From an uncultured Chloroflexia bacterium (GTDB lineage: Bacteria > Chloroflexota > Anaerolineae > JAAYZQ01), in the NCBI GenBank assembly GCA_963700285.1, contig CAVOXA010000014.1:512001-576000 (forward strand): 64,000 nucleotides of DNA, written 5' to 3'. Below are positions 1 through 64,000 of the stretch, piece by piece. The translations under genes and the position numbers were made by a program. Positions within the stretch are counted from its first letter, which is position 1. Every line of letters starts with the position of its first letter. The notes under the pieces were generated by a model, which was not told the DNA's origin, ran no database searches, and saw only the letters and a program-made list of their open reading frames with translations.

Positions 1-13
1 GGGAGGCTACGAT

Positions 14-1171
14 GTGCGCATCTTTGACGGTGGCAGTGGGACCCTGCTGGCTGCCACCCGGGACATTGGTACGCTGCCGAGTAGCCTGACGCTGGCCGAA
101 CTCGGTTATCGCCGGCCCACGCTCTTTCTGGCAGCCAGCCAGGACGAGGCTGACCGGCTCTATGCAGCCCAGCCCGTGGTGGCGCCCAGTGGAACAGCGC
201 TGGCTGTGGTTGAGGTATCCCGTTCTGTGGCTGAAATGCGGACGCTGCTCAGCACACTGCGGCTGGCACTGCTACTTTCGGGCGCGGTGGCGCTGGCTGC
301 CGTCCTGATGGCCAGCTTTCTTCTGGCACGGAGGGTCACCGGTCCATTGGGCGACATGGAAGCGGCTACAAGGGCAATCGCCAAGGGGGATTTCGCCCGC
401 CGCTTGCCGGTTGGTTCTGAGGACGAGATTGGCCGCCTTGCGGCCAGTATCAACGAGATGGCCGCCGATCTCGCCCGCCTTGAGGCAGCCCGGAGGGATT
501 TCACGGCCAAGATATCCCACGATCTGCGTACGCCGCTGACGGCTATCAAGGGCTTTGTGGTCAACCTGCAAGACACAGCACCCAACGAGATGCAAGCCTC
601 CCTGCAGACCATGGAAGAACAGGTTGACCACCTCAGCCGTCTGGTGACCGATCTGCTGACCCTATCGCGACTACAGCGCGGCGAACTGCAACTACGCTGC
701 ACTGAGACGGACCTGGCGGCCATCGCCCGCTCGGCTGTAATCCTCATCAGCCCAAAGGCCGAGCGACTGGGTGTCGCCCTGACTCTCGAGCTGCCCGATG
801 ACCCGGCCCCGGCTTGCGGTGACGCTGGCCGCCTGCAACAGGTTGCCGTGAACTTGCTGGACAATGCCCTTCGGGCTACGCCGGCCGGCGGGTCCGCAAG
901 AGTCCGTGTGACCAGCACCGACTCGGAGGTCTGTTTGGCGGTAATCGACAAGGGCCGAGGACTGTCGGACGAAGAGGCTGCCTGCGCTTTTGAACCTTAC
1001 TTCCATGGACCGGGAGGGGGCAGCGGCCTGGGACTAGCCATTGCCCAAGAGATCGTGGCCGCCCATGGCGGTCGTATTTGGCTGGAGGCTCGTTCCGAGG
1101 GCGGAACTGAGGCAGGGTTTGCTCTGCCCCAGTGGGGAGCGGGGAATCTGCCCTGCTGCTCCACAATCTGA
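14..1171 (+). CDS. Sensor histidine kinase (TM-HAMP-HisKA-HATPase), probably 5'-truncated by the window edge
   Basis: HAMP-like GDFARRLPVGSEDEIGRLA, H-box SHDLRTPL, N-box NLLDNA, G-boxes DKGRG and GSGLGL; frame is open back to the window start. Confidence 0.93.
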   Translation: MRIFDGGSGTLLAATRDIGTLPSSLTLAELGYRRPTLFLAASQDEADRLYAAQPVVAPSGTALAVVEVSRSVAEMRTLLSTLRLALLLSGAVALAAVLMASFLLARRVTGPLGDMEAATRAIAKGDFARRLPVGSEDEIGRLAASINEMAADLARLEAARRDFTAKISHDLRTPLTAIKGFVVNLQDTAPNEMQASLQTMEEQVDHLSRLVTDLLTLSRLQRGELQLRCTETDLAAIARSAVILISPKAERLGVALTLELPDDPAPACGDAGRLQQVAVNLLDNALRATPAGGSARVRVTSTDSEVCLAVIDKGRGLSDEEAACAFEPYFHGPGGGSGLGLAIAQEIVAAHGGRIWLEARSEGGTEAGFALPQWGAGNLPCCSTI

Positions 1172-1192
1172 GACGAGGCCAGAGCCTGGAGA

Positions 1193-2410
1193 ATGCGAAA
1201 ACTCACCCGGATCGTAGCTTATTTGGCAGCCGTACTGGGGCTTGTCGCCTGTGGTGCCAGCCGTGGCACCGCGACGCCGACGCCCACCATCACCTTCTCT
1301 CATAGTGGCCCTGGCCCCACTGTCACCCCATGGCTCGTGGCCCAGGAAGATCCCGACGACAGCACATACCCGACTCTGGCCGACTTTTGGGAGGGTCGGG
1401 CCGAGTTCGAGCTGCAGGTCCAGGAGACGGGGCTGCCCCGAGGCGAATCTGATACCATCGTCATGGGCAACGGTGAGTTGTGGTCTTTTCTGCACGCCAG
1501 TGACCGCTCTGCGGGAACAGTGGACCGCTGTGGCCAGCCGGTAGAGTTTCCCGGGTGCACGGTGATCTATAAGAGCTACGATGGTGGGTTCACGTTCCAG
1601 CACGATGCCCCCCCCGTCTGCCAGTTCGAGTGTGACGGGTGCCCCTGTGATCCAGAGAGAGATCACATCGTCCAACAGCAGTACCCACGCGTCCATTTCG
1701 ACGGCGAGACTCTGGTACTGGTCTACGAATACCTGGGGCGCGTCATGCTGCGCCGTTCCAACGACGGCCTGGCCTGGAGCCAGCCCCAGCGGGTAGACGA
1801 TACCGGCATATGGAAGCTCTGGTTAGAGGACTGTCCGCCCGAGGAGTTGATCGGCGAGCATCCCTACGTACGCTACGACTATGAATGCCTGGCTGGTGGC
1901 CCGCCCGGAGTTTATGTCGAGAATGGGACCATCTATGTGTTTCTGGCAGCCGGCCAGAATCCCGGCAGCATGGGTTGCTTCTATGGCAAGGTGAAGGGCA
2001 ACGCAAGGCGATTCAAGCGCTGCGAGTCTAACCCCCTCTTCACCGGCGCGGACGAATATGGCCCGCTGGAGGAAAAGGGGGCGCGAACGAATCCCTTCTT
2101 TGACTTTCGAACCATCAGTTCTGCGGAGGTACTCAAGCTCGAGGATGGTTACTATATGCTCTACGAAGGTGTGCGGGGGCCAGGAAAAGGCGACTCTGGC
2201 GACAGCCAATTTGGATTGGGCCTGGCCCGGAGCCTCAGCCATGAGATAGATGGCCCGTGGGAAAAGTACGGTGGCAACCCCATCCTCGTGGACCTACCCG
2301 GTAACATCGGCCTGGGCCACGCCGACTTGGTTGTCATCGACGGCCTGACTGTCCTCTATACCGCTCTTGAGAAGGACAAACGTAGCCGGCTGGACTTGGT
2401 ATGGAAGTAA
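1193..2410 (+). CDS. Lipoprotein, putative beta-propeller glycoside-hydrolase/sialidase-like
   Basis: Lipobox LVAC, Thr/Pro linker, Asp-box-like motifs SYDGGFTF and SNDGLAW, and WEKYGGNPIL typical of propeller glycosidases. Confidence 0.6.
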   Translation: MRKLTRIVAYLAAVLGLVACGASRGTATPTPTITFSHSGPGPTVTPWLVAQEDPDDSTYPTLADFWEGRAEFELQVQETGLPRGESDTIVMGNGELWSFLHASDRSAGTVDRCGQPVEFPGCTVIYKSYDGGFTFQHDAPPVCQFECDGCPCDPERDHIVQQQYPRVHFDGETLVLVYEYLGRVMLRRSNDGLAWSQPQRVDDTGIWKLWLEDCPPEELIGEHPYVRYDYECLAGGPPGVYVENGTIYVFLAAGQNPGSMGCFYGKVKGNARRFKRCESNPLFTGADEYGPLEEKGARTNPFFDFRTISSAEVLKLEDGYYMLYEGVRGPGKGDSGDSQFGLGLARSLSHEIDGPWEKYGGNPILVDLPGNIGLGHADLVVIDGLTVLYTALEKDKRSRLDLVWK

Positions 2411-2476
2411 CACAAGCCGCGCATCGTAGGGTCGTGCCAGGAGCCGACCGCCAACGGGGGATAGACTCCCCCGGCA

Positions 2477-2538
2477 GCGGTAACATTGCGGTAATACTGC
2501 GGTCATGCTCCAGCAATCTCACCAAGGCATGCTACATT
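2477..2538 (+). promoter_or_regulatory. Three 11-bp direct repeats plus extended -10; probable OmpR-family operator/promoter
   Basis: GCGGTAACATT/GCGGTAATACT/GCGGTCATGCT at 2477-2509, then TGCTACATT at 2530-2538; SD AAGGAGGT before the GTG at 2561. Confidence 0.6.
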
Positions 2539-2560
2539 CATCAGAAAAAGGAGGTGTACG

Positions 2561-3625
2561 GTGAGTCGAAAACTCTTGGCACTGGTCGGTCTGTTCCTGG
2601 CGTTTGGCCTGATTCTGACCGGATGTGGTGGTGGAATCACGGCGGAAGAAGTCGTGTCCAAGATGGAGGAAACGATCGCGAACACGGACAATGCCCACGC
2701 GGTGATCAAGGCCAGCGTCGACGCCCAGGGCATCAAGATGAACGTGACGGCCGAGGTCTGGGAAGTGATGCCGAACAAGGTCCGCGCCGAGGTCCGGGAT
2801 GCCTCAGAGCCCCGTCTTGTGGGCATGGTAATGGTGAGTGACGGCGAGCAGGCATGGCTGTACGAACCGGCCAGCAATCGGGTCACGGTTGGTCGCGCCG
2901 GAGAGATGGAGATGCCCCTGCCCCAGGAAATGCTCAGCTCCCTCAACGAAACAATCCAGGAGGTGCTGGACGTCAGTGACGTAGAACTCGCCGGCGAAGA
3001 GGTGGTGGCCGGCCGCGATGCCTACAAGCTGAGCCTCAGTCCCCGCGAGGATGCTGAGCAGGAGGTCTTTCCTGGCAACGGAACCGCCACGATCTGGGTA
3101 GACAAGGAACAGTGGATTGTCCTCAAGGCCGTCTATGAAGCCAGTACTCTGGGAAGGGGTAGCATGGAAGTCCAGAGCTTTGAGCTAAATCCGGGCGTGG
3201 CAGATGACCTGTTCGACTTTGAGGTGCCAGCGGGGGCTACTGTCGTCGATGCCAAGGTGCAAGAGCCCGAGCCTATGGCGCTGGATGAAGCAGTTGCCCA
3301 GGCGGGGTTCCCACTCATGGTACCAGACTATGTGCCCGACGGGGTGACCCTCATCGAAGTCTTTAAGGTTGGAGACTCGTTTGTCCTGCGCTACAATCAC
3401 TCGACCCAGGTCTCATTCGCAGTCGTTCAAGGGCCGGAGCTAACGGGGCCACCACCGTTGGGACAATCACAGGACGTCTCCGTACGAGGCCAGAGCGCGA
3501 CTGTTGTCAGTGACCAGGCCGGAGGCAATACCTTCCTATACTGGACTGAAAACGGCGTGACGGTGACGATAGCTGGACATATCAGTGTAGAGGAATCGCT
3601 CCGGGTAGCAGATTCGCTCAAGTAA
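2561..3625 (+). CDS. LolA-fold lipoprotein with C-terminal DUF4367-like domain
   Basis: Lipobox LTGC; LolA-like motifs VSDGEQAWLYEP, IWVDKE and DDLFDFEVPAGATVVD; C-terminal PDYVPDG...LYW domain. Confidence 0.75.
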   Translation: MSRKLLALVGLFLAFGLILTGCGGGITAEEVVSKMEETIANTDNAHAVIKASVDAQGIKMNVTAEVWEVMPNKVRAEVRDASEPRLVGMVMVSDGEQAWLYEPASNRVTVGRAGEMEMPLPQEMLSSLNETIQEVLDVSDVELAGEEVVAGRDAYKLSLSPREDAEQEVFPGNGTATIWVDKEQWIVLKAVYEASTLGRGSMEVQSFELNPGVADDLFDFEVPAGATVVDAKVQEPEPMALDEAVAQAGFPLMVPDYVPDGVTLIEVFKVGDSFVLRYNHSTQVSFAVVQGPELTGPPPLGQSQDVSVRGQSATVVSDQAGGNTFLYWTENGVTVTIAGHISVEESLRVADSLK

Positions 3626-3653
3626 CCGCCGCGTCAGGGCCCTGCGCTCAACC

Positions 3654-3682
3654 TTCGGCCTGCAACAGTGTTGCAGGCCGAA
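3654..3682 (+). terminator. Intra-operonic perfect 13-bp hairpin (mRNA stabiliser or partial terminator)
   Basis: TTCGGCCTGCAAC-AGT-GTTGCAGGCCGAA; no clear U-tract. Confidence 0.55.
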
Positions 3683-3759
3683 AACTTGCCGGGTATGGTT
3701 GAGGGCTTGAAGCAGGTACGGAGCAGGAGCATGCACAGGACGGGCATAAGGAGTATCGA

Positions 3760-4461
3760 TTGAACAAGGGGACAGAATTCGCCTTCCGCGCCGTGGATCT
3801 GACACGGAGTTTTGCCGTGGGCGAGACCAAGATCGACGCGCTGCGTGGCATCAACCTGGTAGTGAGCAAAGGGCAGTTCGTGGCACTGGTAGGTCCTTCG
3901 GGATCGGGAAAGTCCACCCTGCTCAACCTGGTAGGCGGGCTGGATCGGCCTACCGGGGGCCAACTGTGGGTGGGAGGTGTAGAACTGAGCGCCAGCAAGG
4001 AGAAAGCCCTGATAGAGCATCGGCGGCAGCGGGTGGGTTTTGTCTTCCAAAGCTTTAACCTCCTGCCCCGTCTGACAGCCCTGGAAAACGTCGCGTTGCC
4101 GCTCATGTTTGTCGGGAAACCGGAGAAGGAGCGACTCCATCGGGCGCAGAACCTACTGGCCAGTATCGGGCTAAGGGAGCGCATGGACCACCGTCCAAAC
4201 CAACTGTCAGGCGGCGAGCAGCAACGAGTGGCCATCGCCCGCGCGTTGGTGGGCCAGCCAGCCATCATCCTGGCCGACGAGCCGACGGGGAACCTGGATA
4301 GCACCACCGGCAGCGAGATTATGGCCGTTCTCCGCCGGCTGAATCGGGTCGAGGGGGTAACCCTGTTGTTGGTAACCCATGACCCTGAGGCAGCCTCCTT
4401 TGCAGATCGCGTCGTCCAGTTGCGTGACGGCCAGATCGTTGAAACGGGAGGGCAACCATGA
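3760..4461 (+). CDS. ABC transporter ATP-binding protein (LolD/MacB type)
   Basis: Walker A GPSGSGKS, LSGGEQQRVAIARAL, ADEPTGNLD, VTHD. Confidence 0.95.
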   Translation: MNKGTEFAFRAVDLTRSFAVGETKIDALRGINLVVSKGQFVALVGPSGSGKSTLLNLVGGLDRPTGGQLWVGGVELSASKEKALIEHRRQRVGFVFQSFNLLPRLTALENVALPLMFVGKPEKERLHRAQNLLASIGLRERMDHRPNQLSGGEQQRVAIARALVGQPAIILADEPTGNLDSTTGSEIMAVLRRLNRVEGVTLLLVTHDPEAASFADRVVQLRDGQIVETGGQP

Positions 4462-5723
4462 GCCTCCGAGATATCCTGCAGACTGCCTTGAGCAACCTCA
4501 GCCGCCACAGGGCCCGAACAGCACTAACCACCGTTGGCGTCATCGTCGGCATTCTGACCATCGTCACCATGGTGTCGCTGGGCATCGGCGTCCAGAGCGA
4601 AATGCAGAACACTTTTGGCAGCGTTGGTCTGGAGGGAATTCGGCTCTATCCGGAAACGGAGGAGGCTGGATCCTACCAGGTCTTTGGCGAGCCAGTGCGC
4701 ACAGCCCTGCTGACACCCGAGTTGGTCCGCGCTCTGGAGGCCCGGGACGACGTAGTCGAGGTGGTCCCGTTCCTGCGTATCCCTGGCAGTATGCACGTCA
4801 CGGTTCGGACGGACGAACAGGAAACCGAGGCCAGGCCCTGGGGACCCCAGCCCGGCAACGTTGGGGAACCCTTTATTGAGCGCACCAAAGCACTAGCTGG
4901 GAGCACGATTCCACCCGAGGCCGGGGGCGGCGCAGTGTTCGGCGAGGGCCTCATCACAAGACTCGGGTACCAACCGGGCGATGCCCCTGAGCTTGTTGGA
5001 AAGAAGGTAGAGATTGTGCTCTATGCTCCCCGTGGCGAATCGCAGGCTTTCGACCTTCAGATAGTCGGCATTACCGATCAGCGGCAGAACAGCCTGGCCC
5101 TGGCTCTGCCAGACAGGCTGGATATGCTGTCCTGGTGGTACGACGATCCCGAGTATCTGGCTCACCGGGGATACGATGAGGTTTTCGTCCGAGCCGCCTC
5201 GCTCAACGACGCCAGCCAGATCGTGGATTGGTTGAGCGAGGAGGGCTATCGGGTCCAGTCGCTCAAGATGATGCTCGACATGGCAAACCGGGGGATGGTC
5301 ATTATCCAGACGATGCTGGCGTCGGTAGGTGCGTTGGCCCTGCTGGTGGCCAGTATCGGCATCGCCAACACGATGATCATGGCGGTCTATGAACGAACGA
5401 AGGAGATAGGCATTCTGAAGGCTGTGGGCGCCTCCCCAGGCCAGATCCGGACGCTCTTTGTGCTGGAGGCATCGCTCATTGGCCTCATGGGCGGCATCAT
5501 CGGCACGATCCTGGGCTGGTTGCTGGGCAAGGCCCTCAACGTACTCATATTAGAAATCCTGCGCTGGCAGGAAGTCAACGTACAAGGCACCTTTTTTGTC
5601 GTATCGTGGTGGCTGGTACTTGCTGCGCTGGCTTTTGCCACGCTGATTGGTCTGCTGGCAGGGCTTTATCCCGCTGCCCGCGCCGCCAGGCTTGCTCCGC
5701 TGGATGCACTGCGGTACGAGTGA
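4458..5723 (+). CDS. ABC transporter permease (MacB/FtsX family)
   Basis: RTALTTVGVIVGI, GIANTM...ERTKEIGILKAVGA, C-terminal YPAARAARLAPLDALRYE; ATGA overlap with the ATPase. Confidence 0.93.
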   Translation: MSLRDILQTALSNLSRHRARTALTTVGVIVGILTIVTMVSLGIGVQSEMQNTFGSVGLEGIRLYPETEEAGSYQVFGEPVRTALLTPELVRALEARDDVVEVVPFLRIPGSMHVTVRTDEQETEARPWGPQPGNVGEPFIERTKALAGSTIPPEAGGGAVFGEGLITRLGYQPGDAPELVGKKVEIVLYAPRGESQAFDLQIVGITDQRQNSLALALPDRLDMLSWWYDDPEYLAHRGYDEVFVRAASLNDASQIVDWLSEEGYRVQSLKMMLDMANRGMVIIQTMLASVGALALLVASIGIANTMIMAVYERTKEIGILKAVGASPGQIRTLFVLEASLIGLMGGIIGTILGWLLGKALNVLILEILRWQEVNVQGTFFVVSWWLVLAALAFATLIGLLAGLYPAARAARLAPLDALRYE

Positions 5724-5768
5724 GGGCTGCGCAGTCAGTCATGTTCCGGCCCAGCAGAACGGAAGCGG

Positions 5769-6467
5769 CTATATCTGCCTTACGAAGCGATAGCCTACTC
5801 CGTGCTCGGTGCGTATGTAGGTCGGATGGCTGGGATCGGGCTCCAGCTTCTGGCGCAGACGCCAAATGTAGAGTTTTACATAGTCCAATTCATTCACGTA
5901 CTCCTGGCCCCAAACGGATTCCAAGATGCGTGAAGTGGGGAGTATGCGACCCATATTCTCGGCCAGGAGAAAGAGCAGCCGGCGCTCTGTCGCCGTCAGT
6001 TCCACCGGCTTGCCGCGCCGGCTGACCTCCCACCGTTCCGAATCGATTACCAACTCGTCGTCAGCGTAGAGCACTTGATCCTGGCCGGATGCGTTCAGAC
6101 GCGAGCGCCGCAGGACGCTCTGGATCCTGGCCTCCAACTCTCGTAGACTGAAGGGCTTGGCCACATAATCGTCCGCACCCATTTGCAGCCCACGTACCTT
6201 GTCGGCCTCCTGACCGCGGGCGGTCAGCATGATGATGGGGATGGTGGACACTTCCCGGATGCGGCTGCAGACCTCCCAGCCATCCAGCCTGGGCATCATG
6301 ATATCAAGTAGAATCAGATCGGGCCGTTCTACGAACAGTTTCTGCAGTCCTTCACGACCATCACCGGCAGTGGCAATGACAAACCCAGCCGTTGTCAGGT
6401 ACAACTTGAGTGCCTCTACCAGGTTGGAATCATCCTCTATGAGCAGCAGCTTGGTCTGGGATTCCAT
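5769..6467 (-). CDS. OmpR-family response regulator
   Basis: LLIEDD, LLDIMMP, LTA, KPFS; winged helix with YIWRLRQKLE...GVGY; ATG at 6467 overlaps the kinase 3' end. Confidence 0.95.
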   Translation of the reverse strand: MESQTKLLLIEDDSNLVEALKLYLTTAGFVIATAGDGREGLQKLFVERPDLILLDIMMPRLDGWEVCSRIREVSTIPIIMLTARGQEADKVRGLQMGADDYVAKPFSLRELEARIQSVLRRSRLNASGQDQVLYADDELVIDSERWEVSRRGKPVELTATERRLLFLLAENMGRILPTSRILESVWGQEYVNELDYVKLYIWRLRQKLEPDPSHPTYIRTEHGVGYRFVRQI

Positions 6468-9400
6468 CAATCCACTCCCCCCCTGCAGTGGTGGCCAGCC
6501 AGGCCTCGGCCTTGACCGGCAGGGTCACTGAGAATCGCGTTTCTACACCCGGCTCGCTTTGCACCTCGATGGTACCATCGTGCATTTCCACTGCCTCCTT
6601 GGCCAGCACAAGGCCCAAACCGGTCCCCCGGATCCCGGCCTCCCGTACCAGCCTCGAGCGATAGAATTTTGTGAATAGAAGCGGGATATCCTCCTGGGGA
6701 ATGCCTATCCCATGGTCTGCAACTTCGATAATCAGAACATCGCCCTCGGCTCTGACCGCCACGGATATCAGGCCACCTTCAGAACTGAACTTGATTGCAT
6801 TGCTGACAAGGTTTTTGATCACTATGGTAATCATCTCCTTGTCACCGATGATAAGCGGCAGCTTCGAAGGCATATCGAGCTGGACAGCTATGTTCTTTTT
6901 TGAGATCTGTATGTCAAGGAGTGCAATGACGCCATCAATAACTTCGTTGATAGACAGAAAGTCCATCCGCGCGGTATATCGCTCGGACTCTAGGCGGGAC
7001 AGATCCAGCAGACCATTGATCAGCTCGGTGAGCCAGTCCGTCTCCTGGTCAATGATTGTCAGGAATCGGTGGCGGACCGCCCGATCATCACCCTCCAGGT
7101 TGTCCAAGAGCAGCTCCGTATAGGCCTTGATAGAGGCCAAGGGTGCCCGAAGCTCGTGGGAAACGTTGGCCACGATGCTGGACTTGAGCCGGTCGACCTC
7201 TTTCAGGCGACTGACGTCCGAGAAATTGAACAGGTACCCCTCGCGGATAGGGGTGACACCCAGAAGGACGTCACGGGTACGAGTCTTACCCTCCAGGCTT
7301 GCCTCGATGGGAGCAACCCGCTTACCTGATAGCATTACTTCACATAGCAGGCTGTCTTCTCCCCACAACTCGGGTGGAAACACGTCACACAGTTGCTTGC
7401 CCAGGAGTTCGTGAGCACCGTAGCCGGTCAAGGTTTCAACCTCAGGATTCACGGCGAGAATCGTCTGGGCCGGATCCACCACCATGATCCCCGAAAATGC
7501 CTGCTCCACGATGGTCTCTGTCCGCTCTTTCTCCTCCATGGTCTCTTCGTAAAGCCGGGCGTTCTCGATGGCGATGGTCGCCTGGGTACCGATGGTGGTG
7601 GCCAAATTGACTTGCTCTTCATTGAACTGACGGCCACCTTGCACATGGTCCAGCACCATCAGGCCGATGGCCTGGTCTTTTCTGACCAGAGGAACCACAA
7701 GCAGGCTCTTGATACCAAAAGGCTCGATCCACCTGGGGGGCAGGAGCGAGATCGCTCCCTCATCGATGATAACCGGCTTCCGCTCCGTGAGTACCCGCTG
7801 GATCAGCGGGACTTGGTCCACGGTTTCGATGTAGGTCTCCTGCTTGAATGCCCTCCACAGAACCCTGTTGTTGACCCCTTCCCTCCCATGGCCAAACTGA
7901 GACATCAGCGGGATGAGCCGGCCACCCTCTTTGTCCAGGAGCAGGATGCTGCACCGATCGACGTTACAGACCTCTGCCGTCCTCCGGGATATAATCTCCA
8001 GGAGTCGATCCAAATCCAAGGTCGAGCTGACTGCCCTCGCGATGTCCAGGTGAGCCAGAGATTCCTCGGCCTTGCGCTGTTCCAGGGAAAAGAGCCAGGC
8101 ATTCTGGACTGCTACTGCCGTCTGGTTGGCCAGCGTGGTAAGGATTTGTTGTTCATCCTGGGAATAGGGGATCTCTGAACGCTTGGGACCCAAGACCAAG
8201 ATACCGATCAATTCATCCCTCACCGAAAGCGGAACGGAAACCTCCGCGTCCATGCGATCGAGATCCTGGCGCTCCTGGACCCACAGCGCCTTGAACTGGG
8301 GAATCACGTCCATTTGATGCCGGGTCAGAGATCTGTCATTGTCAACCAACCACTTCACCAGGGGATGGTCCCCTCTCAGCTTGAGACCCAACCTGCCACC
8401 CAATCCCCTTTGGGCCATCAGGTGATACTCTCCGCTTTCTTCCCGCCTTAGAAACAGGGCCGCCCGCTCTATGTGCATCGTCGTCGTGATTTCGTCCAAG
8501 ATCATGCGCATGAGGCTGTCCAGATCTAGGACGGAGGCCACGGTACGACTGAGCCGCTGGATCATCAAGCTAGCATCGTATTTTTCGCGAAAGAACCAGC
8601 GGTCGAACCAGGACTGAGCCCGATTCCAAATGGGCTGGACAACAATGGCCGTAACAGTGGCCAAGGCCAGGGACAGCAAAAAGACCTGGTAGCCGAGAAC
8701 CAGGTGAAGCAGGTTCACGCCAAAGTACACGATAAGAAAGTAGCCGGTACCGAGGATCGCGGTGGGGATCGAGTAAAGCAAACCCTTGCGGATAACAACT
8801 GTAATATCGAAGAGCTGGAAGCGGAGGATAGCATAGAAAATCAGAATGGCGTTGATGACGTTGGCAGTTATGTCTATAGGATACGCCTTCAGTTCAGGGC
8901 TGTAGTTGATCGCAGATCCCAGAAAGAGAATGGCCAAACCAGATAGCAAGTATCTAAGTTGGCTGCGCTCGATGATGGACGTCGAGCGCCGATAGCGAGC
9001 GGCGAGGTTAACGAAACTGTACATGAGATAGCCAAAGAGGTAGAGGCCGATTGGGAAAGTGAGAAACCCAAAGCGGGGCAACCAGAATGTCGAGTCGGAG
9101 AACTTGTACATGGCATCGATCACAAAAGGTCCACCCAACAGAGTCCACAAGGCTATCAGGACTCCGGCGACATAGCCAATTCTGATCACCCAGCGATGGG
9201 TATGGATTCCCAAAAAGTCCCTGGTGAATTGAGCGTAGAAGAGACCGAAGGCACTGCCAAGCCCTATTACGATCCTGTACCACTGCAGCGCCATCTCTGG
9301 GGTAGAGGAGAAGGCCGCCCCCGTACTGCCGATCTGCCAGACCAGCATGGCCAACAAGAACAGCGCAAAGGAGCGAACATTCTTCCTCCACAGATGGGGC

Positions 9401-9468
9401 CGGAGCAGCAACAGCAGAAGGAGGTAGCAAGCCAGGGCAATCAGGCACATGACCTGAATGAGGGTCAT
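6430..9468 (-). CDS. Multi-TM (7TM-type) sensor histidine kinase with two GAF, PAS, HisKA and HATPase domains
   Basis: About 8 N-terminal hydrophobic segments; two GAF ends (AVAVQNA, IAIENARLYE); PAS; SHELRAPL; NLVSNAIK; GTGLGL. Start placed at ATG 9468 from the ATGA overlap. Confidence 0.92.
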   Translation of the reverse strand: MTLIQVMCLIALACYLLLLLLLRPHLWRKNVRSFALFLLAMLVWQIGSTGAAFSSTPEMALQWYRIVIGLGSAFGLFYAQFTRDFLGIHTHRWVIRIGYVAGVLIALWTLLGGPFVIDAMYKFSDSTFWLPRFGFLTFPIGLYLFGYLMYSFVNLAARYRRSTSIIERSQLRYLLSGLAILFLGSAINYSPELKAYPIDITANVINAILIFYAILRFQLFDITVVIRKGLLYSIPTAILGTGYFLIVYFGVNLLHLVLGYQVFLLSLALATVTAIVVQPIWNRAQSWFDRWFFREKYDASLMIQRLSRTVASVLDLDSLMRMILDEITTTMHIERAALFLRREESGEYHLMAQRGLGGRLGLKLRGDHPLVKWLVDNDRSLTRHQMDVIPQFKALWVQERQDLDRMDAEVSVPLSVRDELIGILVLGPKRSEIPYSQDEQQILTTLANQTAVAVQNAWLFSLEQRKAEESLAHLDIARAVSSTLDLDRLLEIISRRTAEVCNVDRCSILLLDKEGGRLIPLMSQFGHGREGVNNRVLWRAFKQETYIETVDQVPLIQRVLTERKPVIIDEGAISLLPPRWIEPFGIKSLLVVPLVRKDQAIGLMVLDHVQGGRQFNEEQVNLATTIGTQATIAIENARLYEETMEEKERTETIVEQAFSGIMVVDPAQTILAVNPEVETLTGYGAHELLGKQLCDVFPPELWGEDSLLCEVMLSGKRVAPIEASLEGKTRTRDVLLGVTPIREGYLFNFSDVSRLKEVDRLKSSIVANVSHELRAPLASIKAYTELLLDNLEGDDRAVRHRFLTIIDQETDWLTELINGLLDLSRLESERYTARMDFLSINEVIDGVIALLDIQISKKNIAVQLDMPSKLPLIIGDKEMITIVIKNLVSNAIKFSSEGGLISVAVRAEGDVLIIEVADHGIGIPQEDIPLLFTKFYRSRLVREAGIRGTGLGLVLAKEAVEMHDGTIEVQSEPGVETRFSVTLPVKAEAWLATTAGGEWIDGIPDQAAAHRG

Positions 9469-10187
9469 CTTGCGTTCTCTCGCACCGCTTTCATGATCAA
9501 GGCAGAGGGATACCAGAAGCGGCGTGGAGGCCACTCTACCATCTGGATCTCCTTGAAACCAAAGCCCGATAGGATCTCACGCCACTCATCCGCTGAATGG
9601 ATATGCGAGAAGGCATCCGCCTCTGCCTGGGCCCGTGGGCTTCTCTTGATCAGCCTGTATACTGACACAATGGCCCGCATGAGCACACGCCCCGGCAGCG
9701 AGCGCCAGTGAGAAGGGGCGGCCATGTCGGCCATAACAAGGTGGCCGGCCCCCGCCAGCACACGGTTGATCTCTCCAAGCAACTGTGTCGCATCCATGTG
9801 GTGCATGCCCAGACCACAGACAACTGCGTCAAACCTACCCGCCACAAGCGGCATTTCCATGGCTGAAGCGCACACCAGGCGGACGCGATGGGTCAAACCC
9901 GCCGCCTCAATGTTCTTGATACCATAATCGAGCATGGCAGGCGTGACATCCAGCCCTACAACCCGGGTACCATCACCCGCTCTGGCCGTGATCTCGGAAC
10001 TGCTCACCGCGGTGCCGCAGGCCACGTCCAGAACGATATCTCCGTCGTTCATGGGCACCATTCCGGCCAGGTAACCGACGAATTCCCGGTAGCCCAAACC
10101 GCAGAATTCGCGAACTTCGCGGTCGACGGTCTCTTCATAGTGAGGCGCCAATTCGGTAAAGGCATCAATGACTACATTGTCGCCCAC
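9465..10187 (-). CDS. Class I SAM-dependent methyltransferase
   Basis: Motif I VLDVACGT, GLDVTPAML, FDAVVC...MHH; overlaps both neighbours. Confidence 0.9.
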   Translation of the reverse strand: MGDNVVIDAFTELAPHYEETVDREVREFCGLGYREFVGYLAGMVPMNDGDIVLDVACGTAVSSSEITARAGDGTRVVGLDVTPAMLDYGIKNIEAAGLTHRVRLVCASAMEMPLVAGRFDAVVCGLGMHHMDATQLLGEINRVLAGAGHLVMADMAAPSHWRSLPGRVLMRAIVSVYRLIKRSPRAQAEADAFSHIHSADEWREILSGFGFKEIQMVEWPPRRFWYPSALIMKAVRENAR

Positions 10188-11807
10188 TATGCCTCCCTGG
10201 CAAGCTCAGCGCTGATGTCCAGAAGCCTCGCGACAATCTCGGCAGAAGGCTGCATACGAGGGGGTTTCAAATGGCCAATATCTGCCCCTTCGGTCTGCTT
10301 TTGCTCCAGATAGCGCCGAAATGTCCCCAGCGAAAGAGTGGAAATCCTGAAGGGATTCATCTTCATGATGTCATAGTAGGTAGCATAGTCTTCTACGCAC
10401 TCTACCAAGGCGCTGTGCAATTCAGTGGCCAGCTTCTCTGATTTGAGGTCTTCACCCTCGACGCACATGTGAATGACGGCGTCCTTTTCTTCGGAAACAT
10501 ATTCCTTGCGCGCCGTCCAATCCACCAACGATAGATCCAGTCGACCGATACCCTGCCAGATTGCCCGCTCAGTCAGAAGTACAAGGCTGCCCAGATCGAT
10601 AACATCATCAGCTCTAGACTCCATCACCATCTGGGGCAAATCAATGCCCAGCTCCTCGTCGCGCACGGCGAGGATGCTGATCAGGTCACCGATAATGTAC
10701 CGGACAAAGGCCCCGCCAGCAAAACTCGTCCCGAGCAGGACATACCTGCCTGGCCCAACCTGATTCATCAGCAACGTCCTAGGTTTGTGCGTCGGGTCTT
10801 GGCGCCAGGCATAGTACTCCTCCTCGGGCATGAACTCCCAAAGAGCGCTGTCTGGCGAAAAGGTCAGCCCATCGCTCTTGGCTCCCCAGGCTTGAATCGC
10901 AATGGTCCCAAACTCAGTACAAGCATACGCTTCCAGCGGATCACAGCCCCACATGGCCTCGATCCGTTTCTTGTAGATCTGCACATCCATCCCAGAGGCT
11001 ACGATTCCCTTCGGACTCCAGAGATCCCTGGGCAGCATGGACCTGCGCTGCAACTTGCTTGATGCGAGAGCCTTCCCAAGGCGATAGATGGCCATCGGAC
11101 GCAAAAGCTCCTTCGATGCGGATAGCTGGCCGGAACCCTGGGAAAAAGCCTCACCCATGCGCAGCAGGACCGACCCGATCCCCACAAAATACCCGATCCC
11201 TGTCTCTATCGAACGCAGAAAAGCTTGATTGAGACGTTCTTCGAAGCTCATTTCCTCCGCCTCAGGGATGGGAGGGATGAAGCGGAAGGGAAATTCCTCA
11301 GAGATCGCTCTCATGCTTGTCCCCGAGATATAGGGCGGGGGAGCAACGGCATACAAGAAACGTTCCACCCTCTTCGAGGTTGATATCGCCTTTGTCCTTT
11401 GCGCTGGCCAACATCAGGGTGGCAAGTAGATACTTGCCGGTCAGCGAATAGAACTGGTGCGAGGTGGGGACCATCTTGCCAGTGTACTCCCCCGACCTGC
11501 CCGAAGTTCGCATCCAGCAGTAGGGTTTGACTGGCAGCACATCTTCCCTCTGAGGCTCGAGGTATTCCACATAGTCCTTGTAGGTCGTTATCGGAGCCAT
11601 CCGCCGGAAATCCTCTAGACTCTCCGGCATGTCTGCGCCGATAATCCTCCTCCCCAACTCACAGGCACCCAGGAGATGCAACTGCTCCATCAGCAGACGC
11701 TCTTGAATGCCCATGAACTCATCGATGGTCAGGTCAAAGAAACCACAGTACTTGTTCCATAGTTCGTCCTTGCGTCCTTGTCTGAGCAGCTCTGCGGCAG
11801 TTGCCAT
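10187..11807 (-). pseudogene. GH3-family acyl-acid amido synthetase (auxin-responsive GH3-like), split by a +1 frameshift near 11365-11370
   Basis: ORFs 11298-11807 and 10187-11368 carry GH3 motifs RTSGRSG..K.VP, YACTE.G and RY.IGD; span 1621 nt = 540 codons + 1; removing one G gives ...NLEEGERFLYAVAPPPY. Confidence 0.85.
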
Positions 11808-12028
11808 TTCACATGTCCTTTACTGTGTATGAGTGGTAAGTCCAGTGGTTCCAGCGCCGCCTTGCGCAAGTGCTTTTGGAGAATCCTGAAAGGCAACGCG
11901 CGTTGAAGTCATCCAACAAGCTGAGCGTGTTGCACCCCAATTGATCGATCGGCATGACTGGATTGCGAAGGTACATTGGGTTTGAGCAAGCTAAGAAACC
12001 ATTGCCCTGCACCAGTGCTCCTCGCCTC

Positions 12029-12057
12029 TTGCTATACGGCAAGTACTATGATATAAT
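12029..12057 (+). promoter_or_regulatory. Sigma70-type promoter, overlapping a weaker divergent candidate for the GH3 operon
   Basis: TTGCTA-17-TATAAT on +; on - TTGCAT-16-TATCAT at about 12076-12049. Confidence 0.5.
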
Positions 12058-12101
12058 GGCTCCAGGAGAATGCAAGGCAGAAACTACAAAGGAGTCGATT
12101 C

Positions 12102-12782
12102 ATGAAAAAGCCATCATCTTGTGCAGTCATCCTTCTGGCTTTTCACCAGTGTTGCCCGCCCTGGCCTCGAAGAGTTCGGACTATGAGCGTACCTTCTGGA
12201 CCACCGGTTGACACCACGGTCTACGATAACGAGTCTGAAGGGAATCCATGCGGGACACATGGAACATTCTTCAGGAGGAGGGTTCATCCTCTGCCCACGG
12301 TCCGCCCACTTCGGGTGGGGAAAACGATCGCGACTGAAGGGTGACCCATACTGCGCAATGTGGGTCCAGGGGCGGAGATATGGACGGCCTGATAGCACTA
12401 CAGGTTGCTCCCGGGCAGCGCCCATATCGAGACTGGCACCGGGCAGGTCGAATGCGGTGTCAGTGCCCGAGATCCATTTATCGATCCGAATGCATCCAGA
12501 TCAGTGCCGGAAAGGGGTCTAGTGGATTTTAACCCTGAAACGGGGACAGGCTCGGGCATGGGCACCAACCAGGGCAAACTCTGGTGACATCTGATAACGG
12601 AAAGATTTAATCGCGGTTCTCCTTTGCTGGGCAAGACTGACTCCGTTAGCGTCTGGGGTCGCTTCAATGTCCTGGGCGGAACAGGTCGGTATAAGAATCT
12701 TGAAGGCAATGGAATATATCGGGGCATGGCTGGCCTGATTTTAACGGTCAAGTACACCGGCCGCTACTGCGGTCCAGCGTAG
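12102..12782 (+). pseudogene. Decayed secreted protein gene with a dirigent/allene-oxide-cyclase-like GGTG motif
   Basis: AAGGAG + ATG AAA AAG, signal-peptide pieces in different frames; reading through TGA 12585 gives GRFNVLGGTGRYKNLEGNGIY...YTGRYCGPA*. Confidence 0.5.
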
Positions 12783-12789
12783 AACTGGT

Positions 12790-12824
12790 GCGGGTGGCTG
12801 CCTTTGCCTGAGGCAGCTACCCGC
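12790..12824. terminator. 14-bp GC-rich hairpin between convergent units
   Basis: GCGGGTGGCTGCCT-TTGCCTG-AGGCAGCTACCCGC. Confidence 0.55.
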
Positions 12825-12876
12825 GACCCTGCCGCCATTTGACCAGGTAGCGCCCATACGCCAGTGCTCTTGCCAC
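12817..12876 (-). CDS. Candidate 19-aa small ORF MARALAYGRYLVKWRQGRG
   Basis: AAGAAAGGAG upstream of GTG; lies between a minus-strand promoter (13118-13091) and the hairpin at 12790-12824. Confidence 0.3.
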   Translation of the reverse strand: MARALAYGRYLVKWRQGRG

Positions 12877-13090
12877 CTGCCTCTCTATCTCCTTTCTTGC
12901 GCGATTGATCTGGAAACGGGCCCACTCTCCGGCCGGTGGGCGCTAGGCATCCTGGGGGGCCAGTGCGCCGCGGGCCGGCCAAGGCCAAGCCTTCCCGCCT
13001 CACCTCAACAGGAATAAACACCGTCACTCCGCCTCCGCAAGACTAGCCTGGCAGAACCATGATAGCGTCTCCAGGTCTGCCTATAGCAAC

Positions 13091-13118
13091 AGTATAACAG
13101 ATCCTCCTGGTTTGACAA
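13091..13118 (-). promoter_or_regulatory. Sigma70-type promoter firing toward lower coordinates
   Basis: TTGTCA-16-TATACT with extended -10 TG. Confidence 0.5.
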
Positions 13119-13273
13119 GTGCGCAACAACTTGACCTCATCTTATGCTGTCTGCTTGCGTCCTGCTATCTAGGAACCGCTCAAGGCAGCCAGAGTATACG
13201 GGTTGGGGGCTGGGGGCGAACGCATGAGCCGCGACGGCCCAGTGACCGTTCATCGTGTCAGTCGACCGCAGGC

Positions 13274-13302
13274 TTGCCAACGAGGGCGAAAGATAGTACA
13301 AT
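13274..13302 (+). promoter_or_regulatory. Sigma70-type promoter
   Basis: TTGCCA-17-TACAAT; supports a start at GTG 13331. Confidence 0.5.
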
Positions 13303-13330
13303 TGGCCACAGAAAGGAACAGAGGAATCGC

Positions 13331-14353
13331 GTGTTCGCACCATTCAGCCCGGGCGACAGTCTGGGGGTATATCGCCTGCAGCGTCGAGGGATGTCCCTCG
13401 ACCTTCAGCGCAATCTCATGCATCCAACCAAGCCTCTTACCGAGGCGTGGTTGGCGTTCCTGACGCAGCAGGCCATGGGCCAACCTACCTATGTGCTCCA
13501 CGACCCACACGATGGGGAGGCGTTTGTCCAGGTCAGGTACCGGCCTCACCAGGCCATTGCCGACGTGACCTGCTTGGCCCCCGCACTCGGGGACAGTCGC
13601 CGTGCAGCCCCCGCTTGGTCCTACCTGCTGGATGGAGCCGGAATCGAGGCAGCCGCTCAAGGCATTCAGCGGATATTTGCCAACCTGCCGGCGTCAGGCG
13701 CTGAGGTCGATGTGTTTCAGCAAGCCGGGTTCACCTTGTATGCCGAGGAAGAAATATACCACCGGGCGCCGGGACAGCCTGATCCGGTACAAGGTACACA
13801 TCCAGTCTTGCGGCCACAGCGAGTCGAGGATTTGCCCGCGCTGCAGAAGCTATGCGTGGCCATTACGCCACAGCGCGTACGCCAGGCAGAGGGGGGCATT
13901 GGTCTTACCACCACGTCGGAGAGAAACTGCCGGCGTTTTGTGCTGTACTCGCCCGAGGGCGACGATCTCTTGGCCGCGCTCACCCTTTGTACGGGCGGTA
14001 GGGTTCACTGGCTGCGGCTGCTGGTACATCCAGATTCCCGGCATGTGGCTGCAGACCTCGTCGGCTGGGGGCTCGACACCCTGGCTGACCAGCCAGGCAA
14101 GGCTATCTACTGTAACGTCCGGCAGTATGAGAACGGCACGAGTGAGGCGTTGGAAGCGGCCGGGTTCCGGCTCCACGGAACACGATCGCTGATGGTTCGG
14201 CACACCGTGGCCTGGATCAAGACACCAGCCTCGGAGGCCATACCGGCCATGAAGGCAAGAGCCGAAGCCGTGCCACCCGCCTATCGCATCAACGGCGAGC
14301 CAGACCTCTCAAGTCCTGACGGCCGGCTCGCCGCTGAAACGCGATCTGATTGA
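13331..14353 (+). CDS. Tandem GNAT-fold protein (putative acetyltransferase)
   Basis: Two GNAT-like ends (VFQQAGF, ALEAAGF), LRPQRVEDL, LLVHPD; the first 73 codons of ORF 13112 look non-coding. Confidence 0.6.
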   Translation: MFAPFSPGDSLGVYRLQRRGMSLDLQRNLMHPTKPLTEAWLAFLTQQAMGQPTYVLHDPHDGEAFVQVRYRPHQAIADVTCLAPALGDSRRAAPAWSYLLDGAGIEAAAQGIQRIFANLPASGAEVDVFQQAGFTLYAEEEIYHRAPGQPDPVQGTHPVLRPQRVEDLPALQKLCVAITPQRVRQAEGGIGLTTTSERNCRRFVLYSPEGDDLLAALTLCTGGRVHWLRLLVHPDSRHVAADLVGWGLDTLADQPGKAIYCNVRQYENGTSEALEAAGFRLHGTRSLMVRHTVAWIKTPASEAIPAMKARAEAVPPAYRINGEPDLSSPDGRLAAETRSD

Positions 14354-14439
14354 AGGTCCCAGACTGGCCGGACATTGCAAGCCAGCTTGCAGGCGCGCGT
14401 GCCGGCCCAACAAACCTTGAGCGGTGAACTGACAAAAGC

Positions 14440-15969
14440 ATGCAAGACAACATTACTGACGATCTAGCTGTGTTGCTGGAGGTTGTACCCCCAGCGATCG
14501 CCGGCGCAATTCGCAAAGAGAACCACGGGGACGATCTGCTAGAGATTGTCCTGGACTTGGGCCGTCGCCCCGAAGCCCGCTTTTTGAGTCGTGAGGTCAC
14601 GCTTGGTGACCAAGAAATCACCCGGGCAGAAATCGACTATGTTGTAGACCGAGTGAGCGAGTTCACCACCGATAACCGGGCTGGCATCGAACGGACCTTG
14701 CACCGCATTTCCTGCATCCGCAACCGGCAGGGGGACGTCGTTGGCCTGACCCTGCGCGTGGGTCGGGCTGTGTACGGCACCATTGACATTATTCGCGATC
14801 TGCTTGAATCCGGCAAGAGCATCTTGCTGCTCGGCAAGCCCGGTGTAGGCAAGACGACGCTGTTGCGTGAGGCAGCCCGGGTGCTTGCCGAGAAGAAGCG
14901 AGTTGTGGTCGTTGATACCTCCAACGAGATCGGCGGTGACGGCGATATTCCCCATCCAGCCATCGGCCGCGCGCGGCGGATGCAGGTGGCTACCCCCGAG
15001 TTCCAGCACCAGGTGATGATTGAAGCAGTGGAAAACCATATGCCTGAGGTGATCATTATCGACGAGATCGGTCGGGAGTTGGAAGCGGCCGCAGCGCGCA
15101 CGATCGCCGAGCGGGGCGTACAACTGGTGGGTACCGCTCACGGTAACTCGCTGGACAACCTGCTCCAGAACCCAACCCTGTGTGACCTGGTCGGAGGTAT
15201 CCAGGCAGTGACGCTGAGTGACGAGGAAGCTCGAAGGCGCGGCACTCAGAAGACCGTACTGGAACGAAAGGCGCCGCCGACCTTCAACGTGGTGATCGAG
15301 ATAAAGAACTGGCAACACCTGGCCCTTCATCACGATGTCACGGCAGCAGTGGACGCCTTGCTCCGGGGTCGCAGCCACGCCCCCGAAGTGCGCTACCGCG
15401 ATGAGACAGGCCAGGTACAGATCGAGCAGGCGGTTGTCGCGCCCCAGTTCCGGTTGGAGGAGGATCCTGCTCGCATAGCCAGTCAAGAGGCAGCCCGTCC
15501 CCAGACTCTGCGCGTTTATGGCTATGGCATCGGCAAGAATCGCCTGCAGCAGGCAGCCCAGAACCTCCACCTACCGGTGGACCTGGTGGATGAGCTGCGC
15601 CAGGCCGATGCAGTGATTACGCTCAAGAGCTACTACCGGAGACGACCCCAACCCATCAACGAGGCGGAACGAAAAGGCGTACCCATCTACGTCCTCCGCT
15701 CCAATACCGTATCCCAAATGGAAAGCTGCCTGGCTGACGTGTTCGGTCTCAGCGTATCTGACCTGGATCCACTCACCATCGCCCTCCGCGAAACGGAGGA
15801 CGCAATCCGCACGGTATTCTCTGGAAAAAAATCAGCAGACCTGGCGCCTCAGAACTCGTTCATCCGGCGCCAGCAACACGAAATGGTCCGCCAGGCCAAT
15901 CTAGTATCTCACAGCTATGGCAAAGAACCCTGGAGACATGTGCGCATCTTTTCCACCCAGCGGCATTAG
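14440..15969 (+). CDS. Ycf45/SpoIIIAA-like AAA ATPase with C-terminal R3H domain
   Basis: [31 protein letters not shown]; RRQQH R3H motif. Confidence 0.9.
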
Positions 15970-16073
15970 GGGACGTCCGGCACAGCGGGGCTGCCATCAA
16001 CTACGTTCCCCATTCTTTGAATCGTTCCATCGGGCAAAGCAGGCCTTCAGATCACAGGCGCAAGGAGAGTAAC

Positions 16074-16484
16074 ATGGCATTCAGGTTCCCGTCGGAGGAG
16101 TGGGTCATGGCCTTCATGGACGAGGTCAACGGCAGCGAGGCCTATGGCAAAGCTGCTGCCACTTGGGAGGGTGATTTTTACTTTGTCGTTGAGCCAGGAT
16201 CCGGTCTCACGGAGACCATGGTGCTGTACATCGATCTCTGGCACGGAAAGGCACGTTCCGCAGGTGTCATCGCTGACAAAAGCGAAAAGAGCCCCGAGTT
16301 CACCATCCGCGCACCGATCGGTACCTGGCGCCGGGTGATTGAGAAGAAGCTCGACCCCATCCAGGGCATGATCACCGGCCAGCTAAAGCTATCGGGCACG
16401 TTGAGCAAGATCATGCGCGCCCCCAAGGCAGCTGCCGAGTTGGTCAACTGCGCCACCCAGGTCCCAACCGAGTTTCCATCCTAG
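16074..16484 (+). CDS. SCP2 sterol/lipid-binding domain protein
   Basis: FPSEEW, DLWHG, LDPIQGMITGQLKLSG; SD AAGGAG before ATG 16074. Confidence 0.85.
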   Translation: MAFRFPSEEWVMAFMDEVNGSEAYGKAAATWEGDFYFVVEPGSGLTETMVLYIDLWHGKARSAGVIADKSEKSPEFTIRAPIGTWRRVIEKKLDPIQGMITGQLKLSGTLSKIMRAPKAAAELVNCATQVPTEFPS

Positions 16485-16511
16485 CCAGGCGCGATTGGGG
16501 TCAGTCCGCCT

Positions 16512-17276
16512 ATGCCCTTCCAAGCGGTCGCCGGCCACCAGACTTACTATGTTCAGCGGCGGCCCGCTCTGGCTGGCCGACCCCCGGTCGTGTTCATCCA
16601 CGGTGCGGGGGGGACGCATCAGCATTGGCTCTTTCAGGTACGGGATCTGGCCCAGGCGCCAACCTATGCCATCGACCTGCCGGGCCATGGCAGGTCAGAG
16701 ACCCCGGGACGAGACAGCATCCAGGCTTACGCCGACTGGCTGATCGCCTTTCTGGACGCGGTTAAGCTGGAGCAGGTCGTTTTGGTTGGCCACTCGATGG
16801 GTGGTGCGGTTGCGCTCAGCGCGAGCATGCAATTCCCGGACCGGGTTCAGGGTCTGGGGTTGGTTGCGACGGGCGCCCGGCTTCGGGTGTCGCCATCCCT
16901 GCTTGATACGATCCGCCGAGATCCTCGGGAGGCGGTGCTTGCGATCTGCAGCTCGGCATTCGGCCGTGAGGCACCGCCAGAGATGCTCCGGCTGGCGAGA
17001 GAACAGATGGACGCAGTGCCAGAGGGAGTACTCGGAAGCGATTTCAGGGCCTGCGACGATTTTGATGTCAGGGACCGCGTTGGCCAGATCACAGCTCCAA
17101 CCTTGGTACTGTGCGGCAGCCAGGATGCGCTGACACCTCCCAAGTATTCTGTCTATTTGCGCGATCAGATTCCCGGGGCCAAGCTCCATCTGGTTGCGGG
17201 GGCCGGCCACATGGTGATGATAGAGGAGCCCCACGAGGTGGTCCGAGCCTTTGACAGCTTTCTGGACGGCTTGTAG
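16512..17276 (+). CDS. Alpha/beta hydrolase
   Basis: HGAGG, DLPGHGRS, GHSMGG nucleophile elbow, D (GSQD), H (AGH). Confidence 0.92.
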   Translation: MPFQAVAGHQTYYVQRRPALAGRPPVVFIHGAGGTHQHWLFQVRDLAQAPTYAIDLPGHGRSETPGRDSIQAYADWLIAFLDAVKLEQVVLVGHSMGGAVALSASMQFPDRVQGLGLVATGARLRVSPSLLDTIRRDPREAVLAICSSAFGREAPPEMLRLAREQMDAVPEGVLGSDFRACDDFDVRDRVGQITAPTLVLCGSQDALTPPKYSVYLRDQIPGAKLHLVAGAGHMVMIEEPHEVVRAFDSFLDGL

Positions 17277-17333
17277 CCCAGAGCCCCTCCAGGCTGTGGC
17301 TTGGTCCTTTCAGGACTGAGCCTGCGTGCGCGG

Positions 17334-17954
17334 CTAAGGTGCAGGGGCACTGGCCAGGAGTTGGGCCAGGAGAGGGCCAGCGGCCATCAAAGCACGGGCC
17401 CGATGGCTGATCCGGTTCTTCACTGCCGGGTCCAATTCAGCCATGGTCTGACCACCATATCCCGCGACGACAAAGACTGGATCGTAGCCAAAGCCATGGT
17501 CACCTCGAGGGACAAGACCGATTTTGCCCTCACAGGCGCCATCAGCCGTAAGGACAGTACCCCCCGCAGAGACTATCGCAATGACACAACGGAAACGCGC
17601 TGTTCGCTGGCCATCAGGCACGCCCTCAAGGGCTGCCAGCAGTTTGCGATAGCGATCGATATCGCTTGCGCCAGGACCCGCATAGCGCGCTGAGCGCACG
17701 CCTGGCGCGCCGCCCAGTGCATCGACCTCCAAACCGGAATCGTCGGCCAGGGTCAACAGGCCGGATGCCCGTGCATAGGCCAATGCCTTGAGCCGGGCAT
17801 TCTCTGCAAAAGTCTCTCCTGATTCTTCTACTTCCAGGGACAAGCCTTCCCGGACTGGATATGTGATCTGCACGGGCAGGGCCAAAGTGCCCAACAGGTC
17901 TTCATACTCGCGCACTTTGCCACGGTTGTTTGTGGCAACCAGCAGTCTGGTCAA
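17334..17954 (-). CDS. rdgB: Non-canonical purine NTP pyrophosphatase (RdgB/HAM1)
   Basis: ATNNRGKVRE, ENARLKA, ADDSGL, GFGYDP, SHR; TTG start after GGAGG. Confidence 0.95.
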   Translation of the reverse strand: MTRLLVATNNRGKVREYEDLLGTLALPVQITYPVREGLSLEVEESGETFAENARLKALAYARASGLLTLADDSGLEVDALGGAPGVRSARYAGPGASDIDRYRKLLAALEGVPDGQRTARFRCVIAIVSAGGTVLTADGACEGKIGLVPRGDHGFGYDPVFVVAGYGGQTMAELDPAVKNRISHRARALMAAGPLLAQLLASAPAP

Positions 17955-18195
17955 GGAATCCTCCCTGCGGGCAGACATCCATGGATCGCCTGCTCCCTCC
18001 GGGGGGGCAGTGACCTGCGGGCTTTGCTCTTCTTGCTCAGCAGCTTGATCGATCTGGCTCCCAACTATACCACCGGCCGCTCCGAAAACCAAATTTCTGA
18101 TTCTTGTGCGCCTGGCTTGCGGCAATTTGCCATCTGCCTCCTGACTGGGGTACAATGCACCCTGCACACGCGGACAATCAGCAGTGAGGTGAAGG

Positions 18196-18753
18196 ATGAA
18201 CGGAGGAGAAAACCTATTCAGCTCCAGCGCCGGTAGCGTAGCCGCGATCGGACTGGTGCTTGCCGCCCTGGCCCTGGTGGGAGTCGTCCTCCTGCTGGCC
18301 CGGCAGCAGCGCCTGTTGGGGCAGTACCAGCACCTGATGACGGGGACCTCTGGTGGCAACCTGGAATCGATGCTTCATGATCACGTTGCCCAGGCTCGCC
18401 AAGCCGGAGACCGGGCCCAGGTCGCGGAGCAGATGGTCCGCCACCTGGAGAAAGCATCCCGCTTCCATCTGCAGCATCTAGGGCTCTTGCGCTTCAACCC
18501 ATTTCGAGATACTGGCGGCGATCAGAGCTTTGCTCTGGCCATTGCAGACGATCATGGGCAAGGCGTAGTCCTGTCCAGTCTGCACGCCCGCGACGTGACA
18601 CGGGTGTATGCCAAACCTCTGATAGCCTGGGAATCCACCTACTCGCTCACGGACGAAGAGAAACAGGCCATCGCCCTGGCTCGCCCCAAGAGCCCTGAAG
18701 AACGAGCTCCCAGTCCCGGGGACGCAGCTCAACCGCAAGGAGACGAGGGCTAG
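18196..18753 (+). CDS. DUF4446-family membrane-anchored protein
   Basis: N-terminal TM; RFNPFRDTGGDQSF, YAKP, LTDEE. Confidence 0.8.
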   Translation: MNGGENLFSSSAGSVAAIGLVLAALALVGVVLLLARQQRLLGQYQHLMTGTSGGNLESMLHDHVAQARQAGDRAQVAEQMVRHLEKASRFHLQHLGLLRFNPFRDTGGDQSFALAIADDHGQGVVLSSLHARDVTRVYAKPLIAWESTYSLTDEEKQAIALARPKSPEERAPSPGDAAQPQGDEG

Positions 18754-18791
18754 AGCATCTTCGGATCGGTGCCAAAAAGACCCGGCCCGGA

Positions 18792-18820
18792 TTGACAAAT
18801 CAGCGCGGGAGTGCTATATT
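18792..18820 (+). promoter_or_regulatory. Sigma70-type promoter of the bactofilin gene
   Basis: TTGACA-17-TATATT. Confidence 0.6.
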
Positions 18821-18854
18821 AGCCTCCACGCAACATTGTCCAAAGGAGCAACCT

Positions 18855-19331
18855 GTGTTCGGACGAGAGAAACGCCCAATTCCGCTGGACCGCATCGAAG
18901 TAACGCTTGGCCCTACGACTAGTATCAACGGTGACCTCGAGTGCGATGGCATCGTCAGGATTGAGGGCGTGTATCAGGGCAGCATCAAGACGGTAAGCAA
19001 CGTGATCATAAGCGAAAGCGCGCGCGTGGACGCCCACATCGAGGCGCAAAACGTGTCGGTTTCGGGACAGGTTAAGGGTTCTATTGTGGCCCAGGGCCGT
19101 CTGGAGATTCTCTCCACGGGGAGGGTCTGGGCGGATGCAACCGTCACCAGTTTCCTGTTGGACGATGGCGGCAAGCTGCATGGCGGGCTCAAGATGTTTG
19201 GTACGGGCCCCGCACCTGAATCATTCGAGGTACCGTCACAGATGCTGGCCGCAGACGAGGTTGGCCAAGACCTGCTTGAGGAAGATCTACTAGAGGAGGA
19301 GCCGGACGAAGAGCCAGAAGAAGACGAATAA
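18855..19331 (+). CDS. Bactofilin (polymer-forming cytoskeletal protein) with acidic tail
   Basis: Beta-helix repeats INGDL..VRIEG..VKGSI..LEI; AAGGAG before GTG 18855. Confidence 0.88.
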   Translation: MFGREKRPIPLDRIEVTLGPTTSINGDLECDGIVRIEGVYQGSIKTVSNVIISESARVDAHIEAQNVSVSGQVKGSIVAQGRLEILSTGRVWADATVTSFLLDDGGKLHGGLKMFGTGPAPESFEVPSQMLAADEVGQDLLEEDLLEEEPDEEPEEDE

Positions 19332-19334
19332 GTA

Positions 19335-22300
19335 CTAGAGATGCTTCCGGCTTTGTGCCTTGAGGAGCCTTGAGGCTACCATGCCACACACGGCTGCATG
19401 AATGGCCTCCTGGTCGGCCCGTGTCAGCCCCAGCGCATGAGCGACAATCTCATCCAGGGCATGCCTTTCTGGATCATCCAAGCCGAGTAGGCCAGCTTCC
19501 CGGCCTATCCCCGTGATTTCAGCGCCCAGAAGGCGTGGATCTGGGATCAGCAGGTCCCCTACCTCGTAAGTCTGGATCTTGAGCAACCCACCACCGAAAT
19601 TGGAGCGACCGAGTACGTTGACCGAAAGCTGGCCCAGCGTGCTGTTGCAGGCTGCAATCAACGCTTCCGGTGCACACTCGCTGTGGATCGCCTGAAAACT
19701 GTCGCTGGCCAGAAGCGGCCTTTCGCTGGCATAAAACCTCATGACCCTGTCGACCAGGTAGTTGCAGTGGACACGAGCGCCCGCACGGGCTCCAAGGTCC
19801 CACCAACGAGGCCTGCGCTGGCACGTGGGGCGCTGATGCAGGCCCTGCGCCTCGCCATACTCGATGTAGGCCAAGGCCCTTGTATTCTGCAGCTCGCATC
19901 GCTCCGCATGGCACATGAAAAGGTAATAAAGTACGTCGCGGCCGGGTTCAAACCAGATGCTATGGCAACCGTGCGGGCCCTTTATGACCGGTTCAAGGTA
20001 CTGACTTTCAATCTCCCAGCGAGCGAGATCCTCATCGTCGAGGAAGAAGAAGGCGTTGGCGCCGGTGGTGATGCCCCTCCGCACCTCGGCGACATCCTTC
20101 AGGCGCACAATTCCATGGGGATATCCTTCTTGAATCCGCCAATAGATGTCTGGCGCACGGAGGTACTTGCTGCCCCACTTGTCTCCCAGATATCGATCCT
20201 GCGTCGGGCCCATGCCGGCGCTCAACAATTGAGCTTGTGTGCGGGGCAGAACGCGGACATCTGGCGTCATTCGCCGGCCAGCGGCTCCCACCACCTCCTC
20301 CCAGACGGCCGGGCAGAAAGCCTGGGCGAAGGGGATGTGGAACACGACAAAACGCACGGTATTTTGCAGGCTCTGCGGCCGACAGGTACCTGTATCGTAG
20401 GCCGCACCCAGCAGGACAATGGCTGTATTAACATCTGCGCTATCAAAAGACCGGGTTGCCTGGTTGTCAATCAACAGCTTAACCTGGCCCCGGGTCAGCA
20501 GAAAGTTCTGCAGATCCCGGCCGTAGCGCGCATCGAGCCACGAGTTCGAGGTGACAAAACAAAGGGTACCCTTGTCGTGCAACACAGACAAACCCTGAAA
20601 GTAGAAGTAGATGTAGAGATCGCTCCTGGCATCCAGCGTCCGTAGGGCTCTATCCTGCACCGCATCGTAGGCAAAAGTATGCGGCCAGGTAGCATAGACT
20701 GCCCGGGCCAGCTTGGCTTTGTACCGCGCCCTATCCCTCAGCCCAGCCCTGTCAGGTTCTCGGTTGGGATCATCGATCAGTTCCTGGCGCACGTAGGGAG
20801 GGTTTCCCACTACAAGATCAAATCCGCACCGCTCACCAGAAAAGACCTCACCAAAGACCTCCTGCCAAGGACTATCATTCTTCCCTTTGGGGCGAAGCAG
20901 GCTCTCCCCACAGAAGACCCTCGATGTAAGACCGGGTAGTCTGAGATCCAAAGTCGACCTCGCAGGATCGACCGTCGCACTGCCCAAGACCTGCAGCCAA
21001 AGGCGCGACCTGGCGATTTCTACGGCCCAGCTCTTGATATCAATCCCATACAGGCTGGTGACAACGATACGTCTTTTTCGTTCCGCAGCAGTCTCTCTGA
21101 CACCTGTCTGGCAATTGGCCCGGGCCAGCAGGCCATCGAGCACCTGGCACATGGCAATCAGAAACGAACCTGAACCACAGGCGGGATCGACGACTGTCAC
21201 AGAGTCCAGCAAGGTCCTGATGCGAGGCCAGAGGCCACGGCGGGCCAGCGCAGCATCTGCCTCCTGTTCAGCATGCGGGCCTGGGGCGAATAGGGCCTGG
21301 TAGAGCAAGGACTGCTTTTCGCGCCCAAGATGACTGGCCAGCCAGTCGCCAAGGGCCAGGCGGCACATTAGCTCAGCTTCAGTCGGAGCCGTATAGTAAA
21401 TGCCTGATTCGCTCCGCTGGGCAGTCTCCTCCGAGGCATGCAAAAGCCCCTCGTATACTCGGCCAAGCATGGCTGGCCCGACGGCAAGCTGTTGATCCAG
21501 CGCTGTGTCTTCACGCACGGTCAGCGCATGGCTCTCCAGGCATTCGAGAATACGCTCAAAACTGGCATCGGTCACAGTCAGTCCATGGGCTGGATCCTGG
21601 CCCTGGCGGCGCTCGCCGCACTCAAAGAGCCCGCCCTCAAGGCAGGGGAGGCTTGCCAGCAGATTGCGAATCGGGGCGGGCACGCTGTTCCCCGGCGCCG
21701 CACCGGTCTGGGTGGTATGGGAGAGAACCTCAAAAAGGGCGTGCTCCAGCCAATCCCGGACAAAGGTATCCCTGCTACAGCCGGATCGAAGATAGGATTG
21801 CCACAAGTTGGATAGGAACCGAGGATCATGTCCCAGCCAACCGGTACGCTGGACCAAGCACACAAGTAGGAGCCGGACAATGAGCTTGAGCGCATACGCA
21901 CGGGGCCAGCGATCACCAGATGTCTGCCCGCGGAGGTCTGCCCGGAGATCGAAAAAGATGCGCTCGCAGCCCTTGTAGAACCGATCGGCAACCACTCCTG
22001 GATCAAAAGCACGGTCGTGGCGGTGTTGAATGGCCAGAGGTGACATGGAGCGGTGACCAGAAGCCACCGCGGATAGATCGATGAGAGCCAGGCACCGGGC
22101 AGCCGTCTCCCATGGTTCATCGGGGCCAAGCGCCACTCGACGGTGGATTTGGCGCTTAACAACCTGCTCTGCATTGGGGACATTCACAAAGTGCCAGTGT
22201 CGCTCGTCCCGATCGCTGAAGACAAAGAGTGCGTGGGGATGCTCATTCAGCAGACCTCTGATGATCCCGCGCTCCACTGAGAGGGAGGAGGGGCCGAACA

Positions 22301-22598
22301 AGCCATCCTGCGAGGGGCTGAGCCGGGCATGGATTATGTCAAAATAACCAGCGGGAGACGTAGCTCGAGCAAAGACCGTGGGGCTGCCAACCAGGGTGCA
22401 TGGGGCGCAGTCAGGAACCAGGCGACGGGACAGGATCTCGTGAGCATGATCGTAGCCAAGCTCCGTGCACAGCAAGTGCTGGACGGCAGGGAGGCCCTCC
22501 GTCGGGATCTGTCCAAGCAATTCACAGATTCGTCGTTCTCTGTTCCCTTGCGTGGGATCCTCCCCATGGCCCATTGTCATCGGAGCGTGTCCAAGCAC
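19335..22598 (-). CDS. Eco57I/type IIG-like N6-adenine DNA methyltransferase (start uncertain)
   Basis: GIYYT, motif I VDPACGSGSF, motif IV VGNPPY, SDLYIYF, SNSWL; C-terminal target-recognition region. Confidence 0.88.
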   Translation of the reverse strand: MLGHAPMTMGHGEDPTQGNRERRICELLGQIPTEGLPAVQHLLCTELGYDHAHEILSRRLVPDCAPCTLVGSPTVFARATSPAGYFDIIHARLSPSQDGLFGPSSLSVERGIIRGLLNEHPHALFVFSDRDERHWHFVNVPNAEQVVKRQIHRRVALGPDEPWETAARCLALIDLSAVASGHRSMSPLAIQHRHDRAFDPGVVADRFYKGCERIFFDLRADLRGQTSGDRWPRAYALKLIVRLLLVCLVQRTGWLGHDPRFLSNLWQSYLRSGCSRDTFVRDWLEHALFEVLSHTTQTGAAPGNSVPAPIRNLLASLPCLEGGLFECGERRQGQDPAHGLTVTDASFERILECLESHALTVREDTALDQQLAVGPAMLGRVYEGLLHASEETAQRSESGIYYTAPTEAELMCRLALGDWLASHLGREKQSLLYQALFAPGPHAEQEADAALARRGLWPRIRTLLDSVTVVDPACGSGSFLIAMCQVLDGLLARANCQTGVRETAAERKRRIVVTSLYGIDIKSWAVEIARSRLWLQVLGSATVDPARSTLDLRLPGLTSRVFCGESLLRPKGKNDSPWQEVFGEVFSGERCGFDLVVGNPPYVRQELIDDPNREPDRAGLRDRARYKAKLARAVYATWPHTFAYDAVQDRALRTLDARSDLYIYFYFQGLSVLHDKGTLCFVTSNSWLDARYGRDLQNFLLTRGQVKLLIDNQATRSFDSADVNTAIVLLGAAYDTGTCRPQSLQNTVRFVVFHIPFAQAFCPAVWEEVVGAAGRRMTPDVRVLPRTQAQLLSAGMGPTQDRYLGDKWGSKYLRAPDIYWRIQEGYPHGIVRLKDVAEVRRGITTGANAFFFLDDEDLARWEIESQYLEPVIKGPHGCHSIWFEPGRDVLYYLFMCHAERCELQNTRALAYIEYGEAQGLHQRPTCQRRPRWWDLGARAGARVHCNYLVDRVMRFYASERPLLASDSFQAIHSECAPEALIAACNSTLGQLSVNVLGRSNFGGGLLKIQTYEVGDLLIPDPRLLGAEITGIGREAGLLGLDDPERHALDEIVAHALGLTRADQEAIHAAVCGMVASRLLKAQSRKHL

Positions 22599-22646
22599 TA
22601 CTGCCAGGGTAATACGCTACCCTGGATCCTGTCGAGTGGTGCCAAG

Positions 22647-23720
22647 TCAGAGCAGCGAATCGTCACCCAGCAGCAGAGGCATTTGTCCTACCGGCGGACA
22701 CAGTTGGCGCGCGGTCACCCCAAGAAGCCTAATCGGCCGGTTCCGCCGCCACTCCCTCTGGAAGAGAGCGATCGCTGCCTGGTAAATCAGTTGTTCATCA
22801 TCCGTCGGGACGGCCAGACGCGTCTGCCGGCTGAGCGTGGTGAAATCAGCATACCGCACCTTGATGGCAACAGTCCCTGCAGCCAGGTCATGCCGCCTCA
22901 GCCGGCGGCTGACACCCTGGCTCAATCGCTTCATCTCCTGCTCCAGGAGATCCACGTCAGACAGATCGCGCGCAAAGGTCCTCTCCTGGCCTACGGACTT
23001 GAGATCACGCTCAGTCACTACGGAGCGGTCATCGACACCCTGTGCATGCCGGGCCATCGCCGCCCCATGCCGCCCGAAGCGCGATCGCAGTTCCCGCTCG
23101 GGCACCTGCGCTAGCTCGCCCACGGTGGTGATCCCCATGCTGGCCAGCTTCTGGGCTGTAACCGGGCCAACTCCCCACAGCGCTCGAACAGGCAATGGGC
23201 TCAAGAACGCAGCTTCCTCTCCTGGCCAGACCACCGTGAGCCCACCCGGCTTGTCCCGGTCTGATGCCACCTTGGCCACCAGCTTGTTCGTCGCCAGACC
23301 CAAGGATGCTGATAGGCCAACCTGGTCTTTCACCCTGTCAAGGAGCTGTCTCGCGACCTCAATAGCCTCCACCCAGGCTACGACCTGGTCACTCAAGTCA
23401 AGAAATGCCTCGTCAACACTCAGTTGCTCAACCACCGACACCGTTTGACGCAGGATCGCCATCACCTGGCGAGAGTACTCCCGGTAGAGATCGTGCCGGG
23501 GTGGGACCACTATCGCATCAGGGCAAAGCGCCAGTGCCCGAGACATGGGCATGGCCGAATGCGCGCCAAAGGCCCTGGCCGGATAGGATGCGGACACCAC
23601 GACACCGCGCTGATGCGACCGGCCGCCAACAAGCACAGGCTTGCCGGCCAGGCGGGGATCCTTCAGCACCTCAACAGCGCAAAAGAAGGCGTCGAGATCG
23701 AGATGAGCAATGACCCTCAA
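22647..23720 (-). CDS. dinB: DNA polymerase IV (Y family)
   Basis: HLDLDAFF, SYPARAFG, SVDEAFLD, KVASDRDKPGG, WGVG. Confidence 0.95.
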   Translation of the reverse strand: MRVIAHLDLDAFFCAVEVLKDPRLAGKPVLVGGRSHQRGVVVSASYPARAFGAHSAMPMSRALALCPDAIVVPPRHDLYREYSRQVMAILRQTVSVVEQLSVDEAFLDLSDQVVAWVEAIEVARQLLDRVKDQVGLSASLGLATNKLVAKVASDRDKPGGLTVVWPGEEAAFLSPLPVRALWGVGPVTAQKLASMGITTVGELAQVPERELRSRFGRHGAAMARHAQGVDDRSVVTERDLKSVGQERTFARDLSDVDLLEQEMKRLSQGVSRRLRRHDLAAGTVAIKVRYADFTTLSRQTRLAVPTDDEQLIYQAAIALFQREWRRNRPIRLLGVTARQLCPPVGQMPLLLGDDSLL

Positions 23721-23745
23721 CGTCTGCGCCTCCTCAGCCCCCTGC

Positions 23746-24288
23746 TCACCCAAGAGCGGCAAAACGCTCGATCTGCTCAATCTGCACCGGCGTGGGGCGA
23801 ATGAAGGGGCGTACGATCCGGATACGCGCCCAGGATTGCTCTGGCGTCAGGCCCGTACTGATAAAATAAGCGGCAGCCATCGTTGCCGCTCGCCCGATTC
23901 CCGAACCGCAATGGACATAGACCCCACCACCCTCTGCGACTGCGCCAGCGATGAACTGAGCACCGGTACTTAGATCCTCCAGTGTTGGGGCATGGTCATC
24001 GATAGTAGGCAGATACAGGTACTGTGGGGGTGCGATGCCCGCACCGGCATCATCAAACTCGATGCGCAAGTTGACCACAGATGTAATCCCCCGCGACGCC
24101 ATTCGAGGCCACCCACGGTGCCGATACTGCCCACCCACGTGCAGATTGGGTGTGATCTGGCTCACGGGGCGCAAAGGGGCGCCAGTGATAATCCGAACGA
24201 TGTGATCAGCAGCCCACAGCGTCGTTACTCTGAGCCCCTGTTGTGTAAGCCGGTTCCATAGTATAGTCGGTCCGCGCAATGGTCTCAT
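23746..24288 (-). CDS. Dual-specificity/protein tyrosine phosphatase family protein
   Basis: CX5R loop VHCGSGIGRA; RPFIRP. Confidence 0.9.
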   Translation of the reverse strand: MRPLRGPTILWNRLTQQGLRVTTLWAADHIVRIITGAPLRPVSQITPNLHVGGQYRHRGWPRMASRGITSVVNLRIEFDDAGAGIAPPQYLYLPTIDDHAPTLEDLSTGAQFIAGAVAEGGGVYVHCGSGIGRAATMAAAYFISTGLTPEQSWARIRIVRPFIRPTPVQIEQIERFAALG

Positions 24289-24413
24289 CAACCTTCCCTG
24301 TTCGCTCGTCTTGTCAGATTGCCGATTATACCATCACTTGGCAGAAAAAGCCAGGCACTGACACGCCGGCTTTGGCCGTTGGCCGCTGGCCCACCTCACG
24401 CCCGCGCCACTTT

Positions 24414-24451
24414 GTAACCCATTATTAACTTCATCGTTACCTCTTGTTAAC
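24414..24451 (+). promoter_or_regulatory. Four (G/T)T(A/T)AC boxes at 11-bp spacing; probable OmpR/PhoB-type operator
   Basis: GTAAC 24414, TTAAC 24425, GTTAC 24436, TTAAC 24447. Confidence 0.6.
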
Positions 24452-24486
24452 ACAAATAGTGTATCCTGTGGACGTTCTCATGTACC

Positions 24487-24572
24487 GTGTTCCTCAGGCG
24501 CTTTAGGTAAGGATCATGGCAGTATTTGCGCGCTGCCGCAATGATCCTCTACTGCATGTGCTTAGAGGACAC
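24487..24572 (+). other. Long nested stem-loop in the 5' leader
   Basis: GTGTTCCTC/GAGGACAC, AGGCGC/GTGCTT, AGGATCAT/ATGATCCT and GGCAG/CTGCC arms. Confidence 0.5.
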
Positions 24573-24640
24573 ACTTCACATCAAATCAATTTGGAGGATC
24601 ACGCCTGGATCCTTCAACTGGCACGAAACCAGGGGGGGCT

Positions 24641-25051
24641 GTGGTAGGCAAAGTCCTCATTACCGGCCGCGACGTGAACATCCGTACAATCCTTGAATAT
24701 CGCCTGGCACAGGAAGGCCATAGGGTCTTGGTCTCCGAGAACAGCCCCCACGCTCTGGAGCAAGCCAGGGTAGAGCAGCCCGATCTGATCATCTTGGACC
24801 TGGTGGAGCCGCACGAAGATGGTCTTGGGTTCCTGAAACAGGTAAGGAGCCAGCCCGAGTCCTCGGCCATTCCCATCTTTGTCCTCAGTACCTACCGGCA
24901 AGAGGAGCTTGATGGGGAGGGAACCGGATTGCAGGGAGCGGAGTTCCTGCTCAAGCCCTTCAGCCCTCGAGAGTTGGTTGCCAGCGTGAATCGGATCGTG
25001 AACAGTAAAAGGGTTAGTTCTGGCCAGCCCAGGTTCCCAGGCCCAACTTAG
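24641..25051 (+). CDS. Single-domain response regulator (atypical acidic pocket)
   Basis: PDLIILD, VLST, KPFSPREL; first acidic site reads TGRD. Confidence 0.8.
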   Translation: MVGKVLITGRDVNIRTILEYRLAQEGHRVLVSENSPHALEQARVEQPDLIILDLVEPHEDGLGFLKQVRSQPESSAIPIFVLSTYRQEELDGEGTGLQGAEFLLKPFSPRELVASVNRIVNSKRVSSGQPRFPGPT

Positions 25052-25063
25052 GGAGGCAGCCCA

Positions 25064-25378
25064 GTGACGATCGATGAGAGCTTGCACACCACCTTGTACC
25101 GGCCGGAAGATAGTGCTCCCCGGGCAGCCAAGGACGTGGGCCGGAACCAGGCAGCGATGTCAGGTTCAGACATGGCACATATACCAGCCCAGCCGGGCCG
25201 GGATATCTCGCATGCCCTACGCACACAGCTGGCCATCATCACACTCCTCAGCGGGAATCTGGACCTGCTTTACGAACGCCTGGACGACGAAAAGCGCCGT
25301 TCGATGATCAAGGACCTTCGCAAACACACGCACGAGTTGAACGACTTGGCTAGAGATCTCCTTCTGCAGTTGTCTTGA
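25064..25378 (+). CDS. Stand-alone HisKA/DHp-like protein
   Basis: SHALRTQL...; paralogous to the DHp of the kinase at 26148-28304; SD GGGAGG. Confidence 0.7.
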   Translation: MTIDESLHTTLYRPEDSAPRAAKDVGRNQAAMSGSDMAHIPAQPGRDISHALRTQLAIITLLSGNLDLLYERLDDEKRRSMIKDLRKHTHELNDLARDLLLQLS

Positions 25379-25459
25379 CGACTAGCTGCGTTGGGGACTC
25401 TCCCGCACCCGAAGCATCCCCCCAAACCTACAGTTATGCCGGGTCCGTACCCAAAGGAC

Positions 25460-25488
25460 TTGAAGTTTCCGCGCGTTGGTGATATACT
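25460..25488 (+). promoter_or_regulatory. Sigma70-type promoter
   Basis: TTGAAG-17-TATACT with extended -10 TG. Confidence 0.55.
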
Positions 25489-25732
25489 TGCACCTGAGTG
25501 AGGACTGTGTACGAGCAGGCTTGTACACTTGGTCGCAAGCTTTGGACACTCGGGTGACCACGACCCGTGGTGGGAGCTGGTATCCCGCTGAAGTACGCCC
25601 GCCAAGTCCTGAACTCCCCGGTCGTTGGAAACCGGGTGCGTGTCACATACCAAGCATCCATGAACCCCAACAGGCTCACCGACAAAGCCAGGCATACCTG
25701 AGGCTGTCTTGGATTGGAATGACTGAGGTGCA

Positions 25733-26052
25733 TTGCTAGGCAAGAGCAAAGTGCCCGTGCCCGTCCGCACGTTGATCCTCGGTGATGATCCAGATCAGAC
25801 CGCCATAGTGGGCGAGCTGCGCGTGGCGGGGTTTGAACCCAACTGGTTATGCGTGGCCTTGGCCAAGCGTTTGATGCATGTTCCAGCACGGCGATCCGTA
25901 TCATCGTCACAACAACACTGGGTCTGCCAGGTGACCGGGAAAGGTATCTGGCAGCTGGGGCAGCAGAGTACCTGCACAAGCCCATTGGTTCCAGGATGCT
26001 TCTCGAGATACTGGAACACCATGTCTCCGGGAACCAGAGCACCCGCGACTGA
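25733..26052 (+). pseudogene. Degenerate receiver-domain remnants in two frames
   Basis: RTLILGDDPDQ...ELRVAGFEPNW in one frame; LPGDRERYLAAGAAEYLHKPI in another. Confidence 0.55.
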
Positions 26053-26147
26053 CATGTGTTGATCCACCGCTTCTCATCCTGGCAGACTCCAACCGAATAC
26101 GACACTTGGACTTGTCCAAAAATCAAAATTCCATGATAATGTCTACC

Positions 26148-28304
26148 ATGGACAGACCGCGTATCCTCATCGTGGATGACGAACCCGACGCCCGCGACAT
26201 GCTGGCAGCGATGCTATTCCACGAAGGCTATGAAGTGACCTTTGCGGCCAATGGGCCCGAGGCGCTGGCTGCCATCAAGAAGACCGCGCCAGATGCCATT
26301 CTGCTGGATGTAATGATGCCAGGGATGGATGGCTTTGAGGTCTGCCGGCGCCTGCGCGATGATCCGCACCGATCAGAGGTACCCATCATTCTGGTGACAG
26401 CACTCGGGGACCGTGATTCCCGTCTACGCGGCATCAAAGCTGGCGCCGATGATCTTGTAACCAAACCCGTCGATCACGTTGAGCTACGAGCCCGGGTCCG
26501 AACCATTACCCGGCTCAAGCGATACCAGCGCTTGCTATGGGAGAGAACCCGGCGTCTCGAGGCCGAGGAAGAGATCCTCAAGCGAGATCGGGAGCTTGCC
26601 TTGCTCAACCAGGTCATTGTGGCCACGGGATCTACATTCGATGCGGGCAAAATACTCGACACAGCCTGCGAGGCACTGGCAGATGCCCTTGAAGTCCCTC
26701 ACGCTGCCGCCTCACTAGCCGCGTGGGAAGAGGAACAGACTTGGGCCAGGAAGCGTGACAGAAACCGGTGGGCACACCCTGCCTCAGCAACGGGTCTGAA
26801 CACCCTTGTATCCTTGATTGTGGCCAGGCTTGGCCCCCTGGCCCAGGCGCCTGTGGCGGTGATGGATGTTGGGCTGGATTCCAGGCTGGCGCCTCTGCGC
26901 AACAAGATCCACGATCACGGGATTGTCTCGCTCCTGATGGTACCCATCACGGTACGCGACAAGTTGGCTGGCCACATCGTTTTGGGTACCGCGGAACGAC
27001 GCGACTTTGACGAGCACGACTGCACGCTGGCACAGAGCGTTGCTAGCGCAGTTGGGCAGGCGCTGGACACCAGCCGGCTGTACTACGAGCTACAACGTCG
27101 GGCAGAGGATCTGGAGGGAACCGTAGCCGAGCGCGCCATCGAACTCGAGGTAGAGCGCGACCGCACGCAGGCAATCCTGGAGGCTGTCGGAGAAGCCGTT
27201 GTCGTCACCGATGTGGATGGGTTAATCCAATACATGAACCCAGCGGCAGTTGCACTGACGGGATTCAGCAGCGATGAGGCGAAGGGACAACCGTGGAGCA
27301 TCTGGAAGGGCCAGACCCTGCTCGAGGGGTATCAGGCGCTGATGGAGGAAGTCCGGTGCTCGGATCAGAACTGTCGTGGAGAGGCTGTCCATAGGCGCAG
27401 AGATGGGACGCTACGCGACGTTGCCGTGACGGTGGCTCCCTTGCACGAGCCTGACAGTGGGGATCTAGCCGGCTATGTGAGTATAGAGCGGGACATCACG
27501 CCGATCAAGGCGGCCGAGCGTACGAAGGACGAGTTCGTATCGAATGTTTCCCATGAGCTGCGTACCCCACTTTCGGTCATCACGCTGATTGGCGGAAATC
27601 TGGATAGACTCTACCATCGTCTGGAGGACGACCAGCGCCGACAGATGATCCGTGATATTCGCGAGCACACGAGCGTACTGAACGACCTGATTCAGGACAT
27701 TCTGGAAACCTCGCGCATCGATAGCCAGCGCATCTCCCTGGAGCGTCAGGTCCTTAACCTGGCGGACCTAGCAGCATCAGAGACGAAAAAGCAACTGCCA
27801 CTGGCGCGACAAAAGGGGCAATCCCTACGTCTAGTCGGTGCTCGAGTACTCTCGGTCTGGGGCAACGAGGGCCAATTGAGGCAGGCTATCCGCAACGTGC
27901 TGAACAATGCTATCAAGTATACGCCTCCGGGTGGGAAGATTGTGTGCGAAGGCTTGATGATAGAAGAAAACACGAGCTCATCTTCAGGTGAATGGGAAGA
28001 AATCCGGGCAAGCCGGAACTGCAGCACCCATGCCCCCTCCCAGGATCAGTGGATAGCTCTCCGAGTGATCGATACCGGCACTGGCATCAGTGAGGAAGAT
28101 ATGCCCTATGTGTTCAACCGCTTCTATCGAGCTGATTCCCAGAAGGAGATCCCAGGAACAGGATTGGGATTGTCAATCGCCAGGGAACTCGTCGAGTTGC
28201 ACGGGGGATTCCTGACAGCCACCTCAACTCCTGGCGAAGGCAGCACATTCTCCATTATTCTGCCTGTACAGAAAGAGAAGGATCGTGAGCATGAAGGCAA
28301 CTGA
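26148..28304 (+). CDS. Hybrid histidine kinase (REC-GAF-PAS-HisKA-HATPase)
   Basis: ILIVDDE/LLDVMMP, GAF, PAS (MNPAA...RRRDG), SHELRTPL, NAIKY, GTGLGL; start could be 26133, 26139 or 26148. Confidence 0.93.
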   Translation: MDRPRILIVDDEPDARDMLAAMLFHEGYEVTFAANGPEALAAIKKTAPDAILLDVMMPGMDGFEVCRRLRDDPHRSEVPIILVTALGDRDSRLRGIKAGADDLVTKPVDHVELRARVRTITRLKRYQRLLWERTRRLEAEEEILKRDRELALLNQVIVATGSTFDAGKILDTACEALADALEVPHAAASLAAWEEEQTWARKRDRNRWAHPASATGLNTLVSLIVARLGPLAQAPVAVMDVGLDSRLAPLRNKIHDHGIVSLLMVPITVRDKLAGHIVLGTAERRDFDEHDCTLAQSVASAVGQALDTSRLYYELQRRAEDLEGTVAERAIELEVERDRTQAILEAVGEAVVVTDVDGLIQYMNPAAVALTGFSSDEAKGQPWSIWKGQTLLEGYQALMEEVRCSDQNCRGEAVHRRRDGTLRDVAVTVAPLHEPDSGDLAGYVSIERDITPIKAAERTKDEFVSNVSHELRTPLSVITLIGGNLDRLYHRLEDDQRRQMIRDIREHTSVLNDLIQDILETSRIDSQRISLERQVLNLADLAASETKKQLPLARQKGQSLRLVGARVLSVWGNEGQLRQAIRNVLNNAIKYTPPGGKIVCEGLMIEENTSSSSGEWEEIRASRNCSTHAPSQDQWIALRVIDTGTGISEEDMPYVFNRFYRADSQKEIPGTGLGLSIARELVELHGGFLTATSTPGEGSTFSIILPVQKEKDREHEGN

Positions 28305-29079
28305 GGATCTGGGCGGGAACACAGCTTCGGGGCAGGGCGAGGCGCCATCGATCCTTGTAGTCGAGGATGAAGCCGCGATCCTAGAGAATGTTGCGCTCAT
28401 GCTGGAAGCGGAAGGCTACCAAGTACTGACCGCCTGCAATGGATTCGAGGCTCTCAGCGCCCTGGAATCACGGCCTGTAGAGTTGATCCTTGCCGACATT
28501 GCCATGCCGCGCATGAACGGCTACCAGCTCTACGACCGCGTGCGGCAAAACCCCCACTGGCTGACCATCCCATTCATGTTCCTCACTGCCCGTACGTTGG
28601 ATAGCGACATCCGCTACGGCAAGGAGCTGGGTGTCGACGACTACCTGACCAAACCCATCCAACCGGAAGACCTACTGGCCACCGTTCAGGGCAAGCTTCG
28701 ACGCGGCCGACAACTCCGCCAGCTTGTGTCCCGGCCTGTGGCCCCTGACAGCTCGACGGAGCAGCCCCTGATCGTGGGCCAGTTGCGCATTGACCCCGGC
28801 CAACACCTAGTCTGGTTCGGAGAGGAACAGATTCGCCTGTCCGCCCGCGAGTTCACGCTGTTGGAACACCTTGCCCGACGCGCTGATCAGGTGGTTGGGC
28901 CAAAGGAACTGATTCAGATCACCCATGGCCTTGAGATCGACCACGAGGAGGCCGGCTCATTGCTGCGCCCACTCGTTCGTTCCCTGCGCCGCAAGCTGGG
29001 CTACCCAGCTGGCGAGACAGGCTGTATCATCAATGTCCGGAGCGTCGGCTATCGCCTGGCGCCACCCGGCGGACCGTAG
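28291..29079 (+). CDS. OmpR-family response regulator
   Basis: VVEDE, ADIAMP, LTA, KP; winged helix LRRKLG...VRSVGY. Confidence 0.92.
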   Translation: MKATEDLGGNTASGQGEAPSILVVEDEAAILENVALMLEAEGYQVLTACNGFEALSALESRPVELILADIAMPRMNGYQLYDRVRQNPHWLTIPFMFLTARTLDSDIRYGKELGVDDYLTKPIQPEDLLATVQGKLRRGRQLRQLVSRPVAPDSSTEQPLIVGQLRIDPGQHLVWFGEEQIRLSAREFTLLEHLARRADQVVGPKELIQITHGLEIDHEEAGSLLRPLVRSLRRKLGYPAGETGCIINVRSVGYRLAPPGGP

Positions 29080-29100
29080 GGGGTTCATGCAAAGGATGAA

Positions 29101-29877
29101 TCAGTTGTCCCCGGTTCCTACTTTCCCGCCTCCATGTCGGTCCCGTACGCCCACGTGTACCGCCACTGTACCCAACATCATGCGCCGGTACTGAACGTCA
29201 CACCAACCCGATCCTCGCATCACTACGGCGATCTCGTCTGGGGTCAGAAAAGATGTGAGGGAATTGGGCAAGTAGGAATAGGCAGATGGCTGACCCGTGA
29301 TCCATCCTCCCAGCAACGGCACGAGCCGATAGAAATAGAGTGCGAATAAACGCCGGAATAGGGGTTGCTGGGGTTTGGCAATCTCCAGGCAAGCGACCCG
29401 CCCACCCGGACAGGTCACACGCGCCATTTCCGCAAAGGCGGCGGGAATGTCCGTCACGTTGCGGAGCGCAAAACCGGTCACGACCGCGTCAAAAACCCCA
29501 TCGGCATGGGGAAGATGCAGCGCGTCTCCAGCGGTTAGGCCCAGGTCCGCATGGGCAGCCGCCCCTTTTTCTCGGGCAATGACCAACATTTCAGATGTAA
29601 AGTCCAGACCCACAACCTGGGCAGTTGGCTGCTGGCGCAGCGTCTCCAGGGCAAAGTCGCCTGTCCCAGTGGCAACGTCCAGCACCCGGCCGCTGGGCGG
29701 TGGCGCAGCTCTAGCTACTGCATAGCGACGCCAAGCCCGATCTCGACCCAGCGTCATCAGGCGGTTCATCAGATCGTAGCGCTGAGCGATGCGACCAAAC
29801 ATCGTTCGTACGTAGGCCGCCTTGTGCTCAGGTGAAGGGATAGCGTTAGGCAGCTGTGTTCTCTGTTGGTTGTCCAT
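29101..29877 (-). CDS. menG: Demethylmenaquinone methyltransferase (UbiE/MenG)
   Basis: MFGRIAQRYDLMN, LDVATGTGD, FALRNV, AYSYLPNS. Confidence 0.88.
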   Translation of the reverse strand: MDNQQRTQLPNAIPSPEHKAAYVRTMFGRIAQRYDLMNRLMTLGRDRAWRRYAVARAAPPPSGRVLDVATGTGDFALETLRQQPTAQVVGLDFTSEMLVIAREKGAAAHADLGLTAGDALHLPHADGVFDAVVTGFALRNVTDIPAAFAEMARVTCPGGRVACLEIAKPQQPLFRRLFALYFYRLVPLLGGWITGQPSAYSYLPNSLTSFLTPDEIAVVMRGSGWCDVQYRRMMLGTVAVHVGVRDRHGGGKVGTGDN

Positions 29878-29922
29878 GTTGTTTCGTGTCCACAGGGTAG
29901 GCCAGGAGCCGGATGGCCGGTA

Positions 29923-31155
29923 CTACTCGATACGGCAAACCTTTATCGCCTGGACCACAAACTCAATCTCCTGCTCTGACAGCGACGAAGAGGACGGCAA
30001 ATACATTCCTCGCCGGCACAGATCCTCAGCGACCGGATATCGCTCGTTCCGATAGTCGGCGTGGTAGATCGGCTGCAAGTGCATGGGAATGAAGAAAGTT
30101 CGGGTTTCAATGCCTCGTCCGGCCAGACGCCTTCGAAGTTCGTCGCGACTCAGACCAAACTCATCCTCCACCAGCAGGCCATACATCCAGTAGACATTCC
30201 GGGCCCAAGGTTCCTCCTTCGGCAGGCTCAACCCAGGGACATCTTGAAGCAGCGAGCTATAGAGCAGCGCATTGCTGCGCCGGCGCTCCACAAAGCCTTC
30301 CATCTGCTCGGTCTGTGCCAGCCCGACCGCTGCCTGCATGTTGGTCATCCGAAAACTGTAGCCGATGAATTTGTGCCAGAAATGGCGCTCGTGAGAAAAG
30401 GCATGGTCCCGCAGGGTACGTACGACCTCTGCCAATCGAGGATCGTTGGTGGTGACCATTCCCCCCTCGCCAGTGGTGATGATCTTGTTGGCATAGAAGC
30501 TAAAAGCCGCGGCATCGCCCAAGCTGCCCACCAAGCGCCCTTTGTATTCGGCCCCATGGGCCTCGGCAGCGTCCTCCACAACGTACAAGTTATGTTTATT
30601 TGCAATCTCTGACACCACATCCATATCGACAGGATGGCCATAGGTATGCACCACAATGATGGCCTTGGTGCGCTCGGTGATCTTGTCCTCGATCTGCCCG
30701 ACATCCATGTTCCAAGTTCGACGCTCCGAATCGACGTATACCGGGCGTGCGCCGGTATACGATACAGCATAGGCGGTCGCGATCATGCTGAAAGTGGGAA
30801 CGATCACCTCATCCCCAGGCCCCAGGCCCAGAGCCGCCATGATCAGATGCAGCGCTGCGGTCCCACTCACACAGGCGATGCCATGTTTGCAGCCTACCAT
30901 GCGGCTGAAGCCCTGCTCGAAGAGGGGAATGTACTTGCCTGCCGACGAAATCCAATTGGTGTTCAGACAGTCCATCACGTAGCGGGTCTCATTTCCCCCC
31001 AAGGTTGGCTCGCAGACAGGAATGATTGTATGCCCAAGCTCCAACTCGGAGATTGGAATACGCGGGATTGAGATTTTCAGTTCCGGTTCGTGACCCGGTA
31101 TGATCTTGCCCAGGTCACCCAAGTCTTCCGGTAAAAGCTCCACAGGTTGCAGCAT
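29923..31155 (-). CDS. DegT/DnrJ sugar aminotransferase (perosamine-synthase-like)
   Basis: SGTAALH, EDAAEAHG, FSFYANKIITTGEGGM; ATG 31155 after GGAGG. Confidence 0.92.
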   Translation of the reverse strand: MLQPVELLPEDLGDLGKIIPGHEPELKISIPRIPISELELGHTIIPVCEPTLGGNETRYVMDCLNTNWISSAGKYIPLFEQGFSRMVGCKHGIACVSGTAALHLIMAALGLGPGDEVIVPTFSMIATAYAVSYTGARPVYVDSERRTWNMDVGQIEDKITERTKAIIVVHTYGHPVDMDVVSEIANKHNLYVVEDAAEAHGAEYKGRLVGSLGDAAAFSFYANKIITTGEGGMVTTNDPRLAEVVRTLRDHAFSHERHFWHKFIGYSFRMTNMQAAVGLAQTEQMEGFVERRRSNALLYSSLLQDVPGLSLPKEEPWARNVYWMYGLLVEDEFGLSRDELRRRLAGRGIETRTFFIPMHLQPIYHADYRNERYPVAEDLCRRGMYLPSSSSLSEQEIEFVVQAIKVCRIE

Positions 31156-31169
31156 TTTCTTCCTCCAAC

Positions 31170-31916
31170 TCAAGAATTCTTGTGGCGGGGGGAATGGTCA
31201 GCGCCACCAGCCCACAGCCGCACTACAGTTAGTACGTATTTCCAGCCCCGCTGGATGTAGCCCAAGGGATTGGTCGCCGTCTTTGACTGCCCTTCCAAGC
31301 GGGGAACGCAATGGTAGGGAACCTCGCGAATGGAGAAACCAAGCCTTTGCGCTCGAGCCAGCAGATCAATGCAATACTCGCCATAATCTCCCCGTAGCTT
31401 GATGCTCTCGAACACACAGCGGTGTACTGCCATAAAGCCGCTGGTATAGTCCTTGACCCCCCAGCCCAGGAACAGTGACGCCCAGAGATTGATGGTCCGG
31501 CTGAAGAGCCGGCCTACAAGAGAATGGCCGATGTCCGCCCCGCCTCGCACGTAGCGCGAGCCTACAGCAATATCTGCCGCCCTTGTAGCTTCGAGCAAAG
31601 CGGGCAACACTTCAGGTGGCATGGAGAGATCGCAGTCCATCCAGGCGATTACCTCTCCCCGGGCAAGACCAATGCCCGCCATGAGTGCCGAGGTCAGACC
31701 CCGCTCTTTCTTGCGTCGAAGCAAGGTTACCCGCTGGTCCTCGCTGGCAATCTGCTCAACCACCTGCCACGTGCGGTCAGGGGAATCATCATCCACCACA
31801 ATGATCTCCATCGGCTGCCCTACATTGGCCAGGATTCTCTCGATGAGCGGGCCGATGTTCTCCCGCTCGTCGTAGGTGGGTAGTACGACTGTTACCAAGT
31901 CCAGACTATTGCTCAT
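31170..31916 (-). CDS. GT2 polyprenol-phosphate sugar synthase (DPM1-like)
   Basis: PTYDERENI, VDDDSPDRT, MDCDLS, GSRYV, DYTSGF. Confidence 0.9.
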   Translation of the reverse strand: MSNSLDLVTVVLPTYDERENIGPLIERILANVGQPMEIIVVDDDSPDRTWQVVEQIASEDQRVTLLRRKKERGLTSALMAGIGLARGEVIAWMDCDLSMPPEVLPALLEATRAADIAVGSRYVRGGADIGHSLVGRLFSRTINLWASLFLGWGVKDYTSGFMAVHRCVFESIKLRGDYGEYCIDLLARAQRLGFSIREVPYHCVPRLEGQSKTATNPLGYIQRGWKYVLTVVRLWAGGADHSPRHKNS

Positions 31917-34099
31917 TGGACATCGATCCCATCGATAACAACGCTATCCTGGCCCGAGGGCAAGAGCAACCGCTCCCCGGTCTGCGGGTCATAGACACCG
32001 ACATGCAATTGATAGGTGCCAGCCGCCAGATCTAGCGGCAGTAGTAAACCCATCCGTCCGCTTGACTGCAGGGGAATGTCCTGCTGGGCATGGAGCTGCC
32101 CCTGCTCGGATATGAGATGGCTGAACGCCTTGTAGTTCAGGTCAGGTGCCGGGGGTTCGCGCCAGTGCAATCGCAGACGCAACACCTGCCCACCCTGAAG
32201 TGGATCCCCGTCCAGCTCTACACGATCCAGTATCACTTTGTCGCCAAAGTCAGCATTGGTATCCTCCATGCGAATCGCAGAAGGCGCTGCGCTTGCATAG
32301 TGTACAAGTCTTTGCTCAGGTCCAACCCACTCATCCGTCGTAGAGTAGCCGGTTTGACTCAGCCGTTGGCTGAGATAGACGTTCCAATCGGCACTCTGGC
32401 CACCTGCAAAATCGAGGAACAACCAGATACGTGAGTGGCTGCCCACAAAGCCTGCCCACTGCCCCTCGAATGCCTCAGGTCGGAATTCACCGTCGTCGCG
32501 CGTGTACAGGCGTACATCCTGCTCAGGCAAGAAAGGCGCCACCGCATCAAAGCCTTGCCTGCTAGTGACTACAACACCGTCGTCTGGCAGAGCAGCCGCA
32601 CGGATACGATCCACCACAGACCGCTGGGGACTGTCGGCGTACCGTTGCTGGCCATAGTCACGGACAAAAGCCGCGGATCCAAAGCCTATTAGCACCAGTG
32701 TCGCCAGTACTAGGGGAATTGAGAGCCAACGCCGCACTTTTTCCCAGCGAGGACGGGGCAGAAAATGCATCACGGCCAGGAACTCTGGGACCAAGATCAG
32801 CATCAGTACAGTACGCGAGAGTACGGTAACCGCCAGCAGCCACTGGGCTTCGGGCAGGAGAAAGAAGAAGAATATACGCTCAACCACAGCGTTGACGGTG
32901 AGCAGGGTGGCGTAGGCCAATCCCCAGCCATTGGGCATGGCCAGTACCAGGAAAGGCAAGTACCATAAGAGAAACTGAGGGCTGTAGCCTTTGGAAAAAA
33001 CCATAAAGAGGTTCAGGCTGAGTCCCACAAAGGCGACGATGCTCATCGGGTCGGCAGCCTGGCCCATGCCATTTATGACCGGATGCCTGAACTGCTCCAG
33101 CACGGAGCGCAGTCGAGACGGGGGCCTGTCCACCTTGGGCAGCTGCCAGGGCAACAGGTAAACAAGCAGATAGACCAGACCGGAGACTGCCAGCACCGCC
33201 GACCAGGGTAAAAACTCTGGACGCTGCCCACCTCCAGCTTGAGCGGGATCAAAACGGTTGCCGATCACCAGGCCATAGGAGTAGTAGCCGTCGAGCAACG
33301 CAAACACAGTCTCCCACGATGGCTGGGTCAAAAGCGCGCGCCATGAGGCGACAAAGAGCACCGAATTGGCCAAGTAGAAAGGCAAGTTGATGGCAACGAT
33401 GGTCAGGCCCAGCACTATCAGAAAGCGCCACCGCCGGGCAAGCAGCTTGAACCCTACAGGCACGAGTACCAGGGGCAAGACCTTGACCATGGCCCCCAAT
33501 CCGACGGCCAGCCCGCTGAGACCGGGTCGGTTTTTCAGGAGCAGGTACAGCCCCAGGAGCAAGAAGAAGAGCGAGGCACCGTCGAACCATCCGGCATGGA
33601 CGAAGATTGGGCCAAAGAGTAGAGCATAGAAAGTGGCACTGCGCAGTGCCCTGCGCCGGCCCGGTCTGTCGCGGCCATACAGCCGCAGCCCCAACAGGTA
33701 GACCAGCGCCAGATTGCCTACAGCAAAGAGCGCCATGAGTGCGCCAAAGACCACGTAGAACCATAGTTGAGGATGGGGCGCGGGTGGCAGTAGTCGGCTG
33801 ACCCAATAGGCCCCGACCGGCAGCCAGGGGAACAAGGGTGGATACTCTACCCAGTAGTGGATGTAGGGGAAGTAGCCGCTGTCCAGGCGTGAAGCCATCT
33901 CCTGGTAGTACCAGTAGTCCGAATAGTCACCGAACCGGCCGCCCGGTGCGAAAAAGATCAGCAGCATGCTCTGAAGGACAGCAAAAAGCGCTAGAAGCAG
34001 TACAAAATCCCGGTGGTTGTCATATCCCGCCCGAATCCGGTGCGGCCAGCCGCTGTCGATGGTTCGGGTTGCCGTGTTCGGAGAACGAGAATGCGTCAT
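31913..34099 (-). CDS. GT-C (GT87-like) membrane glycosyltransferase with C-terminal Ig-like domain
   Basis: PY..YWVEYPP, YSPQFLLW, many TMs; LRLHW...GTYQLHVGVYD. Confidence 0.75.
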   Translation of the reverse strand: MTHSRSPNTATRTIDSGWPHRIRAGYDNHRDFVLLLALFAVLQSMLLIFFAPGGRFGDYSDYWYYQEMASRLDSGYFPYIHYWVEYPPLFPWLPVGAYWVSRLLPPAPHPQLWFYVVFGALMALFAVGNLALVYLLGLRLYGRDRPGRRRALRSATFYALLFGPIFVHAGWFDGASLFFLLLGLYLLLKNRPGLSGLAVGLGAMVKVLPLVLVPVGFKLLARRWRFLIVLGLTIVAINLPFYLANSVLFVASWRALLTQPSWETVFALLDGYYSYGLVIGNRFDPAQAGGGQRPEFLPWSAVLAVSGLVYLLVYLLPWQLPKVDRPPSRLRSVLEQFRHPVINGMGQAADPMSIVAFVGLSLNLFMVFSKGYSPQFLLWYLPFLVLAMPNGWGLAYATLLTVNAVVERIFFFFLLPEAQWLLAVTVLSRTVLMLILVPEFLAVMHFLPRPRWEKVRRWLSIPLVLATLVLIGFGSAAFVRDYGQQRYADSPQRSVVDRIRAAALPDDGVVVTSRQGFDAVAPFLPEQDVRLYTRDDGEFRPEAFEGQWAGFVGSHSRIWLFLDFAGGQSADWNVYLSQRLSQTGYSTTDEWVGPEQRLVHYASAAPSAIRMEDTNADFGDKVILDRVELDGDPLQGGQVLRLRLHWREPPAPDLNYKAFSHLISEQGQLHAQQDIPLQSSGRMGLLLPLDLAAGTYQLHVGVYDPQTGERLLLPSGQDSVVIDGIDVQ

Positions 34100-36567
34100 G
34101 GCCCATTACCTTGAGCAACGATGACCTCACCCAGGGCTACGTGATCGCCCAAGAGAACGCCGTCGTCAGTGGTAACCATCTGCCTTTCCATGCTGGCTGG
34201 TAGATAGAGCCCGGCGATGAGACTGTAGCGACCTGGCGCCACAGCCGTGGGCAAGGCCAGGCCGTAGTTGTCAACGATCACCTCACCGGGCTGCCACGTG
34301 GAGGTCGGGCGAAAACCTCCCACGGGAAGGCGGTCTAGCTGCATATGGAGTTTACCACCTTCGTCCAGCAGTTGAACAAAGACAGTGTAGTCCTGGTCCA
34401 CCGGCCGCTCTGCCCGCCAGAACAGAGAGAAAGCCAACACATCACCAGGGTAGACCTCCAAAGGCGCGGTGGATGTACAGGGCACACTTTGGACGCCGTC
34501 GGGCGGGTCACTACAGGTAGGAGCGAAGCTTTCCAGCCACAGGTCATCCCCCAAGCGAAGATTCACGGGCGCCTCGAACGCCTGTCCAATGCCTCCAGCG
34601 GGCCACTCGTATTGCACCAAACGCATAGCAGGGCTCATCCACCAGCTTGCCACCCTGAAGGCGTTCTCGTCTAGCCAGCGCTCGGTGGTGCTTGCCGGAT
34701 CGGCCTCTGGTGTCGTATCAAGCACGAGCCACAGCCGGTGGTGTTCTCTGCCCAGAGCAGCCAACTCTGCCCGTCGCTGGACTGAAACCGGCTCCTGGCG
34801 CGCCCAGCCCCAATAGACTGGAGCAGCCTTGTAGCGATCGAGTAACGAAGTCGTGTGTCCCAGATGATCGCCAAAGGGCAAAAGATCCACGATCATCACG
34901 TCCTCGTGATGGGCTGTCGCCAGCGCTTCCGAGAGCATTCCCCCGCCTGCCTGCCACTCGTTGGTGGGAGCTGGCAGGCGCACCAGCACCACCATAGAGA
35001 CGAGCAACAACACAACACAGCCTGCCGACCAGAACAGGCGCGGCCCCTTCCGTTCTGTGGTTCTGGAGCCACGCCACCAGCCAAGCAATGCAGCCAGGCA
35101 CAAAACCAGGGGCGAGAGAAGCCTGGGCCAATCTATCCCTTCGGCCAGGTCGCGCGCCCAGGCCAGATCCAACTGGCTGGCAGATCCCGCTCCAGCGATG
35201 GCATTGCGGAGCAAGGCCCAGTGCCCCAGGAGAGGGCTGAGTTCAACCTGAAAGTTGATCTGCCCACTGTCCAGGCCCCGCTGATAGAGCAGCAGAAGAT
35301 ACTGGTTAAAGTCCACCGCCACACCCAGGACCTGTACCAGCGAGCTGACGAGCGCCAGCAACGCCAGCAGAACTATGGCCCAGCGCCTGCCCGGGTACAA
35401 GGACCATTCCAGCACCGGCGCCAGAAAGAGGCAAAGAAAGGGCAAGCTCGGCACCATGAATCGCGGCCCCCAACTCCAGCCTCCCCACCACATGAACCAA
35501 CCCGCATAGAGCAGAGGAAATGCGATGGCCACGCCCAGACTCAGGAGGGCAGTAGCCCTGTCACGTCGAAAGAGAGCCGGAATGCCGGCGAGTGCGGCTA
35601 GCAGGATAGGCGAGTATAGAAACAAGCCTTTCCCAGGACTGACTAGCAGGCCAGCCAGGCCGCGCCAGAGCGGTGTCGAAAAAGTCTCATCAGGGGCATA
35701 GCCCAGATCTAATGGGCTCCCGCTCCGGACCTGGTTGTAGGCAGCCAGTAGAAGACCAGCGCCAGCTATTGGCAACAGGAAAGCAATGGCAGAGGGCAAC
35801 AGACTCATGGTCTTCTCAAAAAGTGTCTCGCCCTGCGGCTTTTTCGGTTGCTCCTGCTGGTTGGCCGCCCAAAAGGCGTAGAAAAAATAGAAGGGCCAGA
35901 CAACAACGTTGGCAACTTTGGCGAGCAGAGCAATGCTGAGACCCAAGCCGGCCACAAAAGCATAGCGCAACTGAAACGACCGTCTGAAAGCCAGCAAACC
36001 CCACAGGCCGGCCAGCAGGCCCAGGGCAGTCAGCGGTTCGCTGAAAAAGTACTTGGCATAGGGCCAGGCCATGGTCCCCAGACCATAAGCCAGGGAGGTA
36101 AGTGCTGCGACCAGAGGACGATAGCCTAGCAATTGTATGCTCGAGTAGAGCAGCCAGGCGGTCAAGGCTGTAACCAAGGCATTCGCCAGCATCATGGCCC
36201 GGACAAGGCCAACCTCTGGCACATGCAGAGCTAGCCAGTAGAAAGGCGCCCCCAGCAAGGTCGAGCCTAATCCCTTCTTGGAGTATAGGTGCCCGTCGGG
36301 GCCAAGCTGTCCCTGGCTGGGCGTCCAAGCCAGCGACCACCGAATTTGGTCCGTGGTAACCCGGCCATGCTTGTCAAGGTTTTCGATCATGGCCGCGACC
36401 GAGACTTCGTCGATGGCGTGAAAGTTGCCGCTATAGCTGAGCAAGTAGACAGCCGTCAACAGCAAGAACAGCCAGAGGCCAGACCTGTTCCTCTGAATGG
36501 GGGAGCGAGCCCCCGGTGGGGGAGCGCTCTTTGAACCGGATTCCAGCGCGACCGCTCCGTTGTTCAC
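34096..36567 (-). CDS. GT-C-type membrane glycosyltransferase
   Basis: IDE loop, FSEP, SPGKGLFLYSP, WWGGWSWGPRF; C-terminal Ig-like domain. Confidence 0.7.
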   Translation of the reverse strand: MNNGAVALESGSKSAPPPGARSPIQRNRSGLWLFLLLTAVYLLSYSGNFHAIDEVSVAAMIENLDKHGRVTTDQIRWSLAWTPSQGQLGPDGHLYSKKGLGSTLLGAPFYWLALHVPEVGLVRAMMLANALVTALTAWLLYSSIQLLGYRPLVAALTSLAYGLGTMAWPYAKYFFSEPLTALGLLAGLWGLLAFRRSFQLRYAFVAGLGLSIALLAKVANVVVWPFYFFYAFWAANQQEQPKKPQGETLFEKTMSLLPSAIAFLLPIAGAGLLLAAYNQVRSGSPLDLGYAPDETFSTPLWRGLAGLLVSPGKGLFLYSPILLAALAGIPALFRRDRATALLSLGVAIAFPLLYAGWFMWWGGWSWGPRFMVPSLPFLCLFLAPVLEWSLYPGRRWAIVLLALLALVSSLVQVLGVAVDFNQYLLLLYQRGLDSGQINFQVELSPLLGHWALLRNAIAGAGSASQLDLAWARDLAEGIDWPRLLSPLVLCLAALLGWWRGSRTTERKGPRLFWSAGCVVLLLVSMVVLVRLPAPTNEWQAGGGMLSEALATAHHEDVMIVDLLPFGDHLGHTTSLLDRYKAAPVYWGWARQEPVSVQRRAELAALGREHHRLWLVLDTTPEADPASTTERWLDENAFRVASWWMSPAMRLVQYEWPAGGIGQAFEAPVNLRLGDDLWLESFAPTCSDPPDGVQSVPCTSTAPLEVYPGDVLAFSLFWRAERPVDQDYTVFVQLLDEGGKLHMQLDRLPVGGFRPTSTWQPGEVIVDNYGLALPTAVAPGRYSLIAGLYLPASMERQMVTTDDGVLLGDHVALGEVIVAQGNGP

Positions 36568-39455
36568 TGGTTCGCCTCCACCAGGGGCAGATAGATGCGG
36601 AAGTTCATCTTGGGCAGGATTGGCAGTGGCGCAGGAGTACTCCTGGGGTGGATCACTACCTCAGCGATGGGGATACGATCGCCTACGACCTCGTTGCCCT
36701 GGGCATCGAACACGGACAAGCGGAGACCAGTAGGTTCATCGTACATCCCTGCCGTCAACAGATAGGTGCCAGGGTCCAGATCTGCGGGTAGGGGCACAAG
36801 ATGCCGGTCCACAACCACTTCGCCCTGGACCCAGGTGTTTGGAGGACAGCAACCTTCGCCGGGCAGATCGTCGTGCTGGGCCACAGGGGGCGAAAGCCCA
36901 CCGTCGCCCAAGTGTGTGAATACCTTGTACGGCTTGACGGTGGCCCCACGAGCCTGCCAATACAGAGTTACTCCGAGCTGGCCACCTGGCGCCGCCGAGG
37001 CTATGTCCAAGTCATAGCCCAACAGATCCACTTGCTGGCCCAATCGGTAGCGCAATGTATTTGCCATTGCAGGTAGCTCAAAATTGTGGGACCGATCAGG
37101 CAGTTCTGTGACCAAAAGACGGCCCAGTACTAGGCCGTCACCGGACCGGCGAGGCTGCCAGGGCAACAACCAATCGAGACCTTTGGGGCCGTCCGAGTCG
37201 CTGGAAGAAAGTGCCTGGCCCTGCGGATCCAGAACCTTTAGTCGTAGGTCATACTCACCCGGAGCAACCTGGCCAGGAAGGCTGAGTTGGTGTGGTCCAC
37301 GCAGGAATTGCCCCGCCAGCCAAACGCTGGTTGGAGCAGCGTCTGCCACCAGCGGTCGCTTCCAGTTGGCCAAGACCTTGCCATCAGGCAATATCAACTC
37401 TAGCAGGAGTTCATAGTCGTCGGAAGGCGTATTCTGGACTTGCCAATACAGGTCCAACGCAACGGTACCGCCAGCCGGGGCTTCTGCGGAGGTGAGGTCA
37501 AAGCCCAAGAGATCAATCTCGTTGCCAAACCCCGCCTCCAAGGAATACTGAACCACAGGACGGGGGCCTGGCCGAATTTCTGCTTGCCCAAGTTCCATCA
37601 CATGGACCGGCCCCAGGTCAACCCGTTGCCCGCTGCCTGCAGCCACCAACTCCCGGCCCTCATCGGGAGCGTACAGCGCCACCTGAAGCCGGTAGGAGCC
37701 CGGCGGTGTTCCCTTCGGTATCAATAAGGCATGCTGGTCCTGAACAAGGGCAGCCGGCTCCCAGGCATCGGTCGGGCACCAACCGCCACATGGCTCGCTC
37801 TGCCTCGTTGCCCAAACCTGGCTCTCGTCATCCACCAGGTAGAGGGAGACCCAGAGGGAAGAGTCTAGCTCCTCGGCTGCCTGCCAGCCAAACGCCAAAC
37901 GGATTGCATCGCCAGCCGTAACTATGGGCGACGAGCTGTAAGCAGTCACCAGGCGAACTCTGTCCTCCCAAGCAACCGCTGGTTCTATGGTGAGCGGCTC
38001 CAGCGCATTCGTTGTGAAGTAGAGGGCAGCAGAGCCTCCACCTGCGAACCACTCCTTGTAGGCTTGGTAGGCATGCGATACCAGCCACTGTTCCACTCGT
38101 GACTCGGGATCCTCTGTCCAGGCTCCGATGGGACCCAGCCAGATACGGCCGCGCTGGCCGACGAGATTCCTCATCTTACTGTCCAACGCCTCATCCGGGA
38201 GCGTAGCGTATGCGGGGACATAGGCTGTTTCCAAATCACCCTGTGCGTAGTACTCCTCAAAGGGCCAGAATGCAGGCTGGTTCATGATGATGAGATCATC
38301 GGGTAGTGCACGGTCCTCGATATATGTCATGATCGCGCCAAACTCAAAACCAGGCTCGGCGTCCTGGCGGTATAGCCAATAGCCAGTGGTCGCACCCATG
38401 AGGATAAGCCCCGCCAGAAACAGAACCTGGCTCCTGCTACGCAAGACAAGCAGCCCGCAGGCCACCAGCGCGTATATGGCCGGCAAAAGATAGGCCAGGT
38501 GTCGATCTTGCAGCCAGTAGGGGATGGCCAGGGCAACCAGCCAGGGTACAAGCAGCCAGGCCAGCACAAAACGGCGCGAGCCCACCTGACTCACCGGATG
38601 GTTAGCCGGGGCAGGCAGCAGCGGCCAAAAGACCACCCCCAGCACAGCCAGCAGGGCCAGAGCCACATGCCCGGCGACCGGTGGCTCTGACAGTAGTCCA
38701 CCTGCCGTGTGCATGACGCGCTGGCCCAGACTCGAGACACCTCCACCCTCACCAGTGACCACCTGCTCTAGCGCCTGTCGGAAACCCGGTGAGAACCCGA
38801 ACCAGGCAGCAACCAGCAGAACGCAGGCGATCAGAACCACAAAGAGAAGGACAGCCTGTCTCCTATACTTTTTCCCACTCAGGAGAAGAAAGGCCAAGGG
38901 CACCAACAACATGAGGGAGAAATAGTAATGTACCACTATGCCCAGGATTGAAACCGCAAGGAACCCGAGCCACCAGCGGAGGCGTGAGGTTTCCAGACCA
39001 CGGAGAAAGCAGATCAATAGCAACACCCCCAGCAAGGGGAGGAGGCTGTACATGCGCGCGTTCTGCGAGTGATCGATGTGGACGGCAGACAGGGCACAGA
39101 CCAAGGCAACCAGCAGTCCAAAGGACTGTCCACCCCAGGAAGCCATGAACCGGTACAAGAGAGGGACAAGGAGGACACCGCAGAACAGGGAGAAAAAGCG
39201 AAGAGCAAACTCAGTCGTGCCTGTGGCGCGAGTCCAGGCGTGAAGCGAGAGATAGTACAGCGGGGGATGCTCGAAGGGCGTGTGCAGGGTATACTGAAGG
39301 ATACCTGCCCATCCCTTCGCTGCTATGACAGTACTGAGCGCCTCATCGAACCAGAGTTCACCACGCCCCAAGCTATAGACACGCAGAAGAAAGGCCAGCA
39401 GGATGATGCCCAAAAGCGCCCAGCGCTGGCGCAGGTTCGCCGCTTGTCCACCCAT
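36564..39455 (-). CDS. GT39/PMT-like glycosyltransferase with three Ig-like repeats and a C-terminal YLPLV motif
   Basis: LWFDEA, EHPPLYY, ARMYSL; repeated LYWQ...GxYxL domains; ends IYLPLVEANQ; start placed at ATG 39455. Confidence 0.78.
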   Translation of the reverse strand: MGGQAANLRQRWALLGIILLAFLLRVYSLGRGELWFDEALSTVIAAKGWAGILQYTLHTPFEHPPLYYLSLHAWTRATGTTEFALRFFSLFCGVLLVPLLYRFMASWGGQSFGLLVALVCALSAVHIDHSQNARMYSLLPLLGVLLLICFLRGLETSRLRWWLGFLAVSILGIVVHYYFSLMLLVPLAFLLLSGKKYRRQAVLLFVVLIACVLLVAAWFGFSPGFRQALEQVVTGEGGGVSSLGQRVMHTAGGLLSEPPVAGHVALALLAVLGVVFWPLLPAPANHPVSQVGSRRFVLAWLLVPWLVALAIPYWLQDRHLAYLLPAIYALVACGLLVLRSRSQVLFLAGLILMGATTGYWLYRQDAEPGFEFGAIMTYIEDRALPDDLIIMNQPAFWPFEEYYAQGDLETAYVPAYATLPDEALDSKMRNLVGQRGRIWLGPIGAWTEDPESRVEQWLVSHAYQAYKEWFAGGGSAALYFTTNALEPLTIEPAVAWEDRVRLVTAYSSSPIVTAGDAIRLAFGWQAAEELDSSLWVSLYLVDDESQVWATRQSEPCGGWCPTDAWEPAALVQDQHALLIPKGTPPGSYRLQVALYAPDEGRELVAAGSGQRVDLGPVHVMELGQAEIRPGPRPVVQYSLEAGFGNEIDLLGFDLTSAEAPAGGTVALDLYWQVQNTPSDDYELLLELILPDGKVLANWKRPLVADAAPTSVWLAGQFLRGPHQLSLPGQVAPGEYDLRLKVLDPQGQALSSSDSDGPKGLDWLLPWQPRRSGDGLVLGRLLVTELPDRSHNFELPAMANTLRYRLGQQVDLLGYDLDIASAAPGGQLGVTLYWQARGATVKPYKVFTHLGDGGLSPPVAQHDDLPGEGCCPPNTWVQGEVVVDRHLVPLPADLDPGTYLLTAGMYDEPTGLRLSVFDAQGNEVVGDRIPIAEVVIHPRSTPAPLPILPKMNFRIYLPLVEANQ

Positions 39456-39465
39456 CGGGTCCAGA

Positions 39466-40245
39466 TTAGCTCCTCGGGCTGGACCGGGGCTTGCCCTCAC
39501 GCCAGAGTTGCAGACGGAACCCCAGCATCTCCCGGAAGGCTCGGACGATGACGTTGACATTGGCTCCGGTCTGGCTACCGGCGACCCGAGGGCGATGGCT
39601 TACTGGCAATTCTACGAAATGATAGCCTGCCCTTTTGGCCCGCACCAGCCATTCAATGCTGAAAGTGGCCCCTCGAGAGGCAATGGTTGGGGCCAGTTCC
39701 TCTATGATCTCGCGGCGGAAAAGCTTGAAGGCACAATCCACATCGCGCACGGTATAACCGAACATGAATGTGCACAACATACTCCAACCTTTGCCATAGA
39801 CGACCCTCATGAATGGGTCCCGGCGGGGAGCGCGGTAGCCAGCGATCAGATCGGCCTGACCCATCAGCGGCACAAATTGCTCCAACTCGCTCATCACAAA
39901 CTGGCGATCAGCGTCCGTATAAAAGATCCAATCCTTTTCGGCACTCGTGAAGCCATTGAACACGGCAGCCCCAAATCCCTGGTTGACAGGATGCTGCACC
40001 AGCCGCAATTGCGGAATGCTTTGCATGAGGCGACGGGTGATGGCGGCAGTATCATCCGCACTGCCATCGTCCACGACAATGATCTCCCACCCCTTGTTCT
40101 CCGGGGCCCCATCAGACTCGGGAGCTCCTGAAGCACCATCGGAGTCCTGGACGCTTGCCTCCAACGCTGGCACGGCCTCAGCGATCATTGCTTCGATGTT
40201 TTCGGCCTCATTGTAGGCCGGCAATACAAGCGAAATGCTAGGCAT
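39466..40245 (-). CDS. GT2 glycosyltransferase (DPM/DPG synthase-like)
   Basis: PAYNEAENI, VDDGSAD, TDADRQF, DVDCAFK. Confidence 0.9.
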   Translation of the reverse strand: MPSISLVLPAYNEAENIEAMIAEAVPALEASVQDSDGASGAPESDGAPENKGWEIIVVDDGSADDTAAITRRLMQSIPQLRLVQHPVNQGFGAAVFNGFTSAEKDWIFYTDADRQFVMSELEQFVPLMGQADLIAGYRAPRRDPFMRVVYGKGWSMLCTFMFGYTVRDVDCAFKLFRREIIEELAPTIASRGATFSIEWLVRAKRAGYHFVELPVSHRPRVAGSQTGANVNVIVRAFREMLGFRLQLWREGKPRSSPRS

Positions 40246-40259
40246 GGCGAGATATACCC

Positions 40260-41249
40260 CTAATCATCCTTCTTTGTTCGTTTCCGCAGGAATCCACCCA
40301 GAAAGGCATCGGCGAACAGATTCGGTTTCTCGGGCATCTCTACCCCTTTGTCGCCCTCCCATTGACCCTGCTCACGATCGTGAAGCCACTTGGCCCTCTC
40401 CACCGCGGCAACTTCAAAGCGTCCGTTGAGCGCCTCGGCCTGGTCATCGACCAGACTCGCCCGGAACGAGGTCAGTGAGGTGATATAGGCATCGATCCAG
40501 CGCAGAATGTTGTCCCGATTGGTCAGGCATACGTCGCCAAAACCCGGCGGCTCGGTGGAGGCCAGTTGCGTGCTTACCTCAAAGGACGCTCCTGCTACCT
40601 TGCGCAGTTCCCGCCAGGAGGGCTGATGGATGACGGACTCCATCATGGCCAAAGACAAGAGCACGGGCAGGTGATCTACCGCGGCAACAAGGCCGTCGTG
40701 CTCAGCCGGATCAAAGTAGATGGGCTTCGCGCCCAAGATCATCACCAGGTCACTGACCAACTTGACCGCGGCAGGATCCGCGCTGGGCGAGGGGGTTAAG
40801 CAAAACAGGCCCTTCTGGAAAAGATCCGCGCGGGCCGCCTCCACACCTTGCTTTCCGGCATCAGTCGCGGCGATGATGGGGTCGCCACCCACGAAGTAGA
40901 CGTTTTCGGGCAATGACTCGCTAGCCCAAGCCAACACCGGAGTCTTGAGTGAGCCCGTATCCATGACGACGCAGCCTGGTCGCAGATACTGACCGATGGC
41001 CTCCATCGTCGCCTGCATTTCGACCACCGGAGTGGCCAAGATAATCAAATCCGACTCCTCGCAAGCGGAGATGAGATTCCATTCCGCCTTGTCTACAACG
41101 CCCAGCTTTTTTGCCTTGCTGTTGACGCTCGGCTCTTTGTCATGTCCCACGACGGCTGAAGCGACGCCAGCCTCGCGCAGCGCAAGTCCAATAGAGCCAC
41201 CGATCAGGCCCAGGCCCACAATCGCAATGCGTGGTTTGCTTGTACTCAT
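40260..41249 (-). CDS. tyrA: Prephenate/arogenate dehydrogenase
   Basis: GLGLIGGS, DTGSLK, EHD...HLP; GGDP stands where GGHP is usual. Confidence 0.8.
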   Translation of the reverse strand: MSTSKPRIAIVGLGLIGGSIGLALREAGVASAVVGHDKEPSVNSKAKKLGVVDKAEWNLISACEESDLIILATPVVEMQATMEAIGQYLRPGCVVMDTGSLKTPVLAWASESLPENVYFVGGDPIIAATDAGKQGVEAARADLFQKGLFCLTPSPSADPAAVKLVSDLVMILGAKPIYFDPAEHDGLVAAVDHLPVLLSLAMMESVIHQPSWRELRKVAGASFEVSTQLASTEPPGFGDVCLTNRDNILRWIDAYITSLTSFRASLVDDQAEALNGRFEVAAVERAKWLHDREQGQWEGDKGVEMPEKPNLFADAFLGGFLRKRTKKDD

Positions 41250-41347
41250 GCTTTCTCCCTTTCCACAGGTGTTTGGTATTGGCTACTGGCGACTATAGAG
41301 GCATTATGATTTTCGAGCGACACGCTCCAGTTTCAGGTTTCAGGCTC

Positions 41348-41869
41348 TCAGCTTGCATTGTCAGCAGTCTGCAGCGCAGCCAGATCTGGATCCTCAACCT
41401 GGCCCGCTGCATCTTCGTGATGCTGGATCAGCGCCACCGTACGTGGTGAACAACCTGCTTTGCGCGCCAGTTCGGCCCCAATGGCGGCATGGCATTGCTG
41501 CACAAAAAACGGCCGCCGCCAGCTGCCAGGCAGATCTTTGGCAATCCGATCCAACAAGCCAGGTCTGAAAGCGCGCAAAAGTACAACGGCCACCCGGTGC
41601 CAGAGGCGCAGCGCGCCATCCTGCTGCCCCGTTTTCCCTGCATCATGCAGTAGCGCTGCCGCCAGGAGATCAGTATCAGTACGTCCCTGACCCTGCAGCG
41701 CGCGCACCACATTGAACGCGTGCTGGCGGTCATAGCCCGGCATCGCCTCAAAGAGACTTTGTGCCTCCGACGAAAGGTAGCGGGCTGGGAGTTCCAGCCC
41801 GTCTTTGTTCGGCCGGATCACAGCACGCAGCGCGTGTATGAACTGCTGGACACGATATGCAGCCGACAC
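41348..41869 (-). CDS. HD-domain protein
   Basis: DRQH, AALLHDAGK, H..IGA, HHE, AD. Confidence 0.85.
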   Translation of the reverse strand: MSAAYRVQQFIHALRAVIRPNKDGLELPARYLSSEAQSLFEAMPGYDRQHAFNVVRALQGQGRTDTDLLAAALLHDAGKTGQQDGALRLWHRVAVVLLRAFRPGLLDRIAKDLPGSWRRPFFVQQCHAAIGAELARKAGCSPRTVALIQHHEDAAGQVEDPDLAALQTADNAS

Positions 41870-41872
41870 GCC

Positions 41873-42526
41873 CTATAAGCCTACAATCAGCGCTACCAGT
41901 GCGTTTCGTGCTGGCCCCAGAATACTGCCTATCGGACTAAAGGAACTGAACCAGCCCAGCGACAGCAGAGCCAGCAACAAGAACGGGCCGTAGGGAGCGA
42001 TCTGATCCAGGGTATTCCCCAGCTCCACTGCCCACCTGCTACGGACGGTGCCAATGACACCCTGTATCACGTGGAATCCGTCGAGGGGCGGCAGGGGAAT
42101 CAGATTGAACAGGGCCAGACCCACGTTCGTATAGACCATCGTCCACAAAAAAGCCACCAGCAAGCTGGGCAAAGACACGCCCAGGCGCAATGGGATGGCA
42201 AACAGCGTCGCCAAAACCAGGTTGGAAAAGGGACCAGCAGCCGAAGTCAGCCCCATCCCCACACGGGGGTTGCTCCGCAGGTTGTAGGGGTTGACTGGTA
42301 CCGGCTTTCCCCATCCAATACCAAAACCACTGAAGGCCATGAATACGATCATCAATGCGCCAACCGGATCAAAGTGCACCAGCGGGTTCAACGTCATGCG
42401 GCCCAACCTGCGAGCAGTTGGATCACCAAGCTCGTAGGCCGACCAGGCATGAGAAAACTCGTGGAAGCTGATCGACAAAACCAGAGCCAGCAGAAAAAAA
42501 ATCGTGCTTTGGAACTGCCCAAGCAT
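41873..42526 (-). CDS. Site-2 protease (M50)
   Basis: HEFSH, AGP.SN, FNLIPLPPLDG. Confidence 0.93.
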   Translation of the reverse strand: MLGQFQSTIFFLLALVLSISFHEFSHAWSAYELGDPTARRLGRMTLNPLVHFDPVGALMIVFMAFSGFGIGWGKPVPVNPYNLRSNPRVGMGLTSAAGPFSNLVLATLFAIPLRLGVSLPSLLVAFLWTMVYTNVGLALFNLIPLPPLDGFHVIQGVIGTVRSRWAVELGNTLDQIAPYGPFLLLALLSLGWFSSFSPIGSILGPARNALVALIVGL

Positions 42527-42690
42527 CAGAATCTCCTCAGGGAATGGATCAGTGCGCGTTTGCCCTCACAGTTGCACCACTGCTGCACAGAGCCGCCTAC
42601 TTCCCGATGGATAGCGGTCGATTATCGCACAGGTGGCAACATACGCAATACAAAGAGAGTGTTGCCCTGCCCCCTGTCTCATACCGGCGC

Positions 42691-42719
42691 ATTATACCGT
42701 AAAAGGCAGGCAGCGACAA
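42691..42719 (-). promoter_or_regulatory. Sigma70-type promoter of the S2P/HD unit
   Basis: TTGTCG-17-TATAAT on the minus strand. Confidence 0.5.
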
Positions 42720-42806
42720 GTGTGCCATACGATGCGGGGTTGGGGAGTCACCCGGTTTGAGGATCTAGTGCCGCAGAAGATAGATCTCGTTCAAAGTGAC
42801 AGGCAG

Positions 42807-43250
42807 CTATTTGTCCCAATTCTTCTCCAGCGCCTCAGGGTCATAGTCTCCCCATTTTACGTCAACTGACAGGGCCAGCCGCAGTGTATCAGCAAGGTTC
42901 GATTTGGAGACCGCCTCGTCGATGACAGCTTGCCTGCTCGATGCCGCATCTCCGGACGGCGAGCCGAGACTGGGTGTCACTGCCAGGATCCTCACCTCAA
43001 CGACATCTGCCTTCCGGTATGGGATACGGTTGCCAGCCTGTTGGCCCGCTATCGCTTGGGCCAGCGGGGTGCCCGCACCGAGAAAGCCTGAGGCGAAATC
43101 GGCGTCGTTGTCAGGTACAACATCAACTGCCAAAGGTTCGCTTTCGCCTGACTCGGTAAGGAGTTCCATTTCCACACGAGTCCCAACCGCGACTCGAGTC
43201 TTGGCAACCTCTGGCTGCCCGTTCTTCTCATCGTACAAATGCTCTGTCAT
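42807..43250 (-). CDS. GreA/GreB C-terminal-domain-like protein
   Basis: VAVGTRV, TPLAQAIAG...G, VRILAV; ATG 43250 after GGAGG; upstream TTGCAC-17-TATCAT. Confidence 0.6.
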   Translation of the reverse strand: MTEHLYDEKNGQPEVAKTRVAVGTRVEMELLTESGESEPLAVDVVPDNDADFASGFLGAGTPLAQAIAGQQAGNRIPYRKADVVEVRILAVTPSLGSPSGDAASSRQAVIDEAVSKSNLADTLRLALSVDVKWGDYDPEALEKNWDK

Positions 43251-43510
43251 TGACGTCCTCCGAGAACGCCAGGCGGCCCCTCTTGTTGAAGGGTCATGTC
43301 GCTGCAGAGTGAGACAAAGACAGGAATCCAAATCCTCTGGACACGGTTCAAGTTCTGCAGTCCGAAGGGCTTGCATGATACCATGGGAGTGGTCCCGGTG
43401 CAAGCACGCCACCGGCAGCAAGCGAAAGAACCGACCCAGTACTAGACAGTGGCTCGATTGAGTTGGGGTACTCTAGCAGTCGTACTGGCCTCTGGCAGGC
43501 TGTCCAGCGG

Positions 43511-45919
43511 CTAGCGGTTGTAGGTTTCCTCATAAACAGCGAACCACTGGGGCAGGTCCGCCCAGCGCTCTTCCCGCTGCTGCTCGCGTTGCGCTTCTTC
43601 GTATGCCGACAGTCGCCGAAAGATCTCGGCCTGTACCCGCTGCGGATCGGGCACCCAATCGAAGTCCAGCCTGCCCTCGGCGCCGGCCGTATAGATGACT
43701 ACCGTGCCATAGTTCAGAAGCGTGGCAATCGGGTTGGGGATCTCGAAGCTGACGTTCTGGATCCGGTCAAATTTGGTCTCTTTGGTCCGCCGCCTAAAGC
43801 CAGCCGGCAATGCCTCGATGTCGATAAGCAAGTCATTGGTGACAATGTACTGGTCATTGCCCCAGTCTACCCAGTTCCACCAGAACCAAAAGCTGGATCC
43901 CGCCAGGAGGAAGAACAGCAAAAGACCAACCAGCGGCGATGTGCCCTCCAGTACCCAGAAATAAGCCACAGCCGCCACCAGTGAGGCAGCCACAGCCAGG
44001 GAGGGAAGCCAGATGCGCCCCAGCAGCCGGATCCAGTGTTTCCGCCAGATGATGCGATCGTCCAGGGCCCTCTCCATCCAGAAGAACCGTCCCAACGTAG
44101 CGTCGTCAATACGCTGCCACATACTTGGACCGGATGGGGGCGGGTCCGGATCCAGGGCGAGCGACGGGACGGCCGGACGGGGGACCGTTGGTCGAATCCC
44201 CATCCGGATGCTCTTTTCCAGCTTGTCGCGGATCTTTCGCTGTATCTGAACCGTCTTGCCGGCCAGCGCCCGGTCCTTCTGCACAAAGATCTCATCGCGC
44301 ACCGATTCTGGATTCAGTAGATAGTTGAAAGTCACACGTGAAGCGCCGATAGCCGCCGCCGTATCAATCACCAGGGTACCAAAGCCAAGGATATTTCCGA
44401 CGAGATGGCGGTCTATGTTCATATTCTGGATCTTGTCCAACGGTGTCTCATCCCGCGTCTCTCGTATCAGCAAGGTCTTTTCGAGGTGAGCTACCCGCGC
44501 TGTAGTGACATAGTAGTAGTCATTCAGCCAATCAAGGAGAATCCATACGGACCACAAAAAGACCAGGCCAAGCAAGGCATAGCCGATGGGCCGTAGGCCG
44601 CCATCGCTCGTCCACAAGAACAGGGCGACGACAAAGAAAAAGAAGGGCAATACCAGCCTGCTGGTCAAACGGAACCAGTGACGCCGACGGCGCAGCACTA
44701 CTTGCTCATCTGGGTCCAACCACGAGGGACGATCCAGCGTCCACCTGGCCCTGACCTCCTCCCTGGGCACCATCTTGTCGACGAGATCTGGACGCTGCTG
44801 CAGATACTGCTCCAAGTCACTGCGAGTCAGGTAGAACCAGTTGGCCTGGGTCGTGGCTTCGATGGTCACGTCACGGGCATCTCCCAGAAAGAGTGAAGAC
44901 TCACCTACTGCGTTGCCCGCCTTGAGATAGGCCACGGGACGCTCCCTACCGTCCTCGTCACGGGCGCGCACAATGGCTTCACCTTCATACAGCATGTACA
45001 GGGTTGGGTCGACCTCACCCTGCCGGTAGAGGACATCCCCCGGCCGGTAGTGAGCCAGGCCCACGTAGCCTGCCAGGTGCTTCAGCTCCTCGTCGGTCAA
45101 GTCGGAGCAAATTCGGGTCCGGCGCAGGTGATCGAGAACATCATGTCGCTCAAGATGTTGCTCAAAACTCGGCTGGAGTTCTCGCAACCAGTCAAAAGCA
45201 TCGGCATTCAGGCGAAAAAGGTGAACTTCTGAGGCTGCTTCAGCCGTTGCCCGGCGGATGGTGTTCCTCATCAGCGCATATCGCCCGAAGAAACTTCCAG
45301 CCGACAGGTACTTGGGCCAAGTTTGCCGGCCAGGGACGTTCCCCGAAGTGCGCTCAACCACCTGGCCTGTATCTATGATATAGAAGGCATCAGCCGGCTC
45401 GCCCTGCCGAAAGATGATCTGGCCGGCAGGGAACACCAAATGCCGTACCAGGTCAGCCACGTGAAAAAGCTGCTCCACTGTAAATCCGCCAAAGAGGGGA
45501 ATGGCTAGTAGACGATTTACCACGCGGACTCGCCGCAGACGCTCCTCAAGCCTGGGATACATGGCAAGAAGCGTCTTGAAATCGTCGGCCCCGATCACCA
45601 GCGCTTGAACGTACTGGGTCGTCTTGGCAGTGGTTTGGCAGAGCGTGTCATCCATCAGCTGCCGGTGACCCACATAGTCCCCGGCCTGCGTTCTCCGGCG
45701 CTGGATGTCCGCGCCGGCAGCACCCTTGCCGACCTCCTGGACCCCACCTGCCTCAAGCAGGTAAAAAAGATCCGGTACTTCACCCTGCCGAAACAAAATT
45801 GTACCAGAGGGAAACGTATCTTCTCTGACAAAAAGACTGACCCGCCCGAGTTCGTCCTCAGAAAAGTCGTCAAAGATCCAGAACTGGCTCAGGCGCTCAG
45901 CGAAAGTTTTTTCAGCCAT
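43511..45919 (-). CDS. Membrane protein with three cNMP-binding domains and two bacterial PH-like domains
   Basis: Three FRQGE/YRQGE repeats; two TM pairs each followed by YxVT..R/L...KIQN...GTxVI.TA. Confidence 0.8.
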   Translation of the reverse strand: MAEKTFAERLSQFWIFDDFSEDELGRVSLFVREDTFPSGTILFRQGEVPDLFYLLEAGGVQEVGKGAAGADIQRRRTQAGDYVGHRQLMDDTLCQTTAKTTQYVQALVIGADDFKTLLAMYPRLEERLRRVRVVNRLLAIPLFGGFTVEQLFHVADLVRHLVFPAGQIIFRQGEPADAFYIIDTGQVVERTSGNVPGRQTWPKYLSAGSFFGRYALMRNTIRRATAEAASEVHLFRLNADAFDWLRELQPSFEQHLERHDVLDHLRRTRICSDLTDEELKHLAGYVGLAHYRPGDVLYRQGEVDPTLYMLYEGEAIVRARDEDGRERPVAYLKAGNAVGESSLFLGDARDVTIEATTQANWFYLTRSDLEQYLQQRPDLVDKMVPREEVRARWTLDRPSWLDPDEQVVLRRRRHWFRLTSRLVLPFFFFVVALFLWTSDGGLRPIGYALLGLVFLWSVWILLDWLNDYYYVTTARVAHLEKTLLIRETRDETPLDKIQNMNIDRHLVGNILGFGTLVIDTAAAIGASRVTFNYLLNPESVRDEIFVQKDRALAGKTVQIQRKIRDKLEKSIRMGIRPTVPRPAVPSLALDPDPPPSGPSMWQRIDDATLGRFFWMERALDDRIIWRKHWIRLLGRIWLPSLAVAASLVAAVAYFWVLEGTSPLVGLLLFFLLAGSSFWFWWNWVDWGNDQYIVTNDLLIDIEALPAGFRRRTKETKFDRIQNVSFEIPNPIATLLNYGTVVIYTAGAEGRLDFDWVPDPQRVQAEIFRRLSAYEEAQREQQREERWADLPQWFAVYEETYNR

Positions 45920-46261
45920 GTCTCCGCCCGTCTACACCTTGGACACAGTCCATTCCTAATCTGTATGTTACCATTTGAATCGCGCTTTGTCAAGCTGTAT
46001 AAGTCAACAACCAGCGATTCTCGATATTACCAGACGTTGCCGGTTTCCAGTCCAGAGAACCGTCAGGCGAAAGTAGATCCTGCACCAGATTCCGCCGAGT
46101 ACTCGGTTTTCGGAACCTGCCAGGCGTGCAGATGGTCCCGCGCTCAGCGTTGCTGAAAGTGACAAGCCCCTCCAATTGTGGTATACTGGCCCACTCGGAG
46201 GAAGCGGACCTTAGCAGCACCTGGTATGCGAGAGGAACCTGGAGATCATTGCAGGCACAGT

Positions 46262-47194
46262 ATGAGTGAAGCCAAGATCAGATGCAGCGTAGGCATCACA
46301 GCCTACAACGAAGAAGCGAATATCGGCCGGCTGTTGCAGGCGATGCTCGACCAGCGGCTGTACGAGGTCGAGATCACCGAGATCATTGTCGTCGCCTCGG
46401 GCTGTACCGACCGCACCGAAGAGATCGTTCGGGAGTACATGGCTCAAGACCCCCGCATCCAGCTCTATGTCCAGGAACAGCGCGAGGGCAAGACGTCGGC
46501 CATCAATGTCTTTCTGGCCCATGCCCGGGAAAAGATCTGCGTGCTGGAGAGCGGCGACACGCTGCCCCGCGAGGACACCATCGAGAAGATGGTGCGCATG
46601 TTCCGGGATCCTGGCGTGGGCATGACCGGCGCCCAGAAGGTGGCCGTCAATACGCCCGATCACGTCGTAGGCGTGCTGTCTCACCTGCGGCTCAAAATGG
46701 AGCACCAGCTCTGCCTCGAGATCCCGCGCCTGGGCGAACTGATTGCCTTCCGCAAGGTATTCGACCAGATCCCGCCCGACGTGGCGATGGACGAAGCTTT
46801 TGTCGAGGCTTTTATCATCCGCCGCGGTATGCAGGTCCGCTACGCTCCCGACGCTGTGGTCTACAACATGGGTCCAGAAACGGTCGGTGACTTCGTCAAG
46901 CAGCGGCGCCGCAACTATGCCGGGCATCTCTATCTGAAGGACAAGTACGGCTACAAGGTCTCCAGCCTGCAGAACACGCGCGTGCTGCGCCTCGCCCTGG
47001 AAGAGGTATGGGGGGCGATCCGGCTGGTGGGCACACTCGGGCTCTTGGGCTCGCTGGAGATCTACTCCCGGATCCTGGGCACCTGGGACTATCGCGTCCG
47101 GAAGAAGAAGCACGTCGTCTGGGATATGGCCTGGACCACCAAGGATCCCGGCCAGGGCGTAGAACAACAGGAAACCACTCTTGAGCCAAGATAA
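46262..47194 (+). CDS. GT2 glycosyltransferase
   Basis: AYNEEANI, SGCTDRT, GK, DE, QRRR; upstream GTGACA-17-TATACT. Confidence 0.85.
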   Translation: MSEAKIRCSVGITAYNEEANIGRLLQAMLDQRLYEVEITEIIVVASGCTDRTEEIVREYMAQDPRIQLYVQEQREGKTSAINVFLAHAREKICVLESGDTLPREDTIEKMVRMFRDPGVGMTGAQKVAVNTPDHVVGVLSHLRLKMEHQLCLEIPRLGELIAFRKVFDQIPPDVAMDEAFVEAFIIRRGMQVRYAPDAVVYNMGPETVGDFVKQRRRNYAGHLYLKDKYGYKVSSLQNTRVLRLALEEVWGAIRLVGTLGLLGSLEIYSRILGTWDYRVRKKKHVVWDMAWTTKDPGQGVEQQETTLEPR

Positions 47195-48198
47195 CCCCTG
47201 GAAGGACCGGCTGCTCACGGTACTCAAAGTGGCGATCAGCCTGGGACTGATCGCCTATATCTTTTACCAGCCCACGATCCGTGATGCTGACTGGGGCGCC
47301 ATTCTGGCTGATTTCCGACCATGGCCCTGGCTGGTAGCACTGGCCATCTATTTCGTGGCCATCGGCTTTAAGGTGCTCAAATGGCGGTATTTGCTCCGAA
47401 CCCTCGACGTGGACGTTCCCTACCTGAGCCTGTACCGGCACAATCTGGTTGGCCTCTTTTTTGCCAACTTACCCTGGAGTATGATCGGCGGTGACATTGC
47501 CCGGGGCTGGGACCTGGCCCGCCAGACCGAGGGCAAGGGCAGCCAGGTCGCCGTGTCGGTGTTCGTCGATCGCCTGGTCGGCATGGCGGCCTATCTCATC
47601 GCGGCGGTGCTGGGTTTGGCCTATGCCGTGGTTGTCATGGGCCGCTCAGACCTCACCTGGCTGCTCACTGCCCTGGCCCTGCTTCTCATGGTTGCGGCCA
47701 TGGGTTTTGCCGTGCTGATGAGCCAGCGCCTGCGCCTCCTGGTAGAACGCATCTTTGGCCTGGGCCCGTTGCGCCGGTTCTTGTCCCTCTACCAGAAGCT
47801 GTCCGACTCGGTGCAGGTCTACCGAAACCACAAGCGCGCGCTGGCTGTGGCACTGGGCATTGGGCTGGCCATCGTGGCTACCACCTGTGTTGTGAACTAT
47901 GTGGCCGCGAGGTCTGCTGGGGTCGATATCGCTCTGCAATGGGTGTTCGTACTCACCCCCCTCACTGCCATAGCACCACTTCCTACCTTCTATCGCCTCG
48001 GGCCTCGGCTGGAACCAGGGGGTGTTCATCGTCCTGTATTACGAGTTGGCGGGCGCGGTACCAGACCCGGCATCCGCTCTGGCCATGTCGCTGGCCATGC
48101 AGGGCATCATCATTGTAGCCAGCCTGCCTGGCGCCGTCCTTTGGTGGCAGAAACGCCAACCCCCTACTACGGAGCAGGTCACCGCCAGCGGCGGCTGA
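47181..48198 (+). pseudogene. Lysylphosphatidylglycerol-synthase TM / flippase-like protein with a +1 frameshift near 47976-47979
   Basis: KWRYLL, P.SMIGGD, VDRLVG; the alternate frame continues FLPSIASGLGWNQGVF...SLPGAVLWW to TGA 48198; span 1018 nt = 339 codons + 1. Confidence 0.78.
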
Positions 48199-48368
48199 GT
48201 AGCCGGTCTGCCAAGCCGAGGGTCGCTGGTGCTGGAGGGCATTTCGGCCCTGCCTATCGGCGGTACCAAACAAGACCTCCTAACGTACCCACTCGACAGC
48301 TGAAGAGTGACCTACCTCATCATTGCCGGGCTTGTGTACAGCGTGGGTAATCCGCGAGCAACGACAGT

Positions 48369-48420
48369 TTGACAAATCTCCCAATCTCAGTATAATCATT
48401 TCGACGCATATCAAAATGAT
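48369..48420 (+). promoter_or_regulatory. Consensus promoter overlapped by an inverted-repeat operator
   Basis: TTGACA-16-TATAAT; ATCATTTCGA-N6-TCAAAATGAT at 48395-48420. Confidence 0.72.
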
Positions 48421-48432
48421 TCGAGGCGAGAC

Positions 48433-49002
48433 ATGGAACCCGAAGAAATGAACAGGACAGAATTCCTGCTAGAGTTCTTCAAAGTTATGGCTGACGAGAA
48501 GCGGCTGCAGATCATTGGCCTGCTGGCCCAACAGGACTATTCGGTCGAGGAACTGGCCGCCATCCTCGACCTGAGTTCGGCCACCGTCTCGCACCACCTT
48601 CAACGCCTGGTCAAGGCGGAGCTGGTACAGGCAAGGGCTGATCAGCACTACCACGTCTACTCCCTCAAGCTTCAGACCTTGCGGGATATGTCGCAGCAGA
48701 TCCTGTCCCAGGACACGCTTCAGGAGACAACTGAAGATCTGGACCTGGATGCCTATGACCGCAAGGTCCTGCGGGACTTTATGCAGGAGGGCCGGCTCAA
48801 GCGAATCCCTCGCCAGTGGAAAAAGCGGGAGGTGATCCTGCGCTACCTGGCGGAACGGTTTGAGCCCGATCGCAGGTACTCTGAGCGGGAAGTAAACGAC
48901 ATCATCAGTCAAACCCACGAGGACTATGCAACCTTCCGGCGCGGGCTGATTGACGGCAGGTACATGGCCCGCGAGCGCGAGATCTACTGGCGCATCGTGT
49001 AG
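48433..49002 (+). CDS. ArsR-family regulator with DUF2087 domain
   Basis: ADEKRLQI, TVSHHL; RLKRIP..KKR..L, YSEREVN, DYATFRR.L. Confidence 0.88.
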   Translation: MEPEEMNRTEFLLEFFKVMADEKRLQIIGLLAQQDYSVEELAAILDLSSATVSHHLQRLVKAELVQARADQHYHVYSLKLQTLRDMSQQILSQDTLQETTEDLDLDAYDRKVLRDFMQEGRLKRIPRQWKKREVILRYLAERFEPDRRYSEREVNDIISQTHEDYATFRRGLIDGRYMAREREIYWRIV

Positions 49003-49097
49003 CAACAAGTGGGCCGGGACGTCAAGCCGCTGGACCCGTTCAACCGGGCTTTGCGGCCCGGCCAGCGTTCACGGCCTGACCGTCCGGCCACGGCCTG

Positions 49098-49466
49098 TCA
49101 GCTAGTGCCCTGCCGGGTAGCAAGCACCAGCAGGTCTGAAGACCACCTGCCAAATAGCTCCAGGTCATGGCTCCCGAAAAATGCCAGGTCACCGGCGGGG
49201 ACGTTGTATGCGTTCCCCTGCGCCAATCCAAGGCTGCGCACCAGGTAGTCAGCCGCAGCAGCCAGGCGCTCGGCGCCCACGGCCAGCATGGCGGGCGACC
49301 GATCCACGCCCAATACCTTGAGGCCCTGCCGTGCTAGCCCCAAGCTCACTTCGGGCTTTACGACGCGCTCCATTCCACCCAGCAGATCTACTGCCCGGCG
49401 GACTAGGTATTGTACCTGTTCGACAACGTATCCAGCACACCGAACCAGCGCCACACGCTTGTCCAC
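49098..49466 (-). pseudogene. Chimeric remnant: DUF362-like N-terminus joined to a methyltransferase fragment
   Basis: VALVRC..Y...VRRAVDLLGGMERVVKP, then LARQGLKVLGVDRSPAML. Confidence 0.5.
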
Positions 49467-49558
49467 GGTGTATCCTCCCATAACAAACCCCGCCGCACAC
49501 CACACGTTCGGCGGGGTCAGCACAAGCAACACTTTGGGTCAACCCTTGGTGACTCGGG

Positions 49559-50833
49559 CTAGGACAGGGTAGCCCTCACAGTACCGGCAGCCGCAGCCAG
49601 GGCTTGGTCCACCAGCTCTCCCTGGGAGCCGCCGCCCTGGGCGAAATTGGGCCGGCCGCCGCCCTGGCCACCGATCGCTTCGCATGCCTGCCGCACAAGG
49701 GCACCCATGTTCGCGTCCAGGTCTTTGGAGCAAGCAAAGGTGAAATAGCTCTTTTCGCCCTGCTGGCCCCGACTCGCCAACAGGGCAACCGTCCCTGGCT
49801 GAGCGACCAGCCTCTGGGCCAGATGCTTGAGATCGTCCAGGCTGCGGCCATCATAGAGTCCCTGGACGATACGGACGTCTCCCGCAAGTTCTCCCGGGCC
49901 GGGTTGTTCCAACTGTAGAGGCTTTGCCTGATGCCAAAGCGCCGTCGATTCAGCATCCAAGCGCGCATCACGGGAGTGACGCAGAGCCCGACGGGTCTCC
50001 TTGAGTTCATCGCTCAAGCGGTGGATGGCATCAAGCAGCTCCCAATGCCCGACGGTGAACTCTTGGGCCAGCTCCATCACGGTGGCATTCTTGGCCTGAT
50101 AGTCGGCCAACGCCCGCCCTCCGCACAGGAACTCGACGCGGGTTTCGGTACCGCGCCGCTCGCTGCGCGTGATCTTGATGAGACCAACCTCACCCGTACG
50201 GCGGACGTGGGTTCCGCCGCAGGCAGAACAATCAAAGAGGGCAGTCGATGCCGAGTACGGATCGCCGCCGTCGATTTCGACGACGCGCACCGGGCCACCA
50301 TGGACCAGGGGTTTTCGCAAGGGCAGTGAGGCTATCTCTTCATCGGGCACGAACCGGGCCATTGCGCGCCGGTTCTCGAAGACGATGGCGTTGGCCAAAA
50401 GCTCAACGAGAGCCAGTTCATCGCTGGAAAGGGGGGCACGATCGAGGTCCAAGGTGGCATATTCGTTCGACAAGTGAAAACCGACCGTGTTGGCCCCCAA
50501 CTCCTGGACAAAGGCCGCGGATAGAATGTGCTGGCCCGTGTGCTGCTGCATCAAGTCAAAGCGACGGCCCCAGTCAATGGCTCCTTCAAGCGGGCCAGTC
50601 CCCAGTGATTGGGAGATGACGTGGACCACGGCACCATCGGACTCTCGCTCAAGCACGTAAACGACCTGGACCTCGCCTAGCATACCAGTATCATGTGGTT
50701 GGCCGCCGCCCGTAGGATAAAAAGCCGACCGGTCCAGTACAACTGCCGGATCTCCATTCCACTGGAGCTGCTCTATCACGTAGGCAGAGAAGCCAGTCTG
50801 ATATGGATCGTCATAATAGAGACGCTCTGTCAT
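49559..50833 (-). CDS. Alanyl-tRNA editing protein (AlaX-like with DHHA1)
   Basis: FYPTGGGQPHD, QQHTGQH, CGGTH, GGGRPNFAQGG. Confidence 0.9.
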   Translation of the reverse strand: MTERLYYDDPYQTGFSAYVIEQLQWNGDPAVVLDRSAFYPTGGGQPHDTGMLGEVQVVYVLERESDGAVVHVISQSLGTGPLEGAIDWGRRFDLMQQHTGQHILSAAFVQELGANTVGFHLSNEYATLDLDRAPLSSDELALVELLANAIVFENRRAMARFVPDEEIASLPLRKPLVHGGPVRVVEIDGGDPYSASTALFDCSACGGTHVRRTGEVGLIKITRSERRGTETRVEFLCGGRALADYQAKNATVMELAQEFTVGHWELLDAIHRLSDELKETRRALRHSRDARLDAESTALWHQAKPLQLEQPGPGELAGDVRIVQGLYDGRSLDDLKHLAQRLVAQPGTVALLASRGQQGEKSYFTFACSKDLDANMGALVRQACEAIGGQGGGRPNFAQGGGSQGELVDQALAAAAGTVRATLS

Positions 50834-52929
50834 GCGCGACTCCTCCGGCGCCGGGGAGTACCACCTTTCGGTGCCGGTTTTTCAGTTGCCAGAAGTACAG
50901 CAATCGCTGCAACAATCACAGCCAGGACTGCAGCCATCAGCGCCCAGGTCCAGGGCGGGTGGATGCCGAAAAGCGGTGCCACCGTCCAGGCCATCCATAG
51001 CGCCAAGCCCACAAACACAAGCCCAGTGGCAAACTTGATGGTCGAGGTGTGGCGATTGAGGAATTGCCCAAGTTGCTGGGATGTTGTACCAAAGTAGCTC
51101 AGGGCAAAGACGACGATCAGGGGCAGGATGAACATCAGGCAATAGAGAACCAGGTAGACAAAGGCCTGAGAAGCCAGCTCGGGAACGCTCAAGACGAACA
51201 TGATGGTCGGAAGATAGACCTGTCCGGTACAGGCCAGCTCTAGCAAAGATACCACGAACCCGGTGAAAAATGCCATGGCCACAAAGGCACGGACCTGAGA
51301 ACCCTCGCGGATCACCTTGTTGATACGACGTCGCAGGTTCATGGGCAGCTTGAGCGCCATCTCGGAGGCCTCACCCTCGCGCACTTTGAAATAGTCGCGG
51401 AAGGTCAGGATGGCCAGCACTACGCACATCACTGCGGTGAGCAGGTACACCCAACGCCCCAGTGCCGTGAAAAAGCCGAGGGACTGTACGATCTTTAGCA
51501 ACCCTACACCAACGAGCAAGTAGGTCAGGAAAACCCCCAGCGCGAAGGCGATGCCCACGAACAAGATGTCGCGCCCCCGACGGCCGGTGAAAGTCAGGTA
51601 GGAGATGAAAAAGATCAGCGTAGCAAAGGCACAAGGGTTGAGCCCATCTATGAGACCCGCACCGAGCACTGTGAGGGCGCCAAAGGATCGAAAGCGCTCC
51701 ACCAAGCTCTGCTCCGCCTGGGACGCATCAAAATCATCCCAGGTGCGTTCTGCACCGGTCTGGGAGTACTGGCCCACCGTGGCCATCAGATTGTTGAGGG
51801 TGGCATCCGTGCCGATCAGGACATCCTGTCCGACAAAGAGCATGGGTGTGGAGAGGCGCTTTGCCTCCGGAACACCATACTTTTCGCTCATCCACTCGTT
51901 GAGCGTTTTGCTCTCTGCTTCCTCCATGGAAAAGCTTTCCACAACAAGCTGAGGGTACTGGCTCTCCACAACCTTTAGATCGTAGCTGGTACGCGCGCAT
52001 TCCTGGCAGCCGGCCTGCTCAAAGTAGGCCATATAGATGGGCTTCTCGTCGTTCGCCGTTGCCTCAGCCATCGCCTCGGTTGTCGCAGTTGGCTCCTCGC
52101 GGACAAGGCTGTCTACCAAATCCTCCCACTGTGGCAGACTAACACCCCCCTGGCCCACGTACCCCTCAACCAACTGGGGCAGCTGCGACTGTATCGCCGG
52201 GAGGCCGGTCAGAATCTGCCCGCCGACTACGATCTGTGGCGTACCTGGCGCAGGTCCATCGATGCCTAGCGCGGTATTGAGTTCGGCTAGCTTTTGCGCA
52301 TTCTCAGTTTGCGTGACGTCCGCAGCGTAGGGCTGGAGCCCGCCATATTCCAGGGCCAGGTCGGCGATCAGGTTGTTCAAGGCCTCAAAATCAGCGTGAT
52401 TCGGATCGTAAAAGACCAGCATCTGCACCGCTGGCTCCGGTGTCGGCAATACCACTTCTGGTAGATCGTCCAACGAGGGGTAATCGACGCCGCCCTGGGC
52501 CAGATATTCATCGATATAGGTCTCCAGCTTGCCGGGAATATCTACCGAGCCCACCAGCACTTTGTCGCCGATGACCAAGGCTGGCACCGCCCCCTGGCTT
52601 TCTTCCGGCACACCCAGCTTCATCTCTAGACCCAACAGGGTCAGGTACTTGTCGGTATCGCTCCAGACCTCAATATACTGATACTCTACCTGGTCGCCGT
52701 ACTTTTCATAGACCCCAGGCAGATAATCATCCATGACATCGTGGCAGTGAGGGCAGCTTTCCCCATAGAAAAGGAGGAACCGTACCACAGGCTGTTCCGC
52801 TTCGACCGTGCTATCCTGCGCTAGGGCCGTTGGGGCACCCACCAGGCACAGAACGAACATTCCCAGCGCAACGGTGAGCACCCACAAAGACGCCACCGCG
52901 TTCTTTCTCATCTGTGTCAACCTCTCCAT
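50830..52929 (-). CDS. Thioredoxin-repeat / CcdA-DsbD-like membrane redox protein
   Basis: Signal peptide, CPHC and CQEC motifs, TM domain with DGLNPCAF and ELACTGQVY. Confidence 0.8.
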   Translation of the reverse strand: MERLTQMRKNAVASLWVLTVALGMFVLCLVGAPTALAQDSTVEAEQPVVRFLLFYGESCPHCHDVMDDYLPGVYEKYGDQVEYQYIEVWSDTDKYLTLLGLEMKLGVPEESQGAVPALVIGDKVLVGSVDIPGKLETYIDEYLAQGGVDYPSLDDLPEVVLPTPEPAVQMLVFYDPNHADFEALNNLIADLALEYGGLQPYAADVTQTENAQKLAELNTALGIDGPAPGTPQIVVGGQILTGLPAIQSQLPQLVEGYVGQGGVSLPQWEDLVDSLVREEPTATTEAMAEATANDEKPIYMAYFEQAGCQECARTSYDLKVVESQYPQLVVESFSMEEAESKTLNEWMSEKYGVPEAKRLSTPMLFVGQDVLIGTDATLNNLMATVGQYSQTGAERTWDDFDASQAEQSLVERFRSFGALTVLGAGLIDGLNPCAFATLIFFISYLTFTGRRGRDILFVGIAFALGVFLTYLLVGVGLLKIVQSLGFFTALGRWVYLLTAVMCVVLAILTFRDYFKVREGEASEMALKLPMNLRRRINKVIREGSQVRAFVAMAFFTGFVVSLLELACTGQVYLPTIMFVLSVPELASQAFVYLVLYCLMFILPLIVVFALSYFGTTSQQLGQFLNRHTSTIKFATGLVFVGLALWMAWTVAPLFGIHPPWTWALMAAVLAVIVAAIAVLLATEKPAPKGGTPRRRRSRA

Positions 52930-53183
52930 TAGGGCTTGGATACAGACTCCGGGGCAGCCGCCGGACCGGAGCAGGCAAGATTATAGCACAAGCTTGCTAC
53001 TTTCTCCAAGGCCGGACAAGATGTGGGCAGACATGCCGCTAACCGGTTGACCGATGGATGGGGTTGCGATGCCTCCTCCCTTTTTCTTGTGGGGGGAAGC
53101 TATGATATAATGGCGCCTGGCCCGGAATGGACCACGAGCTGGATAGGGAGCGTGTGGCTCCCGTGGCGTGAGGAGAATCAGAA

Positions 53184-55505
53184 ATGATAGCAGAAGAACT
53201 GTTGGCCCAGATCGAGATCTTTCGCCAGGTGCCGGAGGACATTGGTCGTGAAATCCGGGAGAAAGCAGAGATAGCCCCATACGCGCCAGGTGAGATTATT
53301 GTTCCGGCCGGCCAACCCTTTACCTTTTTCGGTGTTCTGCTGCAGGGACAGGCCGATGCCTACTTGCCCGAGCAAGAGGCGGAACCACGTAGCATAGAGA
53401 CCTTTAGAGTCGGCTCGACCGTGGGCGAGATGTCACTTTTGACCGGTCAGAATGCGCCGGTGGACGTGATCGCCACCACACCCTGCCGGGTGCTGCTTGT
53501 TCCCGTAGATCTTTTCCACCACTGGGTGCAGGCCGATCCCACCTCATTGCAGACCTTTTCCAGGTCTGTCGCCCGGCGCAGTGTTCTGGTTGAGAAAGGG
53601 CTGCAGGTACAGACCCAATCGGCGGCCGAGCTGGATGCGGTCCAAGATCCCTATGGTCTGAGCCTAACACCCGACGAACCGCAGAAACTCCTCGTCATCA
53701 ACCTACGAACCGGTAGCCTCAAATACCGCTACTTTGACACGGAAGACGAAGCCAGGAATGTCGAGGGGCAGGTAGAATGGATCGGCGAGCCCCGCGCCCT
53801 GCAAAGCCACACCACGGCCAGCGGAGAACATACTTTTGCGCTAGGTCAAGTTGACCACCGCGAGGCCCTTGACATAGCGCTGCAGCGGCTGGTAGGTCTC
53901 GAGCCAGGTGGCCCGGAAAGCTTGGCTGAAATCACGGCTGTGGGCCACCGGGTCGTGCATGGTGGCGAAAAGTACTCCAGCCCCGTGGTAATTGACAGAG
54001 AGGTACTCACAGACATCCGCAGTTATGCGCATTTGGCCCCTCTTCACAACGCCATGCACGCCCTGGGCATCGAGTGGTGTCAGGAAATCTTGCCCGATGT
54101 GAGGCACATCGCTGTCTTTGATACTGCATTCCACCAGACGATGCCGCCCTATGCCTATCGATACGCGCTACCCGAGGAGCTGTATGAAAAGGATGGCATC
54201 CGCCGCTACGGGTTCCACGGAACGTCGCATCAATACGTGGCATTGATGGCAGCAACCCACTTGAGGAAGCGGTTCTCTCGGCTCAAGATCATCACCTGCC
54301 ATCTGGGCGAGGGCGCGTCGGCCTGCGCCATTGACCATGGCCGGTCGATCGATACCAGCATGGGCCTCACCCCTCTCGAAGGATTGGTGATGGTCACCCG
54401 ATCTGGAGATATCGATCCCGCCGTGGTTACTTATCTGATGCGCAAGGGGTTATCGGCCGACGAAATAGAGCACCTTCTTCTGCGCGAAAGCGGTTTGAAG
54501 GGCCTCTCAAACCTATCTGGCGACACGCGCGAGATCCCCGATGCCGCCAATGCGGGCGACCCCAAGGCCATGCTTGCCGCCGAGACCTTTGCCTACCGTC
54601 TGCGCAAGTACATTGGCGGCTACTATGCGGCGCTGGGCGGATTGGATGTCCTGGTATTCACTGGGGGGATCGGTGAGAACGCTGCCGGGATACGGTCCAT
54701 GGCCTGCACCGATCTCTGGGGGCTGGGGATCTTGATAGACGCTGTCAAGAATCGGGCCGTTCGCGATGCGAGCGAGGGGGTCGTGGACATCTCACACCCT
54801 GACTCAAAGGTCAAGGTGCTGATCATTCACTCTGATGCATCACGCATGATCGCCCGCGAGACAATCCGCGTCCTGGGCTACGAAGCGATTACCAGACAGC
54901 TGCAGGCCAGCCAGATCCCCATTCCTATCGGAGTTTCTGCCCACCACGTCCACCTTAGCCAGGAGCACGCAGAGCAGTTGTTTGGAAAGGGCCACCAGCT
55001 CACCCCTCACGTGCCTTTGTCGCAGCCCGGCCAGTATGCCGCCCAGCAATCTGTGCGGCTCACAGGCCCACGGGGCAGCATTGACCGGGTACGCGTGCTA
55101 GGCCCCGTACGCAAGGAAAGCCAGGTGGAGGTCTCGCGTACAGAAGGGTTTCGTCTCGGCATCCACGCCCCGATCCGCATGTCGGGTGACCTCGATGGGA
55201 CACCGGGGCTCATGCTGGAAGGGCCCGCCGGCCAGGTCGAGATCGAGAACGGCGTCATCTATGCCCAAAGACACCTACACATGACGCCTACGGATGCTCG
55301 AAAGCTGGGGCTAGAAAACCACGACGTCGTTCGCCTGCGTGTGGAAGGCGAACGCGAGCTGATCTTTGGCGACGTGGCTGTGCGTGTCTCTCCCAAATTC
55401 CAACTGGAATTCCACCTGGACACCGACGAAGCTAATGCTGCCGAACTCAACACCGGAGATGTGGCTTACCTGGACGGTATCCAGAAACGGGGGAACCGGG
55501 GATAG
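53184..55505 (+). CDS. Fusion: cNMP-binding domain + acetate/propionate kinase + PduL phosphotransacylase
   Basis: GEMSLL cNMP motif; GHRVVHGG, APLHN, RRYGFHGTSH, FTGGIGEN; SAHHVHL, RHLH, HLDTDEANA. Confidence 0.9.
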   Translation: MIAEELLAQIEIFRQVPEDIGREIREKAEIAPYAPGEIIVPAGQPFTFFGVLLQGQADAYLPEQEAEPRSIETFRVGSTVGEMSLLTGQNAPVDVIATTPCRVLLVPVDLFHHWVQADPTSLQTFSRSVARRSVLVEKGLQVQTQSAAELDAVQDPYGLSLTPDEPQKLLVINLRTGSLKYRYFDTEDEARNVEGQVEWIGEPRALQSHTTASGEHTFALGQVDHREALDIALQRLVGLEPGGPESLAEITAVGHRVVHGGEKYSSPVVIDREVLTDIRSYAHLAPLHNAMHALGIEWCQEILPDVRHIAVFDTAFHQTMPPYAYRYALPEELYEKDGIRRYGFHGTSHQYVALMAATHLRKRFSRLKIITCHLGEGASACAIDHGRSIDTSMGLTPLEGLVMVTRSGDIDPAVVTYLMRKGLSADEIEHLLLRESGLKGLSNLSGDTREIPDAANAGDPKAMLAAETFAYRLRKYIGGYYAALGGLDVLVFTGGIGENAAGIRSMACTDLWGLGILIDAVKNRAVRDASEGVVDISHPDSKVKVLIIHSDASRMIARETIRVLGYEAITRQLQASQIPIPIGVSAHHVHLSQEHAEQLFGKGHQLTPHVPLSQPGQYAAQQSVRLTGPRGSIDRVRVLGPVRKESQVEVSRTEGFRLGIHAPIRMSGDLDGTPGLMLEGPAGQVEIENGVIYAQRHLHMTPTDARKLGLENHDVVRLRVEGERELIFGDVAVRVSPKFQLEFHLDTDEANAAELNTGDVAYLDGIQKRGNRG

Positions 55506-55542
55506 CTCCGGACTTGTTCCCTATCCACGGCCCCAACTGTCG

Positions 55543-55571
55543 TTGTCAAACAACACCAAAGCTGTTATAAT
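55543..55571 (+). promoter_or_regulatory. Sigma70-type promoter of the peptidase operon
   Basis: TTGTCA-17-TATAAT with extended -10 TG. Confidence 0.65.
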
Positions 55572-55616
55572 GAGCGCCGATTCTGGGTTTGAGATTGGCT
55601 AGCGGGTGATTGGACG

Positions 55617-57383
55617 ATGGGTGAACTGGGAGAGCGGCTGCGTGCCGCACGCGAAGAGAAGAAAATGTCACTGGATGAGGTCGCAGTCGCGACCAAGATT
55701 CCGCTGAACTATCTGGAGGCTCTAGAAAACGAATCATTCGATTCTTTCACCAGCGATCTACATGCCCGGGGTTTTCTGCGGAACTATGCCTCCTACCTGG
55801 GCTTTGATCCGGATGAAACTGTGGACCTGCACGAGCGAGGTCCAAGCGATCCCAAACGAAAAAACCCGCGCGTCAAACAAGAGCCGGTCGCGAAAACCAT
55901 GGAAAGAGGCCGCAGAGGGCGATCCTTTTTCGTTGCTGATGCCCTGCTGGCCCTGGTCGTGGTCTCTGTCTTGGGGCTGGTTGGATTTTCTGTATACCAG
56001 CGCCAGAACCCCGAGGTGGTCACCCCAACGCCCGGCCCGCCCCCCACGCCCACAGTCACACCCATGCCCATCTATGAAGGCACGGCGTACCAGATGGACG
56101 TCTACTTGAACTACGCTGAACATCGGCTGTCCGTACAGCAGCAGATCGACTATACCAATGCCACCAGCGAAACGCTGCCTAATCTAATCCTCAACGTCCA
56201 TCCGAATCGGGGCAAGAACATCTTTGAACTAAATGACATCAAGGTGGACATGGGCGACGGAGAGTTGGTTGAGCCTGAGGTTTTCCCCCTGGACGTGACC
56301 CTACGGGTGGAACTGCCCACCGAGATCAAACCCAATGAACACGTGGCCCTCTACCTGGACTATACCCTCGACCTGCCCAAGATCAACCCGGATGAGGAAT
56401 TCAGCAGTGGCGGCTTTGGCTATTCCCAGCGTGCCGTGAGCCTGGGCAATTGGTACCCTGTTCTGGCTCCCTACCGTGAGGACAAGGGCTGGTACGGGCT
56501 GACCCACTTTCCTGTAGGCGACCCATACATCACGGAGGTGGCCGACTATAGCGTGAACATCACCACCACGGAGGACATTGTCATCGCCGGCACCGGTCAG
56601 GAGAGGCGCACAGACGGTCAGTGGCACTATGAGGCCGAACAGGCCCGCTCATTTGCATTTGCCGCCAGCGACAAATACCTGGAATCGAGCGACCGGGTTG
56701 GCAAAGTCACCGTGCACTCTTATTATTTCCCCACAAATGAGGAGTCGGGCCAGGTCGCCCTCGAAACGGCGGGCCGGGCGCTGGAGCTGTACTCCGAGCT
56801 GTACGGCCCCTATCCATACTCTGACTACCGCATCGCAGAGACCGAGTTCGCCGGGGGCATGGAGTTCTCTGGTCTCACCTTCATCGGCTCGGTATTCTAT
56901 GACGAATATGATGGCACGAACCGTACACCGCTCATCCCGCTGGCCGCTCACGAGGTTTCTCACCAGTGGTTTTTCGATCTTGTCGGAAACGACCAGGTGA
57001 CGGAACCCTGGCTTGACGAAGCGCTGGCCGAATACAGTGCTTTCCTTTACTACGAACGGTATCTACCGGACGACACCGACTGGTGGTGGAACTATGCTGT
57101 TGAACAATGGGCACCTACGGGCATCATTGACGCACGCATTCACGAGTTTCGCAACAACCGCGACTATTTGGATGCCGTCTACCGGCGCGGCGCCCAGTTC
57201 GTCCAGGATCTTAGGACAACCATGGGCGATCCTGCGTTCTTTGCTTTTTTGCAGGAGTACCAGCGCCGCAACGCGCATCGCCTGGTCAAATCGCGGGAAT
57301 TCTTTTCCCTGGTCCAAGAGTTCACGACTGCCGATCTGGTGCCACTCCAAGAGGAGTACTTTCGCCAGAGGATAATTCCCTAA
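55617..57383 (+). CDS. RodZ-like HTH + TM + extracytoplasmic M1/gluzincin aminopeptidase
   Basis: LGERLRAARE...TKI...LEALE...RGFLRNYA.YLG; TM; GGMEF, HEVSH, WLDEALAEY. Confidence 0.85.
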   Translation: MGELGERLRAAREEKKMSLDEVAVATKIPLNYLEALENESFDSFTSDLHARGFLRNYASYLGFDPDETVDLHERGPSDPKRKNPRVKQEPVAKTMERGRRGRSFFVADALLALVVVSVLGLVGFSVYQRQNPEVVTPTPGPPPTPTVTPMPIYEGTAYQMDVYLNYAEHRLSVQQQIDYTNATSETLPNLILNVHPNRGKNIFELNDIKVDMGDGELVEPEVFPLDVTLRVELPTEIKPNEHVALYLDYTLDLPKINPDEEFSSGGFGYSQRAVSLGNWYPVLAPYREDKGWYGLTHFPVGDPYITEVADYSVNITTTEDIVIAGTGQERRTDGQWHYEAEQARSFAFAASDKYLESSDRVGKVTVHSYYFPTNEESGQVALETAGRALELYSELYGPYPYSDYRIAETEFAGGMEFSGLTFIGSVFYDEYDGTNRTPLIPLAAHEVSHQWFFDLVGNDQVTEPWLDEALAEYSAFLYYERYLPDDTDWWWNYAVEQWAPTGIIDARIHEFRNNRDYLDAVYRRGAQFVQDLRTTMGDPAFFAFLQEYQRRNAHRLVKSREFFSLVQEFTTADLVPLQEEYFRQRIIP

Positions 57384-57387
57384 CCCG

Positions 57388-59961
57388 ATGAACCGGATCA
57401 CGCTCAGCGGCCTGTTGGGCGGCCTGCTCGTGGTGATGGGAGTCGTCGCCATCGCCGCCAGCAGCACCAATCTGGCCCTGCCCGGGAACACTGTCGCCCC
57501 AACCAGCAGGTCTGTTCTGCCTGCCAGTATCACCGTCTCGGCACCCGCCAAGATAGTGGTCGTCGCTACCTCGCCTGCATCGACGGCTGCGCTGGTATCA
57601 CCAAGCAGCATTTCCACGCCCGTGGCTGCGCCTGCCCTAGCGGAACATCCCACAGCCTCACCGGCTGCAAACGCGCCTACACCTGGCATCATACTATCGC
57701 CCAGACCGACGGGCGTCTCCATCACCCCTGCAGTGGAAACCTTGCCGACAGAAACGTCCAGTTCCATGCCTATTGCTGGCGCCGGACAGGTCATCGGCCA
57801 ATCAGTACAGGGACGCGACATCATTGCGCACCGCGCCGGCAATGGTCCGCTCAAAGTGGTGCTGGTGGGCAACATCCACGGCGCCTATGAGGCCAACACC
57901 CATATCCTGGTTCAGCAGCTTCTGGCCCATTTCCAGGCTCATCCGGAACAGGTACCCCCGCGCGTTAGTCTGTGGTTCATCCCGACAATGAACCCCGATG
58001 GGTTGGCAACAGGCCACCGTTGGAACGCCAACGATGTGGATCTGAACCGCAACGCTGATACCGACCTGGATGGCTGCGCCGGAAACGATTGGTCGCCTGA
58101 TACAGTGGGTCGCGAAGGAACCTATCCTGGCGCCGGTGGGCCATTTCCGTTCTCCGAACCCGAAACGCGCGCTGTACGAGACTTTATGAAAGATGCCTGG
58201 GTGGCAGTCTCCTATCACAGTGCGGCAGGGGCCATTTACGCGGATGCCTGCCAGCGTCACGCGCCCACGGCCCGACTGGCGCAGGTGTTGTCGGAAGGCA
58301 GCGGCTACCCAGTTCCAGCGAGTGGCTGGTCGGGCTACCCGATCACCGGCGACCTAGGGGACTTTTTGGCGGGCGAAGGGGTGGCTGCCGTCACCGTTGA
58401 GCTGACCGATCACGAGGAGCCAGAGTTTGAACGCAACCTTGCCGGCGTCCAGGCGATCTTGTCTTCTGTAGACGAGATCTTGGACACGGAGGCGGCAACT
58501 GCAGGGGCCGAACATGTCTGGCTCGACGAGCACAACACCGGCCTGTGGCGCTATGCTCCAGGCAGCTTTGTCCATCCCCTGGCCCTTGAAGTGTTAGGCG
58601 ACACAGCCTACCTCCTTGATGGCGGGCGGGTACTTGCTCTGGAGCTGAGCCAGCCCACGGAACCACATCTGCTTTTGTCGCCTGGTGATGCTGTGGAGAC
58701 TGTACCAGTGATAGAGCCGCTGGATCTGGCCAGCGACGGGGCCAGCCTGCTGGTCCTGGACCGGGCAGGTGATGTCTATCGATACGATCCTGCAGCCCGA
58801 AACTGGACGGTAGAACGCTATGACCGGCCCTCAGGAAGCTCGTATGACCACTACTTTGTAGCCCTGTCTGCCAGCGAGGATACCAGCTACCTGTTAGAGA
58901 CGAGCCACGAGCAAGTGCTGCGCTTCAAACCTGGCCAAAAGGGAGCGGCATTGATCCAACTGCCCCTCAGCCGCGACGTGGACCTGAGTACCATCGGTGA
59001 CTCTGTCTATGTCCTGAACCGTGCCCTCAACGCTCCCAATGGCGATCTCTACCTCTTTGCGAACGGACGTCGCGCCAACGCTTTCCAACCCAACGTGGAA
59101 CTCTTGCACCCGCGCCAGGTACTGGCCACCGAGGCAGCGGTATACGTGCTGGATCGCGCCGGGCGCCGCGTCCTGGCCCTGGATCCAGATTCCGGGGAAC
59201 TGCTCGCCGTGCATCAGTTTAGCGACAGGCGTGAGGTCAGCGCCATGTGGGCGGACCCGGACGGCAAGCGACTTGTCCTGGCTGGACAAGATGCTGGGCA
59301 GGGCGCCCTGCATTTCTATAACGACCCAGCGCGCAGTGCCAGCATCGAGGGCGGTCCGGTCCTGGAGGGCCCCCAGCCCCATGACCTGCGCCTGCTGGAG
59401 GGTCAGCGCGGTCTCCGGATGCCCATCCTGGATGCCCGGGTAACGAGCCGCGACTTTCAAATGCCCGGCGCGCCACGCCACTACCGGCTGGGCGTGCACG
59501 AGGGAATCGACGTCTATGGCAACACGGCCGGCGTCGGCGTGGACCGCAGCACCAAGGTCCGGGCTGTAGCTGATGGTACCGTTATTCGCGCTTTGACAGA
59601 GTATGAGCCACTCACGGCCGATCAGTCCGATGCCTGGGCCGCCAGGAGCCGAGGCCTGGGCTACACTCCACCGGAGGTACTGGATGGCTATCGCGGTATG
59701 CAGGTCTGGATCGACCATGGCGACAAGGTAGTCTCGCGCTACGCCCACCTGGGCAGCATCGTACAAGGTATTGAGGAGGGAGCAGCCGTGGCTGGGGGCC
59801 AAGTGATTGGCACGGTTGGTAATTCGGGAACGCCAGGCTCGGTACAGAGCCAGACCTACGATGTGCACCTGCATTTCGAACTGTGGGTGGATGGCCACTA
59901 CATCGGGCAATTCCTGCGTCCCATCGAGGCCAGGGAGTGGTTGGAGAGGATACTGCGATGA
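57388..59961 (+). CDS. Secreted M14 carboxypeptidase + beta-propeller + M23 peptidase
   Basis: IHGAYE, NANDVDLNRN, SYHS; YLLD/VLDR repeats; HEGID and HLH. Confidence 0.85.
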   Translation: MNRITLSGLLGGLLVVMGVVAIAASSTNLALPGNTVAPTSRSVLPASITVSAPAKIVVVATSPASTAALVSPSSISTPVAAPALAEHPTASPAANAPTPGIILSPRPTGVSITPAVETLPTETSSSMPIAGAGQVIGQSVQGRDIIAHRAGNGPLKVVLVGNIHGAYEANTHILVQQLLAHFQAHPEQVPPRVSLWFIPTMNPDGLATGHRWNANDVDLNRNADTDLDGCAGNDWSPDTVGREGTYPGAGGPFPFSEPETRAVRDFMKDAWVAVSYHSAAGAIYADACQRHAPTARLAQVLSEGSGYPVPASGWSGYPITGDLGDFLAGEGVAAVTVELTDHEEPEFERNLAGVQAILSSVDEILDTEAATAGAEHVWLDEHNTGLWRYAPGSFVHPLALEVLGDTAYLLDGGRVLALELSQPTEPHLLLSPGDAVETVPVIEPLDLASDGASLLVLDRAGDVYRYDPAARNWTVERYDRPSGSSYDHYFVALSASEDTSYLLETSHEQVLRFKPGQKGAALIQLPLSRDVDLSTIGDSVYVLNRALNAPNGDLYLFANGRRANAFQPNVELLHPRQVLATEAAVYVLDRAGRRVLALDPDSGELLAVHQFSDRREVSAMWADPDGKRLVLAGQDAGQGALHFYNDPARSASIEGGPVLEGPQPHDLRLLEGQRGLRMPILDARVTSRDFQMPGAPRHYRLGVHEGIDVYGNTAGVGVDRSTKVRAVADGTVIRALTEYEPLTADQSDAWAARSRGLGYTPPEVLDGYRGMQVWIDHGDKVVSRYAHLGSIVQGIEEGAAVAGGQVIGTVGNSGTPGSVQSQTYDVHLHFELWVDGHYIGQFLRPIEAREWLERILR

Positions 59962-61859
59962 CCTTCAAGCGACTGCTGATGCTTTTCGCGGCCCTCATCG
60001 TCCTGATCGCGGCCGTGGTAGGCTGGACCAACTACCAGCGGATCCGCGCAGACTATGACACCTATCGCACGCTCATACAAACCGGGATCCGTATCGCCGA
60101 TGTTCCGGCGGGTGGCCTCACGCCAGAGGAAGCCCGAGCCCAGGTAGCAGCCCAAGTAGCAGCACCATACTACCGCGACTTTTCTCTTTCCTACCTAGAT
60201 GAGACGATGACCCTATCGCCAGGTAGCGACCTGAGTCTGGACATCCCGGTTGGCGAAATGGTGGATGAAGCTGTCACTGCCAGCCATAAATATGATTACT
60301 GGGAGGGGTTCAAACTTTGGGTTCAAGACGAGACGATCCCACTGGACTTGGACGTACCCTTGCGGATGGCATTTGACGAAGCAGCCGCTGCCCGTTACCT
60401 GGACGGGGTGGCCGGTAGACTGGACATTGCCGCCGTCGAACCGATGTTAGATGTACAAACCTCGACCTTCATACCCGGCCGGGAAGGCCGCCGCCTGGAA
60501 ATTGGTACTTCTGCGGCGAGGATCAACGAACGTGTGCCCAATCCCGAGCAGCGAGCAGTCACCTTGGATGTGAGCATCATTGAGCCGGACCAAAGCAGCG
60601 CGCGTATCGAGTCGATGCTGAGCACACTGGTCCCCGTGATGGAGCGCGCGCCAACGCCCCCCAGCTTTTACACCGCCACGATCCCCCTGAGTACCACCGG
60701 AGGGCTGGCTGCCACACCCATGGTCAGCTATACGGGCGATCTGACTTGGACCTACCCCCACTTTATCAGCTATACCGGGCACCTAAGCTCGACCTACGGT
60801 TACTTTTTTGAGCCCGGGGAAGCCGGATTCACATTCGAGGCAGACAAAGCGACCAGCCAGGTCAAGATGGCGCTGCAGGCGGGGGTACTGGAACCGATCA
60901 CTTTTGAACCCGACCTCGTACCACCGCCACCCATCACCACTGGACTCCTCATACCCCCCTTGGAGCAACGGTTGGCCCAGTTTCCGGGTGTCACCAGCAT
61001 TCTGGTCAAGGACCTCGACACCGGCAAGGTGGTCTACGAGTCCAACTCCGATTATGTCTTGTCGGGCATGAGCATTGTCAAGATTGGCATCATGGTGGAG
61101 GTCTACCGCCACTTTGGCGGCAGTGTTGACGAAGCGACTTACCTGGAATTGCTCAACATGCTGGGCAGCGAATCGTGCAACCCCTGTGCTAACAGGCTGC
61201 TGGCCGCTGTAGGTGGCGGCTCGGAGAATGCGGGTGCAGACAGAGTTACTGCATCCATGCGCCAGCTTGGGCTGGAGAGCTTTTACCTTTGCGCTCCCTT
61301 CCGGCTCGTCAAGCTAAGGGACAACGCGGGCCAACTCGTGTGGACGGCAACCACCGAGCCCTGGTTGGTACAGACAGAGATCCCAGGCTACGACCGCTGC
61401 GTTAGAACAACACCCCGAGAAATGGCAGCCCTGGTTGAAATGATCTACGAGTGCACAGAAGACCGGGGAAGACTGCGGGAAACCTGGCCCGAGATTGCAC
61501 CGCAGGCCTGCCAGCAGATGATCGACATCATGGCAGCCAATGACCTGCGTAATATGTTGGGTGCCGGCATCCCTGATGAGGTTACAATGGCCCACAAGCA
61601 TGGTTTCTCGGGCTATGACGTCCCCTGGGGCGATACACGGGGTGAGGTAGGCATCGTATTCTCGCCGGGGGCCGACTGGCTCATCAGTTTCTACATCTGG
61701 GAGGACACCCCCTGGATCAACTGGGGCATCAACCAGCCACTATACCGCGACGTGAGCAACATGATCTACAACTATTTTAATCCAGATGCCCCCTTCTGGC
61801 CTCTCCCCCCCTGGGTACAGCCGCCAGAGGAGGAACAAACGAGCGACAGCGACACATAG
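59958..61859 (+). CDS. Membrane-anchored class A beta-lactamase-like serine hydrolase with putative peptidoglycan-binding N-terminal region
   Basis: SIVK (SxxK), SCN, HKHG; N-terminal GIRIADVPAGGLT.EEA; ATGA overlap with the upstream gene. Confidence 0.8.
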   Translation: MTFKRLLMLFAALIVLIAAVVGWTNYQRIRADYDTYRTLIQTGIRIADVPAGGLTPEEARAQVAAQVAAPYYRDFSLSYLDETMTLSPGSDLSLDIPVGEMVDEAVTASHKYDYWEGFKLWVQDETIPLDLDVPLRMAFDEAAAARYLDGVAGRLDIAAVEPMLDVQTSTFIPGREGRRLEIGTSAARINERVPNPEQRAVTLDVSIIEPDQSSARIESMLSTLVPVMERAPTPPSFYTATIPLSTTGGLAATPMVSYTGDLTWTYPHFISYTGHLSSTYGYFFEPGEAGFTFEADKATSQVKMALQAGVLEPITFEPDLVPPPPITTGLLIPPLEQRLAQFPGVTSILVKDLDTGKVVYESNSDYVLSGMSIVKIGIMVEVYRHFGGSVDEATYLELLNMLGSESCNPCANRLLAAVGGGSENAGADRVTASMRQLGLESFYLCAPFRLVKLRDNAGQLVWTATTEPWLVQTEIPGYDRCVRTTPREMAALVEMIYECTEDRGRLRETWPEIAPQACQQMIDIMAANDLRNMLGAGIPDEVTMAHKHGFSGYDVPWGDTRGEVGIVFSPGADWLISFYIWEDTPWINWGINQPLYRDVSNMIYNYFNPDAPFWPLPPWVQPPEEEQTSDSDT

Positions 61860-61928
61860 CCTCTCTGTCATCCAGGCATGAGACTCTGGGAGGTGGCCGT
61901 CCGGACCTTTGGTTGGCGTCTTGGTCAT

Positions 61929-62387
61929 CTATTCCTTGAACAGGACCAGGATTTCGTCGCCTGCGACCACGGTTCCGCTCTCCAGCACGGCGCAAAAGAC
62001 CCCTTCCGTGGGCAACAGGGAATGTCCCTGGAAGCTGTAGGTATGCGCGATGCCGAGCGGCTTGCCTAGTTGCTCAACTTCCAACAGAATCTGCTCGCCA
62101 ATCCGGAGCCGATCCCCTATCTTGAGGCGGGATAGATCAAGCCCCTGGGAAGTCAGGTTCTCAGCAAAACTGCCTGGTAGGGCATCGAGTCCAAACTCTC
62201 GATTCAGCCGGGCAACGCTCTCCCAGGCCAGCAGGCTAATCTGCCATCGATTGGGCTGGCGTGGGCCGGCATGGCTGTCGCCCACCAGTCCCCAATCAGC
62301 ACGAAGCTCACCCTTGCCCACGTTCCTCTTGGGTTCGGGCCGCCGCTGGCTTGTGCAGACCGCCATCACCCAGGCACTCTCTGTCAT
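61929..62387 (-). CDS. MOSC-domain protein
   Basis: GLVGDSHAG, QISLL, GSFAENL, EGVF..VL..G...GD. Confidence 0.85.
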   Translation of the reverse strand: MTESAWVMAVCTSQRRPEPKRNVGKGELRADWGLVGDSHAGPRQPNRWQISLLAWESVARLNREFGLDALPGSFAENLTSQGLDLSRLKIGDRLRIGEQILLEVEQLGKPLGIAHTYSFQGHSLLPTEGVFCAVLESGTVVAGDEILVLFKE

Positions 62388-62412
62388 CTCTACCATTCCC
62401 ACTGGCCCTGAC

Positions 62413-62655
62413 TCACCGATCTTGACAGCAGGGGCCTCCATCCGAGCAAGGGGGTGAATCGCAGCGATCCTGCTGTCCGCAGCAGGTGTGCCCTGCGGGA
62501 CGACTGGCACGGCCAGTATGCACATTCGGCACGGAAAAGACCTTGTCGGTCAAGGGATTGCCGCAATCTGGACAAAGGGGCTGGGCAGCGCTTGAGCGCA
62601 CCAGAACCGCTACTTTGTCATCGCAAGCACCACAATGATACTCATAGATTGGCAT
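62413..62655 (-). CDS. FmdB-family zinc-ribbon protein
   Basis: MPIYEYHCGAC...CPDCG, Cys-rich tail; SD GGAGG. Confidence 0.88.
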   Translation of the reverse strand: MPIYEYHCGACDDKVAVLVRSSAAQPLCPDCGNPLTDKVFSVPNVHTGRASRPAGHTCCGQQDRCDSPPCSDGGPCCQDR

Positions 62656-62787
62656 AGGACCTCCTCTCGTCACTACGGCACGCGATGCTGCTACTATCAC
62701 AGGTTCGAGATTCAATTCGAAGCGTCAAGGTTGCCTGCAACGATCGTGCTCGGAGCAAGCTCTGCCTGCTGTGATCTTGCGCGGCGC

Positions 62788-63903
62788 TCAAGGGCGTAAA
62801 CAAAGTCCCTCGGGATCGTAGGGTGAGCGCTGGCCAACAGTGGCCGGGTGAGCCTTCCCACTTTGGTCATGGACCACAACCTCTGTGCCTGCCGCTGCCA
62901 GGGAGACAGGAAGGTAGGCCAAGGCCAGGGCCGTGCCCAGCGTATAACCGTACGCAGCGCTCGTCACCGCACCAACCTGCTCATCATTCTGCCGTATCCG
63001 ATCCCCACCAGCCGGTACGTAGCCATCTGCAACCGCCAATAGGACCAGCTTCTCTTTGAAGCCAGCCTGCTTGCGCCGTACGAGGGCATCCCGCCCGATA
63101 AAGTCGCCCTTGTCCAGTTTCACCGTCCAACCCAGCCCCAGCTCATAGGGCGTCCGCCCGCCAGCAAAATCGAAGCGCATAATATAGCCCTTTTCCATGC
63201 GCAGGCTGAAGGCGGCGATCATGCCGCAGGGGGCCAAGCCGTACTTTTCGCCAGCCTCCATCAAAGCCCCCCAAAAGTCATGGGCATGCTCGACCGGAAC
63301 CAGGATCTCGTACCCCAACTCACCCGTATAGCCGGTACGCGAGATGAGCGCTCGGATGCCGGCGACCTGGGCCGGCACAGCCCACATGTACTGCAGGCCA
63401 GCCAGGTCCGCGTCGCTCAACTCACCCAAAAGATCCCTGGAACTTGGCCCCTGAAGGGCAACCAAGCACACACCCGGAGATGCATCAAATACCCAGGCAT
63501 TCAGGCCTTTGCTGTATTCTCGCAACAGATCCAGTTCGGGCCGCTCGCCGGCTGCATTGCTACCCCAAGCCGTCATGAGCATGTAGCGCTGTTCCGCCAG
63601 GCGGTAGACGGTGATATCAGACATCATGCCACCGTCCTCGTTGAGGATGCTCGTGTACAGGACGCGGTTCACGGGCATCCTGGAGGCGTCGTTGACGATC
63701 AGCTTCTGAACAACGGCCAGGGCATCCGGCCCAACGATCTCAAACTCGCCAGTGGTGGACCAATCCAGCAAGCCGACCCGCTCGCGAACGGCCCGGTGTT
63801 CCTCCGCAGCTGAGGTAAACTCGTTGGGCACCTCCCAGCCTTGAATCCCAACGAGGGATGGTCCAAGTTGTGCGATCTCGCTGAAAAAAGGTGATCGTTT
63901 CAT
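62788..63903 (-). CDS. GcvT-family aminomethyltransferase
   Basis: EHRAVR, ALQGP.S, RTGYTGELGYE, LRMEKG, FIGRDAL. Confidence 0.9.
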   Translation of the reverse strand: MKRSPFFSEIAQLGPSLVGIQGWEVPNEFTSAAEEHRAVRERVGLLDWSTTGEFEIVGPDALAVVQKLIVNDASRMPVNRVLYTSILNEDGGMMSDITVYRLAEQRYMLMTAWGSNAAGERPELDLLREYSKGLNAWVFDASPGVCLVALQGPSSRDLLGELSDADLAGLQYMWAVPAQVAGIRALISRTGYTGELGYEILVPVEHAHDFWGALMEAGEKYGLAPCGMIAAFSLRMEKGYIMRFDFAGGRTPYELGLGWTVKLDKGDFIGRDALVRRKQAGFKEKLVLLAVADGYVPAGGDRIRQNDEQVGAVTSAAYGYTLGTALALAYLPVSLAAAGTEVVVHDQSGKAHPATVGQRSPYDPEGLCLRP

Positions 63904-64000
63904 GGCTGATTCTCCCGGCTTCTCCGCTTGTTTCCTTTTCCGTGACTAATTGGCGATTGATGCCCATCACGGTCCAATGGCGGACAGTGCAGATTATAGC

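Follow-up and report, generated by a model that had tools for sequence, protein, structure and literature searches.

A gene for a GH3-family ligase and a gene for a sensor with a 7TM-2TM-GAF input module form an inherited pair, which stays together across three phyla while sensor outputs and the accompanying methyltransferase are swapped. By analogy with known systems, we lean towards the view that one partner synthesizes a signal and the other is its dedicated receptor, the GH3 product being an N-acyl amino acid that is often methylated. The GH3-receptor cassette is likely an undescribed system for building and sensing a small fatty signal molecule. No description of a GH3-methyltransferase-7TM cassette was found in a literature search that covered main texts, largely of open-access papers.

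The window, i.e. the whole stretch of 64,000 nucleotides analysed, contains a four-gene operon (Table 1). As the sequence-only reading had claimed, a reading-frame check of 5769..11807 found all four genes on the minus strand, each overlapping the next. Base 10187 is common to the GH3 stop codon (TAG) and the methyltransferase start codon (GTG), and the methyltransferase/kinase junction is an ATGA at 9468-9465. The response regulator starts (ATG at 6467 or TTG at 6470) 38-41 nt inside the end of the kinase gene, the stop codon of which is at 6430-6432. A promoter scan of positions 5500-13100 gave 3 sites versus 3.3 expected.

Table 1. Features of the cassette and of the adjacent barrel gene in the window.
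Feature	Position	Strand	Evidence
GH3-family acid:amino-acid ligase, split in assembly	10187..11807	-	Pfam GH3 N/M/C, motifs I-III
Class I SAM methyltransferase, 240 aa, UbiE-like	9465..10187	-	Pfam Methyltransf_25/11
Sensor histidine kinase, 1012 aa	6430..9468	-	Pfam, structure model, H box
GPCR-like (predicted) 7TM part of the input module, residues 1-216	8821..9468	-	Fold match, loop charge, conservation
TM8-TM9, linker helix and first GAF, residues 225-457	8098..8796	-	Rest of input module
OmpR/PhoB-type response regulator, 232 aa	5769..6467	-	Pfam Response_reg and Trans_reg_C
Secreted beta-barrel of DUF3224/allene-oxide-cyclase type, gene degraded and divergent	12102..12782	+	tblastn, profile match

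One extra base at 11355-11358 breaks the assembled GH3 gene into the ORFs 11807-11298 and 11368-10187. The split is likely an assembly error, because the extra base was missing from short-read contigs of four public runs covering the site (X1, X2, X3 and X6) and from the intact 539-aa orthologue (92% identity) in the same-genus genome G001. The X1 and X6 contigs were otherwise identical to the window, with fewer than 31 letters on one side of the extra base; those of X2 and X3 bridged the site fully at about 94-96% identity. Contigs of 151 nt from RNA runs (X7, X10) also mapped to the gene; being contigs, they cannot show transcription. Pfam placed the N and C domains of the window GH3 over the cut-off and the middle domain just under it, and all three domains of the orthologue over it. 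The sequence-only reading had held that the adenylation motifs are retained. All three nucleotide motifs were indeed present (TSGRSGEYTGK, YACTE and GGAFVRYIIGD), with plant GH3s and OlsH as the reference (available text of PMC12493201), and their residues T101, S102, G103, K111, Y294, T297, E298, R369, Y370 and D374 were kept in 93-100% of 75 paired GH3 sequences.

The GH3 profile matched 10 plant GH3 sequences in the PDB, among them JAR1/GH3.11, GH3.12/PBS3, GH3.5, GH3.6 and GH3.15. These belong to the same family and share the three motifs, but the similarity is remote (E 2e-16 to 6e-11) and mostly confined to the C-terminal half, and a membrane receptor is the partner only in the bacterial cassette. 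Auxin- and benzoate-conjugating enzymes were the best structure matches, level with JAR1, which makes the active jasmonate conjugate (available text of PMC12493201). The pocket helices differ among the bacterial members, and therefore no plant GH3 substrate can be transferred to them. Bacterial GH3s had been called largely uncharacterised; this holds for the large clade studied here but not for OlsH, which makes N-acyl-ornithine according to the available text of PMC12493201. GH3s of this clade occurred in 51/401 genomes of the class. Some genomes carried divergent copies, two or three in number, and wherever flanking sequence was available a sensor lay next to each copy. The other two GH3-like genes of the window genome (L024 and L025) fell outside the clade, and their fetched flanks showed no sensor module of this kind. 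In L093, L107, L109 and L131 the GH3 ORF is apparently long; the extra part looks like frame that is open upstream of its start, and none of the four was taken as a fusion. A plasmid search with a Clostridia-type GH3 gave no match, and a first viral scan was empty.

The window methyltransferase matched no NCBIfam family at its cut-off. Across 72 GH3 loci, 46 had a class I enzyme only, as in the window, 16 a PEMT only, five both and five neither, so that a PEMT-fold partner was found in 21. Among Dehalococcoidia-type loci, 17/28 had a PEMT-fold partner and 9/28 lacked a methyltransferase. The methyltransferase is thus optional and exchangeable between two unrelated folds (class I or PEMT/ICMT), although the presence of both in five loci means that the two may not be equivalent. 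Two PEMT-GH3 fusion proteins were found (P0247 and P0230). In 4/30 loci (L180, L181, L196 and L199), genes for FabF, B12 radical-SAM or ThiF proteins lay between GH3 and the sensor, placed as putative tailoring enzymes would be.

The sensor kinase had the Pfam order HisKA_7TM-GAF-GAF-PAS-HisKA-HATPase_c, with H771 as the candidate phosphoacceptor. Its HisKA_7TM (PF16927) match scored 38.5 bits (cut-off 28.6), and 26/44 neighbouring sensors matched this model at E 1e-5 or better. The structure model of residues 1-468 (pLDDT 87) had nine membrane helices (7+2) rather than the about eight counted previously. Fold matches of the 7TM model were ADGRL3 (8jmt; Z 16.2, rmsd 4.7, 217 aligned), mGlu5 (Z 15.1) and EP1 (Z 14.9); Z values of 14-16 to GPCRs are slightly above the helical-bundle range, and a common fold shows no function. 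Loops contained 1.6-2.8 K+R inside versus 0.3-1.1 outside, with the N-terminus predicted outside. TM6-TM7 had conserved polar residues at what are predicted to be their outer ends. Within the sensor, conservation was also among the highest for the cytoplasmic loop that follows TM7, for the linker helix and for the GAF domain. We infer that the conserved 7TM residues Y15, W44, N188, Y196, P197, D199 and N203 are candidate ligand-site residues. The response regulator (REC and Trans_reg_C, OmpR/PhoB type) is likely the cognate of the kinase at the window locus. It was missing where the sensor output was HD-GYP, GGDEF or STAS, and is not a core part of the module.

Loci were gathered by GH3 alone, and 89 had at least 1.5 kb of flanking sequence. 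In 88 of these, a sensor module (predicted GPCR-fold 7TM, 2TM and GAF) followed within 1.3 kb downstream on the same strand. All 29 evaluable Dehalococcoidia-type loci had the sensor within 5.2 kb of GH3, in six cases moved to the other strand. GH3 orthologues are thus almost always beside such sensors; the sequence-only reading had named rare adjacency as an outcome that would speak against it. This linkage is far beyond chance, because the 7.05 Mb window genome holds only three HisKA_7TM matches. The order PEMT-GH3-sensor was found in 4/4 new Spirochaetota loci and in one Enterocloster-type locus, the single Clostridia neighbourhood sampled, the proteins of which matched Enterocloster clostridioformis entries with consecutive accessions. 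The hosts were sediment, dechlorinating and gut anaerobes.

The 44 neighbouring sensors had HisKA (28), HisKA_2 (4), HisKA_3 (1), HD-GYP (9), GGDEF+HD (1) or STAS (1) outputs. The core unit is therefore GH3 plus the 7TM-2TM-GAF input module, with the kinase and regulator as one of six output types. With many of the outputs non-transcriptional, the enzyme seems to feed into the sensor and not to be its target. One GH3 (L128) had no sensor within 8 kb. The sensor family was wider than the enzyme, with a member in 176/401 class genomes as against 51/401 for this GH3, and none of 40 sensors fetched regardless of GH3 had one in the fetched flank. Many related sensors lacked GH3, but most were on a separate branch; four true orphans nested among the GH3-linked sensors. 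No GH3-sensor fusion was found among the loci, and an apparent PEMT-GH3-sensor triple fusion (L097) was rejected since its frame spans an assembly gap. No conserved exporter was found among the locus neighbours. A simple motif sampler found no shared operator in 94 upstream regions, and there was thus no sign of autoinduction.

GH3 and sensor co-diverged. GH3 distances correlated with those of the 7TM domain at r=0.80 and with those of the GAF domain at r=0.50 (75 pairs; related loci are not independent in such statistics). Partial correlations with GH3 were 0.73 for 7TM and 0.12 for GAF, and 999 shuffles reached at most 0.16. The higher 7TM correlation could come from linkage and output swapping alone, as 7TM is nearer to GH3 in the DNA than GAF, and the GAF alignment was the shorter one. 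Where a GH3 had its nearest relative in another family, the 7TM followed in 13/17 cases.

The synthase-plus-receptor reading made earlier from the sequence agrees with this linkage and co-divergence, but the unit proved to be GH3 plus the input module, with an exchangeable methyltransferase and a regulator outside the core. Under the mechanism we propose, a hydrophobic acid (probably a fatty acid) would be adenylated by GH3 at the expense of ATP and then conjugated with an amino acid, a reaction known from plant GH3s and OlsH. The methyltransferase, where present, would methylate the product at a nitrogen or carboxyl, lowering its charge and changing its identity. Being amphipathic, the product would then pass into the membrane, where its binding site would be in the outer half of the GPCR-fold bundle, close to TM6-TM7. 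TM8-9 and GAF would pass the change to the output, which would be H771 phosphorylation and the OmpR-type regulator here and c-di-GMP enzymes or STAS elsewhere. We slightly favour a diffusible cell-to-cell signal over a report on the cell's own lipid pool.

The pairing of synthase and receptor had been likened to LuxI/LuxR or agr. The pairing was kept, but LuxM/LuxN (HAI-1, Vibrio harveyi) is the closer analogue since the receptor is in the membrane. There, an amide-forming synthase has a dedicated membrane receptor, as is proposed here. LuxN is described in the available text of PMC5007282 as having nine helices, with the N-acyl amide bound between helices 4 and 7. The sensor studied here is also predicted to have nine, and searches of NCBIfam, PDB sequences, folds and the Atlas returned no LuxN for comparison. 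A putative synthase gene is likewise paired with a multi-pass receptor (88/89 and 29/29 loci), the linkage suggesting that the two are cognate. In contrast, the synthase is an ATP-dependent GH3 ligase and not a LuxI/LuxM-type acyl-homoserine-lactone synthase, a methyltransferase is usually added, and outputs include c-di-GMP enzymes and STAS.

The TM+GAF module is also homologous over its length to PrsK (TIGR02916; residues 13-455 versus model 7-458, E 4e-9; 73/80 members match), although the window module scored 35.6 bits and a full-length relative 137.5, against a cut-off of 300. The PEP-CTERM/exosortase A system's N-acyl amino acid synthase, ExoAT, is of the FeeM type. The synthase of the PrsK/PrsR system is thus of another family than GH3, and conserved sigma-54 regulator or PEP-CTERM genes were absent from the GH3 loci. 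A link between the PEP-CTERM system of PrsK and synthases of N-acyl amino acids is reported (cited in the available texts of PMC11072679 and PMC7293339). No ligand was found for PrsK, or for HisKA_7TM sensors, in the available portions of the literature examined.

Linkage and co-divergence would also be accounted for if the receptor sensed an external or metabolic acid (fatty, aromatic or indole) which GH3 and the methyltransferase removed by conjugating and methylating it, much as auxin is removed by group II plant GH3s, thereby setting a threshold or ending the signal. Such removal would explain the many GH3-less sensors and the optional methyltransferase, and it suits the auxin- and benzoate-conjugating enzymes among the best structure matches, tied as they are with JAR1. 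We nevertheless consider it unlikely: FabF and radical-SAM genes in some operons point to acyl-chain building, the fusion of GH3 with a PEMT-fold membrane enzyme fits a product that is a lipid, and an inactivating enzyme would normally be what regulation acts on, whereas c-di-GMP enzymes or STAS make up many of the outputs. The near one-to-one pairing and translational coupling would also be expected of a GH3 acting as a physical co-sensor or modifier, which would bind the cytoplasmic face or GAF and report its substrate or ATP state, or acylate the receptor. The methyltransferase would then mark the receptor for adaptation, and no diffusible molecule would be involved. Conservation of the loop after TM7, linker helix and GAF fits this idea, and ICMT-fold enzymes can methylate proteins (NCBIfam match, below cut-off). 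It is quite improbable, given that GH3 tracks 7TM more than GAF, that the TM6-TM7 ends predicted to lie outside have conserved polar residues, that the catalytic motifs are fully kept and that the one apparent sensor fusion spans an assembly gap.

The enzymes might instead make a bulk membrane aminolipid, like the ornithine lipid of OlsH/OlsG, with the sensor monitoring or controlling membrane composition. The bacterial GH3 OlsH, from Singulisphaera acidiphila, forms an N-acyl amino acid with a free fatty acid and ATP as starting materials, and OlsH with OlsG was the only characterised bacterial GH3-methyltransferase operon found (available text of PMC12493201). In the OlsH-OlsG-OlsI operon, OlsG is akin to phospholipid N-methyltransferases (available text of PMC12971839); in the loci studied here, a PEMT-fold partner was found in 21/72 and 17/28. 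Still, this is very unlikely to be the role of the cassette. Its GH3 is very distant from OlsH (the intact orthologue P0002 scored 18.7 bits against the 620 cut-off of NF052613), an OlsI-type alpha/beta-hydrolase acyltransferase is not among the conserved neighbours whereas the sensor is the constant partner, and a patchy presence with two or three divergent sensor-paired copies misfits a housekeeping lipid. The available text of the OlsH/OlsG papers describes no sensor, and 'Chloroflex' is absent from the main text of the review. Inheritance alone, without a common function, would make GH3 and sensor neighbours in related loci, the counts of which are not independent. We regard this as hardly credible since the link outlasts three phyla, GH3 identities down to 35%, changes in gene order, moves between families and six output swaps.

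If GH3 and sensor are synthase and receptor, HisKA_7TM sensors would gain a source of ligand, and the large, uncharacterised clade of bacterial GH3s a function. The proposal is directly testable, as the triad is present in the cultured organisms E. clostridioformis (PEMT, GH3 and a GGDEF/HD-GYP sensor) and Dehalococcoides mccartyi. If true, it would mean a chemical language common to Anaerolineae, dechlorinating Dehalococcoidia and gut Clostridia that standard LuxI/AgrD searches would miss. How granules and biofilms form, cultures for bioremediation and the metabolites of microbiomes would then all be concerned. More tentatively, and with some doubt, we hypothesize that the pair represents widespread cell-to-cell signalling of anaerobes with a new synthase class. 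Lineage-specific N-acyl amino acids, methylated by either enzyme fold and sometimes tailored further, would act through co-diversified GPCR-fold receptors on kinases or c-di-GMP, in parallel to plant jasmonate-isoleucine signalling, and a secreted allene-oxide-cyclase-fold barrel could be an optional carrier or modifier. On this wider reading, D. mccartyi and gut Enterocloster would have a native autoinducer, and gut Clostridia would be a new source of N-acyl amides, possibly reaching host receptors.

As assembled, the barrel gene in the window is a remnant (tblastn E 1e-16) with a broken signal peptide and a profile match at 12507-12767 (68.6 bits). The barrel family model matched 2q03 (Z 16.3, rmsd 2.2, 125 aligned), and intact copies flanked 11/69 related loci. 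One X2 contig entered the remnant, with indels; no near-identical contigs covered it. An SCP2 and alpha/beta-hydrolase gene pair at 16017-17276 was rejected as an OlsI stand-in and attributed to local synteny; outside the nearest relatives, the hydrolase (16512-17276) recurred at just one locus. Type IV pilus genes adjoined the cassette in several Dehalococcoidia-type loci, an adjacency that hints at possible control of attachment or DNA uptake.

Four minus-strand genes of the window, which comes from a 7.05 Mb Chloroflexota genome, each overlapped the next, exactly as proposed by the earlier sequence-only reading. One surplus base at 11355–11358 splits the GH3 gene. It was absent from contigs of four public sequencing runs spanning these positions: two were otherwise identical to the window and short on one side, and two bridged the site fully at ~94–96% identity. 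The split is likely an assembly error. The GH3 orthologue of a genome of the same genus (G001) was intact (539 aa); the kinase gene of G001 itself has single-base gaps.

Features of the operon and its surroundings (window coordinates)
Feature	Position	Strand	Remark
GH3	11807-10187	minus	Pfam
Class I methyltransferase	10187-9465	minus	Pfam
Sensor kinase	9468-6430	minus	Pfam
OmpR/PhoB-type regulator	6467-5769	minus	Pfam
Broken DUF3224/allene-oxide-cyclase-fold barrel copy	12102-12782	+	Divergent from GH3
Second two-component kinase, HAMP-HisKA	14-1171		
Unnamed lipoprotein-like ORF, 405 aa	1193-2410		
Unnamed ORF, 413 aa	13112-14353	+	No Pfam match
AAA/R3H protein	14440-15969	+	

Loci were gathered by GH3 alone, regardless of neighbours. 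Duplicates (L034, L056, L082 and L115), a distant GH3 (L023) and loci L024 and L025 were dropped, leaving 114. The anticipated linkage to the kinase was borne out: the sensor module, i.e. the predicted 7TM, 2TM and GAF input part, lay within 1.3 kb downstream on the same strand in 88 of the 89 loci with at least 1.5 kb of downstream flank, with L128 as the sole exception. The sensor profile was built from the GH3 neighbours themselves, and Pfam served as an independent check, in which HisKA_7TM matched 26 and a GAF family 42 of 44 scanned neighbours. The outputs of these 44 sensors were HisKA (28), HisKA_2 (4), HisKA_3 (1), HD-GYP (9), GGDEF+HD (1) and STAS (1). HisKA_7TM matches numbered only three in the window's genome and one in another searched genome (G500), where it adjoined GH3. 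A second set came from a phylum search (30 loci): a sensor was present within 5.2 kb in 29 of 29 evaluable cases, 23 of them downstream on the same strand and six, all from genus g264, upstream on the opposite strand past a pilus ATPase gene. At the head of Dehalococcoidia-type cassettes (L180, L181 and L199, upstream of GH3, and L184–L203) there was often a winged-helix gene (HTH_45) together with a gene for a small unnamed protein; next to these cassettes often lay genes for a TackOD1-domain protein and for type IV pili (PilM, pilus ATPase, prepilin peptidase). A tandem pair of GH3–sensor cassettes (L058:5800-13830) occurred in a genome titled betaproteobacterium, and its sensors grouped with Anaerolineae-type ones, possibly through transfer or mis-binning.

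Linkage to a methyltransferase was looser than to the sensor. Among 72 loci with both flanks, 46 had a class I enzyme only, 16 a PEMT/ICMT-fold membrane methyltransferase (PEMT) only, five both and five neither. The 28 complete second-set loci comprised 17 with PEMT, two with another class I type and nine with none. PEMT was fused to GH3 in proteins P0247 and P0230; P0284 and P0286 resemble such fusions by sequence and were missed by the Pfam model. The order PEMT–GH3–sensor recurred in four new Spirochaetota loci (one PEMT match being partial), and PEMT–GH3–7TM/GGDEF/HD in one viral-collection locus, each of whose three proteins has identical counterparts among Enterocloster clostridioformis entries (CDB61129-31 and CUX74732-34, consecutive accessions). 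Given these types and absences, methylation recurs but is optional. In L180, L181, L196 and L199 the stretch separating GH3 from the sensor holds FabF, B12 radical-SAM or ThiF genes; ThiF-type enzymes act on N-acyl amino acids during oxazolone synthesis. Of 69 loci with sufficient upstream sequence, 11 had a gene for a secreted beta-barrel less than 1.5 kb away, divergent from GH3. Its model matched DUF3224 (Z 16.3, rmsd 2.2, 125 aligned) and, more weakly (Z about 11), allene oxide cyclase and dirigent proteins. The broken window copy is accompanied by a promoter-like site (12029-12057), and in G001 the barrel at the same place is intact but quite different. As a guess, the barrel might act on a hydrophobic ligand as its carrier, modifier or quencher.

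The predicted structure of sensor residues 1–468 (80 sequences, pLDDT 87) comprised seven helices, two more, a linker and a GAF domain, i.e. nine membrane helices instead of the roughly eight counted earlier. A hairpin separates helices 4 and 5 in the model, and charge bias was consistent with an external N-terminus. Its first seven helices aligned to the GPCRs ADGRL3 (Z 16.2, rmsd 4.7, 217 aligned), mGlu5 (15.1) and EP1 (14.9), modestly above helical-bundle background, which speaks to fold, not function. Conserved polar residues clustered at TM6–loop–TM7 (N188, Y196, P197, D199, N203), together with W44 and Y15. Homology to PrsK runs along the length of the module, yet the module scored far under the PrsK cut-off. 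LuxN is described as having nine helices and a ligand site that lies between helices 4 and 7 (PMC5007282, available text). Unusual architectures included two tandem HisKA_7TM domains followed by GAF, GGDEF and HD (L184:1758-5096, genus g264) and a 2029-aa sensor with eight GAF domains ahead of PAS and HisKA (L091:1158-7247).

Ten PDB sequences of plant GH3s were hit by a GH3 profile built from 31 relatives (E 2e-16 to 6e-11). Retention of the adenylation motifs was confirmed in 75 sequences, with the three nucleotide motifs 93–100% conserved at key positions. The helices likely lining the acid pocket, positioned by reference to plant GH3s, varied. The clade was present in 51/401 genomes of the class, 29/401 of the phylum and 5/301 of a Spirochaetota sample; among its named relatives are Oscillospiraceae and other Clostridia, as well as Dehalococcoides mccartyi. 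In the Clostridia branch (alignment A5, P0459 and kin), motif I reads TTWEGG...K versus the usual TSGRSG...K, near invariantly (n = 17 sequences). Two more GH3-N-domain genes of the window's genome, L024 (G000:C10:1718608-1718946) and L025 (G000:C1:1218197-1218554), fall outside the clade; L025 appears split, with CoA-transferase-subunit-like genes nearby.

GH3 and sensor co-diverged. GH3 tree distances correlated with 7TM distances at r = 0.80 and with GAF distances at 0.50 (75 pairs; kin not independent), and partial correlations were 0.73 and 0.12, against a top shuffle of 0.16. The sensor's nearest three included the GH3's nearest neighbour in 67/75 cases. Across 44 family-coded rows, the nearest GH3 belonged to a different family 17 times and the 7TM agreed in 13 of these; the pair therefore seems to move together. 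Physical linkage by itself favours a higher GH3–7TM correlation, and the correlations were made without a species tree. That the genes are merely linked is very improbable in our judgement. The sensor family is broader than the GH3 clade, with a member in 176/401 genomes (E 1e-35 or better; tally including the unpublished genome G357, which underlies nothing else reported here). No GH3 was found in the fetched flanks of 40/40 sensors taken regardless of GH3, several of which end at contig ends. A FastTree phylogeny of 158 membrane domains placed 29 of these 40 in a group of their own (support 93). All 118 GH3-linked rows fell outside it, intermixed with four true orphans, L191 (mislabelled by the distance cut-off) and six rows cut by contig ends. 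This separation indicates one sensor sub-lineage tied to GH3, with occasional extra receptor copies.

With slightly more belief than doubt, we interpret GH3 and sensor as a synthase and its cognate receptor. GH3 would likely make an N-acyl amino acid and the methyltransferase likely tune it; the receptor would bind this product in the outer half of its 7TM bundle, and the signal would pass via TM8–9 and GAF to whichever output is attached. No exporter was conserved among neighbours of the collected GH3 loci and no operator was common to their upstream regions, both of which count against a classical quorum circuit. That GH3 and methyltransferase instead remove the ligand is unlikely; a GH3 acting as physical co-sensor or modifying the receptor is decidedly so. 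Bulk aminolipid synthesis seems a shade less probable again. It has a precedent in OlsH, which makes N-acyl-ornithine from ATP and free fatty acid, in an operon shared with OlsG, an N-methyltransferase, and OlsI, an acyltransferase (PMC12493201, available text). The window's clade is not OlsH (18.7 bits vs. a cut-off of 620), and the accessible part of a review listing orders with OlsH homologues does not mention Chloroflexota (PMC12971839). OlsH also qualifies the claim that bacterial GH3s are largely uncharacterised, being the only characterised such enzyme found.

The logic of a synthase with a membrane receptor is already known. As the sequence-only reading had supposed, a literature search (subscription papers and supplements lay outside it) found no described system with this layout, and the searchable literature holds no description of the synthase class, receptor lineage or exchangeable outputs. 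In the available text, HisKA_7TM appears in PMC5847659 only as a sensor domain already described, and PMC11072679 and PMC7293339 cite a link between N-acyl amino acid synthase and the PEP-CTERM system.

In the window, genes at 14-5723 converge on the 3' end of the operon and are candidate targets of the regulator; they also encode a LolA-like protein and a MacB/FtsX ABC transporter. The start of the 413-aa ORF may suffer from an assembly error, because a contig of public run X5 carries a single additional base at 13105.
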